Positions 1 through 64,000 of a stretch of DNA of 64,000 bases are shown in pieces. The DNA is taken from NCBI GenBank assembly GCA_963804995.1, contig CAWDSK010000003.1, positions 480,001 to 544,000 on the forward strand. Reading direction: 5' to 3'. The stretch comes from an uncultured Acidobacteriota bacterium. GTDB taxonomy: Bacteria; Acidobacteriota; Terriglobia; UBA7540. A program made the position numbers and the translations under genes. Each line of letters begins with the position of its first letter. The first letter of the stretch is position 1. The notes under the pieces are model-generated. The model saw only the letters and a program-made list of their open reading frames with translations. It did no database searches and had not been told where the DNA came from.

Positions 1-13
1 AGATTCCCGCTAA

Positions 14-113
14 TGGTGCAGTTTGATGTAGAGGCGGCGGTATTTACCCCAATCCTATCGGGACGCCGCCCTATGGCGAGGTAAACTCGCCGCTACAACA
101 TCAAACTGCACCA
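14..113. repeat. MITE-like inverted-repeat element enclosing a GTAG-REP doublet
   Basis: TGGTGCAGTTTGATGT at 14 and ACATCAAACTGCACCA ending at 113; internal GGCGAGGTAAACTCGCCGCTAC REP. Confidence 0.75.
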
Positions 114-281
114 CCATCAGATTCTCCGCCCGCTAGCGGATGGCGGTCACCACGGCAAAGCGCTCTCGGGAGACAAACCGTTGTACACTGATGGCAACGA
201 GATCAAGCTGGAGATCCCGCTTATGCCTTTCGCGTGCTCGAAGCTCTTGCTCAGCAAGAAATCAGCCCAGGGAGAACTCTG

Positions 282-785
282 ATGAACAGGCTTTGGATTG
301 CATTGCGCACCACAGTTTATGCGGCCATATTCCTGGCGTTGTGGGCTTGGGTTGCATTGATGTGTCGTGCCCTCGACAAATACATCCCGCTCCGGGTGCC
401 CGGCTGGTTAATAGTGCCGGGTGTCGTACTGTTTCTGGCGGGCGCGGCGCTGGGACTCACCACGATCGGGTTATTCATTTTCGAAGGCCTGGGCACCCCG
501 GCGGTGTTTGATCCCCCGAAAAAGTTTGTGCCCAAGGGCCCCTACCGGCTTGTCCGGAATCCCATGTACGTCGGAGGCGTCTCGATGTTATTCGGCCTGG
601 GCCTCTATCTTGCCTCCGTCTCGATGGTCATCTTTGCGTTTGTTGCGATCCTGTTGATCCACACGTTCGTCGTCCTGGCAGAAGAGCCCGGACTGCGGAA
701 AAGATTTGGGAAGGAGTACGAGGACTATTGCCGCACCGTACCGCGTTGGATTCCGCGCATAACTAACCGGCATCTTCCAACCTAA
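282..785 (+). CDS. Isoprenylcysteine carboxyl methyltransferase/PEMT family membrane protein
   Basis: Hydrophobic ORF with GPYRLVRNPMY and EE..L...FG..Y..Y...VPRW motifs; ATG at 282 after GGAGA. Confidence 0.85.
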   Translation: MNRLWIALRTTVYAAIFLALWAWVALMCRALDKYIPLRVPGWLIVPGVVLFLAGAALGLTTIGLFIFEGLGTPAVFDPPKKFVPKGPYRLVRNPMYVGGVSMLFGLGLYLASVSMVIFAFVAILLIHTFVVLAEEPGLRKRFGKEYEDYCRTVPRWIPRITNRHLPT

Positions 786-1004
786 CCTGCGGGACCAATT
801 CCTGCGCGGCTGCGAGGTCAGTCATCCGCGTTCCCTGCAAGGCCACGGTGGCGGCGCTGGCGGCCACCGCCAATCGAAAGGCGGCGCGTCTTGACCCCTC
901 AGCAGCGATGGCTTACTGGGGAGAATTTGAAGCCCTGCGCATGAGTGAAGGTCACGGCTCGAGGAATGAAGAAAAGAAGGCTGCCCTGGAAAAGGTAAAT
1001 TCGC

Positions 1005-1166
1005 TTGCTGCCTTCTGCCTACTGACTTCCGCTTTCTGCCTACTGACTTCCGCTTTCTGCTTTCTGCCTACTGCCTTCCGCTTTCTGCTTTCCGCTTTCT
1101 GCTTTCTGCCTACTGCCTTCCGCTTTCTGCTTTCTGCCTACTGCCTTCTGCTTTCTGCCTTCTGCC
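1005..1166. repeat. Degenerate 7-bp tandem repeat (CTTTCTG/CCTACTG/CCTTCTG)
   Basis: About 22 heptamer units directly visible, abutting the phzF stop codon. Confidence 0.9.
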
Positions 1167-1955
1167 TTAAACCAACTCCCCACGCATGACCGTGACAGCT
1201 TGGCCGCTCAGTTTCACGCGGTTACCCTCTAAGCGCACCTTCACCACCCCGCCGCGAGCCGAGGCCTGATAGGCCACGAATTCCGTCTTGCCCAGACGTT
1301 TCGCCCAGAACGGGCCGAGCACGCAGTGCGCCGAGCCCGTCACCGGGTCTTCATCCACGCCCACGCCCGGGGCAAAGAAGCGGGAGACAAAATCAAATCC
1401 CTGGCTCTCCGCCCGCGCCGTCACAATCACCCCGCGTGCCTGCGTACGTTTAAGCAAAGTGAAATCCGGCGCCAGGTTGCGCACGGTCTGCTCGGAGTCG
1501 ACTTCAACGAGAAAATCAAACTGGCTTTTGCCCACGTAACGTGGCGTGACGCCCAACCCCTGCACTAACTCGTCCCAGGGTGTGGCAGGCTCCTCGGGCT
1601 TGGCGGGGAAATCCAATTCAATCCATTCGCCCTGACGCTCGGCGGTGAGTAACCCGCTCAAAGTATGGAAGCGCGCCTGCTCGTGCGGATTCATCGTGCC
1701 GGTCTCCCAAAGAATGTGCGCACTTGCCAGCGTGGCGTGCCCGCAGAGATCCACTTCCACGGTCGGCGTCAACCAACGCAGATTGAAGCCATCCGCCTGC
1801 GGCACCAGAAAAGCCGTCTCCGACAAATTCATCTCGCGCGCCACGTCACGCATCCACGCTTCGTCGGCCGGAGCGGGCAGAATGCAAACCGCCGCGGGGT
1901 TCCCGGCAAACGCCCGGCTGGTAAATGCGTCCACCTGGTAAATTGTCTGGCCCAT
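1167..1955 (-). CDS. PhzF family epimerase/isomerase
   Basis: [39 protein letters not shown] motifs. Confidence 0.92.
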
Positions 1956-2175
1956 GGTTTCCCCCTTCGCTTGCCTCCCAGCGCGCTCAGCCCGAAATCT
2001 TTTTCACTTACGCACTGTCAAGGAGACTCCCTGCAGTTCGACCTTAGAACCCCCTCACCCCTGGCCTCTCTTTCGCCGCAGCGACCGAGGGGAGAGTTAA
2101 ATTGAATATACTCCACTCACTCCGATATGACAGGGGGTACTAACAACTGAACGCTGCGAACCGAAAACTTACAAC

Positions 2176-2250
2176 CCTCGCCCATTTGGGGGAGAGGGTG
2201 GACCGCAGCCGGCGTTTTCATCAGCCGGGGCGGGACGGGTGAGGGGGTCA
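2176..2250 (-). repeat. Dispersed CCCCTCACCC...CCCTCTCCC palindromic repeat
   Basis: Reverse complement closely matches 32270-32340 and 32944-33013; more divergent copies near 2051, 15800-15897 and 45220-45270. Confidence 0.8.
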
Positions 2251-2365
2251 CCCATGCACAAATTGAAAAGCTGTTTGTTGAAACTCTCAATGTGAACAGC
2301 ATGGCGCCTCCCCCGCTTCTTAGCACACCCTGCGGACCCGTAAAGCCGTGTCCTCCCGCACCACA

Positions 2366-4471
2366 CTACTCACCACCTTTTAGATGACGATCAAAGAAAT
2401 CCGTTGCAGCATGAAAAGCCGCGAGCCAGTGCTCGTGCGTCAGAAAATCATGCACCTCGTCGGGGAAGACGATTTGCTGAAACTGCACGCCCTGCTTCCG
2501 CAACGCCTCCACAAGCTGCACCATATTCCCAAAAGCCACGTTGCGGTCGTCGTCGCCTTGAATCAGCAGCACGGGTGAGCGCCAGGTCTTCACATCCGCC
2601 AGCGGCGAAGACTCAAACGCCACGCGCGCCCTCTCCTGCAAGACTTGGGGATTCTCCGCCGGAAGCATTTGGGGGAACTCCAGATTCCAGTCGTGCACGC
2701 CGTGCAGATCCACGCCGCAGGCAAACAGGTCGGAAGCTCGCGCCAGGCCCAGCGCCGTCAGGTAACCGCCATAGGAGCCGCCCCACAGGCCGATGTGTGC
2801 GGAGTCGACATCCGGGCGGGAACGCAGGTACTGCCCCGCTCCCCGCACGTCATTAAACTCACTCGCCCCCGTAGCGCCGTAGTTCAAAGCTTCGCGAAAT
2901 TCCATCCCGTAGCCAATGCCGCTGCGATAATTTACCGATAGCACCGCGTAACCACGGCTGGCCAAATACTGATTCAGGCCATACGCGTTGTGGTAATACT
3001 GCATATAATTCCAGCCCAGCAGCATCTGCCGGCGTGAGCCTCCGTGGAAAAAGACCACGGCGGGATGTCGCTCGCCCTCCCGGCCGTGCGGAGGCAGAAA
3101 GAGCTGACCGTGTATTTTCAGGCCGTCCGCCGCTGCGAAGACCACCGGCTGCGGCTCAACCAACTGGCGAGTGGGAAAATCCGCGGGGATGGCTTGCGGC
3201 GCAAGGTCGCGGAGTTCACCGTTGTCCATGACCATGGCGGGCCGGGCGGGCCAGCGTGCATCCGAATGTAGCAGTATGATGTGATGTCCGTCGCTCGTCA
3301 CGACAGGCGACCATTCGATGCCCTGACCGCCCTTTAACAGTCGTGGCTCATCGCCCGCCGTGGGTTCGATCGATACGTGCCGCCGGTCGGCATCCTGCAA
3401 ATTTGAATTGAAAACCACTTCCCCGCGGTTGGGCGTCAGGGCAACATCTTCAACTTCGCCCTCTCCCGGGGTCATCAGTCGGGCCTCACCGCCCGCCACC
3501 GGCACCGAGTAAAGATGCGTCCAGCCGTCTCCCTCCCAGGGAAAGATCAAACGATTGCCAGCCGCCCAAAACAGTTGCTGCTCGGCTACAACTCCACGGA
3601 AGACGCTTCCCGGCCCTTCGTAAGCTTTCCAAACCTCGCGCCCCGTGCCGGTGGCCACATCCGCCACACGAATCGACCAGGGCGGGCCGGCGCGCTTGGC
3701 GCCGAATACGTTCGCATCCTTCCAGGCGGGCATACGCAGAAAAGCGATCTGCCTGCCGTCCGGCGACCACACGGGTTCCACATCGCGGTCTACACTCGCG
3801 TCGAGGTATTGCAGGTCCTTCTGAGCTACATCGTACACGCCGATGAAACTGTGATCCTCGCGCACGCTGACCATTGCCAGCTTCGATCCATCCGGAGACC
3901 AGCGTAATGAGCGCGCCTTCCCTTTCGCGTGGATAAGCTGGGCCGGCTTCTCGCTCCCGTCAAGCTTTGCGGACCAAACCTGGTCTTTGAAAATAAAGAC
4001 GACCCGATCGCCTTTGGGCGCGATTGCCGGAGAATGCCCTTCGCCCACCTTGCGAGGCGTACCGCCCGCGAGCGAAACGATCCATATATCTTGCTCCACA
4101 CCTTGCGGGGAACTTCGCGGGTTGGGCGCTTCGTGCAGTGTTTCGAAATCGCCGCCGCGTGCGTAAAGAATAGCGCGAGCGTCAGGGGTCCAGCAGAGTT
4201 CGGCAATTTCCTGCCCATCGTCCGCGGTGTAGGAAGTGATGGCGTGAGCCTGATAATCCGGCGGCTCCGCTACCCAGATATTCCGCACGCCGCGCGTGTC
4301 GAATACCCAGGCGACCTTGCCACCCGCGGGCGCCGCCACCAACTCGCTCGGGAACGGAGCGCTCATTATCTGTTCGAGTGTGAATGGCTGCTGCTGCGCC
4401 GGTCCCCGCGCCGGGAGGAGCAGCACCGCAAGCACTGCGCAAAGCAAAAGGCTTGACCTGACTTTTCTCAT
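2366..4471 (-). CDS. S9 family peptidase (prolyl oligopeptidase/dipeptidyl aminopeptidase) with PD40 propeller
   Basis: Signal peptide, WSPDG repeats, GGSYGG nucleophile motif, C-terminal D and H (DDRNV, EVHDF). Confidence 0.9.
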   Translation of the reverse strand: MRKVRSSLLLCAVLAVLLLPARGPAQQQPFTLEQIMSAPFPSELVAAPAGGKVAWVFDTRGVRNIWVAEPPDYQAHAITSYTADDGQEIAELCWTPDARAILYARGGDFETLHEAPNPRSSPQGVEQDIWIVSLAGGTPRKVGEGHSPAIAPKGDRVVFIFKDQVWSAKLDGSEKPAQLIHAKGKARSLRWSPDGSKLAMVSVREDHSFIGVYDVAQKDLQYLDASVDRDVEPVWSPDGRQIAFLRMPAWKDANVFGAKRAGPPWSIRVADVATGTGREVWKAYEGPGSVFRGVVAEQQLFWAAGNRLIFPWEGDGWTHLYSVPVAGGEARLMTPGEGEVEDVALTPNRGEVVFNSNLQDADRRHVSIEPTAGDEPRLLKGGQGIEWSPVVTSDGHHIILLHSDARWPARPAMVMDNGELRDLAPQAIPADFPTRQLVEPQPVVFAAADGLKIHGQLFLPPHGREGERHPAVVFFHGGSRRQMLLGWNYMQYYHNAYGLNQYLASRGYAVLSVNYRSGIGYGMEFREALNYGATGASEFNDVRGAGQYLRSRPDVDSAHIGLWGGSYGGYLTALGLARASDLFACGVDLHGVHDWNLEFPQMLPAENPQVLQERARVAFESSPLADVKTWRSPVLLIQGDDDRNVAFGNMVQLVEALRKQGVQFQQIVFPDEVHDFLTHEHWLAAFHAATDFFDRHLKGGE

Positions 4472-4597
4472 GGGAGGAACTCCTGGCAGACCTCGCGACC
4501 CAATCCTGGTGGGGCCATGGCAAGCCCGGCAAAATCCATCAGCAAGGCGATGGTTCGAAGCGCATCATCTGCGTTTGCCGGCTAAACGAGCCGAAGC

Positions 4598-5326
4598 TCA
4601 TCGCACCTGGGTGACTTGTGCGGGAGTGGCAGGGCCGGGGAGAAGTCGTTTAAGAGTCTGCTCAACTTCTGCAGGCTTGAACCCATAGGGCCCCGGCCGG
4701 CTCTTGTAAGCCACCCGCCCGTCACGGTCAATTACGTACAGCCGGTCCGGCCACGCCGTGTATGCCCATTCCGTGGAGTTCTGCAGGTCGTCGATAACAG
4801 CAGGAATCCGCAGCGCCAATTTGGTAGCACATTTATCGGCCACGTCACAGCGTTCAACCAGCGTGCTAGGAGTGCTCACCGCAATCTTCTCTTTTAGATT
4901 GTCTTCGTCCTGCCAGGCATCGACCGGATGGGCTTCCAGAATGTAGACCACGTAGAAAGCTGCGCGGCTTTGGTACCGATCGAAGAGTTTGTTAAGCGCG
5001 GGAACCTCCCGGCGAAACGGCGGTCAGGTATAACTTCCGAAGACGAGCACCACGGGCTTTTGCTGGCGGAAGGACGCCAGTTGAACTCGCGCTTGCCGAT
5101 CCGCGGTGGGCAGGTTGAAGTCAGGCGCCCGCTCGCCCACCTGCAAGTGGCCCGCGCGCGCAAAGAACCAGAGTTGTTTGAACGGAACCACCATCATCAT
5201 CGGCTCGGGCACGTGACGCATGACTCAACCGAACACGGTGGGCTGGCGCATCACTGCCAGGAGCGCCACTACGACCAAGCCATAGGCGACGGCCAAGACC
5301 ATCACGAATTTACGCATTTTTCGCAT
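4598..5326 (-). CDS. Iodothyronine deiodinase-like thioredoxin-fold selenoprotein (Sec UGA at 5024-5026; second in-frame TGA at 5225-5227)
   Basis: Three collinear same-frame ORFs join as ...VLVFGSYT(U)PPFRREV...VYILEAHPVDAW...YTAWPDRLYVID, the deiodinase signature; N-terminal TM anchor. Confidence 0.85.
4997..5014 (-). promoter_or_regulatory. Putative bacterial SECIS hairpin
   Basis: mRNA reads UGA CCGCCGUUU CGC-C-GGGA-GGU-UCCC-GCG; G-containing apical loop starts 17 nt after the UGA. Confidence 0.65.
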
Positions 5327-5399
5327 CAGAAGATTCTGCCCTGACGAACCCTGCGTCAATTTACCACATTGGAGAAAAACCCAAAAGCGTCGCAGACAG

Positions 5400-5756
5400 C
5401 TACAGATCCAATGGCTCAAGCAAGGCTTCGATGTTGTCCTCACCCACGAGCAGGTTCAAGCCCTCATCCCGCAGGCGATCCAGTTCATCGAAGGCGCGAA
5501 ACAGGCGCATCTTGGCGAGCGCGTACATTTCGCTCGAATCCAGCTCCCGCCCGTGCGCCTGTCGCCACGCGGCCAAGGCGCGATCCGATACAAACACGCG
5601 CAGGGTGAAGGGTGGTTGCTGATCCGGTGTGACAACGAAAATGAAGTCCGCGCCGGAGCCTGCCCCCTCCGGCCGATTTACGCGCCGGCTGCTGGCGAAG
5701 AAATATTGGTACAACGTCCCCGTTTCAGCCGCGTAGATTTTGTAGCGACGCGCCAT
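5400..5756 (-). CDS. Hypothetical protein
   Basis: 118-aa ORF with normal composition, co-oriented at the end of the rnc-lepB run. Confidence 0.65.
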   Translation of the reverse strand: MARRYKIYAAETGTLYQYFFASSRRVNRPEGAGSGADFIFVVTPDQQPPFTLRVFVSDRALAAWRQAHGRELDSSEMYALAKMRLFRAFDELDRLRDEGLNLLVGEDNIEALLEPLDL

Positions 5757-5849
5757 CCCGGTTCCTCATGCTCCGAGGTTTGAGATTGATTGCCGACTTC
5801 GCCCGCCTGCTTCGCGCGCAAATCCCCACGGACAGAGGCCGCAGCCGAC

Positions 5850-6590
5850 TCAGTTGGATTTATTGGGGCTGCGTAGACAGGTTGCCTGGCCGGCGCCCAG
5901 GACAATCTGGGTAACGTGATCAGGCAGCGCAATGGGTTTGCCCAGATCAAACTTGTAACGCGGCTGGAGATAGTTCACCAGCACGAAATCCACCAGCCAA
6001 CTCGGTACGGCCATAGTTCCTACCGTCACGGTTTCGATCTGCACCTTGGCCAGCCCGTTCCCCGACTGTACTTTCCCCGCCACGGTCACGCGCTGCTTCC
6101 CTTTGAACATCGTCGCCAGAATCTTCGGACCCCAGTCGTTGGGATTAGTGTACAGGCGGCTGAACTCATCAAAGTTGATATCCCCCAACGCGGTTACATG
6201 CTCGGGCAGAAAGTGGACGGAGGGGTTGGCCACGCCGGGCGGAAGAAATTCGCGGCCATGAATCTGCAGATAGGAATCCGCCTCGAAGTCGGTGATGGTG
6301 ATCGCCGGGTACGACTTGCGAGGCTTCGCCTCCACGGTCTGCAGCACTCGTAGTTTCTTATCCAGCGCTTGCGCTGCGGATTGGGCACTCTCCGCACCAC
6401 CGGGTGTGGGCAGTCCAACAAGCAAAAGAAGCGCCGACGCCACCAGCACCGCTCCCGCGACTGTGCGCAGGAAACGCGGCAGGTGCGCCAACTGATGGCG
6501 CGCGCTCCTTGCTGACTCTGGTTCCATGGCATCTTTCAAAATTGTCCCTCGCGACAACCCTCGCGTCCCCGTCGCGCCCCGCTGCGACAA
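5850..6590 (-). CDS. Hypothetical membrane-anchored protein (start may be ATG 6527)
   Basis: Single TM/signal segment; abuts the asmA stop codon. Confidence 0.65.
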   Translation of the reverse strand: MSQRGATGTRGLSRGTILKDAMEPESARSARHQLAHLPRFLRTVAGAVLVASALLLLVGLPTPGGAESAQSAAQALDKKLRVLQTVEAKPRKSYPAITITDFEADSYLQIHGREFLPPGVANPSVHFLPEHVTALGDINFDEFSRLYTNPNDWGPKILATMFKGKQRVTVAGKVQSGNGLAKVQIETVTVGTMAVPSWLVDFVLVNYLQPRYKFDLGKPIALPDHVTQIVLGAGQATCLRSPNKSN

Positions 6591-9185
6591 TCACTCGCGG
6601 GCGCGCGCAACTCCTGCCGGAGGAATGACCGCAACCTTATCGAGTGGCCCTGACAGTTGCGCCTCTGATTGCCGGGCGCTGGGTCTTGGTTCGTCTTCGC
6701 GCGCCAGCCAGTGGCGACGGAGGTGTTGCCAGTCTGCGCGCACTCGCAAGTTGAGCGTGCCATCCCAGGCGTATGCGCCGTTCAATATAAGGGTAGCACC
6801 GTTTAACTCTACGACAGTGTTCTTAAGTGAGACACGGCGGTTGGCGATTTCCAGAGTCATGGCAGCGGAACGGGCCATCACCGGTCCGTGCGCGGGTTCG
6901 AGCGTTCCCCAGTTCGCCTGGCGCGCCAGGGTTTCCAGCGGATCGAAATCGCCAAAGGACAAATCCTTCGAGCGCAGATTCACCTCCCCCGTCAGGTTTT
7001 CGCCCAGCTCGTCGCGGCTGAGGCCCCGTGTCTCAAAATGCCCGGTGGCGTTTACCGTCCCGCGCGCGCGGTGGAGAGCCGTGGGAAAGCGGGAGGTGAG
7101 GGTTGGCACCTGAACGCCCGCGAGCGATACTTGCGCGGACAGGGTGACGGGCGCACTCGCGAAGTCCACTAACCCGCCCGCCTCACCCCGCCCGCCCCCG
7201 GCGCGGAATTTTGCCGACTTCAAACGGATGGTACGGCCGCCGATTTCAAAGGTCCCCTGAAAATCCTTGAGGGTGACATTCCGGTAGCTCACGCTGGGGG
7301 TCGTGAAGCGGCCCTCGGCATTCAGGCTGCCGAAGAGTTGGGAGGCCGCGGTGCGTCGCGCGGTGAAAGAGGCGAGACCCGGCAAGCGCTCCAGCAGCGG
7401 CAGTGGCCGGCGGCGGCCCAGCGCGTCGAACCACAGGGAACCCTGCTCGAGACTCAGGGCATTGGCGCGCAGGTCAAACTGCCAGGGATTCCTCCAGGGA
7501 CCGCGATGCATCAGCTTGGCATCAAAGACGCTTGTGCCCAGTACTGCCACCACCGGGTCAGCGGTGATTCGGTCGTCAGCCACTTGCACGCTCGCGTGGG
7601 GAAGATTAAGCGGCTCCGTCAACCCCGGTATCAACAACCGGACGGCACGTAATTCCGCCCGCGCGGTCAGCACCGGACGCGCCGGTGGCCAAGCCGAACC
7701 CGTCAAATGTACCGAGGTGGTAATGGACCCCGTGGCGTCAAGCCCCTGAAAGGCGCGGTTCCCCAGACTCCGGCCAAAGGCCAGTACGTCGCGCAGGGGA
7801 ACGCTTTTGGCGGAGAGTTGCAGATCATAATGCGGAGCGGCGCCGGAGCGCTCGAGAGTGCCCTCCGCTACCAGGGCGACGCGAGGCGCCATGGCCACTT
7901 GCACCGGCGCGAGGCGGGCCCCGCGGTTGGTGATGCGCACGGCGACCTCAGAGAGCGGGAAGGAACCGGAAGTAGTTTCCAGGCTGACCCCGCGCGCGCC
8001 CACGAACCCGCCATACCTTCGCCCGGCACTGGGGCCCTGGATGGTCAGCATGCCATCCACTCGGCCTTTGAGACTCCAGGAGCTACTGCCGGGTTGCAAG
8101 CGCCGGACCACGGCCAACACATCCTCCAAGCGCGAGCGCTCCAACGCCAACACCAGATCAAGTTGCGGGAAGCTCAGCAGGTCAGCGACCGTCCCGGAAA
8201 GGTGCAGATGGGAATCCGCAAAAGAAGTGTCCAGACTGTCCACCAGCAGGCGCTCGCGTCCCGGCAGGATTTGGCCGCGGAAGCGGATCGTCCATGGCAT
8301 CGGGTCTGAAGGAGGAAGTCCCTCCCAACGGTGGAGCTGGGTGAGGCGCGATGCTCCCTCCACGCTCAGCGCGGGTAAGGAACCCGTGAGGTGGAATTCG
8401 GAATCGAAGAGCCCGTAGATTTCCGGGTTGTGGCCCGTGAGGATGGGAATCCAATCGTAGAGCATCGCGCCGCGGGTGCGTAGGGTGGCTTCGATCGGCC
8501 CACCCAGGTCACGCCCGGGTGTCCACAAACCCTCGGCCTCGACCGGGCCGGGGGTTGGAACCGTAAGGTCCGAGCGCACGGGGCTGGCGGTCATCTGAAA
8601 TTGCACCTGGCGCTGGGCGGGATCGATTCGCAACCGAGCCCTAAGATCGGTGAGCGCAAAAGGTTTCTTGTTGGGGCCCACTTGGAAGTTAATGCGCGCG
8701 TTGTCCGCCACCAAAATGAGTGGCGCGCCTGCCCGGGGATTCGCCGCGCCCGAGGGCGATCCGGCGGGTGCGGTGACGCCACTTTCCAGCAGCAACTTCT
8801 CCACGTTCCATTTCCCAGCGCGATTTAAAACGATGTTGAAGCTGGGGTGGTCCAAGTAAAGGCGCGCAAAGTCGAGGCGCGAGCGCCAGAGGCTTTGCCA
8901 GCGGAGGTCACAATCGATGCGGTCCACGCGCGCGAAGGGCTCAGAACCAAAATCAGGATCTTCCTCCACTTCGGCATTGGCAATGGAGAAACCCGGGCGT
9001 GGCAATAATCGGAAGGAAACGCTCCCAAACTTGACGGGCCGGTGCACGGCGCGCTCAAGGCCTGCCTCAAGGCGACGGCGATAGCGCTCCGCGCTGAAGT
9101 AAGAGGGAACAAACCACGCCGCCAGCACCAGCAGGACTGTGGCGATGGAAAGATTGCGAGCGCGTTGGCGATTCCAAACCATCAT
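6591..9185 (-). CDS. AsmA family protein
   Basis: 864 aa, N-terminal TM, LLPRPG...L.LRWQSL...G.WN AsmA N-terminal pattern, beta-rich body. Confidence 0.8.
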   Translation of the reverse strand: MMVWNRQRARNLSIATVLLVLAAWFVPSYFSAERYRRRLEAGLERAVHRPVKFGSVSFRLLPRPGFSIANAEVEEDPDFGSEPFARVDRIDCDLRWQSLWRSRLDFARLYLDHPSFNIVLNRAGKWNVEKLLLESGVTAPAGSPSGAANPRAGAPLILVADNARINFQVGPNKKPFALTDLRARLRIDPAQRQVQFQMTASPVRSDLTVPTPGPVEAEGLWTPGRDLGGPIEATLRTRGAMLYDWIPILTGHNPEIYGLFDSEFHLTGSLPALSVEGASRLTQLHRWEGLPPSDPMPWTIRFRGQILPGRERLLVDSLDTSFADSHLHLSGTVADLLSFPQLDLVLALERSRLEDVLAVVRRLQPGSSSWSLKGRVDGMLTIQGPSAGRRYGGFVGARGVSLETTSGSFPLSEVAVRITNRGARLAPVQVAMAPRVALVAEGTLERSGAAPHYDLQLSAKSVPLRDVLAFGRSLGNRAFQGLDATGSITTSVHLTGSAWPPARPVLTARAELRAVRLLIPGLTEPLNLPHASVQVADDRITADPVVAVLGTSVFDAKLMHRGPWRNPWQFDLRANALSLEQGSLWFDALGRRRPLPLLERLPGLASFTARRTAASQLFGSLNAEGRFTTPSVSYRNVTLKDFQGTFEIGGRTIRLKSAKFRAGGGRGEAGGLVDFASAPVTLSAQVSLAGVQVPTLTSRFPTALHRARGTVNATGHFETRGLSRDELGENLTGEVNLRSKDLSFGDFDPLETLARQANWGTLEPAHGPVMARSAAMTLEIANRRVSLKNTVVELNGATLILNGAYAWDGTLNLRVRADWQHLRRHWLAREDEPRPSARQSEAQLSGPLDKVAVIPPAGVARARE

Positions 9186-9946
9186 CAGCGCACAAACATC
9201 AAGGTGCGCCGCCAGCGGGTCTTGGTGGGGAAATGGATGATCAGATCCACGACCTGGAAGATACGGTCGCGCAATGAATTGTGCATGTACTCGTCGTGCG
9301 GCGTCTCAAACGACCAGTAGATCAGGAGCGGCCGGCCACTGACCACGCTGCGCGGAACAAAACCCCAGAAACGGCTATCCCAACTCTGTTCCCGGTTGTC
9401 CCCCATCACAAAAAACTTGCCAGGCGGCACGACCAGTTCATTGTCGTGGACATTGCTGGCTATTTCCGCGCCCCAGCTACTTGTGGCGCCACGCAGATAC
9501 TCAGTGTCGGGAGGCGGAAAGTCGTCGCCGGGACGGAGCTCATCAGTATAGGTGTGGTTAACGTAAGGCTCGTAAAGCGGCTGTCCATTCACGAAGACCT
9601 GTCGATGGAAGATTCGAATGTGGTCACCGGGCAGCCCGATCACCCGCTTCACAAAATGCTCGCCCGGCTCAGTCTGCTCGTCGGTGGGCGGAAACTTGAA
9701 TACCACGATATCGCCCCGGCGCAATTCGCGGTAAGGGAGGAGGCGGGTCAGGAAATTCCCCGGGGAGGCGAAAACAAATTTATTCACCAGAAGATGGTCG
9801 CCGATCAGCAGGGTGTTTTCCATGGACCCGGTGGGGATCTTGAACGCCTGGAGGACGAAGGTGGTCCCGAAAATAGCCAGGATGACGGTGACGACCAGCG
9901 ACTCAAAGGTGTCGCGCGTGGACGATTTCGTGTGGGGCTCAGCCAT
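9185..9946 (-). CDS. lepB: Signal peptidase I
   Basis: IPTGSMENTLLIGD, FVKRVIGLPGD, MGDNR..S.DSRFWG. Confidence 0.95.
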   Translation of the reverse strand: MAEPHTKSSTRDTFESLVVTVILAIFGTTFVLQAFKIPTGSMENTLLIGDHLLVNKFVFASPGNFLTRLLPYRELRRGDIVVFKFPPTDEQTEPGEHFVKRVIGLPGDHIRIFHRQVFVNGQPLYEPYVNHTYTDELRPGDDFPPPDTEYLRGATSSWGAEIASNVHDNELVVPPGKFFVMGDNREQSWDSRFWGFVPRSVVSGRPLLIYWSFETPHDEYMHNSLRDRIFQVVDLIIHFPTKTRWRRTLMFVR

Positions 9947-10676
9947 GTGTTCCGAGGTCCTTTTCCAGCTCCGCCAGAATTATCCGGGCCGCTTCCTGTT
10001 CGCCAACCTTCTTGCTTCCGCCGCGCCCGCGGGCTACGCGATCGCCTCCTGCCACCACTTCCACCGTAAAGGTCTTCTGGTGTTCCGGCCCCGACTCCTC
10101 GACCACGCGGTATTCGGCCGCAGGCAGGCGGGCCGCCTGCAGACACTCTTGCAGGGCCGACTTATAATCGATCGGGAAGAGTTCCTGCGCGCCGGCCTCA
10201 AGATCGTCAGGAATAATGAAGCGTGCAATGAACTGGCGGGCCGCCTCAATGCCCCCGTCGCGGTAAAGCGCTGCGATCAGAGCTTCCAGCGCATTGACCA
10301 GAAGTGCCGGCTTGTTCCGGCCCCCGGTCTTCTCTTCGCCGCGTCCCAAGCGCAGGTGCTCCCCCAATCCCATGCGGTTCGCCACGTCGTGCAAGTGGGG
10401 AGCCGCCACCAGATGGGAACGCGCCCGCGTCAGTTGGCCTTCCTCCCAATCCGGAAAAGTATCCGCCAGTATCACGCTGACCACAAAGGTCAGGACCGCA
10501 TCGCCCAGGAATTCAAACTGCTCGTTGTCGCGAGGGCAGTCAGATGACTCTTGCGCAAACGAGGCGTGCGTCAAGGCTTCCAGGAGGAATTGAAGGTTCC
10601 CAAACCGATGGCCGATCGAGGCCTGAAATTGTTCGAGCGTGTTTTCCGCCATGCTCTCCGTGCGCTGCTCTGCCAC
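9939..10676 (-). CDS. rnc: Ribonuclease III (alternative ATG 10652)
   Basis: ALTHAS, NEQFEFLGDAVL, dsRBD DYKSALQE...GPEH.K.F. Confidence 0.95.
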   Translation of the reverse strand: MAEQRTESMAENTLEQFQASIGHRFGNLQFLLEALTHASFAQESSDCPRDNEQFEFLGDAVLTFVVSVILADTFPDWEEGQLTRARSHLVAAPHLHDVANRMGLGEHLRLGRGEEKTGGRNKPALLVNALEALIAALYRDGGIEAARQFIARFIIPDDLEAGAQELFPIDYKSALQECLQAARLPAAEYRVVEESGPEHQKTFTVEVVAGGDRVARGRGGSKKVGEQEAARIILAELEKDLGTHG

Positions 10677-10833
10677 TTAGGGACCACAAACCACGCCGCC
10701 CCAACGTGCTCCTGGAATAGTCGGCAATCCCTGGCAGGAATCCATTTCCAGGTCCGTGGCCCCTTTACGCGGCCGTGGGGGGACGGCTTGCCGTACCCCT
10801 ACGACCAGGGCGGTGGAACTCCGTCGCGAAGCA

Positions 10834-11856
10834 CTAGGGCTTGGCTTGCGTCTTCAGCTTTTTCAGAGCTTCGATTTGCTGATCGGAATACTGCTTGATG
10901 GCCGTGCCCTGCCCTAACTCGCCGGCCTTGGTAAAGGCTTCGATGGCTTGATCCAGCTTGCCATCCATTTTATAGGTTTCGCCCATCCGGTAGTAGTCCC
11001 GCGGATCCGGGTGCTCCGTGAGGGTTACGGCCTTGGTGTATGCCTGTTCCGCCTTGGCCAATTCATCCTTATCGATTCCCGTCAGACCCAACTGCGCCTT
11101 CTGCAAGTGGATCATGCCGAGGCCCGAATCGACAGTAGCCATGTATTCGTTCTTGCGCTTGGCCAAGTCCGCATCCGACTCATTAGGTTGTTTCTTAAGG
11201 TCGTCGATCAGCTTTAGAGCATCCTGGGCATAACCCTCCGCCAGGGCCAAGTCCGCCTCGGGGTTCGTCCTCTTGCCCAGGTATTGGGGTTGAGGTATCA
11301 TGGTGCTGATCATAATCAAAGTCATCAAATTGTCTTTCTTCAGATTCAAGCTCTTCTTGCAGATATCCACGACCTTCGCCGCGTCGTTCTTCTGCTGGTA
11401 AGCATTCGCCTCGAGGGCGTAGGCATAACTGAGCGCCGGACTGTTGGGATATTTCGTAGCGAAGTCCTCGACCAGAGTGATAGTTCGGGCGGGATCCAGT
11501 TCGTTCCGGATCGCCGAAAAGTCCTTGCCCTCGTCGGCAGTAAGCACCATCCCTCCCGCCGCAACGATTCCGGCCGCCTTGGCGTTGGCACGGGCCTTCG
11601 GACCGGCGCCGCTAACCGCCTGCACTACCGCATCCGTAGCCTTGGCCTTGCGCAGGTCCTTCTCAATATCGGGGGTCATGTCGAAATCCACTCCGCGCTG
11701 GCCGACATCTTTAATAACCTGGTCAGCCCCCTGGCTCTTCAGCTCTTTGGTCACTTCCTTTTGCGTCATCGGCACGGGCGCGCTCGGGGTCTGGGCAAAT
11801 ACCAGACTCGTGAGAACCAGCGCCACTACAATTAAAAGGGTAGATTTGATTTTCAT
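10834..11856 (-). CDS. Secreted TPR-repeat protein
   Basis: Signal peptide after AGGAG RBS; helical TPR-like repeats. Confidence 0.75.
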   Translation of the reverse strand: MKIKSTLLIVVALVLTSLVFAQTPSAPVPMTQKEVTKELKSQGADQVIKDVGQRGVDFDMTPDIEKDLRKAKATDAVVQAVSGAGPKARANAKAAGIVAAGGMVLTADEGKDFSAIRNELDPARTITLVEDFATKYPNSPALSYAYALEANAYQQKNDAAKVVDICKKSLNLKKDNLMTLIMISTMIPQPQYLGKRTNPEADLALAEGYAQDALKLIDDLKKQPNESDADLAKRKNEYMATVDSGLGMIHLQKAQLGLTGIDKDELAKAEQAYTKAVTLTEHPDPRDYYRMGETYKMDGKLDQAIEAFTKAGELGQGTAIKQYSDQQIEALKKLKTQAKP

Positions 11857-12060
11857 GTTCGTTTTTTGCTCTCCTGAATATGGCAATTACTCTAATGAAT
11901 GATTCGTGTTCAAACCCCTGAGCCTACAGGAAAGGATCCCCCCTGTCAATCAAGGTGGGTGAGGCGGGTGCGCGACATAAATGTAACGCTCTGGGCTGGC
12001 TCTTTTTTTGTCGCTTATATCCTAACGTATATGATACGTTAGGATAGAGGAGGCCTTAAC

Positions 12061-12465
12061 ATGCCCCAATCCCTTAACGTCCTGGAGAACCAACGGGCGG
12101 AGTTGATCCGCCAGATCGCCCAACTGGGTGACCTCCGCAGTGGTTCGATCACCAGCATTACCGCCCGCTGCGGCAAGTCCAACTGTCACTGTCATCAGCC
12201 CCATCATCCCGGCCACGGCCCTAACTTCCGGCTCACTTACAAGGTGCAGGGCCGGACCGTCAGCGAAACCTTCCCCAGCCCTGCCGCCCGGCACCAGGCG
12301 GAACGACAGATTGCCGAGTTCCGCAGGTTTCAACAACTGCGCCGGGCCTTCGTGGAGGTGAACGAAAAAATCTGCCGTCAGCGCCCCCTCCCCCAGGAGG
12401 CCGAAGCGGCGGAGCAGGAAAAAAAACGGCGGAAGCCATTCAGCGGGAAGTGGCGCGAGAAGTAG
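12061..12465 (+). CDS. IS-associated ORF A (DUF6788-like, CGKxxCxC)
   Basis: GSI...RCGKSNCHC...GHGP motif; lies inside the TIRs. Confidence 0.75.
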   Translation: MPQSLNVLENQRAELIRQIAQLGDLRSGSITSITARCGKSNCHCHQPHHPGHGPNFRLTYKVQGRTVSETFPSPAARHQAERQIAEFRRFQQLRRAFVEVNEKICRQRPLPQEAEAAEQEKKRRKPFSGKWREK

Positions 12466-13778
12466 AGTCCCTGCTGGCGGTGATCTTTGCTGGGCGGCGC
12501 AAGTCCGGGACGCTGGATTTGGAAGCCGTCGAGATGGCCACACGCGCGGCCATGCACCGGGCGGGGGCGGCGGTGCTGGAGGAGTTGCTGGCCGCCCCGG
12601 ACGAGTGCCCTCGCCAAGTTCCCTGCGGCTGTGGTCGGGGGGCACCCTACCGCGGCAGGCGTCGGAAGCAACTGCTGACCGTGCTGGGGCGGGTCGAGAC
12701 CGAGCGTCCCTATTACGTTTGTCCGGCCTGTCACCGGGGACAGAGTCCCCGCGATCAGGAACTGGATGTGGAGGGCACGGAATATTCTCCTGGGGTGCGA
12801 CGGATGATGGCGGTGGTGGGCAGCGAAACCTCCTTTGCGCTCGGTCGAGAACAACTGCAACTGCTGGCCGGGTTGGAGGTGACCACCAAGGCCGTGGAAC
12901 GGCAGGCAGAGGCTCTGGGCGCCGAGATTGCTGCCCAGGAACAAGCCTCGATCCAGCAAGGCCTGCAACGGAACTTGCCGCAGGTGAGGGGACCGGAAAT
13001 TCCGGTACTCTATGTGGAGATGGATGGGACGGGAGTACCGGTGGTGAGTTCGGAAACCGAGGGTCGAGCGGGGAAACAGAGCGAGCAAGCGCGCCCGCGG
13101 GAAGTGAAATTAGGTTGTGTCTTCGCCCAGACAACACGGGATGCCCGGGGCCGACCGGCGCGCGAAGAAGGCTCCACCACCTACACGGGAGGCATCGAAA
13201 CGGCCGAGGTTTTTGGGCGACGCATCTACCTCGAAGCATATCGTCGGGGCTGGAACCGGGCCCAAAAGAAAGTGGTGATCGGCGATGGTGCTCCTTGGAT
13301 TTGGAACCTCACCGCCGAGCACTTTCCGGGAGCCATTCAGATTGTGGATCTTTATCATGCCCGACAGCACTTAGGGGAGCTGTCGGGCCAGCTCTGGCCC
13401 ACCGACGAGCGCCACCGCCGAAGGTGGACCAGAAAACGGGAGGAGAAGTTGGAGAGCGGGCGGATCGAATCCCTAGTGCGCGATTTGCGCTCGCTGTTCC
13501 CAGCCACGCCCGAAGCCGCCGAACTCTTGCGCCACGCGGCAGATTATTTTACCGTCAACGCCCAACGGATGCGCTATCCGACCTTTCGGCGTCAGCATCT
13601 GTTCGTAGGTTCCGGGGTCGTCGAAGCCGGCTGCAAAACCCTCATCGGCACTCGGCTGAAGCGCTCCGGTATGTTCTGGAGGGTCCGCGGGGCCAATGCC
13701 ATCATCGCCCTTCGCTGCCATCGCTTGAGCGGCAAATTCGAGGATTACTGGGAGAACCGTCGCCCCCGCGCGGCCTGA
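12450..13778 (+). CDS. ISKra4 family transposase
   Basis: DGTGVP, REVKLG, GDGAPWIW, DLYHA, GSGVVEAGCK, RLKRSGMFW motifs. Confidence 0.9.
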   Translation: MAREVESLLAVIFAGRRKSGTLDLEAVEMATRAAMHRAGAAVLEELLAAPDECPRQVPCGCGRGAPYRGRRRKQLLTVLGRVETERPYYVCPACHRGQSPRDQELDVEGTEYSPGVRRMMAVVGSETSFALGREQLQLLAGLEVTTKAVERQAEALGAEIAAQEQASIQQGLQRNLPQVRGPEIPVLYVEMDGTGVPVVSSETEGRAGKQSEQARPREVKLGCVFAQTTRDARGRPAREEGSTTYTGGIETAEVFGRRIYLEAYRRGWNRAQKKVVIGDGAPWIWNLTAEHFPGAIQIVDLYHARQHLGELSGQLWPTDERHRRRWTRKREEKLESGRIESLVRDLRSLFPATPEAAELLRHAADYFTVNAQRMRYPTFRRQHLFVGSGVVEAGCKTLIGTRLKRSGMFWRVRGANAIIALRCHRLSGKFEDYWENRRPRAA

Positions 13779-13811
13779 CCCACACAGATTTGTCGCACAC
13801 CCGGGTGAGGC

Positions 13812-15103
13812 GGGGTCGTCAAGTTCTTTGTGTAAAAAGCTCCAGGGTGTGGTTTTGCCAATCTTCGTTGAAGCGGTTGAAGATCGCATAGATGATCCGG
13901 TCGACGCTCTGTGTGTTCGTAAACACGACGATGGGTCGAGTTCGACGCCTTACCTCCACGAAGCAGCGCTCGATAGCGTTGGTGGTGCGCAGCTTCTTCC
14001 AGAGGTGCTTGGGAAAGTTAAAGAAGGTGAGCAGTTCGGGCAGATCCTTCTGCAAGCTTTTGACCACGCGGGGATAGAGCGACTGCCAGTGGCGCTGGAA
14101 GCAGCGGAAGGCTTGGCGGGCCTCGGCCAAATGGAGCGCCTGATAGATTCTCTGGGCGTCCTGCTTGACCCGATCATGATCACGCCGCCGCACCGCCTCG
14201 CCGATATTCCGCATCTTGTGGACCCAGCAGCGCTGATGGGGCGCGGCCCCGTAGACGGTCTGCAGGGCCGCGGCCAGGCCGGCGCAGCCGTCGGTAATGA
14301 TCAGTTGGAGCTGATGGCCCTTTAAGCCGCGCTGAAACAGGTTTTGCAACATTCCCTCCCACGCCGCCTGGCTCTCGCCCCGGGCGCGCACGAAGGCCAG
14401 CAGTCGTCGCTCGCCGTTGGGTCGAATGCCGTAAGCAACCAGCAAGAGCACACGCTGCGGCCCGAAGCTCCGGCGCACCTTCATCCAGACGCCGTCCAGC
14501 AGCAGGTAAGCCCAATCGTCTTCTAACGCCGCCTCCTGAAAGGCGCGCACCTGGGCGTCCAGCACCCGCGTCAGGCGCGAGACCGTTTGCGCGCTGATCG
14601 GCTCGCCCGTCACCAACGCTACCACCCGACCCACCGCCCGCGTCGGGATCCCCCGCAAAAAGGCTTGCCGAATCAGTTCCGCCACCTCCGGCGCCCGCCG
14701 CTCAAAGGCGCCCAACACGCGGGGCAGAAACGAGCGGAAGCGCGTGCGCCGAACTCGAAAGCGGATGATTCCCCAAGGCGTCGCGTAGTCCCGTTCGTAG
14801 CAACCATTGCGACTGTCCACCCGTGGCTCATCCTCCGCCGCCCGCTCGTACCAGTGCAGCCCCAGGTACTCTTCCATCCGTTGTTCCGAGTCCACCTCCA
14901 GCATCTCTTTCACCGTCTGCTGGACCTGCCCCTGCAGGTCCCCCCAGAAACTCTCCTTCAGCTCTTGCACAAAGCCGGCGAACTGTTTCGTGCTATAGTC
15001 CCTTTTCATCAGGGGTGTAGGCCTCCGTTTCTTGGAGATTTTGTTGCTCGCACAACAAAACCTACACCCTCTCGCTTTTTACACAGAAGAAGTCAGACAC
15101 CCC
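13812..15103 (-). mobile_element. IS256 family insertion sequence
   Basis: Imperfect TIRs GGGGTCGTCAAGTTCTTTGTGTAAAAAG and CTTTTTACACAGAAGAAGTCAGACACCCC; no flanking direct repeat. Confidence 0.85.
13819..15009 (-). CDS. IS256 family (Mutator-like) transposase
   Basis: RNG, LLLDG, ITDG..GL, QRCWVHK.RN, RTTNAIER...EVRRR motifs. Confidence 0.92.
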   Translation of the reverse strand: MKRDYSTKQFAGFVQELKESFWGDLQGQVQQTVKEMLEVDSEQRMEEYLGLHWYERAAEDEPRVDSRNGCYERDYATPWGIIRFRVRRTRFRSFLPRVLGAFERRAPEVAELIRQAFLRGIPTRAVGRVVALVTGEPISAQTVSRLTRVLDAQVRAFQEAALEDDWAYLLLDGVWMKVRRSFGPQRVLLLVAYGIRPNGERRLLAFVRARGESQAAWEGMLQNLFQRGLKGHQLQLIITDGCAGLAAALQTVYGAAPHQRCWVHKMRNIGEAVRRRDHDRVKQDAQRIYQALHLAEARQAFRCFQRHWQSLYPRVVKSLQKDLPELLTFFNFPKHLWKKLRTTNAIERCFVEVRRRTRPIVVFTNTQSVDRIIYAIFNRFNEDWQNHTLELFTQRT

Positions 15104-15727
15104 CCACAAAGCGGGTGGCTTGATGAGTGGGGCCGCCTCAAAGGCGGCCACCCGTTAGTTTAGGCGTCGCGCCGAGGCGCGCCTTGGTCATGCATTCAAA
15201 ACTGTCCGCCGCTTCCATCCGCTTCTTCCTGTTCGCGGATGTACTGGCGGACTTGTTCCAACTCGAACCCGACCGTGGACACGGCGTAACCACGGGCCCA
15301 GAGATGTCCTCCCGTGAAGTTTCGCTCCTTGCCGCACAGTCGGGCTACGGCGATAGCGCTCTTCCCCTGGAGAAACCCGATCACTGAGGCCACCGGGTGC
15401 TTGGGGGGAATCGCGATACACATATGCACGTGATCCGGCATCAGATGTCCATCCAAAATCTGGCACTCTTTCTGCCGGGCCAAAGCGTGGAAGATTTCTC
15501 CCAAGTGCCGGCGCGTCTTTCCGAACAGCACCTTGCGTCGTCGCTTGGGAACGAACACGACATGGTATTTGCAGTCCCATCTTGAATGGGATAGGCTCTG
15601 ATAAAGGTCTGACATAACATCCTCCTTTGGGATGGGTTCTCATCAAGCCACCTTGGAGGAGGATGTTACTCTGCTCAACGGTCAAACCTCTTCGAGTCTC
15701 ACTGGTCGAACCAGTGGCTTACGTCAG
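15104..15727 (-). mobile_element. IS200-type element (tnpA only), 3' end interrupted by IS256
   Basis: Subterminal hairpins CACTGGT-CGA-ACCAGTG (15700-15716) and GGCCGCCT-CAA-AGGCGGCC; ends approximate. Confidence 0.75.
15196..15615 (-). CDS. tnpA: IS200/IS605 family Y1 transposase
   Basis: YHVVFVPK.RR, HUH motif DHVHM, LWARGY.VSTVG, YIREQ. Confidence 0.92.
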   Translation of the reverse strand: MSDLYQSLSHSRWDCKYHVVFVPKRRRKVLFGKTRRHLGEIFHALARQKECQILDGHLMPDHVHMCIAIPPKHPVASVIGFLQGKSAIAVARLCGKERNFTGGHLWARGYAVSTVGFELEQVRQYIREQEEADGSGGQF

Positions 15728-15966
15728 GGACAGTTACGTCACCTGCTGGGCTGCGTTGAATTCGCGGGCGTCGCATTCCTTATGCTTTACCCCCGTAGAG
15801 ACTCCTCACCCCCACCGCGCAAAACGTGGGGCACCCTTCCCGCGTCCCGATAAATTGTATCGGGACCGCGGTCCACCCTCTCCCCAGCAGAGAGGGCGGG
15901 TCGGAATTTTTCACCACCGATGTGGAAGGGCGGAACTAAGCACGCTGCGGAAAACCGCAAGGCGGA

Positions 15967-18129
15967 TTATTTCACCCGCACCGACACCGTGTTCGAGTAG
16001 GCCGATACCGTAGTGGCGTTGTAAGCCTGGACGCGATAGAGGTAGGTGCCGCTGCTGACGTGATCGGTAAAGGTTTTCACGTTGCCCGCTACGTTTCCTA
16101 CCGTCGCGAAGCTGGTGGAACCGGAGGGCGCCCGTTGAATGGTGAACCCCGTTTGTTTGGTGGAGTTGTCGGTCCACTTGAGCGTCGCCGAGCCTTTACC
16201 GCCTGTCCCGGTCAGATTCGACGGGGCAGTGAGGGTGGCACTGGGGCTGACGGTGATCGCCACCTGGGCCGTGCCCGTGGCGCCGAAGTTGTCCGTCACG
16301 GTCAGGACCGCGGTAAAGTTGCCGGCGTTCTGATAGACATGCGCGGGCGAAGGGCTGGTGCTCGGTTGGGAACCGTCGCCAAAGTTCCAGCTATAGGAAA
16401 CGATGGTGCCGTCCGGGTCGCTCGATCCGCCCGAGCTGAAGTTGACCGTAAGCGGCGCGGTGCCGGAAGTTGGATTCGCGGAGGCCTTGGCGGTCGGAGG
16501 CGTGTGGGGCGCTCCCATCGGCAGCACCAGCAGCGTGATGCTCTGGGCGGGCGCGGTGAAGCCGACCGTCGAACCGCTGAAGTTCAAATCCGTCAGCCGC
16601 GTGATGGCATTGGCCGAGGTCAACTGATAGACCTGTGCGGTGCCGTTGCTGCTGAAGTTGTTGAGCGCGATCGAAACTGGCGTAGTGCCGGAAAGATACT
16701 TGCAGATGACCACCACCGTGAGCGCGCTGTCCGAAATGCGCTGGGCCGCGAACACCGAAACGTTGTCGGGATTCGGCCCGCTCGCCGAGACGCTGGTGTC
16801 GCCGAACGTGGAGAGATTCCCGTCGTAATTGCGATAGATCTTGATGGCTTTGTAGGTGGGGGTGGAGGCATCGGGCGTGGTCCAGCGCGCCGCCAGGTCC
16901 AGGCCTTCGCGCCCAAAGATGCCCAGGATGTCAGCTTGCGCGGTGGCGCCATTGATGTAAGGTTCAGCCCCCCAGTTGTATTCCGTGATGCCGAGGGGCG
17001 TGCCCGTATAGTAGTAGGTGTTCACCCAGGTGCGCATCCGCGGGATCAGCATAACGGTGCTGTTGATCCAGGATTGGTCCACGTAGTTGGGATCCCACAG
17101 CGAACGCGTGGATTGGTTGCGCAGCAGCTCCGTCGAGGTGCTGACGTCGTTGCTGAACTCCCCGCCTTGCGGGTAGTAGTGCACGGTAAAGACATCCAGT
17201 AAGTGGCGTCCATCACTCTTCAACTGGCCCAACAGCCAAGGCAGGTAATCGGCGCCTCCATGTGCGGTACGGTCGGGCAGGTAGCTCCAACCGTGCAGGC
17301 CGCCGTACTGCTGGTCGTAGCCGCTATAAAAGTAGCCGCTCCAACCCCACTCTTCGGGACCGACGATGAGGGCGCCGGGATCGGTGGCGCGGATCATGGC
17401 GGCGTAGTTCTGGATGCGGCCCAAGACCTCGCTCATCGTTGCGCCCACCGGATGCACGTCACGATGCGTGGAGAACCAGATGCTGTGCTCGTTATCCAGA
17501 ATGTAGTAGCGCGGCGCGGTGCTGCTGGCCAGGCCCCAATCATTCACCATCTCCTGTATCCACTGCTGCTGGATCGTAGAAGTGTTGGCCACGTTGGCAT
17601 CATTGGGGTCGTTGTTCTGCACATACTGGTTGGTGGATTGCAAAATGCCGTTGCCCGCGTCGGGAAACCACTGGGCGTCGTTGCCCGTCTGCGCGCCATA
17701 CTTGGCTTGGGAAAAGCTGGCGAGCTTCGCGCGGTTGGGGCCGAGCTTGCCTATCCAGTCAAGCATGGGAATGGTGATCATGGCCCGCGCGCCGGCTGCC
17801 TGGGTGGTGGATATGAAGGTGTCGCCGCGTTCGCCCGGCACGCTGCTGGCGTCTCCGATACTCTCAAAGTACCAGTCATTGTCGCGGTTGTCGGCGTTGA
17901 TCTGCCAGTTGTAGCGGCTGGCGTTGTTGCCTCCATAACGGTTCAGCGTGACGTTAAGGTCTGAAAGCTGCGCCGTGGTGCCGTAGGCGACGCCATAGAC
18001 TCGCGGATCAATGGCATGGCGGTTGGCATTGGCATCCACCGTGATGCTTGCCGTGGGGTTCTGCGCCAAGGCAGCCACGCAGAAAGAGAGCGTGAGGATC
18101 GAGGCCCGATACGCAGATGCGCGCTTCAT
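15967..18129 (-). CDS. Glycoside hydrolase family 44 endoglucanase with PKD and FN3 domains
   Basis: RYGGN..SRYNW, LDNE..IW..THRDVHP, ITEYNWG; PKD SSDPDG.IVSYSWNFGDG; C-terminal FN3. Confidence 0.85.
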   Translation of the reverse strand: MKRASAYRASILTLSFCVAALAQNPTASITVDANANRHAIDPRVYGVAYGTTAQLSDLNVTLNRYGGNNASRYNWQINADNRDNDWYFESIGDASSVPGERGDTFISTTQAAGARAMITIPMLDWIGKLGPNRAKLASFSQAKYGAQTGNDAQWFPDAGNGILQSTNQYVQNNDPNDANVANTSTIQQQWIQEMVNDWGLASSTAPRYYILDNEHSIWFSTHRDVHPVGATMSEVLGRIQNYAAMIRATDPGALIVGPEEWGWSGYFYSGYDQQYGGLHGWSYLPDRTAHGGADYLPWLLGQLKSDGRHLLDVFTVHYYPQGGEFSNDVSTSTELLRNQSTRSLWDPNYVDQSWINSTVMLIPRMRTWVNTYYYTGTPLGITEYNWGAEPYINGATAQADILGIFGREGLDLAARWTTPDASTPTYKAIKIYRNYDGNLSTFGDTSVSASGPNPDNVSVFAAQRISDSALTVVVICKYLSGTTPVSIALNNFSSNGTAQVYQLTSANAITRLTDLNFSGSTVGFTAPAQSITLLVLPMGAPHTPPTAKASANPTSGTAPLTVNFSSGGSSDPDGTIVSYSWNFGDGSQPSTSPSPAHVYQNAGNFTAVLTVTDNFGATGTAQVAITVSPSATLTAPSNLTGTGGKGSATLKWTDNSTKQTGFTIQRAPSGSTSFATVGNVAGNVKTFTDHVSSGTYLYRVQAYNATTVSAYSNTVSVRVK

Positions 18130-18211
18130 GATGAAACCTCTAAATTTAAGTTTGGGGCTGAGGGCAGTTGAAATCCTACACCAATTCTGGTCCAAATTAG
18201 ATTAATTTTTG

Positions 18212-18312
18212 GTAGTGTCTCAGTTTGATGATGTAGCGGCGAGTTCACCTCGCCAAATGGCAGCGTCTCGATCAGATCGGGATGAATGCCGCCGCCTCTC
18301 CGTCAAACTGGG
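18212..18312. repeat. Degenerate copy of the CAGTTTGA-TIR/REP element
   Basis: CAGTTTGA...GTAGCGGCGAGTTCACCTCGCC...TCAAACTG, same layout as 14-113. Confidence 0.65.
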
Positions 18313-18691
18313 AAAATCGATTAAGCCTGGATACGCCGCTGTTTTCTGAGCGGAGTTTGAGCGATCGCCAAGCTGCGGTCGCGAAGCATTTCCAGAAGCT
18401 TGACCTTTTCGGAAAAGGAAAGCGCTTGGAGCCGTCGGCGCGTGGCTCGTTTGCTTTCCAAAACTTTACGCAGCCAATCGCTCATGGATTACCTCGCCCC
18501 GATGGATCTGGACCTCGAAGGAATTTAACTCCAAATTGCTCCCATTTCTCAAGCAGTCCATGCCGCTGCAGGATGGGGTCGAGCCGGCTCGAGCTCCAGA
18601 ACTCCGGCTTCGACGAATTGCAGAATGCGGGCGAAATCAATCTTCGGTATTTGACCCGACCTCTCCGATTGAGATAAAGCAGGCAATTACT

Positions 18692-18928
18692 ATGAAGAAA
18701 GCGCACTACCACTTCAATAATGTTGTTCTCCGGCCCGAACCCGAGGGTGGATTTACTGCCCTGGTGCCCGCACTGCCCGGCTGCGTCACATACGGGCGGA
18801 CTCTTGTCGAAGCTAGAAAAATGGCCAAGGACGCTGTTTCCGGCTATATCGAGAGCCTCAGGAAGCACGGGGAGCCCATCCCCACCGACGAGGAGACCCT
18901 GGTGACCTCCCCCTACATCCCTCATTGA
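18692..18928 (+). CDS. hicB: HicB family antitoxin (orphan)
   Basis: EGGFTALVPALPGCVTYGRT..EA...A.DA...Y.E.L...GEPIP. Confidence 0.8.
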   Translation: MKKAHYHFNNVVLRPEPEGGFTALVPALPGCVTYGRTLVEARKMAKDAVSGYIESLRKHGEPIPTDEETLVTSPYIPH

Positions 18929-18946
18929 GCCACCGTTCGATTTCTG

Positions 18947-20107
18947 TTACCCGAGCTCAATAATCTCCATATTTCGATTCGAAAACATCTCAACTCCGGT
19001 GGCGGTTACACGCACTCCGTTTTCCCAGCGCAACCCGAAGTCCACGTCCTGAACGAACGTGTCCACCTGGAACGTCATGTTTTCCTCGAGCCGGTAGTGA
19101 GAAGTTACCTCCATCCAAGGCGGCTCAACTTCGATCATGCCCCAGCCGTGGCAGGGGCCGTAAAGGAAGTTCTTCTCATATCCCTTTTCGACAAAGAGCC
19201 GGTGATAGCGCTGGGCGATTTCGGCGGCTTCGACTCCGGCGCGCATCCATTGCATGGTCTGCCCATGGGCGAGCTTGCCGAATTCGACCAGTTCCCGCCT
19301 CTTCCCGGTCAATTTCCCCAGGCAAACCGGCCGCCCCACCCCGGAGGAATACCCGTCGACTCGCGCCGCAATGTTGAGCTGGACCAGGTCGCCCTTCTCC
19401 AGGCGCCGGTGACCGGGCCGGGAGATGGCGTGGTTCGAGTGCGTTCCGGAGAGCACATACTGCGGCATGCCTTCGTACTCCGCGCCGTGCGCATAAATAG
19501 CTTCTTGCGCAATCCCCACCACCTGCAGTTCGGTCATGCCGGGCTTGATGCGCGCGAGGATGGCGTCGATGGCCAGCTCGGCGATTCGACAAGCCTCCCG
19601 CAGGCACGCCAATTCCGCTTCCGATTTCACCGAGCGCATCCGGGTCATGAGGTGATCGGCCCGGACGATCGCGGCCGTGGGAAAATGCTGCTTCAGCCCG
19701 TCCAGGACCGGAAGGGTTGTGACCAGATAGCCCGCAATGCCGATGCGCTTGGGATCGGTCACCCCGACTTCCGCAAAGACATCACGGAAATTCGAAACTG
19801 TCACGCCCGGATAGGCCGGATCGGCCGATTCCCGGTACTCCACCATCTTCCGGATGCGCGGAATGCGGCTGGTATCTTGCGCGAAGGTCTCCGATTCCGG
19901 ACCGATCAGCAGAGTGGGGGGGCCTTGCCGCGGGATGACCACGCCCGCCGTCTCAAAGATGGGCCAATCGCTCAAGAAATAGCGGACATTGGCAAAATCC
20001 GCCTCGTTGGAATTAACCAGCAGAACGTCCAGATCCGTTTCGCGCAGGAGTTCCTGGACTCTCGCCAGACGCTTTCCGAATTCTTCAGAAGGGATATTTG
20101 CGGTCAT
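18947..20107 (-). CDS. M24 family Xaa-Pro peptidase-like protein
   Basis: Creatinase N-domain, R.VKS..E, CHG.G..EVEPP, RWEN; several canonical metal ligands look divergent. Confidence 0.8.
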   Translation of the reverse strand: MTANIPSEEFGKRLARVQELLRETDLDVLLVNSNEADFANVRYFLSDWPIFETAGVVIPRQGPPTLLIGPESETFAQDTSRIPRIRKMVEYRESADPAYPGVTVSNFRDVFAEVGVTDPKRIGIAGYLVTTLPVLDGLKQHFPTAAIVRADHLMTRMRSVKSEAELACLREACRIAELAIDAILARIKPGMTELQVVGIAQEAIYAHGAEYEGMPQYVLSGTHSNHAISRPGHRRLEKGDLVQLNIAARVDGYSSGVGRPVCLGKLTGKRRELVEFGKLAHGQTMQWMRAGVEAAEIAQRYHRLFVEKGYEKNFLYGPCHGWGMIEVEPPWMEVTSHYRLEENMTFQVDTFVQDVDFGLRWENGVRVTATGVEMFSNRNMEIIELG

Positions 20108-20187
20108 GGGTCCTCGCTTTGATTACCAAGTTATGATGAGCCGGGTTAACCCTGCTCAAAGTTGCTTCCTTTCGCCGGCAGCGCTGC

Positions 20188-21573
20188 TTAACCAGCGTCC
20201 TCGAACCTACCAAACGGCCAGGTCTGCCGCTTCCACGACATGATCGCGAACGCTGCGCATCCGGCCAAAACCGTCAACAAGCCAAAGCTCACATATCGAA
20301 TCCCGGCATCGAGGAAGAGAAATATCCACCCCACCAGGGCGATAGCGCAGGGCAAAGGGTAAAGAATCATCTTGAAGGGGCGGCAGACTTCCGGCCGATA
20401 CTTTCGCAACACCATCACGGCAACAACCTGCATCACAAATTGCACCAGGATGCGAGCCGTCATCAGTGCGCTGATCACCTCCGCCAGCTCGAATAAACTG
20501 GACAGCACGGATAACACACCGATGAGCAACAGGGAGACGTGAGGAAAATCCTTTTGGGTGTGAAGTTTCGCAAAGGGGCGGAAGAAGTTGCCATCCAGCG
20601 CGGCCGCATAAGGGACGCGGGAATAGGCAAGGATCAGGGCGTAAGTGCCCGCAAACGCACTCCATACTATCAGCAGACTTACCGCCTTCCCCGCCCAGTT
20701 CCCGTACACCCGGCTCATGAACAATGCAACGATGAAGGGTGACTGCATTGCTTCCCGCCAGGGAATCACCCCCAGAACACTCAGGCACAAAAGCAGATTG
20801 ATGACGAAGACCACGAGAACGGAAATGATGATGGAACGCGGCACGGTACGCGGCGGGTCCACAACTTCTTCCCCCAGATAGCAGACTGCGTAGTATCCCA
20901 GGTAGCAGTACATCACGTAGAGCGTTGACGATCCCAGGCCCATCAGGTATCCGGTGCGGAGAGCGAACGCATGGGGAGGAAATGAGAAGGCCAGATGGGC
21001 GTTGAAGTGCATGAACCCCGAAATGATCACCCAGACTACGGCGACCAGCATTCCTGCCCAGAGGGTCACCATCACCTTGGCAATGGAGGTGATCTTTCGA
21101 TAAAGCAGAATCGTGGCCAGCACTCCCGCGCCCGCCGCCACCAATTTGCCATCCCGCAACGTCATGCCGGGCCAAAGGTAGCCCATGTATTGCGCGAGGC
21201 CAATGTTCGAGGAGCCAATCTCCAGCGGGCCGCTCAAGATAAGCTGGAAAATGAACATGAAACCCAGAAAGCGTCCCCATTTTTGCCGGCCAAAGGAGTC
21301 GCGCAGGTAAACGTAAGATCCTCCCTCACCGGGGAAGGCACCGGCCAATTCGCTCCAGACCATACCATCGGCCAATGCGATGAGTGTGCCGGTAAACCAA
21401 CCCAGGAGCGCTTGGGGCCCTCCCATCGAGCTGATGATGAGCGGCAGGGTGATGAAGGTCCCGGCCCCCACCATGTTGGACATGTTAATGGAGGTGGCGC
21501 TTAAGAGCCCCAGCCGCCGCTCCAAATGCGGCTGTACTTGCGCCGGGTTTTTGTCTACGTGGGTGTCCTGCAA
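20188..21573 (-). CDS. APC family amino acid permease
   Basis: Multi-TM; MVGAG.F, ELA.AFP..GG.YVY, EEV.DP.R.VPR. Confidence 0.88.
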   Translation of the reverse strand: MQDTHVDKNPAQVQPHLERRLGLLSATSINMSNMVGAGTFITLPLIISSMGGPQALLGWFTGTLIALADGMVWSELAGAFPGEGGSYVYLRDSFGRQKWGRFLGFMFIFQLILSGPLEIGSSNIGLAQYMGYLWPGMTLRDGKLVAAGAGVLATILLYRKITSIAKVMVTLWAGMLVAVVWVIISGFMHFNAHLAFSFPPHAFALRTGYLMGLGSSTLYVMYCYLGYYAVCYLGEEVVDPPRTVPRSIIISVLVVFVINLLLCLSVLGVIPWREAMQSPFIVALFMSRVYGNWAGKAVSLLIVWSAFAGTYALILAYSRVPYAAALDGNFFRPFAKLHTQKDFPHVSLLLIGVLSVLSSLFELAEVISALMTARILVQFVMQVVAVMVLRKYRPEVCRPFKMILYPLPCAIALVGWIFLFLDAGIRYVSFGLLTVLAGCAAFAIMSWKRQTWPFGRFEDAG

Positions 21574-21798
21574 CTAGACCCCTTGGGAAGCGCATTCCCC
21601 ACTTCGATACGAAGTGACTTAAAATTCAGCCACTTGAAGTGGCATGGGCAGGTCTGCCGTGCCACATCAAAATGGTTCATTACCCTTCGGGCAGCATTAG
21701 GGTTTTCCCCCGCCCACGCGCCAGCATATCTGAGGACGGAAAAAACTCGGGGCAGGATATCTACAGGGAAGCTGGCTGTCAAGGCCGCTGAGAAACGG

Positions 21799-21888
21799 GT
21801 GCTGTCCTAATTTCAAACGTAGCGCCGGCTTCCAGCCGGCATGGAGCCCCGATGAATAGGGGCGCTACGTTTAAATTAGGACAGCACC
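21799..21888. repeat. Long inverted repeat enclosing a GTAG-REP doublet
   Basis: GGTGCTGTCCTAATTTCAAACGTAGCGCC...GGCGCTACGTTTAAATTAGGACAGCACC. Confidence 0.8.
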
Positions 21889-22275
21889 AAGGAACGACTG
21901 CACGTGCATCTATTGTTGGGTCGGGCTTCGCCGCGGTGCGCTACCCGCTCTCGGAGGCGTGCGGGTCGTCCCCCATCGACAACAATATTACGCGGACCTA
22001 CAAAACTGGTCCGCGCTACGCGTGCTCGTCATGGTAGCGGGTGGATGCGCCGTGAAAATCGGTGATTTCTTGCGATTTTTTGAAGGCCTAATCGAATAAA
22101 GCAACCCATCCCCTCGATTCACATTATTGACCCTGGCAGTGGCTCCTTTGATAATCCACGCGTCAGGGTATTTCGGTTACAGCCGATCGGCCACATCAGA
22201 TTCAAACGTAACTCGCGTTGGGGGTTAAGTCTTTCCAGACATACAAACAACGCCATCCATAAGGAGGGTGGCTGC

Positions 22276-25200
22276 ATGGCAAAGCACGGGACGTGTATTT
22301 GGGTCACCGCATGGGTCATTCTGTTGTTTGCCGCAGTGCTGAGCGCACAGGAGACCACAGCGAGTTTTCGCGGTACCGTTTTGGATCCCAGCGGTGCGCG
22401 AGTGCCGTCGGCCAAGGTTACGGCCATCCAGGCGGAAACCGGGTTTACACGCAGCGGCGTAAGCGATGCGTCAGGCGACTACTTGCTGGTGCTCCTGCCC
22501 ATTGGCCATTACCGGTTGGAGGTCACAGCGCCGGGGTTTCGCAACTATGTGCAGGACGGCATCAGCTTGAGTGTCAATCAGGTGGCGCAGGTGCCGGTAC
22601 ACCTTGAGGTGGGATTGCCGCAGCAGACCGTGCAGGTCAACGCGGACGCGGGACTGGTGGCGACCACCAACGACTTGGGTGAGACCCTCCACGATAGCGA
22701 GATTGTCGATCTGCCGCTCAACGGCCGCAATTTCTCGCAGCTTGGCCTCCTGCTGCCTGGCACGGCGCCCCTCACGCCAGGTTTGCAGTTGGCCGGTGGC
22801 TCCATGCGTGGCGGCCAGTCGTATGCCGTGAACGGCATGCGGCCGGAGTCCAACGAATTCCTGGTGGACGGAGCGGAGAACTACAACAGCATCAATGCCG
22901 GCTTCGTTCTGAAGCCGCCCCCCGACGCCATTGCGGAATTCCGCATCCTGACCAACACCGCTTCCGCTGAGTTCGGCCATAACGCCGGCTCCAGCACCAA
23001 CATCGTGACGCGCTCGGGATCAAACCAGATTCACGGCGATGTTTACGACTTCCTGCGAAACGACGCGGTGGATGCGCGTAATTTCTTTTCCACCAGCGTG
23101 GACCCCCTGAAGCAAAACCAGTTCGGCGGCACGCTGGGCGGTCCCCTGCGACGTGATAAGACTTTCCTTTTTGGCTTCTACGAGGGCTATCGCAACCGGC
23201 AGGGGGAAACGCAGTTGACCACGGTCCCCACCGCCGCGCAACGGCAGGGAAACTTCGGCGCCGAGTGCGCCACTTATTCGCCCCAGGGATTCTGCACCGA
23301 TCCCGCGGGAACACAGTTGGTCAACGTGTTTGCTTCGCCGCCGCAACCTCTACCTTTCAACCAACTTCCCCCTGGCGCGATCAGTGCAATTTCGCAGAGT
23401 TTGCTGGCATTCTATCCGCTGCCCAATGAGTCGAACTACGGGCCCAACGCCTACGGCGCCACCGAGGTGTTGCAGAACACCTCCGACCAGTTCGGGCTCC
23501 GGCTTGACCACTACCTCTCCGCGCACGACACTATTTCCTTCCACTACCTCTTTAACAACGGTTCGCAGTTGGACCCGCTATCCATCGCCGGGGCCAATGT
23601 GCCCGGTTTTCCCGTAGGAGAGAATTTCCGCGCCCAAAACGCCGCCCTGGAAGAAACCCACTCGTTCTCGCCGTCGATTGTGAACGTCGTCCGGTTTTCC
23701 TTTCTGCGAAACAAATTCCTTTTTGGTGAAGCCACGAACCACACCCCGATCTCCTCGCTGGGATTCCAATACTCTCCCACCCTGGCAAGTCAGTTGGGGC
23801 CTCCCTTCGTGGAAGTCGGGGGCTATGCTTCGGTCGGCAATCCCATCACGGGGCCGGCCAACGACTATCAGAATACTTATTCGTTGACGGACTCGCTGGC
23901 ATGGGTCCACGGGAGGCACGAACTTAAATTGGGCGGCGAGTTTCAACGCGACCAATTGAATACGCTACTGGGCATTGCCTCGAATGGATTTTTCGTTTTT
24001 GCCCCCGTTCCCATCGTGGGCGATGCGTTTGTGGACTTCCTGATCGGACAGCCGGTGGTTTTCCTGCAAGGCGGGGGGCAGCTTCCACGCGGTATGCGCG
24101 CCACGAATTTCAATCTTTATGTGCAGGACAGTTACAAGCCCACTTCGCGCCTGACGGTCAATATAGGGCTGCGCTACGAATTGCCGCAGCCTTACCGCGA
24201 AATCCACAACCAGGACGCGTTGTTTGTGCCCCAGGCGCAGTCGCGCATCATTCCGAGCGCACCTCCGGGCCTGCTTTATCCGGGCGATCCGGGTGTGGGG
24301 CCTGGTTTAATCCCCAGGGAATACCGCGCCTTGGCTCCGCGTGCGGGCTTCGCTTGGGATCCCACCGGCAACGGGAAGTGGGCCGTGCGCGCCGCCTACG
24401 GTATTTTCTATGACCCTTATTACAACGGTGAAGGCGGTCCCTTGCAAGCGCCGGAAAGCGCGCCACCGTGGTTCAAGACAATCCAGGAATCGTTTCCTTC
24501 CAGCTTCGCGGACCCTCTGCCGGCCGGGTCCAATCCCTTTGCACCCAACTTTGCGGGCGGAGCCCAATCGCTGACCCTGCTCACTCTCGATCCACACCTC
24601 CAGGTGCCCTACGCGCAAGATTGGAACTTCACGGTGGAGCATTCTTTTGGACAGGGGTGGTTGCTGGAGGTTGGATACGTGGGAACCAAAGGGACCAAGT
24701 TGCCGCGCTTCCTCGAAAGCAATCCGCCCACACTCTGTTCCACGCTGCCGGCCAGTCAGCAATCCTCCTGCATCAGCGGCGAACAACAGAACGTAAACGC
24801 TTACCGCCCCTATTCGGGCTGCAATCCGGCGAATCCCAATCTTTGCAATTACGGGTCGATAGGCCTGATCTCCGGTGTCACCAACTCGAATTACAACTCA
24901 CTTCAGACGAGCCTGCGTAAACGCCTCGGCCACGGCATGGCGTTCCTGGCGTCCTATACCTATTCCAAGGCCCTGGACGACGTGTCAAGTTTCAATCTTA
25001 CGGGGTCCGCACCAACGCTAGTCGCTGGCGAAAATGACCTTGCGCAGAACCCGTGGAATCTGGAGGCGGAGTATGGCCGCTCGCTGTTCGACGCTCGCCA
25101 ACGTCTGGTCTTCAGCTATCAGTGGCAGCTCCCCTTCTGGAAGAGCTCCCACACCTGGTACCAGAGCGCCCTGGGTAACTGGCAGTTGAACGGCATCGTT

Positions 25201-25632
25201 TCCACGTCGACGGGGACGCCGTTTACCGTTTATGATTCCAGTGACCCGTCTCTTCAGGGACAATCCCCCGAGATCTCGGGGTTTGTCGGTGACCGCCCGA
25301 ACCTGGTGGGAAATCCCAACAACGGCCCCAAAACTGCGAGCCAATGGTTCAACACCCAGGCATTCCAGCAGAACACGCATCTGGGAACCTTCGGCAATGC
25401 CGGCCGAAATATCGTCCAAGCCGCCGGCCTCTCTCAATGGGACTTTGCAGTTTTGAAGAACTTTCATCTGGCGGAGTCGGCCACCCTGCAGTTCCGCGGC
25501 GAGTTTTTTAATCTTCTGAACCGGGTGAACTTTGGCGTGCCGAATGACGACATCAGCTCGCCCACCTTTGGGCAGGTTCAGACGGCTGCTGCACCGCGCC
25601 AGATTCAATTCGCGCTGAAGCTTTTGTTCTAG
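22276..25632 (+). CDS. TonB-dependent receptor (Oar-like) with carboxypeptidase-regulatory-like N-domain
   Basis: G.V.DPSGA.V, LPLNGRNF, RSGSNQ.HG, NQFGG..GGP, C-terminal RQIQFALKLLF. Confidence 0.9.
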   Translation: MAKHGTCIWVTAWVILLFAAVLSAQETTASFRGTVLDPSGARVPSAKVTAIQAETGFTRSGVSDASGDYLLVLLPIGHYRLEVTAPGFRNYVQDGISLSVNQVAQVPVHLEVGLPQQTVQVNADAGLVATTNDLGETLHDSEIVDLPLNGRNFSQLGLLLPGTAPLTPGLQLAGGSMRGGQSYAVNGMRPESNEFLVDGAENYNSINAGFVLKPPPDAIAEFRILTNTASAEFGHNAGSSTNIVTRSGSNQIHGDVYDFLRNDAVDARNFFSTSVDPLKQNQFGGTLGGPLRRDKTFLFGFYEGYRNRQGETQLTTVPTAAQRQGNFGAECATYSPQGFCTDPAGTQLVNVFASPPQPLPFNQLPPGAISAISQSLLAFYPLPNESNYGPNAYGATEVLQNTSDQFGLRLDHYLSAHDTISFHYLFNNGSQLDPLSIAGANVPGFPVGENFRAQNAALEETHSFSPSIVNVVRFSFLRNKFLFGEATNHTPISSLGFQYSPTLASQLGPPFVEVGGYASVGNPITGPANDYQNTYSLTDSLAWVHGRHELKLGGEFQRDQLNTLLGIASNGFFVFAPVPIVGDAFVDFLIGQPVVFLQGGGQLPRGMRATNFNLYVQDSYKPTSRLTVNIGLRYELPQPYREIHNQDALFVPQAQSRIIPSAPPGLLYPGDPGVGPGLIPREYRALAPRAGFAWDPTGNGKWAVRAAYGIFYDPYYNGEGGPLQAPESAPPWFKTIQESFPSSFADPLPAGSNPFAPNFAGGAQSLTLLTLDPHLQVPYAQDWNFTVEHSFGQGWLLEVGYVGTKGTKLPRFLESNPPTLCSTLPASQQSSCISGEQQNVNAYRPYSGCNPANPNLCNYGSIGLISGVTNSNYNSLQTSLRKRLGHGMAFLASYTYSKALDDVSSFNLTGSAPTLVAGENDLAQNPWNLEAEYGRSLFDARQRLVFSYQWQLPFWKSSHTWYQSALGNWQLNGIVSTSTGTPFTVYDSSDPSLQGQSPEISGFVGDRPNLVGNPNNGPKTASQWFNTQAFQQNTHLGTFGNAGRNIVQAAGLSQWDFAVLKNFHLAESATLQFRGEFFNLLNRVNFGVPNDDISSPTFGQVQTAAAPRQIQFALKLLF

Positions 25633-25692
25633 AGGGGACGGATTTCGGAAGCAAGTGTAGCGTGGACCTCTGCGGTGGTGGGGCAAGTTGAC

Positions 25693-25765
25693 GTAGCGGC
25701 GGGTTTACCCCGCCACCCTGCCCGCGATCGCGTGGCATGAAATGGCGGGGTAAACCCGCCGCTAC
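25693..25765. repeat. REP doublet (REPIN), copy 1
   Basis: GTAGCGGCGGGTTTACCCCGCC...GGCGGGGTAAACCCGCCGCTAC, 73 bp. Confidence 0.85.
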
Positions 25766-25889
25766 GAATCGGGCAGGATCAACTCGCCGTTGGGGCAAAC
25801 AGACCTGACAGGCAAACAGACCTGAACTTGCTACACGCGAGGATTTCCCGTATCCTGAGGGCGTAGGGAGTGGAAACGGAGAACCAGCG

Positions 25890-26156
25890 ATGCAGTTAAA
25901 CGTCCCACCGGACCTTGAGACGCTCATCAAAAAGCGCCTTTCCAGCGGCGGCTATACGAGCGCTGAAGACGTAGTCCGCCGCGCCCTGGAGGCGCAGGAC
26001 GCCGAAGAAAGCTGGACCGACGAGGAACGCCGGGCACTCGCCGCTCATATCGAGGAAGGCTATCTCCAGGCCGAGCGTGGCGAGCTTATGGACGGCGCCG
26101 AGGCTCGCCGGGAAATTCAGGCGATGAAAGACAACTGGCGTTTGTCCAAACGATGA
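25890..26156 (+). CDS. ParD-like RHH antitoxin
   Basis: SGGY.S..DVVR.AL motif; ATGA overlap with downstream toxin. Confidence 0.8.
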   Translation: MQLNVPPDLETLIKKRLSSGGYTSAEDVVRRALEAQDAEESWTDEERRALAAHIEEGYLQAERGELMDGAEARREIQAMKDNWRLSKR

Positions 26157-26464
26157 GCGTCTATGCTCTCACGCCTCTTGCCAAAACGGATATTTTTGAT
26201 ATCTGGTGTTACCTTGCCGATGCCAGCGAAGACGCCGCCGAGCGCGTAGAGCACGCCATTTACGACGCTTGCGCGTTCCTCGCCGAAGCGCCCCGGCGCG
26301 GCCATTCCCGTCCCGACCTCACATCCCGTCCGCTACGCTTCTGGACGCTGACGCGTTATCCCAATTACACCGTTGTGTACCGGCCAGAGACGGCCCCCCT
26401 TCAGGTCGTCGCCGTTCTCCACGGGAAAAGAAACATACAACGCATCCTGAAACAGCGCCCGTGA
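26153..26464 (+). CDS. RelE/ParE family toxin
   Basis: LTP.A..D..DIW.Y, P..G..R.DL, VVAVLHG.R. Confidence 0.88.
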   Translation: MSVYALTPLAKTDIFDIWCYLADASEDAAERVEHAIYDACAFLAEAPRRGHSRPDLTSRPLRFWTLTRYPNYTVVYRPETAPLQVVAVLHGKRNIQRILKQRP

Positions 26465-26479
26465 CGAGGCCAATTTGAT

Positions 26480-26552
26480 GTAGCGGCGAGTTTACCTCGC
26501 CACCCGGCCCACGATCGCGTGGCATAAAATGGCGGGGTAAACCCGCCGCTAC
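26480..26552. repeat. REP doublet (REPIN), copy 2
   Basis: Near-identical 73-bp direct repeat of 25693-25765. Confidence 0.85.
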
Positions 26553-27322
26553 GCTTGCTGTCCGTCCCGAACCCCGAAGCCCCCATCCCCTGCCGTGACA
26601 CACTCCACCACTTCGGTTATCGGTCGGTGGGCATACGAACATGAGCTTAAAGTCGGCTCGAAGTTTGAAAATCACAAAATCACTCAATGACTCGATGATC
26701 CGATGACTGAATGGCCCGATCACCCGATTGCCAGACCTCGCCGTGACACACTTCCCCGTATCGGTTATCGGTAGGATCGACGCCAAGGATGAGGCAAATG
26801 AGCGGCCCGTCACAAACGACTTGACCCCTCACCCGCCTGCGGGGCGTGCGCTACTCGTAGGGGCACCTCTCGTGGGTGCCCTGATGTCGGCTACGCCGAC
26901 GGGGAGGGCAGGCACGAGGCCCATAAGCGCTTAGATAAGGACGAATAACTTCCGAGTACACCGTCACTCGCTCGGAATATTTAATGGTCCATGGTCTCGG
27001 TGATAAACACTAAGCGACTTATGGGGAGAAATACGGAGAAACGGCAGCAACCGTTAGCCGATGAACCACTTGAAGCATCATTGGTGGTGGGAACTTGTGC
27101 CAGCCCAGTTCGCGGTGTTCATGCCGCTGCTAACCTGGTATTTCAACTCGCGACGAAATCACATCCTCAGGCACATGTAGCACTGCGGCAGGAAGTTCAT
27201 GCAGCGCAGGAGGTCCCGCAAGCGCGAGTCGGGGCGTAGCAGGTCCGCCGCGAAGCCGTCCAGGCGAAAGCTGATGGATGAACGCCGGCCCGTCACTCGC
27301 AACTTGTCACTCGTCACTGCTC

Positions 27323-30300
27323 TCAGAAGTTCTCCAGCAACCACACATTGGCTTCTCTGGTACTGCCCATCAGAGCCAGATGGCGACCGTCGGGAGAAAA
27401 AGAGGCGCCATAACGCATCTCCGCACCGCCGATGAAACCTTCTTTCTCGAGGACGTAAGGGGTACCTTTCAAATCCACATAACTGATCTCTCCGTGCCAC
27501 CCTGATACAACCAGACCCTTGCCGTCTGGCGCCCAGAACAACTGCCAGAAGGTCTCCCGATATTTGACACTAACCTCCTGGGCCGCCCCGCCAGCCAACG
27601 GCAGGATTTGGATTCGGCGCTCGCGCTCCTCATTCTGGTTAAATGCGAGGCGCATGCCATCGCTGGAAAGGTCCCAGACATGATACGCGTCCGGAGGGTT
27701 GAGATTAACCCTGGCAAGCTCCTGCCTCCTCGGTTCTTGCGACGGCTCGAACGCCGAGAAGATGATTTGTTTTCGGTCCGGACTCTCCTCGCTGAAGACG
27801 CACAAAGTCGCAGGGGCCCGGGCGCAGGCCAGGCCGTCGATACCCCGTCCCTCCAGCACTAGCTGCGGTGGTCCGCCCGAGGCGGGCACTCGCATGATGC
27901 GTACCGGGGTGGGGGGATTGACCTCAGCCGTTGCACTGGACAAGTATAGAATCCAGGAACCATCCGGGCTCACGACAGGGTTGTCCTTGAAGTCAGGACC
28001 TGTCGTTACCAGTTCGGCCGCCTCCTGGTCTAACGCCTGTTTAAAGATGTCCGTAGTGCCGTTCCGATCAGACCAGAATAGGACGGTTTTATTGTCCGGC
28101 ATCCACCCGCCCGGATAAGCATTGTGCTCATCCAGTGTCAGGCGGCGCGGCTCCTTCAAACCGTGGCCACCGGCTTCCAGTTCCCCGACGTAGACACTCG
28201 CCGGCGAGCTGTATTTCGTAACGGCCAACTGCTTTCCATCTTGCGTCCCGTTAACAACGTCTATATTGACCCCGGTCCATTCCGTGAGTTGTCTTGGTTT
28301 GCTCACAGGTTGACCGGTCCTGGTGTCAACCCTGATTTCCCAGAGATTGCTGTCGTCCTGATGCGGCGGCGCTTCTAACATTGTATAGATGAAGCGACCG
28401 CCGGGGTACCACAGAAATTGGATGCCCTGATTACATAACCTCGGGTCGGACACGATGAGAGTCGGCTGACCTCCCTTCAGGTCGCGACTCTCGATAGAAC
28501 ATACGAACGTGTCCGGCGTGCGGTGAAATCTTTCGTAGGCGATCCTCTGCCCGGTTGGCGACCACGCTGCCCAATAGAAGCCGTCATCCTCAGAACCGGA
28601 TAAAAACCTGCGTGGTTCCTCCCCTTGTGGTCCCATCAGCCAGATCTCGCAGTAGATTGCAGAAGGACCTTGACATACACCGGTTCCGAGCGCAATCAGG
28701 GTGCCGTCCGGGGAGACGGCCCAGAGGCCGGCGTCATCTCGAAACTTGCGAGGAGGTCCACCCATGGCTGAAGCAACCCAGCCGCTCCGGGGGACGGTTC
28801 CGTAGCTGGTGGCAAAGAACTTGGTACTATCAGGGAACCACCCAAGCGGGAAAAAGCCAGCGCGGTCAGGGGCCGGCCCTTCGGGTTGAGGAATGGTGCG
28901 CGTCTCCCCAGTTTGAATCAGCTTCAGGTGCATTCCCATTCGGTCGCCATAGGCGAGGTACTTCCCGTCGGGCGAAATAACACCACTTGTTACAGGGTTT
29001 TCGCTGGGATTGAAGGTGAGTCTGCGTTCCTTGAGTTGGGGCGGGGGACGCGTGAGCCAGTAGGCGAGAACCGCGCCGCCGATGACGACAGCACCGGCCA
29101 GGGCGATGGCCAGCCGGCGACGGTTCTGTAGCGGCGGTGTCCCCACCGCCGCGTGGCGATCAGAGATCGCCGCTACAGCCCGCCCCGAGTCCGTATCGCG
29201 TTTCAAGCGCTGGAGGTCGGCGCGCAAATCGGAGGCGTGCTGGTAACGAATGTCTCGATCCTTCTCCAGCGCCTTGTTGATGATCTCTTCAAGTTTGGGG
29301 GGCAGGCTGGGATTCAGGCTGACGGGAGAGACCGGCGCTTGGCTCAGAATGGCATTGAAGACGACCGCCGAGGTGTTGCCCGCGAACGGCTGCCTCCCCG
29401 TCGCCATCTCATAGAGCACCGCGCCGAAGCTGAACAGGTCGGTTCGCGCGTCGACCTCTTCGCCGCGCGCCTGCTCAGGCGACATGTAGGCGGCCGTGCC
29501 TACCGCCCCGCCCAGACTGGTCAGCGACTCCTCCGCCGCGGTGGGTAGCGCCGGCCTGTGGCCGCCACCCGGAGCCGCCGAGGACGGCAGCGCTAGTTTC
29601 GCCAGGCCGAAGTCGAGAACCTTGGCTTGACCTCGCGGGGTGACGAAGATATTCGCCGGCTTGATGTCGCGGTGAATGATGCCCTTGCCATGTGCCGCCT
29701 CGAGCCCTGCCGTAATCTGGATGGCGAGGTCGAGCAACGTGTCCAATTGTAGCGGCGGTCTCTGACCGCCGATTCGTCGATCGGAGATCGACGCTACAGC
29801 GAGCCGCTCCTTCAGCGTTTCCCCCTCCAGCAGTTCCATGGCGATGAACGGCTGGCCCTCGAACTCGTCGATGTCATGAATGGTGCAGATGTTGGGATGG
29901 TTCAGGGCGCTGGCGGCACGGGCTTCACGCTGGAAACGAGCGAGTGCTTGCCGGTCCTTCGCCAATTCCGCGGGCAGAAACTTCAGCGCGACCGTCCGGC
30001 CCAGCCGCGTGTCCTCCGCTCTATAGATCACCCCCATCGCGCCACGCCCCAGCATCCCGGTGACCCGGTAGTGCGAGACTTCCTTGCCCAGCAGGCTATC
30101 AGACCCCGTCAGATCAGGGGGGATCGACTCGGCCACGGGCTCCTCCACCGCAGCCACCGCCGGCTGAGGGGAGCCTGCGGGGTTTACCTCCTCCCATTCC
30201 ACGGGGACCAGCAGACGGTAGCCGCGGCGGGCTACCGTCTCCACGTATTTCGGCTCCTCCGCTGTGTCACCCAGCGCGTCCCGTAACCTCTTGATGGCGG

Positions 30301-30526
30301 CGTTGATGCTGTGGTCGAACTCCACGATGGTGTCATTCGGCCAGAGTTTTTTCTGCAGCTCCTCGCGCGTCACCACCTCGCTAGGACGCTCCACCAGCAT
30401 TTGGAGAATCCGGAAGGGTTGTTCCTGAAGGCGCAGTTTGCGCCCCTCTTTGTGCAGTTCCCCGGCTTTAAGGTCCAACTTGAAGGGCCCCAGACGGACC
30501 ACGTGAGAGCGCCGCGCCGCTTGCAT
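27323..30526 (-). CDS. CadC/OmpR-type winged-helix + Hanks-type Ser/Thr kinase + TM + PD40 beta-propeller protein
   Basis: LQEQPF...IETVARRGYR-like wHTH; LGRGAMG, VALK, HRDIKPAN, DFG, YMSPEQ; SPDG repeats. Confidence 0.92.
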   Translation of the reverse strand: MQAARRSHVVRLGPFKLDLKAGELHKEGRKLRLQEQPFRILQMLVERPSEVVTREELQKKLWPNDTIVEFDHSINAAIKRLRDALGDTAEEPKYVETVARRGYRLLVPVEWEEVNPAGSPQPAVAAVEEPVAESIPPDLTGSDSLLGKEVSHYRVTGMLGRGAMGVIYRAEDTRLGRTVALKFLPAELAKDRQALARFQREARAASALNHPNICTIHDIDEFEGQPFIAMELLEGETLKERLAVASISDRRIGGQRPPLQLDTLLDLAIQITAGLEAAHGKGIIHRDIKPANIFVTPRGQAKVLDFGLAKLALPSSAAPGGGHRPALPTAAEESLTSLGGAVGTAAYMSPEQARGEEVDARTDLFSFGAVLYEMATGRQPFAGNTSAVVFNAILSQAPVSPVSLNPSLPPKLEEIINKALEKDRDIRYQHASDLRADLQRLKRDTDSGRAVAAISDRHAAVGTPPLQNRRRLAIALAGAVVIGGAVLAYWLTRPPPQLKERRLTFNPSENPVTSGVISPDGKYLAYGDRMGMHLKLIQTGETRTIPQPEGPAPDRAGFFPLGWFPDSTKFFATSYGTVPRSGWVASAMGGPPRKFRDDAGLWAVSPDGTLIALGTGVCQGPSAIYCEIWLMGPQGEEPRRFLSGSEDDGFYWAAWSPTGQRIAYERFHRTPDTFVCSIESRDLKGGQPTLIVSDPRLCNQGIQFLWYPGGRFIYTMLEAPPHQDDSNLWEIRVDTRTGQPVSKPRQLTEWTGVNIDVVNGTQDGKQLAVTKYSSPASVYVGELEAGGHGLKEPRRLTLDEHNAYPGGWMPDNKTVLFWSDRNGTTDIFKQALDQEAAELVTTGPDFKDNPVVSPDGSWILYLSSATAEVNPPTPVRIMRVPASGGPPQLVLEGRGIDGLACARAPATLCVFSEESPDRKQIIFSAFEPSQEPRRQELARVNLNPPDAYHVWDLSSDGMRLAFNQNEERERRIQILPLAGGAAQEVSVKYRETFWQLFWAPDGKGLVVSGWHGEISYVDLKGTPYVLEKEGFIGGAEMRYGASFSPDGRHLALMGSTREANVWLLENF

Positions 30527-30837
30527 GGGAACTCCTATGGCTTGATGGGGCCGACATTACCACTCCGTTATCGGCAATTCAAGGTGCCACCGGCGTAATT
30601 CTGGCGTTCGAGCACCGGAGCGAACCCTCCATACCCCCAGATTCAGGGGCTTGCGGAACCCTTTCACGGATGCCGCATTGGCCCTGCACCGCTTCTAAGA
30701 CATCGGCAAGTACCATTCCTACCAATCCGTTAGCTCGTCGCCCACATGTAATCCACGCGTAAGCGCTGTTGCATTGAGGTACCCGCTCGCCCAGCCCAAA
30801 GTCGCCCTCACCACGCAAGTTCGTGGAGGAGGGCGCC

Positions 30838-31578
30838 ATGGGATCGAAAGGCAAGACTCAGAAGGTAGCGCGATGGAAATCGTGGATTCTGGTGGGATGG
30901 ATGGCGGTTCTGGGAGTTCCGGGGCTGCTGGCTCGAACTGTAGCCCAGGCCCCGGACGGCGGCCCGGAATCTCAGGGCCAGCCCGCGGGCAATGGCGAAT
31001 CCGGCCTGCGGATTACCCTGCGCATCTTCAACTACGCTCACGTCACGCCCCCCGAACTGACCCGGGCGGAGCACGTGGCAGCAGCTATCTTCCGCAAGGC
31101 AGGAATCGAAACGATGTGGATGGATTGCCCGGTCTCACCGGAGGAGGTTGACCGCTTCCCCGCCTGCCAGCGGCCCTGGGCGACCTCGGACTTTGCCCTT
31201 CGCTTCGTATCCCAGCCCTTTGGGGAGAGACCCGGCTCCCACCACGACCTGGGGTGGGCTCTCCCTTGCGTGGACAGCCAACAAGGATGCTATACCTATG
31301 TCTTCTACCAACTGGCGAGGCAGTGGGCAGAGCGTTGTGACACTACGACCGATCAGATCCTCGGCCACGCCATAGCGCATGAAGTCGGGCACCTGCTATT
31401 GGGACCGGAGTCGCACTCGCAGACCGGCGTCATGCGCGGAGATTGGTCGATGGATGACTTAGCAGCAATGGCACGGACGTTTCTCTACTTCACCCCAACG
31501 CAATGCGAACGGCTCCAGAGGGACGTGTCAGCGAGGATGCGGGATCATGCGGGCGCGCTGGCAAGCCGAGGACTATGA
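30838..31578 (+). CDS. Secreted hypothetical protein with HExxH motif (putative zincin-like)
   Basis: Signal peptide; AIAHEVGHLLLG..SH...G.M. Confidence 0.7.
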   Translation: MGSKGKTQKVARWKSWILVGWMAVLGVPGLLARTVAQAPDGGPESQGQPAGNGESGLRITLRIFNYAHVTPPELTRAEHVAAAIFRKAGIETMWMDCPVSPEEVDRFPACQRPWATSDFALRFVSQPFGERPGSHHDLGWALPCVDSQQGCYTYVFYQLARQWAERCDTTTDQILGHAIAHEVGHLLLGPESHSQTGVMRGDWSMDDLAAMARTFLYFTPTQCERLQRDVSARMRDHAGALASRGL

Positions 31579-33506
31579 AGCCCCCCTGAGTACCTTCAAG
31601 TTTACCGCCGAGTAGACTGAGCAGATGCGCGCCAAGGTGAGGGAACGCGGGCGACAGCAGGCGGCAGAGGCCCCCAGTCTAACCGTATATTCACACAGTT
31701 CGCCGGGGTTAGCTCCCTTGTAACGCCATAGTGTAGAGCGAAGTCGCCCAACTCCTGTATCGTCGGCCACTCGGAAGTTATCCTCGACGAATCGAAATCC
31801 TCTATTCGATAACGAACGTCGCCCATGGAACCCCAACAGCCTATCTTAGCGCTTATGGGCACGAGGCCTGCCCCTACGAGACACGTTTTTGCGGCCGCTC
31901 CGCGCCGCCCCGCCGTGACACACTCCAACAGCAGTGACGAGTGGCTAGTGGCGAGAAAAGGCTGGCGGCGCCGCCGGCCAATCCAAAGTCGGAAATCGAA
32001 AATCGGTCTTCCAATCTAAAATCCAAAATTGCCGCCCCGTCGTGACACTCCCCCGCATCGGTTATCGGCAGATTGCGACGCGAACTTGAACCTAACTCGA
32101 CGGCTCGAAAACCCACAATCACACCATCATTAAATTGTCCGCTCACCCAATGATTCAATGTCCCGATGAATCAATGACCCAATCCGCGCTGTGACACTTC
32201 CCTGTATCGGCTATCGGTGGGATTAACGCCGAGGATGAGACAAATTGAGCGGCCCGCGACAAACGACTTGACCCCTCACCCGTCCCGCCCCGGCTCGTAA
32301 AAACGCCGGCGGCGGTCCACCCTCTCCCCTCGGAGAGGGCTATGCTCTTTCACTCTGGTGGTGGTGAAACGGAGAATTAATGACCCGATGGCCGGACCGC
32401 CCGATCACCCGATTGCCAGACCTCGCCGTGACACTCCCCCGCATCGGTTATCGGTGGGATCGGCGCCGAGGATGAGGCAATTTGAGCGGCGCGTTGGGCG
32501 ACGGGGTGGTTATCCTCTCCGCCGCGTGGCTTGACGCCACTCTCAGCACCACCCAATTTGTTTTGTCAGCACCGCACCTGCATTCCCCGGTTCAGCACCA
32601 CCCCGGCGCTCGGCCCCGATGATCAATTTGGAAAAAACGCGCTATCGGGGCTCGGCGCGCCTCCCCTCCTCATCTGAGGCGGGGAGTTCTTTAAAGCTCC
32701 CCTCCTGATTCCTGTGGCGCCGAAGGCGACGGGGTGGTTACGCGAGCGCCTGGGGCGACAGAGTCGTTACCCGCGGCGAAGCTTTCTTCCGCGGGCGGTA
32801 ACGCCCCCCTTCCCGTTCGTGGCGAGAAATAAGGACTGGCGCCATACTGACCTCACCGCCGCCGTGACACACTTCCCCGTATCGGTTATCGGTAGGATCG
32901 ACGCCAAGGATGAGGCAAATGAGCGGCCCGTCACAAACGACTTGACCCCTCACCCGTCCCGCCCCGGCTCGTAAAAACGCCGGCGGCGGTCCACCCTCTC
33001 CCCTCGGAGAGGGCTATGATTTTTGGCCTTGTACTGATGAACCAATAGCCTCGTCCCCCCGCCCCCGCCGTGACACACTTCCCCACATCGGTTATCGGTC
33101 GGTTGGCACACGAACCTTAGCCTAAAATCGACTTCGCAAATCACAAATCTGCCGGGCCGCCACGCCAATCCAAAATCGGAAATCGAAAATCTAAAATTGC
33201 TTGCCCCCGCTGTGCCACACTCCCCCGCATCGGTTATCGGCAGGCTTATCACCGAACATGAGCCCCATTCGGCACGCCGGAAAATCGCCGACCGCCCAAT
33301 CACCAATCACAAATCGCAAATGACCCAATGATCCGATGGCCCGATCTCCGATTTCCCTCCCCCTTGCCAACCTTCTCCCGGGTACAGCTCAACGCCCATA
33401 GTATAATGATGGGTTTGAATTTCGACGGCGAGGGTGGCTCCTTCGGTGGTCCCAACAAAAAGAGAGAGGGCCAAAGCTCACTTCGTCGCCGCGCCTAAAT
33501 AATAAT

Positions 33507-35304
33507 ATGAGATTCTCTCGCCGCAACTTTCTCGGATCTTCGACCGTCGCCCTGGGTTCAGGCATCCTGGATTTCCTCACCACTCCGCTCTGGAGATGGC
33601 CGGGCGCTCCCCTTCTCCACGCGGCCACCGCGCCCGACCCCGACGCGTCCTCCCCCGTCACCTACGTGGATGTGGCCAAGGAAGCTGGCCTCAATGTGGA
33701 GAACGTCTGGGGGGGAGTGAAGCGCAAGAAGTACATTGTCGAAGCCAAGGGAAGTGGGGTGGCGTTCTTCGATTACGACCAGGACGGCTGGCTCAACGTC
33801 TACCTGACCAACGGCATTCGGATGCCGGGCGAAGAGCCCAATCCCGGCGGGCAGACTCCCACCCAGCATCTTTTCAAGAACAACCGCGACGGCACCTTTA
33901 CCGACGTCACGGAAAAAGCCGGCTTGACGCGCACCGGGTGGGGCACCGGCGTGGGCGTGGGCGACTACGATAATGACGGCTGGGACGATCTGTTTTGCTG
34001 CTACTGGGGGCACAACGTCCTATGGCACAACAACGGCGACGGCACCTTTACGGACGTCACCAAACAGGCCGGCCTGTGGGAGGAGCGCGTACGGTGGGGT
34101 ACCGGCTGCACCTGGCTGGATTATGATCGCGACGGGTACCTTGACCTCTTCGTCTGTAATTACATCGAGCTCAACATTCAAAAAGTTCCTACGCCCGGAC
34201 AGACCGGCTATTGCCAGTGGAAAGGAATCCCAGTGATGTGTGGTCCCCGCGGCTTGCCCGCCGGGATGAATATCCTCTACCACAATAACGGCAACGGGAC
34301 GTTCACGGACGTCTCGAAAAAGGCCGGCATCCTCAAGCCCGGCCCCCGCTACTCGATTACCGCCGTCTCCTACGATTTCGATAACGACGGCTGGCCCGAC
34401 ATCTACGTGGCCATCGATTCCGAACCGAGCATTCTCTTCCATAACAAGCACGACGGAACGTTTGAGGATATCGCCGTCATGGCCGGCTGCGCTTACAACG
34501 AGGACGGTCAGGAACAGGCCGGCATGGGCGTGGGCGTGGGAGATTACGACTGCGACGGGTGGCTCGAACATCTACAAAACCAATTTCTCTGACGATACGC
34601 CGGACCTCTATCACAACAACGGCGACGGCACGTTCACCGACGTGACCTTTGCCGCCGGCTTGGGCGTGAATACGCAATACGTGTGCTGGGGCGCCGGATT
34701 CATTGACTACGACAACGACGGGTGGAAGGACATTTTTCAGGTCAATGGTCACGTCTACCCCGAAATCGAGGAGTACCACCTGGACGTGCTGTTCCGAGCC
34801 CAACGCCTGGTCTATCGGAACCTCGGCAATGGGAAGTTCAAGGATGTTTCGAAAGATATGGGCCCCGGAGTGATGGAGAAATTTTCCAGCCGCGGCTGCG
34901 CCTTCGGCGACTACGATAACGATGGCGACATGGACGTGCTGGTCTTGAACATGAATGATTTCCCCTCGCTCCTGCGCAATGATGGGGGCAACAAACTGAA
35001 TTGGATCAGCCTCAAGTTGCTCGGGACAAAGTGCAACCGCACGGCCATCGGGGCGCGCGTGCGCGTTGTGACGGGAAAACACGCGCAGATCGACGAGGTG
35101 CACTCGGGAGGCAGCGTCATGTCGCAGAGCGATTTGCGGCTGCACTTTGGTCTGGGTCAGGCCACCCAGGCGGACGTGATCGAGGTGAAGTGGCCCACCA
35201 CCCAAAAGGTGGAGCGCTTCACCAATATCCCGGCCAATCACTTCCTAACGATTAAAGAAGGAGCAGGAATTATTAAGACAGAAAGTCCGCCAGCGAGCGT
35301 TTAG
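33507..35304 (+). pseudogene. CRTAC1/ASPIC-UnbV FG-GAP repeat protein, frameshift near 34568 (possibly artefact)
   Basis: Tat signal RRNFL; DYDNDG repeats in two overlapping frames; removing one A from CTCGAACATC gives WLDIYKTNFSDD. Confidence 0.85.
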
Positions 35305-35679
35305 GCTGTCCCAGAAGTTGCGCTCCGCGGGGCATAGCGGGCGTTGTCCCACCAAAAACCCCGGACGTGGGACAGGAAATTTACTCGGGTAGGAAATGCG
35401 GGCTCAGAACTTGCGCGGCGAAAATCCCCAGGTGCGTGGCTTCGGATTTGATCAATCACGCCCGGCGACCTTTGAAGTATTCCGTTGTCGAGAATCCCGG
35501 CAGAGGATTAAACTAACGCACAGCGTGCCCAAGTTCCGGTCGAGTCGGACTGCCGCCGACCCGCGAGCAGACTCAGCAGCGATGGCTCGGTTGAAGGGAT
35601 AGACATGAGAGGAGGCAGTCTGAAGACGCACGTGGAAAGGGGGAAACTGAGTGCCGCCTTCGTGCAAAGAAACTAGGAC

Positions 35680-38220
35680 GTGGCGAGGAGCATGTTGATC
35701 CAGCGGTATCGACGGGTTATCACCATTCTGGCTTTAGGAACTGCATTCCTTCTGGCGGGCTTGTGCTTTCCGAGCACCCTTCCCTCCACCCAAAATCTTC
35801 ATGGCGAGGTTTTGAATGAGAAGGACCTCCCTCTCACGGAAGCCGTTTGCACCCTCAGCGGTTCCCTGCTCCCTCAAGAAGGACTCACCGCCACGATGGA
35901 TCACAAAGGGCAGTTCCAGTTCCTGGACCTTGAGCCCGGCGAGTACACCTTGCTGTGTGCCGCCTCGGGTTACCAACCCTTGAGGCGCACGGTGGACGTG
36001 ACGGACACCGCCCTGCCCCTGTTCCAAATCGTGTTGCCGCCCGATGTGGTGATTCACCAGAGGGTGGAAGTCCACGAACAGGCTCCTGCCATTTCTACGG
36101 AACAGGCTGCACCCCCGACCCAATTGGGCACGCCCGAACTCAGGAACCTGCCGCTGGTGGAGCAGAAGTTCAAGGCCGCCCTGCCCTTCGTCCCGGGCGT
36201 GGTGCGCACGACAGATGGCAAGATCAACATCAAAGGCGTTCCTGAAACCCAAGGCATGCTACTGGTAAACTCCGCGGAGACCTCTGACCCCGTTACGGGT
36301 AGCTTTTCGATCGACGTTCCGGTGGTGGCCATCGATTCCTTGCAGGTCTACAAAAACACCTACAATGCCCAATACGGCGGATTCTCCGGGGGGCTTGCCA
36401 CGATTCATATCCGGCCGCCTGGCGACCGCTGGCATTTCGAATTCCAGAACGTCACTCCCAATCCTCGCATCAAGAACGGCACGCTGGTGGGAATCGCGGA
36501 CTTCAACCCGATCCTCTACGTCACGGGGCCCATCATCACCAACCGGCTGAGCTTCTCTGAGACGCTGGCTTACGACATTGATAAGAACCCGGTGCGCGGA
36601 TTGGCCTGGCCGAACAACGAGATCAAGATTCACGACTTTAGTTCGTTTACCGATCTCCAATACGTTTTTTCGCCGCGCCATTTGGCGTCAGCCTCCGTCA
36701 ATGTCTTCCCGTTGCGCCGCCAGTTCGCAGACATCAACTCCCTGGTCCCGCAAACCGCCTCTTCCGATTATGGTCAGAAAGGCTTCGCCGTAGGTTTTAT
36801 GGACCAGAACATGACCACAGCCGGCGGCATCTTCACGACGCTCCTTCACGCCATGGAGTTCGACAGCAACGCCCATGGGCAAGGAGCGCTCAACATGCTG
36901 GTCACGCCCAATGGTTGGGGCGGAAACTTTTTCAATACTTACCGGCGCTACAGCGATCAGGAACAGGGCCAGGAAACTTACAAATTCCCTCAGCGGCATT
37001 GGTTGGGGAAGCACGAATTGACGCTGGGCGGAAGCTTGTTACACCGTTCCTACAGCGGTAGCAGTAATTCGCGGCCCGTACTCATTCTCAGAGCCGATGG
37101 TACGCTGGCGGAGAGAATCGATTTCCTGGGACCGGGTTCGCTTTCGGCGGGGGATTTTGAGGGCGCCTTCTTTGTGGCGGACCACTGGGCGCCGAGCGAG
37201 CCGGTTTCTTTCGATATCGGTGTGCGGTATTCCGGCCAGTCGCTGGGTAGCCATGGGAATGTGGCGCCTCGGATGGGAGTTGCTTACTCCCCCGGCCGGG
37301 AGGGGAAAACTGTTTTGCGGGCAGGGGTAGGCCTGTTCTACGACCACAGTCAATTGCTGGCGGAGGACTTCACCTCCAACCCCACACGTTCTGTGAGCTT
37401 CTTTGATGAAGCGGGAACTCTCCAGGGGCCGCCCCTCGTTTACCAGAACGGATACGCGCATGTGGACGAGTCAGGTGTGCTTTCAACCTCGCAAAACCCG
37501 CTGGGCAGCGTGCCTCACAACTGGAGTTGGAGTCTCGAAGCCGACCGCGAGTTGACTCCCCGAGTGGTGCTGCGCCTGAGCTACATTTCCAGCCGCACTT
37601 ACAGCCAGTTCATCGTCAATCCCTTGACCCAGCTCCCTACCGGCCCCTCTTTGCTGCTCACCGATCAAGGCGCCTCGCGTTATCAAGAGTTCGAATCCAC
37701 GGTGCGTTATCGCCGGAGTGACTCATCCGAATGGAATTTCTCCTACGTCTACAGCCTGGCCCGCGGCGACCTGAATACCTTGGCTGAAATCTACGTGCCC
37801 TTCGAAGCACCCGTCATCCGCCCCGACGCTTACGCCAATCTACCCTCTGACACACCCCAGCGCATAGTGACCTGGGGACGTTTCAAAACCCATATCTGGG
37901 GAATCTCCGCCGACCCCCTGATTGACTTCCATTCGGGACTTCCTTACTCGCCCGTCGATGTGTTACAGAACTACGTCGGTCCGCCCAACAGCGCCCGCTT
38001 CCCGCACTTCTTCTCGCTCAACCTGAAATTGAGCAAGGAATTCCACCTCCCCCTGCCCTGGATCAAGAACCACGTGATGCGCGGCGCGCTCACCATCTTC
38101 AACGTAACCGACCACACCAATCCGCGTGACGTTTACAACAACACCGCTTCCCCGTTCTTCGACCATTTCGTAGGGAATCAACACCGCTTTTTTGATACCG
38201 CCTTGGATGTCATTTACTGA
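35680..38220 (+). CDS. TonB-dependent receptor-like outer membrane protein
   Basis: Carboxypeptidase-regulatory-like N-domain, A.YGGFSGG plug motif, APR.G.AYSP, terminal aromatic residue. Confidence 0.8.
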   Translation: MARSMLIQRYRRVITILALGTAFLLAGLCFPSTLPSTQNLHGEVLNEKDLPLTEAVCTLSGSLLPQEGLTATMDHKGQFQFLDLEPGEYTLLCAASGYQPLRRTVDVTDTALPLFQIVLPPDVVIHQRVEVHEQAPAISTEQAAPPTQLGTPELRNLPLVEQKFKAALPFVPGVVRTTDGKINIKGVPETQGMLLVNSAETSDPVTGSFSIDVPVVAIDSLQVYKNTYNAQYGGFSGGLATIHIRPPGDRWHFEFQNVTPNPRIKNGTLVGIADFNPILYVTGPIITNRLSFSETLAYDIDKNPVRGLAWPNNEIKIHDFSSFTDLQYVFSPRHLASASVNVFPLRRQFADINSLVPQTASSDYGQKGFAVGFMDQNMTTAGGIFTTLLHAMEFDSNAHGQGALNMLVTPNGWGGNFFNTYRRYSDQEQGQETYKFPQRHWLGKHELTLGGSLLHRSYSGSSNSRPVLILRADGTLAERIDFLGPGSLSAGDFEGAFFVADHWAPSEPVSFDIGVRYSGQSLGSHGNVAPRMGVAYSPGREGKTVLRAGVGLFYDHSQLLAEDFTSNPTRSVSFFDEAGTLQGPPLVYQNGYAHVDESGVLSTSQNPLGSVPHNWSWSLEADRELTPRVVLRLSYISSRTYSQFIVNPLTQLPTGPSLLLTDQGASRYQEFESTVRYRRSDSSEWNFSYVYSLARGDLNTLAEIYVPFEAPVIRPDAYANLPSDTPQRIVTWGRFKTHIWGISADPLIDFHSGLPYSPVDVLQNYVGPPNSARFPHFFSLNLKLSKEFHLPLPWIKNHVMRGALTIFNVTDHTNPRDVYNNTASPFFDHFVGNQHRFFDTALDVIY

Positions 38221-38240
38221 TCCCCGTCCCGGCCCGCACG

Positions 38241-38315
38241 GTAGCACAGGCACTCCTGCCTGTGAATGCGGCTCAACAATTGAGCTTAACGACACAGCCA
38301 GGAGTGGCTGTCCCA
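38241..38315. repeat. REP doublet
   Basis: GTAGCACAGGCACTCCTGCCTGTG...CACAGCCAGGAGTGGCTGTCCCAC. Confidence 0.7.
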
Positions 38316-38349
38316 CTTTACTCGGACAATTTGCTGCCCCCTTTGCATT

Positions 38350-38421
38350 TTTGGGCTACCGGTAGCCCAAACCTTTATATTGCCTATTGACATAGCCCAG
38401 TCGATGTAGAGCACAATAGAA
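38350..38421 (+). promoter_or_regulatory. 22-bp palindrome plus sigma70-like promoter (head of dispersed repeat, copy A)
   Basis: TTTGGGCTACCGGTAGCCCAAA, then TTGACA-N19-CACAAT; same layout at 61847-61918. Confidence 0.6.
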
Positions 38422-38571
38422 GTGACGAGGGTTTAGCGCCCCGACGTATCCAGGCAGCCCTTTCCAGCGAAGAACCACAGACCCCTGGGGGGGCATGCCA
38501 TACCCTGAATGCTTGTTGCAGCTCGAAACCTATCTCTGTAGCACTAAGCGCCAATGTCTTCGAGTGCCGCG

Positions 38572-38733
38572 CAGAAAAGATTCACCACAGAGTGCCAGAG
38601 GTCACGGAGAGTAGACGGAGAAAAAATTGCGGGTTAACAACCCAGGAAGCGGGATCTCTACCCGCGCCATCAGAAGCGCTTTTCTCTGTGGTCTCTCTGT
38701 GGTCTCTGTGGCCTCTGGGGTGAATCTTTTCTT
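38572..38733. repeat. Inverted arrays of ~9-bp CACAGAG/CTCTGTG repeats
   Basis: AAAAGATTCACCACAGAG...CACGGAG...CTCTGTGGTCTCTGTGGCCTCTGGGGTGAATCTTTT. Confidence 0.75.
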
Positions 38734-38877
38734 CGCTGGCCTACGGAGATTGGGTGGCACGGGCTTCCAGCCCGTGACTGGAGTTTCTACATTTAGGTCT
38801 GGCAAAGTAAGATTTCTATTGACAGACCTCCCTGATTTCCGTTACCTTCCTCCTGAGTCCTGGCTCCGGAGGTTAAC

Positions 38878-39213
38878 TTGCCTGACGATCTCAAGGATTC
38901 CATTCTTTCGATATTCGAGGCCTCACTGGATGCCCAGTTGCGGGCGGTTCGCCGTCTCCGCGGCGGTTCCCCAGCCCCCGCCCCGAGGCCGCGCCGCACA
39001 GGTCTGTCCCAAGTGGACATGGCGTACGACATACTCAAGAAGGCCCGTACCCCCTTGCACATTTCCGAACTCCTGGCGCGCCTCCGCGCCGCCTTCTACG
39101 TCACCGTCGATCGCGAGAGCCTGGTCTCTTCGCTGACCAAAAAAGTCGCCCGCGGCGATCGCTTCCTGCGTACCGGGAAGAACACTTTCGGCTTACGTCC
39201 GGAGGCCCGATGA
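38878..39213 (+). CDS. IS-associated winged-HTH protein (HARE-HTH-like)
   Basis: AYDILKKA..PLHISEL...F.RTGKNTFGL; GGAGG RBS; ATGA overlap with transposase. Confidence 0.7.
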   Translation: MPDDLKDSILSIFEASLDAQLRAVRRLRGGSPAPAPRPRRTGLSQVDMAYDILKKARTPLHISELLARLRAAFYVTVDRESLVSSLTKKVARGDRFLRTGKNTFGLRPEAR

Positions 39214-40589
39214 CTCTGTTCGCCGCCTGGTCGGAGATCGTGGCGGACTGGGCCCCCACTTTTCCCCAGCAGCGCACCCTGCAGCGCGCCGTGCGCCAGG
39301 CCCTGGGCGCCTTGGTCTGCGTGGGTCGACGCTGTCTTTCGCGTATCCTCTGGACCCAGGGCCGCCAGCAGCGCAGTTGGTCGAGCGAATACTTTCTCCA
39401 CTCGCGTTGTCACTGGGAACCGCAGACGTTGTTTGCCGGCGTCTGGCGCCGCGCCTTGCCCTATTGTCCCGGCCGCCTGGTGGGCGTGGCCGTCGACGAC
39501 ACCCGCCTGCGCAAGACCGGCCGCGCCATTCCCCAGGCGCGTTATCACCGCGATCCCCTCTCGCCCCCCTTTCATGTCAACCTCCTGCGCGGCGTGCGCT
39601 TTCTGCAAGCTTCCCTGCTGCTGCCCCTGCATCGGTACGCCCCCGCCAGCTGCCGCGCTCTGCCCGTGCGCTTTGAAGAGGCGGCGCCGCTGAAAAAGCC
39701 CTCCCGCAAGGCGAAAGAGGAAGCCTGGCAGGAATATAAAAGGATGCGCAAGCTCCACAACCTCTCGCAGCGTTTTGTGCAGAGCGTGGCCCCCTTGCGC
39801 CAGGCGCTGGATGCGGCCGGGGGTGGGGCCAAGCTGCTGGTGCTGGCTCTGGATGGCAGCTTCTGCAACCGCACCTGTCTGCGCGCCCCCCGCGATCGCA
39901 CCGAGTTGATCGCCCGCGCCCGCAAGGATGCGCGCCTCGGCTTTCGCGCTCCCCAGCCTTCTCGCCGCTTTTACGCCCTCTCCACCTTTACCCCCGAACA
40001 GGTCCGGCAGGACGAGTCCCACCTCTGGCAGCAAACCAAGCTCTTCTACGGAGGCAAGCGCCGCCGCCTCCGTTATAAAGAGGTGTCGCAAGTCTACTGG
40101 CGTCGGGGCGCCGGCCAGATCCCCCTGCGGCTCTTCGTCGTGGCTCCTACCCCCTATCGCAAACGGAAGAGCTCCAGACTCTACTACCGTCAACCGGCCT
40201 ACCTGCTGACCACCGACCTGCGGCACTCTGCCCCTCAGTTGCTGCAAATCTACTTCGACCGCTGGCAGATCGAAGTCAACCACCGCGACGAGAAGGAGAC
40301 GCTGGGTGTCGGACAAGCCCAGTTATGGAACGTTAACGCCGTGCCCAAGCAACCTGCCCTGGTCGTGGCCGCCTACAGCGCGCTGCTCCTGGCTTCTCTC
40401 CAAGCCTTCGGCACCGAGCGTGGCACGGCCTATCAGGCTCTGCCCCGGTGGCGACGCAAGGCCCACCGCCCTTCCTGCCTCGACCTCGTCACCCTGCTGC
40501 GCCAAGAAATGGTCGACCACCCGGAATGTCCCCAATCTCTGGGCTTCCAACTCACCGACCGCGCCCTCACCCACGCCGCTGATGCATAA
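39210..40589 (+). CDS. DDE transposase (IS701/IS4 superfamily)
   Basis: VAVDDT.LRK.G, LALDGSF, Y..RWQIE..HRD.K (YREK). Confidence 0.88.
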   Translation: MTLFAAWSEIVADWAPTFPQQRTLQRAVRQALGALVCVGRRCLSRILWTQGRQQRSWSSEYFLHSRCHWEPQTLFAGVWRRALPYCPGRLVGVAVDDTRLRKTGRAIPQARYHRDPLSPPFHVNLLRGVRFLQASLLLPLHRYAPASCRALPVRFEEAAPLKKPSRKAKEEAWQEYKRMRKLHNLSQRFVQSVAPLRQALDAAGGGAKLLVLALDGSFCNRTCLRAPRDRTELIARARKDARLGFRAPQPSRRFYALSTFTPEQVRQDESHLWQQTKLFYGGKRRRLRYKEVSQVYWRRGAGQIPLRLFVVAPTPYRKRKSSRLYYRQPAYLLTTDLRHSAPQLLQIYFDRWQIEVNHRDEKETLGVGQAQLWNVNAVPKQPALVVAAYSALLLASLQAFGTERGTAYQALPRWRRKAHRPSCLDLVTLLRQEMVDHPECPQSLGFQLTDRALTHAADA

Positions 40590-40693
40590 TAAATGTAGAA
40601 ACTCCAGGCACGGGCTTCCAGCCCGTGAAGGGTCACGGCCAGGATGGCCGTGCCACAAAATCTTCGCAGGTTCTTTATCAAGCGGCCCAGGGT

Positions 40694-40944
40694 GAGTCTG
40701 GCGGTACGGGAAGCGGTCCGACTGGATATGCTATTACCCCTCACGAACACGTCGACAAACGTCCGGAACGGGGCACAGATCGTAGAGATGTTAAAAATGA
40801 AGGTCGATCCGGGGATGTGTATGAAAACACAGGAGAGGGGACGATTTGTCAGGCTATTTTTCGATCTTTTTGCAGAAAATTCCGGAGTTTTGTGACAATG
40901 AACGGCAATCGATCGGGTTTGTTGGCCGAAAATACACGGATTAC
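40694..40944 (+). repeat. ~250-bp dispersed repeat body, copy A
   Basis: Aligns by eye with 62052-62296, e.g. GATCGTAGAGATGTTAAAAATGAAGGTCGATCCGG is identical. Confidence 0.9.
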
Positions 40945-41194
40945 CCCATAAATCGGGGCGTACCAGCGCCGACCTTTAGAGCCTGCCCTGAGCACCGCGA
41001 AGGGTCGGCGGCACATGCTGAACTGAAGTTCAGCGCTACAAAAGGCCCCGGCTCTCCACGATGTGCCAGAAAGCAAAGAGGGTTAGCGGTGAAGTGGGAG
41101 AATCCGGCAAAAACCTATGTAGCTGAAACTAAGATAGTTAGGTAAATCTGTGTGGCCGCGTGGCGAAAAACGCGGGGGAAAAAATGAAGGTTTC

Positions 41195-41318
41195 CTCCAC
41201 GATGTTATTGAAAACAAATGGTGGAAAAATATCACTTTCGAGGCTCTCCACGATGTTATTGAAAAAACAGGAGTTATAGTCGTCTCTCCACTATGTTTAT
41301 GAAAAGAAAAGGGGTTAT
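41195..41318 (+). repeat. Three spaced copies of CTCCACGATGTTATTGAAAA motif
   Basis: Copies near 41195, 41246 and 41287 in an AT-rich stretch. Confidence 0.8.
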
Positions 41319-41628
41319 TGAACATGGCGGGCAGGAGGATTGAAACATGCATCGATCCGTACACAGGCTCAATATCCCGCTACCTGGTTACTGTGACGAT
41401 GAATGGGAAGTGGCAGGCTGGAATTCTGGGCGAGCGTCTGGGCACTCAGAAACAATGTGCGTGCTTCGGGATGGGAATCGCCTGCACCGAAGATGCGTAT
41501 GCTGCACCCCTACCCTCGTGGCGAGGCGACTTGACGTCGCACGGGAATCAGACAATCATCGATTTGAGAAGAACTACATTATTTGGGCGTAAGCGCCTGA
41601 GACGCGATAATAGCACTGAGGAGCAAGG

Positions 41629-42603
41629 ATGAAAACCATTCGCTATCACGCCATGGGCGGGCCGGAAGTTCTGGTCTTTGAGGAAGTGGAGAAGCCGGTT
41701 CCCGCCGCCGGTGAGGTCTTAGTACGCGTGCACGTAGCGGGAGTGAATTTTGCGGACACGCTGATGAGCCGCGGCCGATACGTGACGCCGCCCAACCTTC
41801 CGGAGACGCCAGGCCTCGAGGGGTCCGGAATCGTCGAGGGAGTTGGCTCCGGCGTCGAGCCGGTCTGGGTGGGGCAACGGGTCGGATTCGCGGGCCGGCG
41901 CACTTATGCCGAGTACACCACAGTACCGGCAACCGCCTTGATCCCCTTGCCCGACCAGGTTGGTTTTGAGGAAGGCGCAGCATTTCCTATTCAGGCCCCC
42001 ACCGCGTATCATTTGCTTTTCACCATGGACCACGTGCGCCCTGGCATGACAGTGTTGATTCATGCTGCGGCGGGCGGCATGGGCCTTCAGCTTATCCAGA
42101 TGGCCAAGCAGGCAGGGGCGCGCGTATTCGGCACAACCTCCACGGAAGAGAAAGCCAGCCTCGCGCGGCAGTATGGCGCGGACGAGGTAATCCTTTATAC
42201 TCAGACGGACTTCGCCGAACGAGTCAAGGAACTGACGGATGGCCGCGGAGTCGACTTGGCGCTCGATTCGGTGGGCCGCGCGACTTTTGCCGGCAGTCTG
42301 CGTGCCCTCGCGCCCTTTGGACATCTCATCATGTTCGGCGCGGCCAGTGGGTTGCCCGAAAAGCTGAATGTGATTGGAACGTTGATGGCAAAGTCGCAGA
42401 AAGTCAGTGCCTTCTGGTTGTTCACCACGCTGAAGACGCCTGGACTGGCTGAGCGCGGGGTTCGGCAGGTGCTGGAATGGCTCAGCAGCGGGCAGTTGAA
42501 AATCCACATCGGGTTGAAACTCCCGCTCGAGCAAGCCGCCGAAGCACATCGAAAGATGGAGGCGCGCGCGACGGTCGGAAAAGTTATTCTCACCGTGAAC
42601 TGA
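41629..42603 (+). CDS. qor: NADPH:quinone oxidoreductase (zeta-crystallin family)
   Basis: GGPEVL, GVNFAD, PGLEGSG, HAAAGG.G, GVD..LDSVG. Confidence 0.88.
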   Translation: MKTIRYHAMGGPEVLVFEEVEKPVPAAGEVLVRVHVAGVNFADTLMSRGRYVTPPNLPETPGLEGSGIVEGVGSGVEPVWVGQRVGFAGRRTYAEYTTVPATALIPLPDQVGFEEGAAFPIQAPTAYHLLFTMDHVRPGMTVLIHAAAGGMGLQLIQMAKQAGARVFGTTSTEEKASLARQYGADEVILYTQTDFAERVKELTDGRGVDLALDSVGRATFAGSLRALAPFGHLIMFGAASGLPEKLNVIGTLMAKSQKVSAFWLFTTLKTPGLAERGVRQVLEWLSSGQLKIHIGLKLPLEQAAEAHRKMEARATVGKVILTVN

Positions 42604-42615
42604 GGGGATTCAAGC

Positions 42616-43914
42616 ATGGGTTTATTTGGGTCAAAGTCGAAAAAGTTGGGCGCGGCAAAGAAGCTCGAGGGCGCGGTGCAATTTCCGGGCGACAAATCGA
42701 TCTCGCATCGTTACGCGATGCTGGCCGCCCTCGCCGAGGGGCCAAGCGAAATCCATTTCTTTTCCACGAGCGCCGATTGCCAATCGACGCTCAACTGTCT
42801 GAAGGGTCTGGGAGTCAGCATTGAGCGCAAAGAGAATGTGGTGAACATTGCGGGGGCAGGCTTGACGGGCCTGCGCGCACCTTCCGGACCTCTCGACGCC
42901 AGCAATTCCGGCTCGACCATGCGCATGCTGGCGGGTGTGCTGGCCGGGCAGCCCTTTCGGACCGTCATGGGGGGTGACGCTTCGCTATCGCGCCGCCCCA
43001 TGAAACGCGTGGCCGATCCTCTCACCCTGATGGGCGCCCGCATCCAGACCGCCGAGGGCGGCCGCCCGCCGCTCGCAATCGAGGGGGGCAACCTTACTCC
43101 CATCCGTTATGAGATGCCCGTAGCGAGCGCGCAGGTTAAATCCGCCGTTCTGCTCGCCGGCTTGTTCGCCGAGGGAGAAACGCAAGTGGTGGAAAAGCTC
43201 CCCACCCGCGACCACACGGAAATTGCGCTCGAGCAGATGGGTGCGGACATCGGCCGCCATCAGCGTACTATCGCCGTGCGCGGCCGCGCCCGCCTGGAAG
43301 GAAAGAAGCTCTACGTTCCCGGCGACATCTCTTCCGCGGCATTCTTCATAGTAGCAGGCCTGATCGTGCCAAATTCCAACCTGGTGCTGCACAACGTCGG
43401 GCTGAATCCCACCCGCACCGCCTTGCTCGATGCGCTGGTCCCCATGGGCGGACACGTCAAAGTGATGAACCTCGAAATGCTCAACGGGGAACTGCTGGGC
43501 AACCTGCACGTGGAGTCGAGCCAGCTTGCGGGCGGTGAAATTCCCGCCGAGCTGGTACCGGGATTGATCGACGAACTGCCGGTGCTTTCCGTGCTGGGCA
43601 CGCAGACGGAGCAGGGCTTGTCGTTTCGCGGAGCGGCGGAATTGCGCGTTAAGGAAAGCGACCGCCTGGCGGCTGTGGCGGAAAACCTGCGTCGCATGGG
43701 AGCTGAGGTGGAGGAGTTTCCGGACGGGCTGCGCGTGGCTGGCCGGCAAAGATTGCGCGGCGCGGAAATCGATCCCCACGACAACCATCGCATCGCCATG
43801 GCCTTCGCAATTGCCGCCCTGGTCGCGGAAGGCACGACGGTTATTAAAAACAGCTCCTGTGTCGATATTTCCTTTCCCGATTTCTTCGATACACTGGCGC
43901 GCGTGGCCGGGTAA
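42616..43914 (+). CDS. aroA: 3-phosphoshikimate 1-carboxyvinyltransferase (EPSP synthase)
   Basis: PGDKSISHR, SAQVKSA, RDHTE, PGDISSAAF, ELRVKESDR. Confidence 0.96.
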   Translation: MGLFGSKSKKLGAAKKLEGAVQFPGDKSISHRYAMLAALAEGPSEIHFFSTSADCQSTLNCLKGLGVSIERKENVVNIAGAGLTGLRAPSGPLDASNSGSTMRMLAGVLAGQPFRTVMGGDASLSRRPMKRVADPLTLMGARIQTAEGGRPPLAIEGGNLTPIRYEMPVASAQVKSAVLLAGLFAEGETQVVEKLPTRDHTEIALEQMGADIGRHQRTIAVRGRARLEGKKLYVPGDISSAAFFIVAGLIVPNSNLVLHNVGLNPTRTALLDALVPMGGHVKVMNLEMLNGELLGNLHVESSQLAGGEIPAELVPGLIDELPVLSVLGTQTEQGLSFRGAAELRVKESDRLAAVAENLRRMGAEVEEFPDGLRVAGRQRLRGAEIDPHDNHRIAMAFAIAALVAEGTTVIKNSSCVDISFPDFFDTLARVAG

Positions 43915-44097
43915 ACTGCCCGGCACAGGTGGCAGAGCTGGAATCCTACAGGCTGAATCAGGACGCCGCCCGCATATCTCCGGGCGTTGTAATTTTGGGT
44001 TATACTGGCGCTGGCGTTACCCGGCTGTCCGTATCCGGTTGGCGAGACAGCGGGTTTCAGATGATCCCGAAGGCTCCCCGCAAGAAAGGACCCCGGC

Positions 44098-45093
44098 TTG
44101 GGATTCGATATCATTGATATCCGTCGGTTTGAGGCCGACGAATTCTCGACCCTCCTGGAAGCCGAATCCGACGCCTGGTACAAGACGCTGCACTGGGACT
44201 TTTCCGCCTCGGTTCGCGTCATCAACGCCTGCCTGCGTGAGAAACGCCTTTCCGGGTACGCCCTGGTACGCGACGGCCAGATTCGCGGTTATTGCTTCTT
44301 TTTTTATGACGGCGGGAAGTCCGTAATTGGCGACCTGTTTGTGCACCCGGAGATAGCAGGTCACGGCCACGAGTGCCGCCTGCTGGATCACGTGGTGGAA
44401 ACGCTCCTGGCCACGCCCGGCCTCTGCCGCATCGAGGCCCAGCTTCCGCATTTCGAGCGAGAAGACCTGGAAGCTCGCTTTCCGCCTTCCCACTTTCAAA
44501 GTTATCAGCGCCGCTTCATGAAACTCTCCTTGGGGAACCAGCCGCACTCGCTTGCGTCTGAAGGGAAGCAAACCGGCGAACCGGCCTCCTCAGAGACCTC
44601 GGCGCTCGATGAATTTGATTTCATCCCGTGGGAAAGGCGCTTCGATGAGGAAGCCGCGAATCTGCTCTATCTGGCCTACCGGAACCATGTCGACGCGATC
44701 ATCAACGACCAGTACGCCTCGGTCACCGGAGCCGCGCGCCTGATCGAAAACATCGTTGGCCTTCAGGGATGCGGCGAATTCCTGTCGCGAGTATCGCGCC
44801 TGGCTGTGCACCGGGCAAGCCAACAACTGGCCGGAATCCTCACCGTCACCCGCATTCGGCCTCATACCGCGCACATCCCGCAGGTCGCCGTGGGTGTAGA
44901 CTTTCAGGGACTCGGCGTGGGGACGGCCCTGATGGATGCGGCATTCCGTGACCTTCCGCAGGAGGGTTTCCAGGAAGTCACCCTGACCGTGACCGACTCA
45001 AACGCCGGTGCCCTGCGCCTCTACCAAAGGTTGGGGTTCGAGACCTTCAAGACCTTCGGTTCGTTCATCTACGGCCACGAGGAGGCTCTGTAG
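44098..45093 (+). CDS. Tandem GNAT acetyltransferase
   Basis: V...FQG.G.G..L and N..A..LY..LGF motifs. Confidence 0.8.
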   Translation: MGFDIIDIRRFEADEFSTLLEAESDAWYKTLHWDFSASVRVINACLREKRLSGYALVRDGQIRGYCFFFYDGGKSVIGDLFVHPEIAGHGHECRLLDHVVETLLATPGLCRIEAQLPHFEREDLEARFPPSHFQSYQRRFMKLSLGNQPHSLASEGKQTGEPASSETSALDEFDFIPWERRFDEEAANLLYLAYRNHVDAIINDQYASVTGAARLIENIVGLQGCGEFLSRVSRLAVHRASQQLAGILTVTRIRPHTAHIPQVAVGVDFQGLGVGTALMDAAFRDLPQEGFQEVTLTVTDSNAGALRLYQRLGFETFKTFGSFIYGHEEAL

Positions 45094-45384
45094 GATTGCG
45101 GAATAGTGTGGCCGGGGCGCCCCTCGTGATTCCTGTCAGGCTGCTCACTTAAGCTTTGTAGTTCCATATTCGACCCTGGCCCCCCTGGGTGCAAAGCGGG
45201 AGTTGTTTTGAATTTACTACCCTCGCCCCCTTTGGAGGAGAGCGTGGCACGAAGCGCCGAGTAAGAGGGTCTGCCAAGAACCGCTTCAAAATTACTCTCC
45301 TGAGGCCCCTTAATCAGCCGATATTGGATTTGAGAACGGGCATGCGAAAAGGCCACTACCTGGTAACGGCCACAGGAGGTCACT

Positions 45385-46860
45385 ATGAAAATCCGCGGAC
45401 TTATCTCTCTTCTTTTACTGGCGGTGGTTTTCGCCGCTGCGGGGCCGCTTTTGGCGCAGCAAACCCCTTTCACAAAAGAGCAGGTCCAAAACCTGGTTCG
45501 CAGCCACCTTGGGGATGAGGAAGCCATCCCTGCCGTCTTGCGGCGAGGCCTCGACTTCCAGCCGGATACCGCCTTCCTCCAAAACCTCAAAGAGGCCGGT
45601 GCGAGTGGCGCGTTCCTTGCGGCGCTGGGTAATGCGAGGAGTGCGGTGCCTGCCGGGGAGCCGGCCAAGAAGCCCCTTAGTGAGGTGCAGATTCTCACCC
45701 TGCTGTCCGGTGAAGTGCCACCCCATCGTGTGGCCATGCTGGTAGAGGAGCGCGGCATTGACTTTGAGCCGGTACCCGCGCAACTGGCGACGATCCGCGG
45801 GGGAGGAGGTAACGAAGAACTTTCCAGAGCGCTCGCCTCCGCGCACGTGACGAAGCCCACGACCGTCGACCCGACGGCGGAGGCCAGGGTAGCCGAGTTG
45901 TATCAACATACGACGCGCGGAGCGGAATACTTTGGGAAGAAACAATTCGCGGAAGCGGAAACGGAGTTCCGTGCCGCAGTCCAGCTCGACCCGCAGGATT
46001 CCGATCTGCATGTCGCGCTTGCCAACACCCTGTCTCACCAGAGCAAAATGGATGACATGCTGGCCGAGGCTCGGGAGGCAGCGCGCTTGAATCCAAGAAA
46101 CGTGCAAGCCCACGTGATGATGGCCATGGCATTGGACGAAAAAGGAGACCTGGCTTCCGCCATTGCGGAGTATCGTGAAGCCGTGCGTTTGAACCCCGAC
46201 TATGAGGTGGCGCACTTTCGCCTGGCCACCGTGCTGAAAGACCACGGCGATGTGGATGGCGCGATTGCCGAGTATCGCGAAGCCCTGCGCCTGAACCCCG
46301 ATGACTCGGACAACCACCTTTTCCTGGGATTGGCGCTGCACGACAAGGGTGACCTGGACGGCGCCATCGCCGAGTACCGCCAGGCCGTGCGGCTGAAACC
46401 CGAAAACTTCCTTGCCCATTTTTCTCTGGGCGCCGCACTCAAGACGAAAGGTGACCAGGACGGTGCGCTTGCGGAAATCCGCGAAGCTGCACGCCTGGAG
46501 CCCACGAATAGCAGTGTGCACTTGGGCTTGGCGGCGGCGCTCTCCGACAAAGGCGACATTGACGGCGCCGTGGCCGAGTTACGCGAAGCCCTGCGCCTTA
46601 ATCCCAACAACGCCACGGCACACTTTGCCTTGGGCCAAATGCTGCTCATCAAGCACGATTTTGACGCCGCGCTGCCGGAGTTTCGCGAAGCCGTACGTCT
46701 GAAACCTGATTACGCTCCGGCCCACTATTTCCTCGGCCTCCTCCTGGACCGCCAAGGCGATCATGACGGCGCGCTTGCGGAGCTTCGCACGGCCACAACC
46801 CTTGACCCCGCTAATCCGGATTACAAGAAGGACTACGAACGCGTCTCGCAGCCAAAGTGA
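45385..46860 (+). CDS. Secreted TPR-repeat protein
   Basis: Signal peptide; about nine 34-aa repeats GD.DGAIAEYREA.RL.P. Confidence 0.9.
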   Translation: MKIRGLISLLLLAVVFAAAGPLLAQQTPFTKEQVQNLVRSHLGDEEAIPAVLRRGLDFQPDTAFLQNLKEAGASGAFLAALGNARSAVPAGEPAKKPLSEVQILTLLSGEVPPHRVAMLVEERGIDFEPVPAQLATIRGGGGNEELSRALASAHVTKPTTVDPTAEARVAELYQHTTRGAEYFGKKQFAEAETEFRAAVQLDPQDSDLHVALANTLSHQSKMDDMLAEAREAARLNPRNVQAHVMMAMALDEKGDLASAIAEYREAVRLNPDYEVAHFRLATVLKDHGDVDGAIAEYREALRLNPDDSDNHLFLGLALHDKGDLDGAIAEYRQAVRLKPENFLAHFSLGAALKTKGDQDGALAEIREAARLEPTNSSVHLGLAAALSDKGDIDGAVAELREALRLNPNNATAHFALGQMLLIKHDFDAALPEFREAVRLKPDYAPAHYFLGLLLDRQGDHDGALAELRTATTLDPANPDYKKDYERVSQPK

Positions 46861-46954
46861 GCAGGGAGATCAGCGAAGTCAGAGGCAAACCGGATAGAGG
46901 CGGTAAAAAGGGGTTCCAGACAAAGGAGTCTGTTTAGAAATCGGCCTCGCGATC

Positions 46955-47020
46955 TGTAGCGGCTATCTCTGATCGCCGAAGTTGATTCCAAAAGCCGGCG
47001 GTCGGAAACCGCCGTTACAA
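46955..47020. repeat. Intergenic REP doublet, same family as the in-frame kinase inserts
   Basis: TGTAGCGGCTATCTCTGATCGCC...GGCGGTCGGAAACCGCCGTTACA. Confidence 0.8.
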
Positions 47021-47296
47021 CCAGGATATTTTCACAACTTCGAGAGCCATGGGGGATAAAAGCAAGAGGAGGAGGGAAGCCTCGGCAGAGGGTACAGAGA
47101 AAATCCACCAATCTAAGTGAGTCTGACGCCCGCTGACACGAGCTGAAGGGTAAACAACTGCCGCTCTCCGACAGCCATCGCCGAGGCGCGTAGTCTGTCG
47201 GCCCTGAGGCTCTAAGCAGGCGTAGTAGGGACGCTTTGGGAGCCGCTCCCGCGAAATCGTATGCGATTGCTGACCAGCTCGGTTCGCTAACTGCGG

Positions 47297-47758
47297 CTAC
47301 TTCCCTTTCGCCTTAAGCAGGTCTTTCAACTCATCCATGAATTCGCGGACGTCCTTGAAGTCCAGGTAGACAGAGGCGAAGCGCACGTAGGCCACCTTAT
47401 CGAGCTTCTTCAGCCGGGCCATGACCAGTTCGCCGAGTTCCGTAGCGGAGCGTTCGCGGTCGGGCGACTCCGCCACGTGCGCTTCCACCTCGTTCACGAT
47501 CAGCTCGAGCTTGCCCATGGGCACCGGTCGCTTCTCGCAGGCCTTTAGCAAGCCCGCCAGCAATTTCTGGCGGTCAAATTTCTCCCGCCGGCCATCTTTC
47601 TTGATGACCATGTAGGGGATCTCGTCAATACGCTCGTAGGTGGTAAAGCGCCGGTGGCATTTCTCGCATTGACGGCGGCGGCGGATGGTATCGCCAATCT
47701 TCGCCTCGCGCGAGTCCACCACTTTATCTTCCACGTGACCGCAGAATGGACATCTCAT
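47297..47758 (-). CDS. nrdR: Transcriptional repressor NrdR
   Basis: MRCPFC..DSR...IRRRR.C..C..RFTTYE, ATP cone, AYVRFASVY. Confidence 0.96.
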   Translation of the reverse strand: MRCPFCGHVEDKVVDSREAKIGDTIRRRRQCEKCHRRFTTYERIDEIPYMVIKKDGRREKFDRQKLLAGLLKACEKRPVPMGKLELIVNEVEAHVAESPDRERSATELGELVMARLKKLDKVAYVRFASVYLDFKDVREFMDELKDLLKAKGK

Positions 47759-47827
47759 GGTGGCCGTTCACCTCGGGGAGTTGGAAACTTTCGCGCCGAA
47801 CCCAGGGGCCGGGCAGCCCGGTTCGGG

Positions 47828-48901
47828 TCAGATTTCTTCCATCGTCACAGCCTGTTTTTCCTCTTCCGCAATCTCCTCCAGCTTGCCGATCGACAGGCCT
47901 TCGTGAATCAGCAGGATCAGTCCGAGCCCCAAGCAGGGGACCGACATCATAATCCAGATCAGTATGCCAGCGCCGGTGGCAGGTTCAACAGCGACGTTGA
48001 AGATTTCGGTAAGGGCTAGAATCACCCCCACTTGGTAGCCACCTCCGATCCCTGGAAGCTGAACGATCAGGCCTAGGGCTGCGCAAAATAGCGTGAGGGC
48101 CGCGGCCAGCCAAGGCAAGCGCCCCAGTCCGTGCCGCACACTCTTGAACACCAACCAGAAAATCGTGACGTTGAGAGCCCACAAAACTACCGTCGTGACA
48201 ACGCTGCCGGCAAGCCCACCCCAGTCACGAATCACTCCCAGACCCTCGCTGAACGAGTGCAGGAACCTGCCGAGCGAGTGCAGCGCGGTTTCTGGGAGAA
48301 AGCGGAACACCTTGAGCGTCCAGGCGGTGATGGTCGCAGCCCTCAACCGGAAAAGCACGAGGCCTAACACCATCAAGCCCGTGAAGAAGAACAACACGTT
48401 GCCACCCTTGTGCATGGCGTGAAGCACAGAGACCCCTTTGGGGGTGGCAGGTCCTACGGGCTCGAAATAAAGGGCCGCTGCAAAGAGTATCACCATGGCG
48501 ATGGTGTCAAACACGCGCTCGAGCAGCCACACCCCAACCATGGCGCTCATGGGGACGTTTTCTTTCTTGGCGATGTAGGCCGGACGCACCAACTCGCCCG
48601 GGCGGCCAACCAGGTAAATCGAACTGAAGCCCAGAATCTGGCCGACGAACAAGACCCACAGGGAGGCGCGCTTAATATGATTCAGAAAAAATCGCCAGCG
48701 AATGGCCCGCAGGAAGTAAGTAGCGTAAACCCCCACCAGGGAAATCAGCAGATAGCCCAGCCGTGCCCCGACAATCGAAGCCCACAGGCGGTCCCAGCGA
48801 AAATTGCGCCACTCGGGATTCCTACTGAGGTTGTAAAAGATCAAGGCGATGACAACGGCTCCCACACCTAAGCCCGCCCATCGTCGCCACGCTTTTTTCA
48901 T
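47828..48901 (-). CDS. Lysylphosphatidylglycerol synthase TM domain (UPF0104) flippase-like protein
   Basis: RAIRW, R.GELVR, LERVFD, PG..G.Y motifs. Confidence 0.82.
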   Translation of the reverse strand: MKKAWRRWAGLGVGAVVIALIFYNLSRNPEWRNFRWDRLWASIVGARLGYLLISLVGVYATYFLRAIRWRFFLNHIKRASLWVLFVGQILGFSSIYLVGRPGELVRPAYIAKKENVPMSAMVGVWLLERVFDTIAMVILFAAALYFEPVGPATPKGVSVLHAMHKGGNVLFFFTGLMVLGLVLFRLRAATITAWTLKVFRFLPETALHSLGRFLHSFSEGLGVIRDWGGLAGSVVTTVVLWALNVTIFWLVFKSVRHGLGRLPWLAAALTLFCAALGLIVQLPGIGGGYQVGVILALTEIFNVAVEPATGAGILIWIMMSVPCLGLGLILLIHEGLSIGKLEEIAEEEKQAVTMEEI

Positions 48902-49031
48902 AGAAAGGATCCGCCGAGGTTGTTCTCAGCAAAACTATCCGAAGGGCTGGGGGATGTCAAGCAAGGGCGTGGTACAAAAACATCTCGGGCACACCTTCCC
49001 CCCTATGATACGGGCTGCACCCCTCGCTCTC

Positions 49032-51035
49032 TCATTGCCTCAAATACTTGTCATACCACTCCAGGATGCGCTGAAGCGAGTCAATCTGGTGCGGACGCTC
49101 GTGAAAGCCGTGGTGCTCGCGAGGGTAGGTCACCATCTCCACCGGCACGCCCAGCATCCGTAGACCGTTATAGAACTCCCACCCCTGCTCGGTGGGCACC
49201 CGCTCATCCGCTTCGCCGTGCAGAACCAACGAGGGCGTATGACAGTTCTTCAGAAAGGTCATGGCCGAGTGGCTGTCGTAGTCCGCCCGACGATTGAACG
49301 GGAGATCGAGAAAATAGTTGCGCAGGAAGGTGGGCGTGATATCGGTGTTGCCATCGAAGCTAAAGAGGTTGGTTACCGCTGCTCCGACCACCGCCGCCTT
49401 GAAGCGATTCGTCTGGGTCACCGCCCAGGAGGTCATATACCCACCATAACTTGCCCCACCGATGCCCAGACGATTCGGGTCGGCAATCTTTTGCGCAACC
49501 AATTCGTCGACGCCATCCATGATGTCGTGGAAGTCCCCGCCGCCCCAATCGTCGCGGTTGGCCTCCGCGAATCTCCAACCCTGTCCCGTGGAACCACGTG
49601 GATTCGGCATGAAAACCACGTAGCCGCGCGAGGCGAGCATTTGCGCCCACACGTTCGGAGTGCTCATCCACCCGCACCACCAGAATGAAGCGGGGCCGCC
49701 GTGAATCTGCACAACCGTCGGATAGGTCCGGCCCGGCTGGAAGTCGGGCGGCGTCACCAGCACGCCATAGATCGTGAGGCCGTCCTTCTTACTCTTCCAG
49801 CTGATTTCTTCGGCCTGGCCCAGCCGCCACTCCTTGACCTGGGGATTTAAGTCCGTAAGCTTGCGGGGCGTGCCCCCCGCAGCATAGGCCCAGACCTCCG
49901 GCGGTGAGTCCGCGGTCCCGCGGGCATAGGCGAGCGTCCTCCCATCGGGGCTGATAGAGAAACTGGGCGCCGGCACGGCCGTTTCAATAGGAATTTCCGT
50001 AATCGATCCATCCGAGGAATTCACCCGAAGAAATTTGTCGTGCGTGTGCACACTCGTTTCCGCCAGCAGGTGGTTCGAATCTGATTCCCATTCGAAAGAT
50101 CTTACAGTGCCCGCATAATCTTGGAGCAGCGGCCGGACAGCTCCGCCTTTGGCGGGCGCTACTACCAGCCAAGATGCGATTCCGCTCGGCGAACGTTCTT
50201 CGAAGGCAAGAGTTCTCCCATCAGGCGACCAGCGCAGCTCACTGTCCACTTTGTCACTCAGCGTGCGCACAATTTCTCCATCCAGCCGCCTCACGATCAC
50301 CAGGCGCGCGTGCCAGATGACATCGTCGTTGCGGGGAGTGGAGGAAACACGCGCCGCAAGCTCCGTACCGTCAGGCGACCAATCAAATCCGTTCACTTGT
50401 AAGTCCTGCTTGGTCACCTGCTCGGCTTTGCGATCGGCAAGCGTTACCACCCACAAGCGCGCGAATTTGTACTCGTGGTCGGCGAAGTGCTCGTCGAAAC
50501 CCTCCTTGTGCCTTTTCAGCTCGGCCTCCGTCTCTGGATCCAGAACCGTGAAGGCGATCATCTTCCCGTCGTGCGACCAGCGCAGGTCCTGAACGTCTCC
50601 CTTGACGTGAGTAAGTTGGTCTGCCTCGCCACCCTCGGTGGGTAAAAGGTAGACTTGGTTCTTCGCATCTTTTTCTTCGCCCGCGGGTTCGCCACGGTTC
50701 GAGAGGAACGCCAGGTAGTGGCCATCCGGGGACCAGCGGGGGTGCGTGTCGCTCTTGGGACTGGCAGCGAACAATCGTGCCGGCTCGCTGCCATCAACAG
50801 GCACAACCCAGATATTCGTGTCACCGGCTTTCTGAGGTTTGGCGGGATCGGCCGGTTCGGTCACGACGAAGGCCACCCGCTTGCCATCCGCCGAAATCTG
50901 CACGTCACTCAAGGTGCGGACATCGACCACGTCCTCCGGCGTAATGGCCCGCTTTTCCTGCCCGATCGCAAGGCTCGCCACCGCCAAGTAGAACCAGCAT
51001 GCAATACCCAGGACCCTATTAAGGCCAGGTATCAT
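49032..51035 (-). CDS. S9 family peptidase (acylaminoacyl peptidase-like)
   Basis: IHGGP, NPRGSTG.G, GASYGG, HGEADERVP, REHHG. Confidence 0.92.
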   Translation of the reverse strand: MIPGLNRVLGIACWFYLAVASLAIGQEKRAITPEDVVDVRTLSDVQISADGKRVAFVVTEPADPAKPQKAGDTNIWVVPVDGSEPARLFAASPKSDTHPRWSPDGHYLAFLSNRGEPAGEEKDAKNQVYLLPTEGGEADQLTHVKGDVQDLRWSHDGKMIAFTVLDPETEAELKRHKEGFDEHFADHEYKFARLWVVTLADRKAEQVTKQDLQVNGFDWSPDGTELAARVSSTPRNDDVIWHARLVIVRRLDGEIVRTLSDKVDSELRWSPDGRTLAFEERSPSGIASWLVVAPAKGGAVRPLLQDYAGTVRSFEWESDSNHLLAETSVHTHDKFLRVNSSDGSITEIPIETAVPAPSFSISPDGRTLAYARGTADSPPEVWAYAAGGTPRKLTDLNPQVKEWRLGQAEEISWKSKKDGLTIYGVLVTPPDFQPGRTYPTVVQIHGGPASFWWCGWMSTPNVWAQMLASRGYVVFMPNPRGSTGQGWRFAEANRDDWGGGDFHDIMDGVDELVAQKIADPNRLGIGGASYGGYMTSWAVTQTNRFKAAVVGAAVTNLFSFDGNTDITPTFLRNYFLDLPFNRRADYDSHSAMTFLKNCHTPSLVLHGEADERVPTEQGWEFYNGLRMLGVPVEMVTYPREHHGFHERPHQIDSLQRILEWYDKYLRQ

Positions 51036-51273
51036 ACCGCCCTCCTGCCAGGAATGTGCTTTCAGCCCGTCGGCGCTTTGTAAGGTGTCGACGCGCCGAA
51101 GCTATCGCAAAGGGGGGGAACTGTCAATCTGCACGGGGGAGTTGACTTAAGTCGTTCCTTTGCTCGCCGCCTGCAGACACGCTCAGATGGGGCGGAATCT
51201 GGCAGGATTGTGCTGTTCATCTGCGGCGAGAGCCAAGTGGCTTGCGAGTTCACGGCTCTGCGAGGTTGCCGTT

Positions 51274-51732
51274 ATGGATTGGAAGGATTTTTTGCGGCGG
51301 GTATTTCTGCTTGACCTCGTCAAGGGTCTGCGACTGACGTTTTCCTACCAGCGGCCAGACGCAACTTACACGGAGCAGTATCCGCTGGAGCGGCTGCCTG
51401 TGGCGGAGCGTTATCGCGGTGCGCCGCGGCTGAACAACCATCCCGCGTCGGGCGAGACGCTGTGCATCGCCTGTAACTTATGCTCAATCGCCTGTCCGGA
51501 GAATTTGATCGTGGTGGGCTGGGCGCGCACGGAGGATCGCAAGAAGCGGTTGACCACTTTCACTTATGATCTTTCGCGCTGCATGTTCTGCGGGCTATGC
51601 GAGGACGCATGCCCCGTGGACGCGCTGGAGCTGACGCAGGATTTTGAGATCGCCTACTACTCGCGGGAAAGCATGATCTGGGACCGGCAGGCGCTTGAAG
51701 AAGGCCCCCAACCCGCGCGCTATACGTGCTAA
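51274..51732 (+). CDS. nuoI: NADH-quinone oxidoreductase subunit I (stand-alone)
   Basis: TEQYP, CIACNLC...CP, RCMFCGLCEDACPVDA. Confidence 0.88.
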   Translation: MDWKDFLRRVFLLDLVKGLRLTFSYQRPDATYTEQYPLERLPVAERYRGAPRLNNHPASGETLCIACNLCSIACPENLIVVGWARTEDRKKRLTTFTYDLSRCMFCGLCEDACPVDALELTQDFEIAYYSRESMIWDRQALEEGPQPARYTC

Positions 51733-51983
51733 TTATTCCCCGGCGGTGTAAAACCACTCTTCCAGAGTAATTTGCCGATTTCCTGACATGAGGAAAGGCA
51801 CCCGTGCGTCCGCTCAACCGCCCAGACACACCTATATGCAGACAAGCCTAGCGCCCGCACGGAAAAGCCTCTTTTTTATTGAGCCCTGAAATTCAGAGAG
51901 TCTTCCCCTATCGCAGACTTCGCCCTGTGACTTCCGCCGCAGGCAGGCGCCGCGGGTCGCCACGGCGACCCGCGGTTCAAACA

Positions 51984-52283
51984 CTATTTCTTCTTGGGGG
52001 GCACAACAGCGTCTTTGAACGCTTTGGCCAGACGGAACTTCACGACGGTCTTGGCCGGGATCTTGATCGGCTCGCCTGTCTGGGGGTTCCGACCCATCCG
52101 AGCCTTGCGGTTCGCCTTAACCGCTTTGCCTAGCCCTGGGATTACGAACTGACCCGAGCTCTTAGCTTCCTTGGTTGCCAATGAAACGAGCTCCTCCAGA
52201 ACTCCCGCTGCCGCCTTCTTCTGGATGCCCATCTTCTCTGCCAGGTGAGACACCACTTGTGATTTGGTCATCACTTTCGCCAT
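51984..52283 (-). CDS. hup: HU family DNA-binding protein
   Basis: MTKSQ, PGLG, RKARMGRNPQTGE.IKIPAK.VVKF. Confidence 0.92.
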   Translation of the reverse strand: MAKVMTKSQVVSHLAEKMGIQKKAAAGVLEELVSLATKEAKSSGQFVIPGLGKAVKANRKARMGRNPQTGEPIKIPAKTVVKFRLAKAFKDAVVPPKKK

Positions 52284-52513
52284 TTGCTGCTCCTCCCTCA
52301 ATGCAGGTTTGTTGTTTGAGACCGTGACATGAATGCCGAGCCACAATGTAGACAATTACTATCAAGCTGTCAAGTGATTTTAACTCCGGGGTACTCGTGA
52401 AAGCCAGAGAAAATGCGGCTGCGGTAGAGGCCCACCGACCTTGAATTACGAAATCTGCCGGGTGACAATTGCAAACCTGCCGGGGTTTCGCTATATTCCA
52501 AGTGGAGGTCCGG

Positions 52514-52738
52514 ATGCCGCTCTTTGAATTTAAGTGTCGCGAGTGTGGAACTAAGTTCGAAAAGATCGTTCCCACTTCGTCAACCAAAGTTGTGTGCAAG
52601 CAGTGTAAGAGCCCACGCGTGGAAAAGCTGCTATCAGTGTTTGCTGTGGCGGGGTCGTCGCGCTCTGAGGCCTCCTTCGAATCCGGCCCCTGCGGTGCTT
52701 GCGGAGCGGCGCAACGCGGGATGTGCGGAGTCGAATAA
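52514..52738 (+). CDS. FmdB family zinc-ribbon protein
   Basis: MPLFEFKC..CG..FE...C..C.S...KLLS.F; GGAGG RBS. Confidence 0.88.
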   Translation: MPLFEFKCRECGTKFEKIVPTSSTKVVCKQCKSPRVEKLLSVFAVAGSSRSEASFESGPCGACGAAQRGMCGVE

Positions 52739-52824
52739 TTCTCGCTCCTTTCGTGAGCCCATGGAAGCCACCGACTTCCCCCATTGAGATTTCAGCTTTC
52801 GTCGCGTAGACCCGCGAGCCTAAC

Positions 52825-53665
52825 TTGAATCAGCCACGCATTCCCAACCTGCGTCTCGGCACCTCGAGTTGGTCAAGCGAAGACTGGGTGGGAACCTTCT
52901 ACCCACCCGGCACGCCTCCTGCCGATTTTCTCAGCCACTACGCGCAGCACTTTGACACCGTAGAAGTCGACTCCACCTACTATCGGATTCCCTCTGAGTC
53001 GATGGTCAGAAACTGGCGCGCCCGCACTCCGGCGGGTTTCAGCTTCGCCGCCAAGTTTCCGCAAGTGATCACACACGAAAAGGTTATGCAGGATTGCCGC
53101 AAAGATGTGGAGGATTTCTTGCGCACCATGGCGCTGCTCGAAGACCGCCTGGGGCCACTCCTGTTGCAGTTCCCCTACTTCAACAAGAAGGCGTTCGGGC
53201 GCCTGGAAGATTTTCTCGCGCGGCTCGAGCCTTTTCTCGATGGACTTCCCGAACGTCTTCTCCTATGCGGTCGAGGTGCGCAACAAATACTGGGTCGACG
53301 CGCGCCTACTCGATGCACTCCGCAAGCGGAAAGTGGCGTTTGCCTTAATCGATCACCCCTGGATGACACCCATACCCCCCTTGATGAGCAAGCTGGATCT
53401 GGTCACCGCTGACTTCGCTTACGTCCGATGGCTCGGCGACCGGAAGGGCATCGAAGAAAAGACCCGGCATTGGGACCGCATCATCGTCGACCGCGAACAT
53501 GAAATGCAGACCTGGATTCCGGTGATCCGCCAGCTTCTGAAACGTGGCATCAAGGTCATGGGATACTTCAACAACCATTACGCCGGCTTCGCCCCCGGGT
53601 CGATCGAACTTTTTCATCGCGAATGGGAACGACTGCGCAACGACATGAGCCCCCACAGCGGATAG
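52825..53665 (+). pseudogene. DUF72 (YecE) family protein, frameshift near 53252 (possibly artefact)
   Basis: GTSSW...W.G.FYP, VE.DST.Y, L.QFP in one frame; AVEVRN, YVRW.G, YFNNH in the next. Confidence 0.85.
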
Positions 53666-53742
53666 AGGCCCAGGGGTGGTCACGACATAACAATTCCGCC
53701 AATCTTGATGAGAGGCGACCACGGTTACGGGAGTCATTGGGA

Positions 53743-54570
53743 ATGCCGTCAATTCGGATGGAAATCAGGCTGCTGAAGGACCCCGACGAGTACCGTCAAT
53801 GCGAGCGACTCCAGAGGCACGCTTGGGGGACGCTCGACGTGGGCGCCGGTGTCCTTACGGCAATGCAGAAGGCTGGTGGGGTCGTCATTGGAACGATTGT
53901 CAACGGTTGAGTGGCAGGTTTCCTCTGTGCGTTTCTCGCCCGTTACGACGGCCGCCTGATTCACTGGTCACACATGATGGCCGTGGAAGCCAGGCTTCGC
54001 AACCAAGGCTGCGGCTTTCGGATGAAACTCCTGCACCGCGAGCTGGCGCTCGAACGTGGCATCAAGTGCATCTGCTGGACGTACGACCCTTTACAGAGCC
54101 GGAATGCCAAGTTGAATATTTCGCGCCTGGGTGGCGTTGTAGAAGAATATACGCCGGACTGTTACGGCCACTTTCCCAGTGTGATCGAAAAGGGCTTGCC
54201 CAGCGATCGTTTCGTGGTCAACTGGCGCATTGGAACCTCGCGTGTTGCGCAGCGGCTCCGCGGTGAAACTCCGCCCTTCGATCTATCGCTCGCACGAGTG
54301 AACGAAACTCGGATGAACACACGGGGCTTTCCGGAGAATCTTAACCTTCAACTCAACCTGACCCATCCGCTTTTGCTGGTAGAGATTCCCGCCCAGACCG
54401 ATCACATGCGGTCGCGCGCTCTGCCATTGGCGCGCCGCTGGCGCCTGGAAACGCGGCGCATCTTCTCGCATTATTTCTCGGCAGGATATCGCGTGGAGGA
54501 TTTCTATCCGCCGGACCCAGCAACCGATGGCAGATGCTTCTATTTGTTGCGCCGCACTCAGCGCCGCTGA
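53743..54570 (+). pseudogene. Predicted GNAT acetyltransferase with in-frame TGA at 53908-53910 (possibly artefact)
   Basis: Same-frame ORFs join as GTIVNG*VAGF; HWSHMMAV, WTYDPLQ.RNA..N..RLG, SDRF. Confidence 0.8.
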
Positions 54571-54594
54571 AAATCAATTTCACATCCTTAAAAC

Positions 54595-55743
54595 CTACTC
54601 GGGAAAAGGCGCCCCAGCACGGACGATACGAATGCGGTGGTCCGTGTATGAGGAGTGCGAGCCCGGTACTTCAACCTGCTGCATATGGCAGAGCACACAG
54701 TTCTGCTTGCCAACTGGGCAGGGCTTCCCCGGCTGAGCTTTGCTCGACGTTGCGCCAGCCTGCGAGGCGTGACAAGACAAGCACTTGGCGTCGTAGGCCG
54801 CAGTTTCCTGCACGAGAGCACTGTGAGGGTTGTGGCAGAACGTGCACCGGCTGCGCTTGTCGTTGGGATTCCAGCAGCGGCTCTTGGTCAGGCGATAGGG
54901 CTGCGAAAGCACGGTACGGATTCCGCGCAGGGCGCCATTTTTAACGTCCTGAAAATGATGACACTCACCGCAGAACTCCATCTCCTCGTCGGGCTTGAGC
55001 CGCCCGGGATCAAATATCTGCGCATGTTGGAGATTCCCGGCTTTCATGGCCGCAGCGTGCTTCGCTCCAGGTCCATGGCAGGCTTCGCAGGTAATCCCAA
55101 GGGCCAGACGGTCACTATCAAGAGGAGCATCGACGCCGTTCACTGTGCCATGACATCCCAGGCAAGACCGGATGCGGTCAGATGTGAGACGGTCTCCAAG
55201 GGCAGCTTCGAGCGATGGCGCCGTGGCCGTCGGGGGGCTGCCCACAAATAAGAGCTTCCCCATTCCCGAGTAATAACTGACCGGCACCTGGTAGTAGCCA
55301 CCATTGTGCTGAATCAAGTAGCTCTGGTGAACAATCCCCGTCCCCACAGCCAGGACAACGGGCTCCGTGATTTTGCCGTGCGTGTCACTTACCGAAAAGA
55401 GGACCTGCTTGCCCTCATTGCTGATCAAATATGTATAGGGTCCTTGCTCAACGCTTAATGTGGGATGCTGGCGGAGAATAGCCGATTCGGCCGGCCGCGT
55501 GGCGGCATTCGCCATGTCGGTTATCTTTTGCGTTGCATGTATCGCACCGTGACATTCCGCACAAGTCTGCCCGCCGATGTAGTCCGCAGGTTGGGCGGTG
55601 GTACTGTTAGACTTCCAGGTCACATTCTCATCGCCGCCGCGGCTTCGCGCCCAAGCGTGTAAGGGCCCAAACTCGCCCAGAACGCTACTCACTGCAAACG
55701 CGGCAATGGCCAGGATTACAAATCTTCTGCTTGCGATCTGCAT
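54595..55743 (-). CDS. Multiheme c-type cytochrome (c554/c552-like), 7 CxxCH
   Basis: CAECH, CLGCH, CEACHGPG, CGECH, CTFCH, CLSCH, CVLCH; signal peptide. Confidence 0.88.
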   Translation of the reverse strand: MQIASRRFVILAIAAFAVSSVLGEFGPLHAWARSRGGDENVTWKSNSTTAQPADYIGGQTCAECHGAIHATQKITDMANAATRPAESAILRQHPTLSVEQGPYTYLISNEGKQVLFSVSDTHGKITEPVVLAVGTGIVHQSYLIQHNGGYYQVPVSYYSGMGKLLFVGSPPTATAPSLEAALGDRLTSDRIRSCLGCHGTVNGVDAPLDSDRLALGITCEACHGPGAKHAAAMKAGNLQHAQIFDPGRLKPDEEMEFCGECHHFQDVKNGALRGIRTVLSQPYRLTKSRCWNPNDKRSRCTFCHNPHSALVQETAAYDAKCLSCHASQAGATSSKAQPGKPCPVGKQNCVLCHMQQVEVPGSHSSYTDHRIRIVRAGAPFPE

Positions 55744-55911
55744 CGAAAAACCCCCGGTATGACGAAATAGTTGAGGTCTCGGAGAAGAAGGTTGACAATC
55801 TCCGCCCAAACCATACGCTCGTTTCCCAATCCGCGTCAACCGTTTCTCCTGTAGGCTTGAATCCCAGCCCACTTCCCAATAGAATCGTGGTCCTCAACAT
55901 GAAGGGATACG

Positions 55912-56364
55912 ATGGAAGTGAAATTCGCGGGAAACGAATCCGTCGCGGAGGCCATTATGCGCCTGCTCCGCAGTGCGTCCGGCTCCATTGACGCGGCGCT
56001 TTATCGCGTGAACCATCCCCGCCTGGTGCAGGTGTTGGAAGAGGCCGTGCAGCGAGGAGTTCGCGTCCGCCTGCTAGTCGACGGCAACAAGTACAATGAA
56101 AGCCGCTCCACGCAGGCCCTTCTCAGTAGTGCCATCATCCCGTTTCGCCTGGCCTATGGCCGGCGGGGGCTCGGTTCTAAGATGCACCACAAGTTCGTAA
56201 TTGTAGATCGGCAGACGGTACTCACCGGGAGCTACAACTGGACCCTGGAATCTGAAAGCGAAAACCATGAGAACCTCGTCATTCTGGAAGGCGGGCAGCC
56301 GGTCGAGGCCTACGCGCGGGAGTTCGAGACCTTGTGGAGTGGCACAGGAAACCTTGACGTGTAA
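55912..56364 (+). CDS. Phospholipase D/Nuc-like single HKD protein
   Basis: MHHKFVIVD...TGSYNWT...N.EN. Confidence 0.88.
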   Translation: MEVKFAGNESVAEAIMRLLRSASGSIDAALYRVNHPRLVQVLEEAVQRGVRVRLLVDGNKYNESRSTQALLSSAIIPFRLAYGRRGLGSKMHHKFVIVDRQTVLTGSYNWTLESESENHENLVILEGGQPVEAYAREFETLWSGTGNLDV

Positions 56365-56409
56365 GAGTCCGGATGGCGTCTATTCAAATTCTTGTTCGGG
56401 GTGCGACAA

Positions 56410-56958
56410 ATGACCACCAAGGAATCTGATGAGGGCCGGGTGGAACTTCCGGCCAGCTACGAGCTCTACATCATGCGGCATGGGATCGCCGTGGTGCGAG
56501 GTGGTACCACCCTTCTCGATGATGCCAAGCGCCCCCTCACGCCGGAAGGCAAACAGAAGATGCGGGATATTGTTGCTGGCCTCGTGCGCATCGGGTTTGA
56601 CGTGGATTGGATCATCTCAAGCCCCCTGGTGCGCGCGGTGGAAACCGCAGAAATCGTGGGTGAGGCATTGAGTTCGAAGCCTCCTTTGGAATTTTGTGAG
56701 GCGCTCCGTCCCGGCGGATCCGGCGAGGCGCTGATCGCCTTTATTGCCAAGCGGCCCAATCGCCGGCGAGTGCTTGTGGTCGGTCACGAGCCTGACCTGG
56801 GAGAACTGGCAGCAAGACTGATGGGCGCCGGCCGCAACGCCAACATGGCATTCAAGAAGGGGGGGTGCTGCCTGATCACTTTCAATGAATTCCCACCCAA
56901 GTCACCCGGCCGATTGATGTGGTGGCTGCCGCCTCGCATCATGCGAAAACTGGGGTGA
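56410..56958 (+). CDS. sixA: Phosphohistidine phosphatase SixA
   Basis: MRHG.A, D..RPLT..G, SSPLVRA.ETA, VGHEP. Confidence 0.9.
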   Translation: MTTKESDEGRVELPASYELYIMRHGIAVVRGGTTLLDDAKRPLTPEGKQKMRDIVAGLVRIGFDVDWIISSPLVRAVETAEIVGEALSSKPPLEFCEALRPGGSGEALIAFIAKRPNRRRVLVVGHEPDLGELAARLMGAGRNANMAFKKGGCCLITFNEFPPKSPGRLMWWLPPRIMRKLG

Positions 56959-57306
56959 CTCATCGACCCTTCGAAAACCCCATGACCGTGGCCGAGCGGC
57001 AACCGCGTGAGCCCTCGAGAGGGAAGGAAGACTTCCGACCGTACATTCCCTACGACCCGACGAGCGAGCCGGCAGCACCGCGGAAGGTTTTACTCCCGAA
57101 GCGCCCCTCGACCCGACAATCCGCTGGCCTGTTGCATCCGCGCGCGTGTCGAGTCAGAATAGGGCCTCGCGGAATTGTCTGGTCATGCGTCATCGAGGTG
57201 AGCGCTGACCGCGAAAGAAACTTCTACAGCTAGCAAGGACCGCGAAACGTCGCTGCCTTAGGGCAGGAACCACCGAGGGCCATCATAGATTGAAGAAGGA
57301 GAAGTT

Positions 57307-57687
57307 ATGAAAGCAGTAGGAGGCGTCCTGGGATTGGTGATCGTAGTCGCGATCATTTGGTTCGTGATGAAGTCGCAGTTCACACAGGGACCCATGGGCG
57401 GGCAGCCCCCCAAGGAGGTCATCGACGTGGTGGGGGTAAAGAACGATCTGCTGGCCATCGCGCAGTCTGAGCGGATGTATCTGGCCAGCCACGGGTCCTA
57501 TGCCTCGATCGAACAGCTTCAACAGGAAGGCTCGTTACTGTTCTCCGGCTCGAACCATCGCGGTTATAGCTTTACCGCGGATGTGGATGGCGGACAGCAC
57601 TTCAAAATTACGGCCGCACCTGCCGACCCCGCCAAGGCCGGATGGCCAACCCTCTCGATCGACGAGACGATGGAGGTAACGCAGTAA
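57307..57687 (+). CDS. Hypothetical pilin-like membrane-anchored protein
   Basis: N-terminal TM, then L..IA..E..Y....G.Y and GY.F...F..TA.P pattern. Confidence 0.6.
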   Translation: MKAVGGVLGLVIVVAIIWFVMKSQFTQGPMGGQPPKEVIDVVGVKNDLLAIAQSERMYLASHGSYASIEQLQQEGSLLFSGSNHRGYSFTADVDGGQHFKITAAPADPAKAGWPTLSIDETMEVTQ

Positions 57688-57839
57688 AGCCTTGCCCGTG
57701 GTCCGTTGTCCCTGATCCTTGGCAAGCCTTCAGTCCTCAGTTGTAAATAAAGAACCCGAGGAGGAAAGCAGGCTGATCAGCAACGAATGAGAACTGACAG
57801 CAGACCCGGAACCTAGCACACCGAAACCAAGGAGACCCC

Positions 57840-58868
57840 ATGCGTGTCGAAGCGCGAGCCCCAGCGCGAGTTGATCTGGCGGGCGGAACGGTGGACATCT
57901 GGCCGCTCTACCTGTTTCATCCCGGCGCACAAACAGTTAATATTGCTATACGTTGTTATGCCTCTTGTGTGATTGAAACGCGGGCCGACCGGCGCATTGT
58001 CCTGGCCTCGCAGGACCAGGGGTTGCGGGAAAGCTGGGAGAACCTGACCGACCTCTCCCTGGGCAAGTCGCAATTACCGCTGCTCCGTGAGCTCGTGATG
58101 TTTTTTGAGCCGCGCCGCGGACTGAACATTCGCACCAGCTCGCAAGTGCCGGCCGGAGCGGGTCTGGGCGGCTCGTCAGCGCTGAACATCGCCCTGTGCG
58201 GCGCCCTGGCGCGGGTAACGGGCAAGCGCTGCACGCGTGGCGCGATCCTGGAGATTGCCAAGAATGTGGAGGCCATTGTCATCCGCGTGCCCACCGGCTG
58301 GCAGGACTACTTCCCGGCGCTTTACGGTGGCGCCAATTCCGTGCATCTCAAGCGCGACGGGGTAAAAGTCGAACGCCTGCCCCTTCCCTTCCCCGACGTG
58401 GAGAAACGTTTTGTGCTCTGTTATACGGGCCAGCCGCGCAACTCCGCTATCAACAATTGGGAAGTCATGAAAGCCCACATCGACAACGACGAGCGAGTGC
58501 TTAAGAACTTTGACGAAATCACCACCATCGCCAGCCAGATGCGCGAAGCCTTGGTGGCCAGAGATTGGAACGATGTGGCCGAACTCCTGGCGCTCGAATG
58601 GGAGAATCGCAAGCGCAATTTCAAAGGCATCTCCACACCCAAGATCGATCGCATGATCGAACAGACTCGCAAGCATGGGACCCTGGCCGCCAAGGTTTGT
58701 GGCGCCGGGGGCGGCGGATGCGTTGTGTTCATGGTCCGCCCAGGGACCAAACCGGCCGTCGAAGGCGTCCTGACCCGCTTGGGGGGTGAAATCATCAACT
58801 TCGGCATCTCGCGTACAGGCCTGGAAGTTCATGCCGATCCGATGGAACGAACCCGGGAAGTTCGATGA
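57840..58868 (+). CDS. GHMP family sugar kinase (HddA-like)
   Basis: AP.RVDLAGG..D, P.GAGLGGSS, G.QD, KVCGAGGGG. Confidence 0.88.
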   Translation: MRVEARAPARVDLAGGTVDIWPLYLFHPGAQTVNIAIRCYASCVIETRADRRIVLASQDQGLRESWENLTDLSLGKSQLPLLRELVMFFEPRRGLNIRTSSQVPAGAGLGGSSALNIALCGALARVTGKRCTRGAILEIAKNVEAIVIRVPTGWQDYFPALYGGANSVHLKRDGVKVERLPLPFPDVEKRFVLCYTGQPRNSAINNWEVMKAHIDNDERVLKNFDEITTIASQMREALVARDWNDVAELLALEWENRKRNFKGISTPKIDRMIEQTRKHGTLAAKVCGAGGGGCVVFMVRPGTKPAVEGVLTRLGGEIINFGISRTGLEVHADPMERTREVR

Positions 58869-59827
58869 ATTGGGATCAACTCTTTATTGTTGACGACCGC
58901 TTGCGCCCCATCTGGCGCTTCTTCATTTCCGTCATCCTCCTCTTGCTTGCCTACGTGTTTGCCGGAGACTTTGCGGGGTTGGTATTCCGCGCCTTGCGGG
59001 TCCATCCCGAGCCCTTGGTGGGCTTCCTCGCGATAAGTCTGGTGAGCCTGCTTTTGATTCTCACCGCCTTCAAGTTTCTGACAGCGGTTTTCGAGCGGCG
59101 CTCCCTGGGCTCTGTAGGATTGGCCTTTCACCCCCGCTGGGGAATCGAACTCGGTCACGGGCTGGTGTTGGGCGCGGCGATGACCTTCGCCGCCGTCGCG
59201 CTCGAGTGGGCTGGCGGCTGGGCGCGCTTTACCTATGTGCCGCACCCCATGCTGCGGGCAGGGACCTTCACCTTCCTGCTGTTTGCTGTGGCGGCCATCA
59301 GTGAGGAGGCCACCTTCCGCGGGTACCCCTTCCAAAGGCTGGTGGAATCCATCACCCCGGGGTGCGCCATTGCCGTCACCTCCGCCGTGTTTGGTCTTTT
59401 GCATCTAGGAAACCCCCACCACACCTGGATCTCCACCCTCAACACCATGCTGGTAGGAGTCCCCTTCGCTATCGCTTACTTGCGAACGCGCTCGCTGTGG
59501 ATGCCTATCGGGATGCATTTTATTTGGAATTTCCTTCTGGGTTTCGTAGTGGGGCTGCCCGTGAGCGGCCTCAATCTTCCTGGCAGCCTCCTTGAGGCGC
59601 AGGTGCACGGCGCACCCTGGTTGACGGGCGCCGAGTACGGACCGGAAGGCGGCTTGCTGGCAACGGGCGTAATTGTGCTTGCCACGGTGTACGTGATGTC
59701 CTCAAAAGGCATCTATACAACGGAGGAAATGAACGCCCTGGTCTCGGGGCCCCCTCCGCTGCCCAAACCTGATGAGCCGCTCTCGATCTTCGCAACGGCC
59801 GCGGAGGATGAGTCGAAACGAGCCTGA
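58865..59827 (+). CDS. CPBP/Abi family intramembrane metalloprotease
   Basis: EE..FRGY, FG..H, H..WN, YGPEG. Confidence 0.88.
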   Translation: MNWDQLFIVDDRLRPIWRFFISVILLLLAYVFAGDFAGLVFRALRVHPEPLVGFLAISLVSLLLILTAFKFLTAVFERRSLGSVGLAFHPRWGIELGHGLVLGAAMTFAAVALEWAGGWARFTYVPHPMLRAGTFTFLLFAVAAISEEATFRGYPFQRLVESITPGCAIAVTSAVFGLLHLGNPHHTWISTLNTMLVGVPFAIAYLRTRSLWMPIGMHFIWNFLLGFVVGLPVSGLNLPGSLLEAQVHGAPWLTGAEYGPEGGLLATGVIVLATVYVMSSKGIYTTEEMNALVSGPPPLPKPDEPLSIFATAAEDESKRA

Positions 59828-59870
59828 CCCTATGTCTTTCCGGTATGGTGGCCAACCCGCCTGCCTTGAA

Positions 59871-60629
59871 ATGGCCAGCCTCAGCCGGCTCGAACGCTGC
59901 TTGTGGCTGGTCGCTGCCTTGCTGGTGATCCCCGGTGGCTTCTCCAAAGAACCCATGGACCGCAATGCGCGCGAAGATTTGATTCGCGGTTTGCTCAAGG
60001 AAGTGGCGGTGAGCAAAGTCCCCATGCCGCGCGGGAAAAAGGGCTTGCGCGTGGATACCCAGGGGAGGATCGATCAACGCGATGCCGAATCGGAAATCCG
60101 CACCAACGGTATGGCCATTCGTCCCGGCATGCCGGTGGAGATTACTAGAATCGCTTTCAAGTCAGACGAAGTAATTTTCGAGCTCAATGGAGGCGGCAAA
60201 TCCGGAAAAAAATGGTATCAGCACATCGAAATCGGCATGGGAACCCAGACCAGCCCCATCGGTTCGCAGCAACCGCCCACGCTCGCCTATGGGTCATCCA
60301 TCACGGTGGCCTTGGGCAAGTCCTCGCCGGACCTCACCGTCCCCCAGGTAAAGAAAATCCTCGCTGGGGTCCTCGATTTTGAACGTCACTCGCCTACGGT
60401 GCTGTACTCACCCGTCGTTCCACCCAAGGTCAAAGAAGCCATTAAGAAACACGAAGTCCTGGTGGGAATGGACCGCGACGCCGTGCTTTCTGCCAAAGGG
60501 ACGCCGGACCGGCGGGTGCGCGAGACCCGGGACGGGGTCGAGCAGGAGGATTGGATTTACGGAATCCCCCCTCACGTCCTCTTTGTGACCTTCGATGGTG
60601 ACCAGGTTGTGTCGGTAAAGCAATTTTAA
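59871..60629 (+). CDS. Hypothetical secreted protein (BamE/SmpA-like C-terminus)
   Basis: Signal peptide; VGM....V....G.PD...E.WIY. Confidence 0.65.
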   Translation: MASLSRLERCLWLVAALLVIPGGFSKEPMDRNAREDLIRGLLKEVAVSKVPMPRGKKGLRVDTQGRIDQRDAESEIRTNGMAIRPGMPVEITRIAFKSDEVIFELNGGGKSGKKWYQHIEIGMGTQTSPIGSQQPPTLAYGSSITVALGKSSPDLTVPQVKKILAGVLDFERHSPTVLYSPVVPPKVKEAIKKHEVLVGMDRDAVLSAKGTPDRRVRETRDGVEQEDWIYGIPPHVLFVTFDGDQVVSVKQF

Positions 60630-60676
60630 GGGGAAAACCGATTGTTTCCTTCCTCAAAACATGGTGAACTGAACGC

Positions 60677-61801
60677 ATGAAAACTGAACTTCCGAGAATT
60701 GTTTTTGGTCTGACCCTGGGGTTCATCTGTTTAGTCTGCGCTGCCGCCGGGCCCCGCCCCACCAAGCACAATACGGCCCCGGAGGCCTCCACGCCTGGTG
60801 CGAAGACTTGTCCAAGCCCTGAGGAGAGCGCGAAGAGTGTTGCCGAAGAACCCGTGGCCCTGGTAGCCGGGCAGCCCATCTATGAGCGGGACATCGCAAA
60901 TAGGGTTGCGTCACAAGTCCTCCAACTCCACCAACAGGAATATCAGATCAAAAGCAAGGCGCTTGAGGACCTGATTCGCCAGAAGCTCGTCGAAGCCGAA
61001 GCCAAGAAGCGGGGGCTCAGCGTCGACAAGCTGTACGTGGAGGAAGTTGATGCCAAAGTTCCCACCCCGAGCGACGACGAGGTGGAGGGTTACTATCTGG
61101 CCGTCAAGGCTCAGCTCAACCAGCCTCTCCAGCAGGTTAAGCCGCAGCTTCAAAATGCTTTGAAAACACTCAAGACTCAGCAAGCGCGGCAGGAGTACGC
61201 GGATTCCCTGCGCGCCAAAGCAGACGTTGCCGTGCTGCTGCGGCCACCCAAAGTCAATGTGACCTATGACCCGGCCCGCCTGCGAGGAGACCCCAAGGCT
61301 CCCATAACCATCGTGGAGTTTTCGGATTTTCAATGCCCCTACTGCAAGCAGACTGAGGCCACCCTGAAAAACGTACTCAGCAAGTACAATGGCCAAGTAA
61401 ACGTGGCCTTCCGTGACTTTCCCCTGGGACCTGTCCACCCCCATGCGGAGATGGCCGCGGAGGCTGCCCGCTGCGCCGGTGAACAGGGTAAGTTCTGGGA
61501 ATTTCACGACGCGCTGTTCGACGATCAGTCCAAGCTGGATGAGCCCGGCCTCAACGCAACCGCCCAGAAGCTCGGCCTGGATGCGAACTCGTTCCAGTCT
61601 TGCCTGACATCCGGAAAGTACAAGGTCCAAGTCTCGCAGGATGAAGAAGACGGAAAGAAGGCGGGAGTCACCGGCACGCCGGGCTTTTTCGTTGCGGGGA
61701 TCTTTGTCAACGGCGCGCAACCGGAGGCAGAGTTCGACAAAATCATCGATGCCGAATTGGTGGCCCTCAAAAACCAAACCTCCGTGCGGGCCTCCCACTG
61801 A
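60677..61801 (+). CDS. DsbA/thioredoxin family protein with SurA-like N-domain
   Basis: EFSDFQCPYC, FPL..H..A, GVTGTP.FF, GAQP. Confidence 0.9.
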   Translation: MKTELPRIVFGLTLGFICLVCAAAGPRPTKHNTAPEASTPGAKTCPSPEESAKSVAEEPVALVAGQPIYERDIANRVASQVLQLHQQEYQIKSKALEDLIRQKLVEAEAKKRGLSVDKLYVEEVDAKVPTPSDDEVEGYYLAVKAQLNQPLQQVKPQLQNALKTLKTQQARQEYADSLRAKADVAVLLRPPKVNVTYDPARLRGDPKAPITIVEFSDFQCPYCKQTEATLKNVLSKYNGQVNVAFRDFPLGPVHPHAEMAAEAARCAGEQGKFWEFHDALFDDQSKLDEPGLNATAQKLGLDANSFQSCLTSGKYKVQVSQDEEDGKKAGVTGTPGFFVAGIFVNGAQPEAEFDKIIDAELVALKNQTSVRASH

Positions 61802-61846
61802 GTATATTGTCTTCGAAAAGAGATAATATGCCGCCCTACCTTCACT

Positions 61847-62296
61847 TTTGGGCTGCCGGTAGCCCAAAGGTGTGTTTATCCCATTGACATACACTACTCG
61901 GTTAAGCGCACAATAGAGATGGGGAAGCGTGGCGAAGGCTCCGTCATGGTCCGCAGCATGAGAAGACCCGCGGACGCCATAATCGGGGCATGCGCCACAC
62001 GCTTCCTCCCCTCTGGAGCCTCGAATGTCCTTCCTAAAGCAGACGGTTATCGAGTCTGGCGGAAGTAGTGGCGTTCCAACTGGATTCGCCCTCACAAACC
62101 CGCCGACAAACGTCCGGGAAGGGGCACTGATCGTAGAGATGTTAAAAATGAAGGTCGATCCGGCGATGTGTATGAAAACACAGGAGAAGGGACAAAATGT
62201 CAGGCTATTATTCGAGCCTTTTTGCAGAAAATTCCGGAGTTTTGCGAGAAATGATGACAATCGATCAGGATTGTGGGGCGAGAAAACACGGATTAC
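61847..62296 (+). repeat. ~450-bp dispersed repeat, uninterrupted copy B
   Basis: Palindrome and promoter head match 38350-38421; body matches 40694-40944. Confidence 0.8.
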
Positions 62297-62444
62297 TTCA
62301 TTAATCAAGTAAGCGCGATGAAGGCTGTTTCATGAATTTGGAATTATGGATGCGACATTCTCTTGAAGCCCTTATCGTTTGAGCCTTTTCGCGCAGACAG
62401 TGTAGGGACAATCTGTACAACCGTGCCTTTAGACTTTGACTTAG

Positions 62445-63518
<1,074 letters not shown>

Positions 63519-63522
63519 AAGA

Positions 63523-63702
63523 GCAGTAGGCAGTAAGCAGTAAGCACTAGGCAGTAGGCAGCGGGCGGCTTTCCGTAGTTCGTGGTCAGTCGTCCGTTGC
63601 CCACTGTCGGACCTGTTTCCCGCAGGCGAACCAAGGTTGGCGAATGGTATCTTGCTCCCCACCAGGGGACCACCCTTGCAACGGACCACGGACTACTGGA
63701 CC
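63523..63702. repeat. Heptamer repeats (CAGTAGG/CAGTAAG) plus inverted GTCCGTTG/CAACGGAC repeats in the gap-pgk spacer
   Basis: First block is the reverse complement of the repeat family at 1005-1166. Confidence 0.75.
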
Positions 63703-63744
63703 CCGTCCAACTCGCTTCACATCCTGATATGAGGAATCATACCT

Positions 63745-64000
63745 ATGCCCAAACTTTCAGTTCGTGACCTCGACCCCAAAGGTAAGCGCATCTTCATGCG
63801 CGTGGATTTCAACGTGCCCATGAATGATGCTGGTGAGATTACCGATGACACTCGCATTCAAGCTTCTCTGCCCACCATCAAGCTGATTTTGGAGCGCGGC
63901 GGCCGCCTGATTCTGGCTTCGCACCTGGGGCGGCCCAAAGGGAAGCCCAATCCGAAAATGAGCTTACAACCGGCCGCGATGCGGCTCGGTTTAATGCTCG
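63745..64000 (+). CDS. pgk: Phosphoglycerate kinase (5' part, runs off the window)
   Basis: Own translation: [23 protein letters not shown]...DDTRI...LPTI...SHLGRPKG. Confidence 0.95.

Follow-up and report, generated by a model that had tools for sequence, protein, structure and literature searches.

A dispersed repeat with a probable sigma-28-type promoter core in a soil acidobacterium and its genus

The window, a stretch of 64,000 nucleotides from the genome of an uncultured soil acidobacterium, contains an array of short conserved units that the initial annotation had described as a non-coding series of sigma-28-like promoters. What is this unit, what would read it, and how did it come to be repeated? 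The array is one cluster of a repeat dispersed throughout the genome, which holds 198 copies in 81 clusters, and not a single-locus array. The earlier proposal, in which a dedicated array would produce sRNAs or guides, was not upheld in that form, as the unit is dispersed genome-wide and its bodies are mosaics that lack conservation.

Layout of the array

Eight minus-strand units lie where the initial annotation had placed them, each with a -35 octamer, exactly 12 variable bases and then RCCGATAR, and the spacings between units agree with its figures. It had counted nine copies; eight are complete, and the ninth (31908-31926) is a leader without a promoter. The first C of CCGATAA is at 26623, 26771, 32068, 32217, 32454, 32892, 33098 and 33240. 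By coordinate, the -35 octamers are TCATGTTC, TCATCCTT, TCAAGTTC and TCATCCTC for units 1 to 4 and TCATCCTC, TCATCCTT, TAAGGTTC and TCATGTTC for units 5 to 8. The features of the region are as follows, in the direction in which the units point.

33507..34592, plus strand: divergent host gene with FG-GAP repeats, adjoining the array
33298..33349, minus strand: tandem-repeat ramp preceding unit 8, with repeats of 7 and 8 bases
33210..33261, minus strand: unit 8, most upstream; -35 at 33261-33254, -10 at 33241-33234, predicted +1 at 33226, G-rich leader
33068..33119, minus strand: unit 7; -35 TAAGGTTC at 33119-33112, -10 at 33099-33092, predicted +1 at 33084
32862..32913, minus strand: unit 6; -35 at 32913-32906, -10 at 32893-32886, predicted +1 at 32878
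32590..32750, no strand: mosaic of other REP-like families within the 436-bp body, 50-140 BLAST hits each
32426..32475, minus strand: unit 5; -35 at 32475-32468, -10 at 32455-32448, predicted +1 at 32440; leader shorter by 2 nt
32262..32345, no strand: palindromic, REP-like repeat whose family gives ~360 BLAST hits across the genome
32189..32238, minus strand: unit 4; -35 at 32238-32231, -10 at 32218-32211, predicted +1 at 32203 (A)
32040..32089, minus strand: unit 3; -35 TCAAGTTC at 32089-32082, -10 at 32069-32062, predicted +1 at 32054
31908..31926, minus strand: half unit, leader only, with heptamer repeats in place of the promoter
31842..31873, minus strand: right inverted end of the 4.9-kb insert
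30838..31578, plus strand: cargo ORF of 246 aa, with no Pfam family and no NCBIfam family close to cut-off
27323..30526, minus strand: cargo gene of 1067 aa, winged-helix (Trans_reg_C), Ser/Thr kinase and PD40 propeller
26906..26937, plus strand: left inverted end of the 4.9-kb insert
26741..26792, minus strand: unit 2; -35 at 26792-26785, -10 at 26772-26765, predicted +1 at 26757
26668..26728, minus strand: ramp of 7/8-base tandem repeats between units 2 and 1
26593..26644, minus strand: unit 1, most downstream; -35 at 26644-26637, -10 at 26624-26617, predicted +1 at 26609
25890..26464, plus strand: ParD-like antitoxin/ParE toxin pair, downstream of the array and antisense to it

Units 6 and 2 are identical over 97 bp. 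Tandem-repeat tracts similar to the ramp between units 2 and 1 recur at 31980-32006, 32145-32183 and 33167-33197, and the REP-like repeat has a second copy at ~32936-33017. Host sequence resumes at ~33360, beside a conserved TATAAT box of the divergent gene, and no target duplication was seen at that boundary. Orthologues of the FG-GAP gene in 14 relatives have no unit upstream, the site being empty in 14/14. The 4.9-kb insert is a genuine segment with defined boundaries; its end motif also flanks other cargo elsewhere in the genome, and its larger cargo gene has non-coding flanks in common with three paralogous cassettes. A REP-like hairpin (26854-26917) lies outside its left inverted end, and two REP doublets (25681-25766 and 26468-26553) flank the ParD/ParE pair.

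The absence of a credible ORF from the array was confirmed: no coding signal was detected in six frames, and a coding repeat was rejected on pN/pS values of 0.72-1.23 across all frames. No sigma-70 promoters were found in the array region. An assembly artefact, which would have undone the earlier reading, is unlikely, as the unit also forms arrays in many other genomes. Contigs from two public DNA runs are identical to parts of the mosaic across 219 and 249 bases; these may come from the source sample, and none covers the whole array.

The conserved core and the host sigma-28 factors

The conserved core of ~45 bases matches a sigma-28 (FliA/WhiG-type) promoter with its first 10-16 transcribed bases. 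It consists of TCA(T), a variable spacer of fixed length, RCCGATAA, a pyrimidine/G step at the expected -1/+1 and a G-rich leader; the -10 consensus is RCCGAT(A/T)A, and the core contains no palindrome. A search matrix built from the -10 box and leader detected 185 copies in the genome and none in the reversed genome, which excludes chance. The -35/-10 spacing is kept in other copies, as the initial annotation had anticipated: of 185 copies picked without regard to TCA, 173 have it exactly 21 bases ahead of the -10 core, with 136 different spacers, and it has the same offset in 105 of 118 dereplicated units of relatives. Conversely, the -10 core is intact in 172/178 copies picked without regard to the -10. 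The sigma-28 -10 element GCCGATAA is placed at -15 to -8 in the part of PMC12784957 consulted, which puts +1 on a G conserved in 96-99% of copies. The -1 position changes frequently but remains C or T in 36 of 41 changes.

Copy-specific changes affect 7.2% of spacer positions, compared with 0.65% in the -35, 0.35% in the -10, 0.9% in CCGA, 1.9% in GGGG and 0.75% in AGTG; they are 8-20 times commoner in the spacer than in four of the five boxes, although shuffling of old spacer alleles and conversion of the core may inflate these figures. Conservation of the CCGA and AGTG blocks exceeds what sigma-28 needs, another conserved block outside the promoter boxes is a second CGA(T), which follows the first at seven bases, and the first 10 transcribed bases are kept across the genus.

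The search for a fliA-like sigma factor was positive. The genome encodes flagellar FliA and three more FliA/WhiG-like factors (two matches above the TIGR02479 cut-off, two slightly below), two of the four lying in mobile-looking regions, and 23/24 genus genomes have a FliA-type match. Upstream of host genes, TCA is found at the unit offset in 14/193 sense sites versus 2/143 antisense sites. An HDOD gene beside motor genes, a hemerythrin gene and two hybrid kinase genes have the unit-type spacing. In the units the -35 is TCAT with a 16-base gap, one base longer than at the flagellin gene of this genome; the CheA promoter shares the shorter form. Candidate sigma-28 gene promoters number 28. The boxes, their fixed spacing, the initiator position, the constraint and the host regulon thus support the sigma-28 reading well, and it is likely, judging from sequence, that sigma-28 RNA polymerase binds the core and initiates at the G that opens the G-run.

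A link between presence of the unit and FliA was uninformative, FliA being found in nearly all genomes of the genus. A link to the orphan sigma-28 was also discarded: it has homologues in 104/116 family genomes, so it is not genus-specific, and units lie near it in 3/13 relatives only.

Distribution, polarity and possible explanations

Of 19 genomes of the genus, 18 carry the unit, and a search of 300 other Acidobacteriota did not detect it. Copy number ranges from 1-2 to ~200 per genome among relatives, and positions vary among species in a lineage-specific manner. Clusters of mixed orientation do not occur (0/51). Units have undergone recent tandem expansion, and relatives carry near-identical tandem arrays of 95-97 bp and 170-180 bp. 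Blocks common to different loci stop within tandem repeats, REPs or the core, with no fixed end point; the mosaic bodies combine short tandem repeats with REP pieces and share no structure, and the REP words tested are not enriched near units. The array is not a CRISPR, as previously noted: spacings range from 105 to 943 bp across the genome, the bodies are multi-copy genomic repeats, and the 373 genes within 3 kb of clusters include no effector gene common to the arrays and no protein family shared at more than four places. Viral contigs gave 0 unit matches, on which a phage origin was rejected. Decayed copies are few, with ~7 leader-only relics and 5 copies with a damaged -10. A purely selfish repeat should leave more of them, and their scarcity fits host selection on each copy equally well.

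Clusters typically adjoin a host gene and point into repeat-rich, gene-poor islets (62/75 clusters; 28/36 in relatives), the nearest gene lying 236 bp upstream versus a median of 954 bp downstream, with gene positions taken from our own simple gene caller. Repeat content is 0.14-0.28 across 4 kb downstream and 0.02-0.07 upstream past 250 bp, against 0.065 for the genome; several of 36 control repeat words are polar too, mostly at smaller distances. Selection against promoters pointed at nearby host genes would yield part of this polarity. The next downstream gene is sense in 39 clusters and antisense in 36. On the inferred leading strand lie 29/40 clusters, compared with 56% of genes (50/76 clusters by G/C skew); a KOPS-like replication signal was dropped on the 29/40 figure.

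An AT-rich site array follows on the same strand in 22/81 clusters (1 opposite, 1 upstream), compared with 37 and 36 of 568 control gaps, and in 10/37 clusters of relatives. It is the 3' tail of an uncharacterized, multi-copy gene family encoding a helical protein. Where units lie near these genes (3/9 own loci, 6/48 metagenome loci), they invariably point towards the 3' end, and none was found on the 5' side of 44. The link was absent at the array described here and in all 23 top genus loci, and a first metagenome scan with one protein as query returned nothing. Upstream of these genes no sigma-28 box was evident (8 sense versus 6 antisense in 71). The protein has no Pfam, NCBIfam or convincing PHROG family and no solved relative; its structure matches are generic helical bundles only (best Z 10, 107 aligned residues), with no nuclease or recombinase fold among them. 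With no family or enzyme fold in its support, the gene was set aside as mobilizer, although this absence leaves room for a function.

As for the predicted RNAs, four G3 runs within the first 60 bases are found in 61/185 copies versus 1% of 3000 intergenic controls, and a loose G4 motif is predicted in 154/185 versus 12.6% of controls; in relatives, G-richness declines past base 25. Rfam gave seven weak matches, all far under gathering scores, and no family. Bodies in this genome fold like shuffled sequences (mean z -0.13, 63 bodies), the mean folding z of 118 units is -0.16, and none of 10 predicted pairs in 18 minimal units shows compensatory changes. In 23 minimal units of relatives (93-104 bp), folding is slightly stronger than in shuffled sequence (mean z -1.3), with weak pairing of the 5' G-run to pyrimidines before the next -35 and no covariation. 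The idea of leader targets found no support, complementary matches not exceeding chance: outside units, the 11-base leader occurs 11 times versus ~12 expected by a hand estimate. Terminator-like sites were not above shuffles. A CsrA (Csr/Rsm) sponge was rejected because CsrA (PF02599) was not found in the genome, which is 92% complete, and because a T as fifth transcribed base, present in 9-17% of copies, removes the GGA. A tRNA/tmRNA origin of the leader was likewise abandoned, as no 5' end of an ARAGORN call matched by eye.

Our preferred explanation, held tentatively and at somewhat under an even chance, is a genus-specific self-propagating promoter repeat whose G-rich transcript promotes recombination. 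The repeat would spread because it is transcribed. The G-rich nascent RNA may open the DNA by forming an R-loop or G-quadruplex and so set off recombination; this is the weak step, for which the Neisseria garP/G4 system, where a promoter and a G-rich R-loop start gene conversion, offers a precedent (PMC13463697, excerpt). Repair that draws on other copies, by way of the tandem repeats and REP pieces alongside, would duplicate units in tandem, and the same process would shuffle bodies, seed new loci and let mobile DNA gather downstream. Descendants would continue to arise only from copies whose promoter and leader still work, and the RNAs would be by-products. R-loops do not account for the exact letters of the CCGA and AGTG blocks. 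It is possible, if doubtful, that the repeat is a selfish element cut down to its ~45-base promoter, with no enzyme, inverted ends or hairpin, that recruits the motility sigma factor to produce a G-rich RNA-DNA hybrid, in this way copies itself, and founds polarized islets in which mobile DNA gathers. No mobilizing enzyme for the repeat was identified.

Rather unlikely, in our view, is a host-selected non-coding output, in the form of short RNAs with a common 5' end or of antisense transcripts into the accessory islets that would damp islet genes (toxin-antitoxin, transposases, the helical-protein gene) when sigma-28 is active. The constraint on nearly every copy, the genus-wide conservation of the first transcribed bases, the same-strand AT-rich array with units facing the helical-gene 3' end and the folding of the minimal units suit this proposal, and E. 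coli has sigma-28-dependent sRNAs (PMC10578931, excerpt). It is countered by bodies and positions that differ between species, by the lack of compensatory change, Rfam family, CsrA, leader targets or terminators, by the even split of downstream genes between sense and antisense and by the missing helical-gene link at this array and at the top genus loci. It is improbable that the copies instead form a sink that titrates FliA or its paralogues and sets the threshold of the motility switch. The excess of ~200 units over 28 candidate gene promoters, the constraint on boxes and spacing at every copy whatever its position, and the four sigma-28-like factors agree with a sink, but copy number varies from 1-2 to ~200 although nearly all relatives have a FliA-type factor, and titration needs neither strict co-orientation, nor polarity towards islets, nor a conserved transcribed leader. 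We give little credence to the view that the core is mainly a site at which another protein binds or recombines DNA, with its sigma-28 likeness secondary; it might then, for instance, form one end of a composite mobile module made up of unit, repeats, AT-rich array and helical-protein gene. The conserved blocks outside the promoter boxes, the placement of clusters at one edge of variable islets, their orientation relative to the AT-rich array and gene, and fourteen Y1 transposase (RAYT/IS200-type) matches in the genome would fit such a site. Against it, there are no terminal inverted repeats, target duplication, fixed ends or palindrome, the helical protein has no family or relevant fold, REP words are not enriched, and a free spacer of fixed length with C/T before G is what a promoter predicts.

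Comparison with known repeats

No description of this repeat, nor any example of an amplified sigma-28 promoter repeat, was found in the literature searched, which covered few subscription papers and no supplements. None of the ~200 intact copies appears to serve a gene, and they stand at one edge of the variable islets. If they fire, the motility switch would start hundreds of non-coding transcripts at once, and sigma-28 titration, antisense RNA into accessory DNA or recombination must follow, each a regulatory or evolutionary mechanism of which we found no description. If the selfish-promoter reading is true, genome plasticity would be tied to the motile phase of the cell. The repeat also provides a genus-specific marker and a first sketch of a sigma-28 regulon in an uncultured acidobacterial group.

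Known sigma-28 (FliA/SigD/WhiG) promoters have the same -10 GCCGATAA, the -35 box and +1 eight bases past the last A (PMC12784957, excerpt), but those described in the parts of PMC12784957 and PMC10578931 consulted, sRNA promoters included, are single-copy and tied to motility genes or UTRs. Set beside integron cassette arrays, in which palindromic attC sites separate single ORFs, the units show neither a palindrome nor an alternation with ORFs. BIME/REP mosaics and pneumococcal BOX elements resemble the unit as modular intergenic mosaics with a variable number of modules, tandem reiteration together with flanking DNA and a modest leading-strand bias; their modules are defined by stem-loops (excerpts of PMC3733652 and PMC3049150), whereas the core here is promoter-shaped, has no palindromic stem-loop and uses REP pieces as variable filler. 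The garP/G4 site of Neisseria, where a promoter produces a G-rich non-coding RNA and an R-loop/G4 starts recombination, is alike on our preferred reading; it is a single site under host selection that acts on pilE, with silent donors (PMC13463697, excerpt), whereas the unit has ~200 sites, no target gene seen and a proposed R-loop.

Neisseria REP2 and Borrelia IR-A are likewise dispersed, promoter-bearing and without terminal inverted repeats. REP2 carries a promoter, ribosome-binding site and ATG directly before genes, in 14-23 copies (PMC3184786, excerpt). The unit differs from it in its alternative-sigma promoter, its lack of a reading frame or coding signal, its tandem arrays, its ~200 copies and its facing non-coding DNA, with a median of 954 bp to the next gene and no sense bias. 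The Correia element of Neisseria is likewise abundant and small, with an outward promoter able to transcribe downstream non-coding DNA, but it is a MITE with terminal inverted repeats (PMC3184786, excerpt). At our units, unlike in MITEs of the Correia or RUP type, block ends scatter, with no fixed length, no duplication and no inverted arms found, and the promoter is the sole conserved part. In known promoter repeats, the promoter either travels as part of a MITE or drives a gene, whereas here the promoter itself appears to be the conserved unit.

Composition of the array in the window

Re-examination of the window bore out the unit positions of the initial annotation and its view that the array holds no credible ORF, the coding signal being absent in every frame. 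Of the nine copies claimed, eight are complete units on the minus strand, each consisting of an octamer starting TCA or TAA (-35), exactly 12 free bases (the spacer), RCCGATAR (-10), seven bases, and a G-rich leader, while the ninth (31908-31926) is a leader devoid of a promoter. Their transcription starts (+1) were predicted from the sequence.

33226, minus strand, predicted +1 of a unit
33084, minus strand, predicted +1 of a unit
32878, minus strand, predicted +1 of a unit
32440, minus strand, predicted +1 of a unit
32203, minus strand, predicted +1 of a unit
32054, minus strand, predicted +1 of a unit
26757, minus strand, predicted +1 of a unit
26609, minus strand, predicted +1 of a unit

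Two public DNA runs, which may be the source sample, gave contigs identical to mosaic parts of the array along stretches of 219 and 249 bases. As arrays of the unit also occur in many other assemblies, an assembly artefact is unlikely. Host sequence restarts at about 33360, with no visible target duplication at this boundary, and the matching site ahead of the FG-GAP gene carries no unit in any of the 14 relatives. That gene is split near 34590 into frames of 361 and 280 aa, compared with about 600 aa in relatives, by a frameshift or an assembly error.

The 4.9-kb insert is bounded by inverted ends, and their motif flanks other cargo elsewhere in the genome. In inverted pairs it encloses cargo whose length is about 60 bp, 1.3 kb, or 4.9 kb (window 26906-26937 and 31842-31873; source genome contigs C1:22327-23664, C2:726794-726885, and C5:128438-128530), and it is possibly a REP-dimer-like carrier. 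The kinase cassette in the insert has non-coding flanks common to three paralogues. Winged-helix/kinase/propeller genes lie in such cassettes of about 4.9 kb with homologous flanks (window 27004-31790; C3:339735-344637, C5:230234-235143, and C6:1898779-1903393), and three of the five family members are less than 1 kb from a unit cluster, versus 10% of genes within 5 kb. A ParD/ParE pair (window 25681-26553) has a GTAG-type REP doublet on either side, both in the same direction, and resembles a small REP-bounded cassette.

Dispersal and probable promoter anatomy of the unit

The array is no peculiarity of this locus: the unit is dispersed genome-wide. Searched with a matrix built on the -10 box plus leader, the genome gave 185 copies, grouped in 76 clusters, and its reversed sequence gave none; with variants added, there were 198 copies in 81 clusters. 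No mixed orientation occurred in 51 multi-copy clusters. A strict pattern was found in 17 of 24 genus genomes and 0 of 16 others, and a looser one in 18 of 19 genus genomes, in 3 of 97 from other genera of the family (one or two hits each), and in 0 of 4 from another family. The 97-genome count, like that of the 116 family genomes searched for orphan sigma-28 homologues, includes seven genomes flagged unpublished, on which the conclusions do not depend. Searches of 300 further genomes from the phylum and of viral contigs gave no unit, and among the matches listed in the genome collection (at least 80), all were titled Acidobacteriota or Terriglobia. Copies per genome range from one or two up to about 200. 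A variant with equal promoter spacing and a different, shorter leader occurs in five near-identical copies (C1:157634, C2:527042, C3:1583208, C6:1467327, and C6:1401418).

Among the 185 copies, selected by -10 box and leader alone, 173 have TCA at one offset, 4 have it at a neighboring one, and 8 lack it, and the spacer exists in 136 versions; in relatives, it is at the expected offset in 105 of 118 units. The -35/-10 spacing with variable N12 noted initially holds in most copies of the genome and of relatives. Conversely, among 178 copies selected without the -10 region, 172 keep its core intact. A P. aeruginosa structure paper (PMC12784957) places GCCGATAA at -15 to -8, which would make the first G of the G-run +1 and a pyrimidine position -1. 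The predicted +1 is 96-99% G, and the predicted -1 changes often and is still a pyrimidine in 36 of 41 changes on near-neighbor edges (spacer control, 124 transitions of 207 changes). Transcription starts generally follow a pyrimidine/purine initiator rule.

The fliA-like sigma factor that the initial annotation proposed to look for exists in four FliA/WhiG-type versions with very similar recognition helices: the flagellar FliA, another FliA/WhiG-like factor on the chromosome, and two whose regions look mobile. Outside the repeats, TCA stands at the units' offset ahead of sense genes in 14 of 193 sites versus 2 of 143 antisense sites, with 1-3 at off-register offsets. Among the genes concerned are one for an HDOD protein next to the motor genes, one for a hemerythrin, and two for hybrid kinases, together with some probable chance hits; flagellin, CheA, and a PAS-GGDEF gene have a one-base-shorter promoter form. 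Judging from these sequence patterns, the units are probably working sigma-28 promoters.

An orphan FliA/WhiG-like sigma factor (C9:162900-164116; loci L208-L220) occupies a syntenic site in the genus; before it come a conserved motif resembling a sigma-54 promoter and a conserved 5' leader of some 170 bases that may be structured. The two sigma-28-like genes of the mobile-looking regions (C4:208274-214448 and C6:1-9556) have surroundings resembling integrative elements, which would be mobile elements with a sigma-28 of their own.

Surroundings of the clusters

Using our own gene calls, we found the next downstream gene in sense at 39 clusters and antisense at 36, indicating that the units do not serve genes. 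The nearest gene is 236 bp upstream versus 954 bp downstream, a strong polarity seen in 62 of 75 clusters and in 28 of 36 in relatives; several of 36 control repeat words were polar too, mostly at shorter distances. Codon scores and GC3 are lower in genes downstream of clusters. Clusters occupy 23 of 55 gaps longer than 2 kb and 1 of 2087 shorter than 300 bp, and repeat content is 0.14-0.28 over 4 kb downstream versus 0.02-0.07 upstream past 250 bp.

The bodies between promoters contain ramps of 7- and 8-base repeats that lie on the same strand (counts by strand ahead of first units, 30:3, 43:2, and 32:5), together with fragments of REP-like families, which reach about 360 hits. Blocks common to different loci end in these repeats or in the core, with no fixed endpoint. 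The bodies differ in relatives, which also have neat tandem arrays (95-97 or 170-180 bp).

A second repeat, rich in AT, follows the cluster downstream on its own strand in 22 of 81 cases (one is opposite and one upstream; among 568 controls, 37 and 36) and in 10 of 37 cases in relatives. An uncharacterized helical-protein gene has this repeat as its 3' tail at 42 of 48 metagenome loci and at 18 of 23 loci in the genus. Units that face this tail occur at three of the nine loci in the genome itself, at 6 of the 48 from metagenomes (two of them almost identical), and at none of the 23 from the genus; no unit stands on the 5' side. The module is absent from the array locus. Elsewhere in the window, at 38878-40589 and 41216-41267, are a DDE transposase preceded by a small HTH gene and two AT-array sites with no unit nearby.

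The helical protein (P0001) has many relatives, no family, and no telling fold; its profile retrieved 13,147 representatives at E<=0.001 and no Pfam or NCBIfam family. The genes (C6:1401950-1403101, C4:37243-38394, and paralogues; loci L221-L341) are multi-copy, encode all-helical proteins of about 350-400 aa, and almost all terminate in an AT-rich array with two to four similar sites. The first site often codes for the last residues, and the 8-11 bases preceding each site are identical within a locus and differ between loci. They may represent a gene-plus-array system.

Constraint, possible mechanism, and known repeats

After removal of four copies with shifted spacing, copy-specific changes affected 77 of 1069 spacer sites (older alleles, if shuffled, can raise this figure) and 59 of 908 sites upstream, compared with 3/462 in the -35, which played no part in copy selection, 3/851 in the -10, and 6/652, 12/638, and 5/669 in the CCGA, GGGG, and AGTG blocks. 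Near-neighbor substitution rates agree with these counts. Conservation of the CCGA and AGTG blocks exceeds known sigma-28 needs. We regard two readings of the units as improbable: a sink for sigma-28, and a non-promoter site or an element end.

Fast positional turnover with lasting promoter and leader constraint is most simply explained if transcription is what gets a unit copied. We propose this tentatively, at somewhat less than even chances: a transcribed unit would make a G-rich RNA, which would form an R-loop or G4, leading to recombination via flanking repeats, with tandem expansion and downstream accretion. Four G3 runs occur in the first 60 predicted bases of 61 of 185 copies versus 1% of controls. 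Neisseria garP/G4 (PMC13463697) is the model for this proposal and may be analogous. That the unit is a promoter-only selfish element is rather doubtful. Selection by the host for an antisense or sRNA output, a reading favored by the scarcity of decayed copies, is unlikely. Compared with shuffles, minimal units folded a little better (mean z -1.3, 23 units) and this genome's bodies no better (-0.13, 63 bodies). No predicted pair showed compensatory change, the covariance comparison suggested initially matched no Rfam family, and complementary matches to leader targets were not above chance. We found no link between the leader and tRNA, and no CsrA in the genome for a CsrA-sponge reading. The genome also has an array of 26 closely spaced tRNA genes (C5:1304904-1309125).

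G-rich heptamer repeats are already known (PMC4692102), and so are sigma-28 sRNAs present in single copy (PMC10578931). A description of this repeat was not found in the literature searched. The units would work like the promoter-bearing repeats Correia, REP2, and IR-A (PMC3184786) and are modular like BIME and BOX (PMC3733652, PMC3049150), but they lack the defining features of those elements, namely, inverted ends, a hairpin core, or a gene after the promoter. By its sequence, the unit would belong among the promoter-bearing interspersed repeats.
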